DNA of 10,047 nt from Elusimicrobiota bacterium (GTDB taxonomy: Bacteria; Elusimicrobiota; Elusimicrobia; UBA1565): positions 1-10,047 of the forward strand of contig JBDREN010000232.1 in the NCBI GenBank assembly GCA_043819795.1. Reading direction: 5' to 3'. Of this stretch, positions 1-10,047 are shown in pieces. Position numbers and translations under genes: made by a program. Each line of letters opens with the position of its first letter. Positions within the stretch are counted from its first letter, which is position 1. The notes beneath the pieces are model-generated. The model was not told the DNA's origin. It saw only the letters and a program-made list of their open reading frames with translations, and did no database searches.

Positions 1-1320
1 GGCCGTGCAGTCCACCACGGTCCGGCCGACCGGGAACGCTCCAGGCTGGGACGAGCAGGATGCGGTCGCGCTGCAGTTGTCCGCGGCCGAAGGCGCGAAC
101 TGGACGTCGGCCGAGCACAGCCCCGTATCGTTGTCCGCAAAGACATCGGCGGGAACGGTGAGCACCGGCGGCAAGGAATCGATCACCGTGACCACGGCTT
201 GGCAGCTATCCGATTGCCCGTCCGGGTCGGTCACGGTCAGGGTCACGGTCAGTATGCCCAAATCCGCGCAGTTGAAACTGTCCCTATCCATACTGCGGAA
301 AAGCGGATCGCCGGCCGGATCCGTAGAGCCGGCGTCCACAGTGGAGGGGCTCAGCACGGCCAGACCGTCTTGGTCGAGCAAGGCCTCCGCGTTCGCGCAC
401 ACAGCCTCAGGCGTCCCGTCAAACTCAGGCACAGACGGACAGATCGCGGCCGGGATACCGGCGTAATCCTCGGCTTGGCCGTGGATGTTGTCTCCATAGC
501 ATTGCACGCTGCCGTCTGTTTTGAGCACGCAGGTGTGGGTCAGACCGGCCGAGACGCCCACTGCGTCGCCGCCTGTGTAGTCCGAGGCCTGGTTAAGACT
601 ATTGTCCCCGTAGCAGTCCACGTTGTTGTCCGCCTTATGCACGCAGGTATGGCTCAGACCGGCCGCCACGGAGGCCGCGTCGCCGCCCGTATAGTCCTCG
701 GCCTGGCCATAATCATTCAATCCGTAGCAGTCCACGCTGCCGTTTGTTTTCAGCACGCAGGTGTGGCTATTCCCTGCGGCCAATCCCACCGCGTCGTTGC
801 CCGGATAGTCCTCGGATTGGCCGTGGGTATTGTTTCCATAGCAGTGCACGCTGCCGTTTGTTTTCAGCACGCAGGTGTGATACTCGCCGGCGGCCACGGC
901 CGCGGCGTCGTTGCCCGGGTAGTCCTCGGATTGGCCATAAGAGTTGTCTCCATAGCAATCCACGCTGCCGGACACCTTGAGCACGCAGGTGTGGTAAGCC
1001 CCGGCTGCCACGGCCGCGGCGTCGCGGCTCGGGTAGTCCTCGGATTGGCCGTGGGTGTTGTCTCCATAGCAGTGCACGCTGCTGCCTGAGGTCAGCACGC
1101 AGGTGTGATGCGATCCGACGGCCACGGCCGCGGCGTCGCCGCCCGTGTAGTCCTCGGATTGGCCATAAGAGTTGTCTCCATAGCAGTCCACGCTGCCGTT
1201 CGTTTTCAGCACGCAGGTGTGGATGGCTCCCGCCATCCCAAGCTCGGCCATCAATCCTGAGTCCGCACAGGACGGGTAGCGGCACGCGGGGGCGCCGGGA
1301 TCGGAAATTTTATCCTGGGG
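1..1320 (-). CDS. C-terminal part of the secreted repeat protein: seven RCC1/BLIP-II-like blades, an Ig-like domain and a HYR-like domain; 3' end lies beyond the window
   Basis: Hand translation of the minus frame with codons starting at multiples of 3 shows no stop from 1320 to 1: PQDKISDPGAPACRYPSCADSGLMAELGMAGAIHTCVLKTNGSVDCYGDNSYGQSEDY...(7 blades)...PEAVCANAEALLDQDG...VTLTVTDPDGQSDSCQAVVTVIDSLPPVLTVPADV...AADNC...GAFPVGRTVVDCTA. It is absent from the ORF track, probably because it has no stop in the window. An alternative start is ATG 1251-1249. Confidence 0.9.
463..1233 (-). repeat. Seven tandem 114-bp (38-aa) RCC1/BLIP-II-like repeats
   Basis: GCACGCAGGT (+ strand) recurs at 525, 639, 753, 867, 981, 1095 and 1209, an exact 114-bp period. 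Protein consensus is AGxxHTCVLKxxGSVxCYGxNxxGQxEDYxGxDAxxVx. Confidence 0.92.
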
Positions 1321-2231
1321 CAGGGGTCGCAGGATGAGTTGCCCGCAGCTTGCGCGTAGGTGCCGGCCGGGCAGTCCTGGCATGTTTCCGAGGAATTGGC
1401 CCCGACCGCGTCCGACCAAGTCCCCGGCGCACAGCCGTCGCAGGATGAGCTGCCCGCAGCTTGCGCGTAGGTGCCGGCCGGGCAGGAATAGCAGGAAGCC
1501 TGCCCTGTGGACGGCTGGTAGGTTCCGGTCGCGCAGGAATAGCAGGAAGCCTGTCCTGTGTACGCCTGGTAGGTCCCGGCCGCGCAGGAAGGGCAGGACG
1601 CCTGCCCTGTGGACGACTGGTAGGTTCCCGGCGAGCAGTCAGAGCAGGAAGTCTGCCCTATAGAATCTTGGTAGGTCCCGGCTGCGCAGTTAGAGCAGGA
1701 AGCCTGCCCTGTGGACGGCTGGTAGGTTCCGGCCGCGCAGGAAGGGCAGGAAGTCTGCCCTGTGGACGACTGGTAGGTTCCGGCCGCGCAGGAAAGGCAG
1801 GAAGTCTTTCCGGTGGATGGCTGATAGGTTCCTGCCAGGCAGGAATAGCAGGAAGAATTTCCGACGTTAGGCGAGTAGGTTCCCTTTTGGCAATAATATC
1901 TATACCCATTGCCCGGGCAGTACATTCCCGGCGGGCATTCCGTGGGCAGGCCTCCCGTGCAGTACTGTCCGGGAAAATTGCATGGTCGGGGCTCTGCAGT
2001 GCCCAAGGGGCACCACTTGCCTTCCGGGCAGGGGCAAGGGTTATACGCAATTTGATTGTGCGGGCAATAAGTGCCTGCCGGGCAGGGCGCGACCACGAAC
2101 AAAGCAGGACACCACCATCCCGGAATTGCAGGGCAAAACCAATGAGTTTCGCCGCAAGCTCGAGCAGCATCGGCCGCGAAGCACCCGATAATAATCAGCG
2201 CAATCGACAAAACCAGTTTTTTTGTTCTCAT
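1251..2231 (-). CDS. N-terminal part of a secreted cysteine-rich repeat protein (signal peptide plus GCC2_GCC3/ephrin-receptor-like/TNFR-like Cys repeats); frameshifted near 1317-1320
   Basis: Signal-peptide-like start MRTKKLVLSIALIIIGCFAADAARA, AGGAG RBS 7 nt upstream, and repeated CxxGTYQxxxGxxSCxx units. The tail after ...SCDPCP (RIKFPIPAPP...) loses the repeat pattern, which continues in the -1 frame. Confidence 0.88.
   Translation of the reverse strand: MRTKKLVLSIALIIIGCFAADAARACGETHWFCPAIPGWWCPALFVVAPCPAGTYCPHNQIAYNPCPCPEGKWCPLGTAEPRPCNFPGQYCTGGLPTECPPGMYCPGNGYRYYCQKGTYSPNVGNSSCYSCLAGTYQPSTGKTSCLSCAAGTYQSSTGQTSCPSCAAGTYQPSTGQASCSNCAAGTYQDSIGQTSCSDCSPGTYQSSTGQASCPSCAAGTYQAYTGQASCYSCATGTYQPSTGQASCYSCPAGTYAQAAGSSSCDGCAPGTWSDAVGANSSETCQDCPAGTYAQAAGNSSCDPCPRIKFPIPAPPRAATRPVRTQD
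1320..1892 (-). repeat. Eleven tandem Cys-rich units, mostly 51 bp (17 aa), plus a twelfth unit crossing the frameshift
   Basis: Nine 17-aa units run from codon 1892, then one 20-aa unit at 1433 and one 17-aa unit at 1373. Segments 1326-1374 and 1437-1485 are a 49-bp direct repeat with one mismatch. Confidence 0.9.
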
Positions 2232-2238
2232 GGTCGCT

Positions 2239-2243
2239 CTCCT
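2239..2243 (-). promoter_or_regulatory. Shine-Dalgarno AGGAG for the 2231 start
   Basis: Minus strand reads AGGAG-AGCGACC-ATG. Confidence 0.75.
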
Positions 2244-2324
2244 ATTTCGGCGGCAGGCAAGTCAGCCGCAACGGTACTGAGGGAATTGACGGTTTCCGGA
2301 ACGCGAATTCTTTTGGCGCACAAG

Positions 2325-2353
2325 TTTATATTAGGGTAATGATTGGGTATCAA
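2325..2353 (-). promoter_or_regulatory. Putative sigma70 promoter for the repeat-protein gene
   Basis: Minus strand TTGATA (2353-2348), 17-nt spacer, TATAAA (2330-2325), in an AT-rich island about 95 nt upstream of the ATG. Confidence 0.6.
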
Positions 2354-2553
2354 TTACTTATCATATTATAAATAATTCCGCCAGGACAACGGGATGATAA
2401 AGTGAAATAAAAAGGGCTGCGAAAACAAGGGTTTTCGATTTGGCCAAAAGCGCCCCCTTTTACATATCCAACGAGTCCCGAATTTGGACTATCGCAGGTT
2501 GCCTTGGATCGACTTCTGGGAGCCACACCCAATTTCCAGGACCCCATCTTTCT

Positions 2554-2727
2554 CGGGGAGATGTCTGCAAGAGAGGCGCTCTGTGGCGAGGGCAGGATTC
2601 CCTTCGGTAAAGTTTTTCCTGAGCGCAGTCGAAGGACTCAGGACAAGCTCGCCAAAAACCTTAAGGTTATGAGCCTCGAAGTAACCTCGCTTCGCCTCAC
2701 CGTCGAGGTGGTCCGTCATTTCCTTCG
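2554..2727. repeat. Palindromic REP/MITE-like intergenic element containing a nested CCTGAGCGCAGTCGAAGG-type small repeat
   Basis: Perfect palindrome AACCTTAAGGTT at 2657-2668. Inverted arms TCCTGAG...CTCAGGA and CCTTCG...CGAAGG at about 2600-2645. Outer arms GGGGAGATG/CATTTCCTT can pair with G-U. The inner motif gives the spurious PERSRR / LSAVEGLRTS peptides that I recall from such repeats. Confidence 0.5.
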
Positions 2728-2800
2728 GTCAGCATCCGAAATACTTTTGCCACGGACTGCTGGTCAATGATAGCGTAACTGGCCCCAAATACCAGAGGGC

Positions 2801-3484
2801 GTGTGCATCAAGCTGGATGCGCGGGACTTCTTGGCGGCCTATGTCGCGGCTTACATCGAGCGGGATGTTAGGGAAGTCACGCGGGTGGGGGACCTGTCCA
2901 CGTTTCGGAGGTTCTTGCAGATCTGCGCGGGTCGCTCCGGACAGATACTCAACCTATCCAGCCTGGGGGCGGACTGCGGAATCACCCATCCCACCGCGCG
3001 GCAATGGCTCTCGGTGCTTGAGGCCGGTTCTATCGTGTTCTTGCTCCAGCCGTTCCACAAGAATTTCAACAAGCGCATCGTGAAGAGCCCGAAGCTGTTC
3101 TTCCTGGATTCCGGCCTGATGTGTCATCTTCTTCGTCTGCTCAGCCCCGACGACCTCCGGGGACATCCCTTGTACGGAAGCATCTTTGAGACTTTCGTGG
3201 TGCCGGAGATCCACAAGGCCTTCGCCCATCTCGGCGAGGCACCGCCGTTGTCCTATTGGCGCGACAGGACAGGTCACGAGATCGATCTGCTCGTCGAAAG
3301 CGGACGTTTCTTGACCGCCGTCGAGATCAAATCCGCCAAGACGATATCTTCCGACTTCTTCAAGCAGTTGCGCTATTTTACCGGCCTGAAAGGGGTCTCG
3401 GGAAATTCCGTTCTAGTGTATGGGGGGGAGGAGGCCGTCCGACGCGAGGGCATTCGGATCAGGACATGGCACCAGGTTTCATAG
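2801..3484 (+). pseudogene. 5'-truncated AAA_14/DUF4143-family ATPase; only the DUF4143 and C-terminal nuclease-like half is present
   Basis: Motifs YIERDV, GQILNLSSLG, KSPKLFFLDSG, GSIFETFV, YWRDxxGxEIDL and AVEIKS. No Walker A/B is present, and in-frame stops TGA TAG at 2768-2773 close the frame just upstream. Family members are normally about 400 aa. Confidence 0.8.
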
Positions 3485-4056
3485 GCTTTGTCGCATGGCT
3501 CGCAACGGAGCAGTGATCAGATCCTCTGCCCCAGATGATCACGTCACGAGCTGACTTCTCGGCATTCCGAGCCTGGCCATCGTGTTGAGTATCCAGCCGA
3601 TACGCATCTCCACTTGCAGGTGGGCGCGATGATGACTTTTGTCTGCCGCTCCGGGCGGTGCTGGTAGAGCGCTTGGTGGACGCGTTCCTTATCATGCGCG
3701 CCGTCGGCGCAGGCTGAGGCCAGCGGACCATTGATCTGTCTCAACAGGGCAAGACCATATGCCATGCGAACGCTAAGGCCCGTCTCGATGGCAATCCTCG
3801 CGTAAAAACGTTGCCCGCCGGGTTGCCGACTGACCGGCGCCCGCCAGGCGTTCAACGCCGCATCAGCGATTCAGAAGGTCATGTCGCCACGCCGACGTAG
3901 ACCTTCCTCATGCTCCGGCCAGTTACTCATCCGATAGGGCTTCTTCGTGTATTCATACTGGGTCCGCTTGGGGTGATTCATGGCGAGAAACCCCAGCTAA
4001 TATTCCAACACCCGACCTGCGTGGGGTAGCGGATCGAGGAGTCATGCGCCAATGCC
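3484..4056 (-). mobile_element. Internally deleted, non-autonomous IS5-family (IS903 group) element, 573 bp
   Basis: Terminal inverted repeats GGCTTTGTCGCATGGCTC (3484-3501) and, on the minus strand, GGCATTGGCGCATGACTC (4056-4039) match at 15/18 and resemble the IS903 end GGCTTTGTTG. They enclose a transposase relic. No target-site duplication was found. Confidence 0.85.
3539..3981 (-). pseudogene. IS903-group transposase relic with a nonsense codon and two internal deletions
   Basis: From ATG 3981: MNHPKRTQYEYTKKPYRMSNWPEHEEGLRRRGDMTF*IADAALNAWRAPVSRQPGGQRFYARIAIETGLSVRMAYGLALLRQ|INGPLASACADGAHDKERVHQAL...VIIAP, then in another frame QVEMRIGWILNTMARLGMPRSQLVT* (stop 3541-3539). These match the N-terminal NW..Y...L..RG...W and GGQ..Y...AIE blocks, the ADGAYD block and the C-terminal LN.M..LG.P block of IS903-group transposases. 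Confidence 0.88.
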
Positions 4057-4247
4057 ACGGCTCTCCGGAGGAGCCGACTCCCAACGAGTTTGCGAGGATC
4101 CAAACTAAAAAGCTACAACCTGAAAGCCCTGGAGTCCTCACCCTTGAACTGCTCCGGTGAATGGGCGGGCTTCAGCGGACGTGAGCGGATTCTCCTTCGG
4201 GAACGTCCGCCCAGGACAAGGATCGAAGAAAACCAGGCGAGAAGAGG

Positions 4248-5360
4248 ATGCGCACTTTATTGGCGGGCGCGAAACGCATTGTCATTAAGGCGGGAACGAG
4301 CATGCTCGCCGCTCCGCAGGGGTGGATTTCCGAAACGCAGCTCCAAGGTCTCGGCCGCCAAGTGACGCGTATCATCCATGGGAAAAAGCAGGTGGTGCTC
4401 GTCAGCTCCGGTGCCATCGCCTTCGGCATGCAGTCCCGAGGGATAAAGAAACGTCCCCGCATCATGGCGGCCCTGCAGGCGTGCGCCGCGATCGGACAAG
4501 GGAAGCTCATGCATGCCTATGAGGAGTTTTTTTCCATGAACGGGATCGGGACCGCGCAGCTCCTCTTGACGCGGGATGGACTCGAGGACCGGCGGCGGTT
4601 CTTGGCCGCGCGCCGGACCTTCGAAGAGCTGCTGGCGATGGGGGTCCTGCCGATCGTCAATGAAAACGATACCGTCGCCACCGAGGAGATCGCGTTCGGG
4701 GATAATGATATTCTGTCGGTCCATGCGGCCCATTTGGTCCATGCAGACTGTTTGATTCTCCTTTCGGATGTCGACGGATTTTTTCTAAAGGACGGTTCTC
4801 GCATCCGCGAGGTAAGCTCCGAGCAGGATATCGACCGAGAATTGGTCAAACACCTGAAGGATGTCCCCAAGGAGAGGACGGTCGGGGGCATGAAGGCGAA
4901 GCTCGAGGCGGCCCGTGTCGCCATGCGCCTGGGGGTCCCCTTGATCATGGTGAATGGCCACGAACCCGACATGATCGCGAGGGTCCTGGCGGGCGAGGAT
5001 GTCGGGACGTTTTTTTGCGCGGGAAAGGGGAGGTCGAACGCCCGGAAGAAATGGATCGCGTTTTCAGCGGCTCGGAAAGGGACCCTCTGGGTGGATAAGG
5101 GGGCCTATCGGGCCCTGGTGGCCGAAAAACGGAGCCTCCTGCCCAGCGGGGTGGTTCGCTGGGCAGGACCGTTCAAGAAAGGAGATGTGGTGGAGCTTGC
5201 CACGGCCGCTGACCGAGTGTTCGGACGTGGAGTGATTACGTGCTCCGCCGATGAGATGGCGCGCATGGCCGGAAAGAAGACCTCCGAAGCGGCGGCCCTT
5301 CTCGGGTATGCCCATCGCGGCGAGATCATTCACCGCAATGACCTTGTCTTATGGGGGTAG
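4248..5360 (+). CDS. proB: Glutamate 5-kinase with C-terminal PUA domain
   Basis: IVIKAGTS, VLVSSGAI, QACAAIGQ, PIVNENDTV, FGDNDILS, LSDVDG, GGMKAKLEAA and the PUA region (VDKGA...SLLPSGV...IIHRNDLV). Confidence 0.97.
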   Translation: MRTLLAGAKRIVIKAGTSMLAAPQGWISETQLQGLGRQVTRIIHGKKQVVLVSSGAIAFGMQSRGIKKRPRIMAALQACAAIGQGKLMHAYEEFFSMNGIGTAQLLLTRDGLEDRRRFLAARRTFEELLAMGVLPIVNENDTVATEEIAFGDNDILSVHAAHLVHADCLILLSDVDGFFLKDGSRIREVSSEQDIDRELVKHLKDVPKERTVGGMKAKLEAARVAMRLGVPLIMVNGHEPDMIARVLAGEDVGTFFCAGKGRSNARKKWIAFSAARKGTLWVDKGAYRALVAEKRSLLPSGVVRWAGPFKKGDVVELATAADRVFGRGVITCSADEMARMAGKKTSEAAALLGYAHRGEIIHRNDLVLWG

Positions 5361-5361
5361 G

Positions 5362-6630
5362 ATGAGCCGATCGCCTTCTTGGAAAAAGGAACTTGCCTCC
5401 ACGCTAGCCAAGCTCAAGCCGGCTGCGTGGGCGAGTGCCAGGCTGTCATCCGAAGTCAAGCGCGCGGTACTTTATGAAATAGCCGGCCAGATGGTGGCTT
5501 CTCGGGGTTCGATCCTTCGCGAGAATCAAAAAGATCTGCGTCGGGGGACACAGGCCGACCTTTCGGCAGCCCTGCTCGATCGGCTGACCTTGACCCCCGA
5601 GCGGATCGGGGTCATGGCCGAGGGGGTCCGTGCGGTGGCGGACCTCCCGGACCCGGTGGGGCGTACGCTCGCCGGCTGGCAAAGGCCCAATGGCCTTTTG
5701 ATTTCCAAAGTGAGCGTTCCGATCGGCGTGATCTTGATCATTTACGAATCCAGGCCCAACGTGACGGTCGAATGTGCCGCCCTGTGCTTGAAGAGCGGCA
5801 ACACGGTCCTTTTGCGGGGCGGCCGCGAGGCGTTTCGCTCCAACCGCGTGTTGGCTGCCCTCTTTCAGCGCGTGCTTGATCGGCACAAACTGCCCAAGGC
5901 CTGCGTTAGTTTCGTGAAGACGACCGAATACGCGGCCGTCGATCATCTCCTTCATCAAGATCAAGATATTCATCTTGTGATTCCCCGGGGGGGGGAGGCC
6001 TTGATCCGAAAGGTCGTCAAGGCGTCCAGGATCCCCGTGATCAAGCATTATCAAGGCATTTGTCATGTGTATGTGGACCGGGATGCGAATCTCGAGAAGG
6101 CTGTCTCCATCGCCTTGAATGCCAAGATGCAGCGTCCGGGCGTCTGCAATGCCATGGAAACCTTGCTGGTCCATGAGGCCGTGGCGCCGCGTTTCCTTCC
6201 GGATATGGGGACACGATTGAAAGAGAGTCATTGTGAGATCCGTGCTGACCGGCGCGCGCGCGGGTGGCTCGCCGGGGCCAAGGCTGCCCGGCCTTCGGAT
6301 TTCGGGCGCGAATTCTTGGGGCCCATCTTGGCCGTGAAGGTGGTGGCGAGTTTGCGGGAGGCCGTGGAGCATATTGCCCGCTACGGTTCCGCCCATACCG
6401 ATGCGATCGTGACGGAAAACCCCGAGGCGGCCGCGATCTTCAAGCGGGAGGTGGATTCCTCCTCGGTCATGGTCAATGCCTCCACGCGTTTTTCAGACGG
6501 GTTTCAATATGGGTTCGGCGCTGAGATCGGGATTTCGACGGATAAGATCCATGCCCGAGGCCCTATGGGGCTCGAGGGGTTGACCTCGTATAAATATATC
6601 GTGGAAGGGGACGGACACATCCGAACCTGA
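5362..6630 (+). CDS. proA: Gamma-glutamyl phosphate reductase (glutamate-5-semialdehyde dehydrogenase)
   Basis: LLDRL, IIYESRPNVT, IPRGGEAL, GICHVYVD, CNAMETLLV, VNASTRFSDG, GAEIGISTDKIHARGPMGL. The start is most likely ATG 5362, just after the proB TAG, rather than 5251. Confidence 0.97.
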   Translation: MSRSPSWKKELASTLAKLKPAAWASARLSSEVKRAVLYEIAGQMVASRGSILRENQKDLRRGTQADLSAALLDRLTLTPERIGVMAEGVRAVADLPDPVGRTLAGWQRPNGLLISKVSVPIGVILIIYESRPNVTVECAALCLKSGNTVLLRGGREAFRSNRVLAALFQRVLDRHKLPKACVSFVKTTEYAAVDHLLHQDQDIHLVIPRGGEALIRKVVKASRIPVIKHYQGICHVYVDRDANLEKAVSIALNAKMQRPGVCNAMETLLVHEAVAPRFLPDMGTRLKESHCEIRADRRARGWLAGAKAARPSDFGREFLGPILAVKVVASLREAVEHIARYGSAHTDAIVTENPEAAAIFKREVDSSSVMVNASTRFSDGFQYGFGAEIGISTDKIHARGPMGLEGLTSYKYIVEGDGHIRT

Positions 6631-6645
6631 CCCAAGAAGGATAAG

Positions 6646-6753
6646 ATGAGAACGGGACTCTCGGGGGGAGCCTTCGATCCCGTTCCTGCGGGGCATTTGA
6701 GATCGGCGCGCCAAGCCGTTGAGGTCCGGCGGCGATCGGACACTTTGACCTGA
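6646..6753 (+). pseudogene. nadD: Degenerate N-terminal stub of nicotinate-nucleotide adenylyltransferase
   Basis: AAGAAGGA RBS, then MRTGLSGGAFDPVPAGHLRSARQAVEVRRRSDTLT*, resembling NadD MRIGxFGGxFDPxHxGHL with the first His replaced by Pro. proB-proA-nadD is a common gene order. Confidence 0.75.
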
Positions 6754-6836
6754 GAAATCGTTGACGGGCTCGGGCCGTGCCTGGTTCGTCTACCTAGGCC
6801 GAGAGTCGCAATCAGTCCCCCTCGACGGGCCCGGCG

Positions 6837-8237
6837 CTATGCCCGGACCACGCGCCAGAGGCCGGCCGAGCGCGCGCGGGGGTTGCCGCGCACCTCCTCG
6901 GGAGACGGCTTGAGCGGAGCCCCGGGCGGCGAGCGCCAGAGCCCCTTGGCCGCCTGCGCGGCCAGCGCGCCTTGAACGAGCGCCTCTTCGCCCGAGTGGA
7001 ACGTCAGGAAGACGGCGCGGCCGCCGGATCGCACCAGGCCGGGCAGGTCCCGGAGCAGTCGCTCCAGGGCCTCATGCTCGGAGTTGACCACGATCCTCAG
7101 CGCCTGGAACGCGCGCGCGGCCGGGTGGGGGGAGAACGCGTCCTTCTTCACCGCCCGCCCCGCTCCGAGGTCCTTCGCGAGGGCCACGGCCGCGGCCAGC
7201 TCGCGCGTGGTCTTGGGCGAGCGCCCCCGGGCGGAGAGACCCGCGAGCGCGGCCGCGACCTTTCTCGCGTCGGGCTCGCCGCCGAATCGGGCCAGAGTCC
7301 GGGCGAGCTCCGCCTCGGAGGCGCCCGCGAGCCAGTCGGCGGCGGTCCGGCCCCGCGAACGGTCCATGCGCATGTCTAGGGGCCCGTCCGCCTTGAACGA
7401 CATCCCGCGCTCGGGCCGGTCGAGCTGGGTGGATGAGACCCCCAGGTCCGCCAGAAGCGCGTCCACCCCGCCAAGGCCGAGGGCGCGGAGCACCCGCGCG
7501 GCGCCCGCGTAGTTGCTTTGCCGGGCCACGATGGCCGCGCCCGCCTCGCGAAGCCGCTTCTCGGCGCGCGCGAGCTCCTCGCCGTCGAGGTCGATCCCGA
7601 TGACGCGCCCGGCCGGCCCCGCGCGGCGCGCGAGTTCCTCCGCGTGGCCGCCCGCGCCGAGCGTGCAGTCGAGGACCGTCGCCCCCGCGAGGGGCGCCAG
7701 GGCCTCGAGCACTTCTCCCAGCATCACCGGCAGATGCGTTCCCGCCGGGGTGGAGCCGCGCTCCTTGGCTTTGGCCACGGCGAGCGGGTCCCCGGCGAGC
7801 TCCTTGTACTTCTCCCCGAACGTCCGGGGGTGCGTGCCCCGGTAGCGCTTGCGCCTCCGGTAGGCCGCGACCGTTTGAGCGATCGGGATATCGGCCGGGG
7901 TCAGGTCGTACTCGATCAGGCGCCGCGCCTCGACCCAGGCGAGCCGGTCGTGGGCGGTGGGCTTGAGCTCACCGGAGAACCTGGGAACGAGGTGCGCGAT
8001 GAGCTCCACTTCGCCGAAGTCGTAGACGTGGCGGGCGCGGGCGGCTTCGGCGCCGACCGCGGCCTCGATCCCGAACTTTTCCCTCAGCGCGCGCTCCAGA
8101 GCGGAGGCGGGGGTTTCCCCGTCCTCGACAAGGCCGCCGGGGAATTCCCATTTGCCGGCGTGGCCGCTGCCGGGGCCGCGGCGCGCGAGCAGGACCTTGC
8201 CCGAGCTGAGGATCACGGCCGCGCAGACAGGGATCAT
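6837..8237 (-). CDS. rsmH: Fusion of an N-terminal Nudix (MutT/NudG-like) domain to an RsmH (MraW)-family SAM-dependent methyltransferase
   Basis: Residues 1 to about 125: VLLARR...GKWEFPGG.VE.GE...AHDRLAWV...LTPADIPI. Residues 127-466: HLPVML, DCTLGAGGHA, GIDLD, DLGVSSTQLD.PERGMSF..DGPLDMRMD, FQALRIVVN, TFHSGE, NPRARSA. One uninterrupted frame. Confidence 0.9.
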   Translation of the reverse strand: MIPVCAAVILSSGKVLLARRGPGSGHAGKWEFPGGLVEDGETPASALERALREKFGIEAAVGAEAARARHVYDFGEVELIAHLVPRFSGELKPTAHDRLAWVEARRLIEYDLTPADIPIAQTVAAYRRRKRYRGTHPRTFGEKYKELAGDPLAVAKAKERGSTPAGTHLPVMLGEVLEALAPLAGATVLDCTLGAGGHAEELARRAGPAGRVIGIDLDGEELARAEKRLREAGAAIVARQSNYAGAARVLRALGLGGVDALLADLGVSSTQLDRPERGMSFKADGPLDMRMDRSRGRTAADWLAGASEAELARTLARFGGEPDARKVAAALAGLSARGRSPKTTRELAAAVALAKDLGAGRAVKKDAFSPHPAARAFQALRIVVNSEHEALERLLRDLPGLVRSGGRAVFLTFHSGEEALVQGALAAQAAKGLWRSPPGAPLKPSPEEVRGNPRARSAGLWRVVRA

Positions 8238-8243
8238 GTCCTG

Positions 8244-8249
8244 ATTCTA
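8244..8249 (-). promoter_or_regulatory. Possible -10 box (TAGAAT) 6 nt upstream of the fusion-gene ATG, a leaderless-mRNA geometry
   Basis: Minus strand reads TAGAAT-CAGGAC-ATG. No well-spaced SD and no clear -35. Confidence 0.4.
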
Positions 8250-8343
8250 TCGTTTTTCATGCCAAGGGGTGGAGCCGACGCGGGCCGCATGCTTCCGGAG
8301 GACTTGCTCGGCCGTGGTCCCGAAGGGGGCTTCCCGCCCCTTA

Positions 8344-8389
8344 TGGTTTCAGGGGCAGGATTTAAACCCGCGACCTCAAGGGCATGAGC
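8344..8389 (-). pseudogene. Degenerate 3' half of a tRNA-fMet(CAT)
   Basis: Minus strand GCTCATGCCCTTGAGGTCGCGGGTTTAAATCCTGCCCCTGAAACCA resembles initiator tRNA GCTCATAACCTTGAGGTCGCGGGTTCAAATCCTGCCCCCGCAACCA. The T-stem GCGGG/CCTGC pairs and CCA is encoded. No recognisable D-arm or 5' acceptor strand. Confidence 0.7.
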
Positions 8390-8518
8390 TTCAAGCCCCA
8401 TCGCCAGCGCATGCTCGGGGCTGCGACAGCGTCCGGTACAGGGCGCTGCGGCAGGCCATCGTGGTCCGTTCCGCCCATAGTGTTTGTAGGCCATCGAGGA
8501 GTCATCCGGTAATGCCCC

Positions 8519-8548
8519 GTGACCTTCGAGCCCCATGAGTGTTATACT
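8519..8548 (+). promoter_or_regulatory. Putative extended -10 promoter for the flavoprotein gene
   Basis: TGt-TATACT at 8540-8548, with a weak -35 GTGACC 18 nt upstream, about 30 nt before GTG 8580. Confidence 0.45.
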
Positions 8549-8579
8549 GGCTTATGGAGCTGAGTGAAGGGCTCGAGGC

Positions 8580-9764
8580 GTGAACTCCTTCGACGCGGTC
8601 ATCCTCGGAGCCGGCGGCGCGGGCCTGATGTGCGCGCTCACGGCGGCCCGGCGCGGACGCAGGGTCGTCGTCCTCGATCGCGCGGCCAAGCCCGGCGGCA
8701 AGCTCATCATCTCCGGGGGCGGGCGCTGCAACTTCACGAACCGGGACGTGTCCGCGAAGAATTTCGTCTCGGGAAACGAGCACTTCGCCAAGTCGGCCTT
8801 GTCGCGGTTCACGCCCGCGGATTTCATCGAGATGGTTGAAGCGCACGGCATTGCCTACCACGAGCGCAAGCACGGTCAATTGTTCTGCGATGGTTCCGCC
8901 CAGCAGATCATCGATCTGTTCGTGGAGGACTGCGCCAAGGCGGGCGTCGAAATCTATCTCAAGCATGAGATCCTGACGGCCGCTAGAACGGCCGGCGGCT
9001 ATCTCGTCACGACGGATCAAGGCGCCTTCGAGGCCAAATCGCTCGTGGTCGCGACCGGCGGCCTGTCCTTCCCGAAATCCGGCGCCACGCCGGCCGGCTA
9101 TGAAATCGCCGAGCAGTTCGGCCTGAAGGTCACGGCGCGCGCGCCCGCGCTTGACGGCTTCGTCTTCAGCGACGCGGACCGCAAACGCCTCGAGGGCTTC
9201 TCCGGCATCGCGCTCGAAGCGGCGATGACCACCAACGCCGTCGTCTTCCGCGAGGACCTGTTGTTTACGCACGCGGGCTTCAGCGGCCCGGTCGCGCTCC
9301 AGGCGTCTTTGCACTGGAACGCCGGCGATGAGGTGAGGGTCGACTTCATTCCCGCTCTGTCGCGCGAGGAGCTGATGGAGTGGTTCTCGTCGCGCAAGGG
9401 GAACAAGCTCGAGATCAAGAACCAAATGGCCGCGCTCGTGCCCAAACGCCTGGCCGCGCGTTTCTGCGATCTCTATCTGCCCGAGACGCTCGACATGGGA
9501 AACTTTCCAAAGAAAGACCTCGCCGCGTTCTGCGAGAGGCTCCAGGACTGGCGGTTCGTTCCGGCGGGGACGGTCGGCTACGGGAAAGCGGAAGTCACGC
9601 GCGGTGGAGTCGACACTTCCGAATTATCCTCGAAGACCATGGAAGCCAGGAAAGCCTCCGGCCTCTATTTCATCGGCGAGGTCGTCGACGTGACGGGATG
9701 GCTCGGCGGCTTCAACTACCAGTGGGCCTGGGCTTCCGGTCGCGTCGCCGGCGAATCCCTCTGA
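8580..9764 (+). CDS. yhiN: HI0933/YhiN (BaiN-like) family FAD-dependent oxidoreductase
   Basis: GAGGAGLMCA, GGKLIISGGGRCNFTN, VVATGGLSFP, LLFTHAGFSGP, AEVTRGGVD, SSKTME, GLYFIGEVVDVTGWLGGFNYQWAWASG. Confidence 0.95.
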   Translation: MNSFDAVILGAGGAGLMCALTAARRGRRVVVLDRAAKPGGKLIISGGGRCNFTNRDVSAKNFVSGNEHFAKSALSRFTPADFIEMVEAHGIAYHERKHGQLFCDGSAQQIIDLFVEDCAKAGVEIYLKHEILTAARTAGGYLVTTDQGAFEAKSLVVATGGLSFPKSGATPAGYEIAEQFGLKVTARAPALDGFVFSDADRKRLEGFSGIALEAAMTTNAVVFREDLLFTHAGFSGPVALQASLHWNAGDEVRVDFIPALSREELMEWFSSRKGNKLEIKNQMAALVPKRLAARFCDLYLPETLDMGNFPKKDLAAFCERLQDWRFVPAGTVGYGKAEVTRGGVDTSELSSKTMEARKASGLYFIGEVVDVTGWLGGFNYQWAWASGRVAGESL

Positions 9765-9907
9765 GCGTCGGGCTTGACATGTTTGGGCCACCTTGCCCCC
9801 AATGCATCGCCTATTAGCTGGGGCGCGGAGGCGGCGTTTCTCGTGCCAGAGCGGTCAACTAATTCTGACAAAAATATAAAGTGTCGGCCGCATAAGCTCT
9901 TTTTTAT

Positions 9908-10047
9908 GGATCTTCTCGGAATAGAGTGGGTCCCGTCGAGAAAATGGGGTTCAAAGCCGGTCAACTGATTTCTTCTCCAGATTGCCGCACTTGCGTAGAA
10001 TCTTGAGCCGGAAGTAGGTCCAGTCATGGAAGCCGTAGGCGTTCTTT
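9908..10047 (-). mobile_element. Right end of an ISL3-family insertion sequence, continuing beyond the window
   Basis: Terminal sequence GGATCTTCTCGGAATAGAGTGGG at 9908 resembles ISL3 GGnTCTTC ends. It is flanked by AT-rich TTTTTTAT (9900-9907, candidate 8-bp target duplication) and lies just downstream of the transposase stop. Confidence 0.8.
9951..10046 (-). CDS. ISL3-family transposase, C-terminal 31 aa (partial)
   Basis: Hand translation KNAYGFHDWTYFRLKILRKCGNLEKKSVDRL* matches the ISL3 C-terminal motif KRxAYGFrxxxYFrLKI. It is not in the ORF track. Confidence 0.88.
   Translation of the reverse strand, partial: KNAYGFHDWTYFRLKILRKCGNLEKKSVDRL

Follow-up and report, generated by a model that had tools for sequence, protein, structure and literature searches.

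What is a Nudix domain doing at the front of an extra RsmH-type methyltransferase? The question is raised by a 466-amino-acid reading frame from an Elusimicrobiota bacterium. The stretch of DNA that we analyzed, which we will call the window, is 10,047 nucleotides of contig JBDREN010000232.1 (assembly GCA_043819795.1). The function of the fused protein is predicted only, and its interest lies in what the fusion, and a counterpart in Verrucomicrobia, suggest about the RsmH2 family to which the methyltransferase belongs.

A Nudix domain joined to a methyltransferase

The initial annotation described one open reading frame in which a Nudix domain runs straight into an RsmH without a stop, placed the boundary at positions 7863/7862 (residues 125/126), pointed to a basic extension at the N terminus of the methyltransferase, and saw no mraZ or ftsL beside it. 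All of this holds. The frame is free of stops from 8237 to 6837 on the reverse strand (Table 1). Pfam finds NUDIX (residues 5–114), NUDIX_4 (6–119), and Methyltransf_5 (PF01795; 167–461), and the score with the RsmH model TIGR00006 is 216 bits, where the cut-off is 154. The 41 residues of the extension include 12 lysines or arginines and 4 aspartates or glutamates. No mraZ, ftsL, or ftsI lies within the window; beside the fused gene are proB-proA and a gene of the HI0933 family.

Table 1. Features at and beside the fused gene (positions in the window; residues of the fused protein).
Feature	Positions	Strand	Basis
Fused gene, 466 aa: NudG-type Nudix domain, basic extension, RsmH2 methyltransferase	6837..8237	(-)	ORF, Pfam/NCBIfam, model
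Nudix domain, aa 1–125; nearest to E. coli NudG/Orf135 (2RRK); pocket residues R19, H96, and D116 retained	7863..8237	(-)	
Nudix box, aa 35–57; degenerate (R36L, E50A, E54K, L55F); predicted to be catalytically inactive	8067..8135	(-)	
Basic N-terminal extension specific to RsmH2, aa 126–166; not in canonical RsmH; pLDDT of blocks 49–68	7740..7862	(-)	
RsmH/MraW methyltransferase core, aa 167–466	6840..7739	(-)	
-10-type box TAGAAT, 6 nt ahead of the start codon of the fused gene	8244..8249	(-)	
HI0933/PF03486 flavoprotein, divergent neighbor; RdsA, an rRNA dihydrouridine synthase, is one member of this family, whose functions are not uniform; any link to the fusion is uncertain	8580..9764	(+)	

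The AlphaFold model of the fused protein (from a 78-sequence alignment; mean pLDDT 84.9, pTM 0.64) has two confident domains with a low-confidence linker between them. Foldseek matches both folds: RsmH and METTL15 come first, followed by NudG, BdRppH, and MutT2, and the RsmH fold matches 1WG8 with E = 8e-26.

The -10-type box is found in 13 of 17 fused genes, and the transcript is likely leaderless. Among host genes of at least 200 amino acids, such boxes peak at 6 nt ahead of the start codon (43 cases, versus about 10 at other distances). This suggests that leaderless mRNAs are common in the host, so that the start of the fused gene is nothing special.

The methyltransferase belongs to a second RsmH subfamily

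We will call the second RsmH subfamily RsmH2, presumably in keeping with HAMAP's "RsmH 2". The initial annotation had assigned the methyltransferase to this extension-bearing subfamily, as a paralog from outside the dcw cluster, and the grouping, the extension, and the motif all agree. The protein carries the N-terminal RRxRYxGxxP...KYKE...GxTPAG extension and the FHSG motif. It is not an orthologue of canonical RsmH: its gene is not in a dcw cluster, and it groups with the extension-bearing paralogs. The host does have a separate canonical rsmH, in a mraZ-rsmH-ftsL-ftsI-murE-murF cluster on another contig (C28; the names after rsmH were read from translations), whose product is 38% identical to the methyltransferase of the fused gene. 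Both mraZ and rsmH were recovered in all 41 genomes of the host's order.

There are 3859 proteins with a match to the extension region, and by far most RsmH2 proteins lack a Nudix domain. RsmH2 is present in 21 of 91 genomes sampled from the Verrucomicrobia class, 9 of 91 from the planctomycete phylum, and 4 of 101 from the clostridial class. A scan of viral sequences gave 4 loci, one of them RsmH2-like, and ESM Atlas gave a single weak match (0.79) to the extension. Five RsmH2 proteins (P0141, P0155, P0174, P0181, and P0195) look eukaryotic and have N-terminal leaders; one is from Mallomonas annulata. These algal proteins are possibly targeted to an organelle.

The methyltransferase core is well conserved. 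In 42 columns, conservation is 90% or more across the canonical, unfused, and fused groups. The residues of METTL15 that are reported to bind SAM (T96, H102, D119, F146, D169, S173, Q176, and E298; PMC10828496) correspond to T192, H198, D216, Y243, D264, S268, Q271, and E387, and these positions are retained. The position of METTL15 R120 is leucine in the window copy and arginine in 116 of the best 120 of 2165 matches; the changes private to the window methyltransferase are W195A, R217L, M270T, and R459G. The whole fused clade lacks basic residues that match R327 and K330 of METTL15 (the D-R-x-x-K patch). This patch is reported to face h24 (PMC10828496); with its basic residues lost, docking to the ribosome may differ. 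RsmH2 is likely a SAM-dependent cytosine-N4 methyltransferase that acts on rRNA.

The Nudix domain is NudG-like, and degenerate in this genome

The best Nudix model for the fused protein is the NudG-type NF007834, at 103.5 bits; an intact member of the family reaches 117.5 bits, and both are below the cut-off of 156. For the intact member, the best match of solved structure is NudG (2RRK, E = 8e-27). BdRppH (3EES) ranks third among the sequence matches, and the structure scores tie (E = 5.2e-14 for BdRppH and 4.9e-14 for NudG), while E. coli-type RppH models fall far under their cut-off. H96 and D116 are present together in 118 of the best 120 of 2165 matches, and none of the 120 has asparagine at position 116. 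We take H96 and the PAD-type aspartate D116 to mark a NudG-type, cytosine-preferring pocket; MutT has asparagine instead. From its similarity to NudG and MutT2, the intact domain is likely a CTP/dCTP pyrophosphatase. Hydrolysis of 5-methyl-dCTP is reported for NudG, MutT2, and DCTPP1 (PMC5158307, PMC10742078), and a table in PMC5158307 has NudG favoring 5-methyl-dCTP over CTP about 28-fold. In the portions of the literature consulted, we found no report of NudG or DCTPP1 activity on N4-methyl-(d)CTP.

The Nudix box is defined as GX5EX7REUXEEXGU (PMC5389931) and is complete in 115 of the best 120 of 2165 matches, whereas the window copy reads G-x5-E-x7-R-A-L-x-E-K-x-G, a feature that the initial annotation does not mention. 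In the assembly, the four changes in the box (Table 1) replace two conserved glutamates and a conserved basic residue; E50A and E54K are each one base away from the family codon. Positions 50 and 54 are presumably the general-base and metal-ligand sites of MutT and NudG mutagenesis. Because these glutamates are replaced, the window copy is predicted to be inactive as a hydrolase, and the clean-up activity that we propose below has likely been lost from this genome's copy. At conserved columns, the window copy departs from the family in 6 of 68 and 6 of 180 cases, where the medians are 1 and 3. Even so, we saw no general decay: in each of the three regions, the pN of the window copy is equal to that of the other members.

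Decay at other positions is seen in four other proteins among the best 120, two of which have G or Q in place of D116, and in two genomes (G037 and G040) whose Nudix domains are far decayed.

The fusion is lineage-wide

Our homologue set is the best 120 of 2165 matches, from 8000 candidates scored. All 120 have both Pfam domains, at 65–78% identity, and the 119 other 90%-clusters align over 91–100% of the length. All 17 of the entries with organism names are from Elusimicrobiota. In the host's order, 24 of 41 genomes have an RsmH2 paralog, fused in 21 and unfused in 3; among the 21, one has an internal stop, one is cut by a contig end, and one is split over two contigs. (In the fused gene of G028, an in-frame TAG lies inside the extension, at L022:2659-2661.) So junction-spanning homologues do exist in independent genomes. 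In a sample of 151 genomes from the phylum, the fusion is limited to this order, and two genomes of another Elusimicrobiota family have a distant unfused form of RsmH2.

We also searched 1.84 billion 50%-cluster representatives with a profile; of the best 150, just three bear a Nudix domain, and all three belong to this fusion family. A separate search for longer fusions with the extension gave none, but that blank carries no weight, as the known 774-amino-acid protein P0036 was missed too. The tail of P0036 has no Pfam match. Among 18 longer RsmH-family proteins, we found no fusion to a MazG-like protein or to RsmE.

The chance that the fusion is an assembly artefact or a one-off event is negligible. 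The window is a patchwork with a step in GC content (0.60 in proB/proA and 0.75 in the fused gene), and no reads were placed across the junction. Low-depth contigs are identical to the window over 6325-6547 and 6777-7101; no contig spans 7812-8651, so the Nudix domain and the junction lie outside that comparison. But the same junction is found in 119 other clusters and 20 other genomes, and we ruled out an artefact on that account.

In a tree of 122 of the 241 methyltransferase domains that we collected, the fused proteins form a single clade (support 1.0) apart from canonical RsmH. Three unfused RsmH2 genes from Elusimicrobiota are nested within this clade, so we interpret them as secondary losses of the Nudix domain. 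The domain is lost in 3 of the 24 RsmH2 genomes of the order and decayed in 3. As to the origin, a nudG-rsmH2 gene pair would have lost its stop codon in the ancestor of the order; the stand-alone NudG of a relative (G008) ends at the position of the junction, which fits such a loss.

The initial annotation did not recognize the architecture as a described one. Searches of main texts in the open full-text literature gave no description of the fusion and no functional study of RsmH2. Two RsmH/MraW paralogs are reported for planctomycetes: in Tuwongella both are seen by proteomics (PMC8567305), and in Planctopirus both are dispensable (PMC10632474); the second copies may or may not be RsmH2. This is a real, lineage-wide, and apparently undescribed architecture that is built of known parts.

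A predicted dCTPase of another fold precedes RsmH2 in some Verrucomicrobia

Outside the host's order, our RsmH2 loci are samples, from a contig scan over 1 of 64 parts and a metagenome scan likewise. Of the genes that recur beside unfused RsmH2, the commonest is MazG-like, with E = 1.5e-20 for its match to mouse DCTPP1. We sampled 91 genomes from the class to which a Prosthecobacter genome belongs; 21 of them have RsmH2, and in 9 of the 21 the MazG-like gene is immediately upstream of the unfused RsmH2 gene. Overall, 15 loci have this arrangement, and in 13 of the 15 the stop codon of the MazG-like gene overlaps a possible start codon. In the tree of 122 of the 241 domains, the DCTPP1-linked RsmH2 proteins and the fused ones belong to separate clades. 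Outside the order, only these 15 of 138 RsmH2 loci (125 with at least 400 nt upstream) have DCTPP1 upstream; another Nudix gene is adjacent in 2, and about 120 have unrelated neighbors. The planctomycete and clostridial RsmH2 loci that we examined have no DCTPP1. Because most RsmH2 loci lack a dCTPase neighbor, we count only two independent pairings of RsmH2 with a dCTPase.

In the host's order, an unlinked DCTPP1 is present in 20 of the 24 genomes with RsmH2 and in 1 of the 17 others. This co-occurrence holds after matching for size, collapsing genera, or restricting to COX1-positive or PPK2-positive genomes (with PPK2, 20 of 23 versus 1 of 9). In contrasts on the tree, DCTPP1 follows RsmH2 in 9 of 11, with 2 ties. 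All three genomes with a decayed Nudix domain, the host included, have DCTPP1. However, the unrelated control PPK2 also tracks RsmH2 (23 of 24 versus 9 of 17, p = 0.002), and in 10 of 11 contrasts the genome is larger on the side with RsmH2, so the co-occurrence is confounded with larger, gene-rich genomes. We rejected an aerobic lifestyle as its cause (COX1 is in 20 of 24 versus 15 of 17). One genome (G039) has RsmH2 and neither dCTPase was found in it. Unlinked DCTPP1 has no association with RsmH2 in the Verrucomicrobia sample (2 of 12 versus 10 of 70).

The host's DCTPP1 gene (contig C206) lies between genes for an HNH protein and a Schlafen-group-3 helicase, a trio at L259:2295-4877. Similar trios are found at L263, L266, and L277; the arrangement is recurrent and defense-like, with weak PADLOC matches only.

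An RsmE paralog accompanies RsmH2

A paralog of RsmE, which we will call RsmE2, is found besides canonical rsmE in 14 of the 24 RsmH2 genomes of the order and in none of the 17 others. Its gene adjoins rsmH2 in 9 genomes, with a gap within about 10 nt in 8. RsmE2 (for instance, L009:661-1488) has about 275 amino acids and lacks the PUA_4 match of canonical RsmE. The host itself has no RsmE2, only the canonical, dnaJ-linked rsmE. RsmE makes m3U1498 and RsmH makes m4C1402, both reported to lie in the decoding region (PMC4119055). The company of RsmE2 is our best evidence on the target of RsmH2 and, together with the RsmH core that is retained, makes rRNA the probable one. RsmH2 loci also lie near other RNA-modification families, namely pseudouridine synthase (6), PF03486 (5), and YhbY (3). 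We set aside the PF03486 neighbors (5 distinct loci, in mixed orientation) as support because that family is not isofunctional.

Two further observations concern loci of this kind. At L004 and L008, a gene for an RlmK/RlmI-like methylase is upstream. And upstream of unfused rsmH2 at L013 (about 4520-4590, reverse strand) and L014 (about 3630-3700, reverse strand), some 65 nt of non-coding sequence, which include a hairpin, are conserved between the two genomes; Rfam gave nothing on these two loci or on the window.

A proposed role, and its rivals

We tentatively propose, at a little under an even chance, that the fusion combines an extra m4C rRNA methylase with an independent enzyme that cleans up methylated cytidine triphosphates. 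RsmH2 would use SAM to methylate an rRNA cytidine at N4, with RsmE2 as a partner where it is present. Turnover and salvage of RNA would then release methylated cytidine nucleotides, a general logic that is described for other bases (PMC12887539), and the co-expressed dCTPase would hydrolyze the methylated cytidine triphosphates. Writer and cleaner would be linked through co-expression, not allosteric control, and the two domains would act independently. If so, decay of the Nudix domain would be tolerated, and most readily in genomes that also have DCTPP1, the host among them. The clean-up step is suggested by the pairing of RsmH2 with two unrelated dCTPase folds, which suggests that the RsmH2 family likely comes with a nucleotide clean-up step of its own. 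Against it, canonical RsmH makes m4C in all of these genomes without such a partner. A bolder version, which we think unlikely, is that RsmH2 makes a second N4-methylcytosine beyond that of canonical RsmH and, with the second RsmE, gives an alternative methylation of the decoding center (or of another nucleic acid); the released methylcytidine would be harmful, and a dedicated dCTPase would have been attached twice, from unrelated folds.

The fusion might instead be a passenger. Two housekeeping genes that were neighbors by chance would have been joined by the loss of one stop codon and would have kept unrelated jobs, the Nudix domain as a generic clean-up enzyme for oxidized or modified dNTPs and the methylase as a redundant rRNA methylation, with the DCTPP1 operon as a separate accident. 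We consider this somewhat unlikely, but it is the main rival. It would fit a fusion that is one well-supported clade and one family among the best 150 of the 50% clusters, a Nudix domain that is repeatedly lost or decayed, a low-confidence linker and a pTM of 0.64, and the unrelated neighbors of most other RsmH2 loci. NudG-type domains are also mobile (the PADLOC candidate model PDC-S07 matches this one at E = 5e-36), and the PPK2 control reveals an axis from gene-rich to streamlined genomes. Deleting either mraW copy of Planctopirus, the second of which may or may not be RsmH2, is reported to give no growth phenotype (PMC10632474). Against a passenger fusion stand the dCTPase, although differently folded, as the gene that most often recurs beside unfused RsmH2, the intact box in nearly all of the best 120 matches, and the rarity of NudG where the order's genomes lack RsmH2 (kept in 1 of 17). 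Another possibility, which we consider improbable, is that the cytosine methylated by RsmH2 belongs to DNA or to free nucleotides instead of rRNA, and that the dCTPase keeps methylated dCTP from being incorporated at random into DNA. Both partners are reported to prefer the deoxy compound 5-methyl-dCTP (PMC10742078, PMC5158307), MraW is described as a DNA methylase in PMC11544029 (which cites a 2019 paper), the fused clade lacks counterparts of the METTL15 residues reported to face h24, and genes for DCTPP1 and NudG lie beside HNH nucleases. This fits less well with RsmE2, the exclusive partner, being of an rRNA methylase family, with the recurrent RNA-modification neighbors, with the leaders of the algal proteins such as that of Mallomonas, and with the lack of any defense-island context seen at RsmH2 loci.

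The initial annotation inferred that methylation is coupled to sensing of a nucleotide, an oxidized base, or an RNA 5' end. Our results speak against this, because in the family the Nudix domain has a complete catalytic box and a NudG-type pocket, and is dispensable. We rate as very improbable both a Nudix domain that senses a nucleotide or RNA end and gates or targets the methyltransferase and an RppH-like enzyme that acts on the same RNA. The window copy does retain R19, H96, and D116 while catalysis is predicted to be lost, as a binding-only domain might, and BdRppH is close to the domain in sequence and ties with NudG in structure. But the family as a whole is catalytically complete, and other decayed copies lose the pocket too. 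The repeated decay and loss of the domain also argue against sensing, as do the unfused members nested in the fused clade and the thousands of RsmH2 proteins with no Nudix domain.

Other features of the window

proB-proA (4248-6753, forward strand) has a GC content of 0.60 and a GC3 of 0.71–0.74, versus 0.75 and 0.91 for the fused gene, and this stretch is likely an acquired fragment. It is followed by a 35-codon remnant whose motif we take to resemble the start of nadD; nothing else in the host matches the remnant. Host contig C227 carries part of a second proA. A 23-nt stretch just upstream of the fused gene (8354-8376, reverse strand) matches the host's tRNA-Met at 91% and is a possible remnant of an integration site; ARAGORN finds no tRNA in the window. 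The stretches at 9907-10047 and 3484-4056 are repeated at the ends of other contigs and on C80, and are likely ends or remnants of insertion sequences. At 2801-3484 (forward strand), a DUF4143-only reading frame is likely the C-terminal part of an AAA+ ATPase, a family with five paralogs in the host. On the reverse strand, a reading frame with ephrin-receptor-like cysteine repeats (2231-1251) and one with RCC1/HYR repeats that runs off the window (within 1-2231) are in different frames and overlap at about 1250-1420, and are probably one frameshifted surface protein.

Implications

RsmH2 is a large family, found in Verrucomicrobia, Planctomycetes, Clostridia, Elusimicrobiota, and some algae, and databases call it just RsmH. 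The fusion, the DCTPP1 operon, and RsmE2 together offer the first hypotheses, specific and cheap, on what RsmH2 makes and what it acts on. Through them, the question whether RNA methylation yields methylated nucleotides that need a dedicated clean-up also becomes testable in bacteria. If the fusion is a passenger, then its worth shrinks to a corrected annotation.

Comparison with known systems

The closest known enzymes to RsmH2 are RsmH/MraW, which makes m4C1402 of 16S rRNA (TIGR00006, PF01795; 3TKA, 1M6Y, 1WG8), and the mitochondrial METTL15. RsmH2 shares their fold, their SAM pocket, and the 42 conserved columns. Unlike canonical RsmH, RsmH2 lies outside the dcw cluster, is always additional to a canonical copy, and has the 41-residue basic extension and FHSG in place of FHSL. 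The fused clade has further lost the D-R-x-x-K patch and carries the Nudix domain at its N terminus.

The Nudix domain shares the pocket histidine and the PAD-type aspartate with E. coli NudG/Orf135 and mycobacterial MutT2, which are pyrophosphohydrolases of CTP and dCTP and of 5-methyl-dCTP (2RRK, 5ZRO). It differs from them in being fused to a methyltransferase and in falling below the NCBIfam cut-off for NudG, and the box of the window copy is broken. BdRppH, a MutT-like RNA pyrophosphohydrolase from Bdellovibrio (3EES), is near in sequence and fold; however, it lacks the PAD aspartate at the aligned position and stands alone. DCTPP1/RS21-C6, a MazG-like dCTP pyrophosphatase (PF12643; 6SQW), has the same predicted reaction as the Nudix domain, and its bacterial orthologue is the gene directly upstream of RsmH2 in Verrucomicrobia. 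But DCTPP1 has an unrelated, all-alpha fold and is encoded by a separate gene, outside the window. A precedent for pairing an rRNA-modification gene with a Nudix gene for modified nucleotides is the rluE-nudJ operon of E. coli, where the two are reported to be co-transcribed (PMC3384335); there, the modifying enzyme and the Nudix subfamily are different ones, and the two proteins are not fused.
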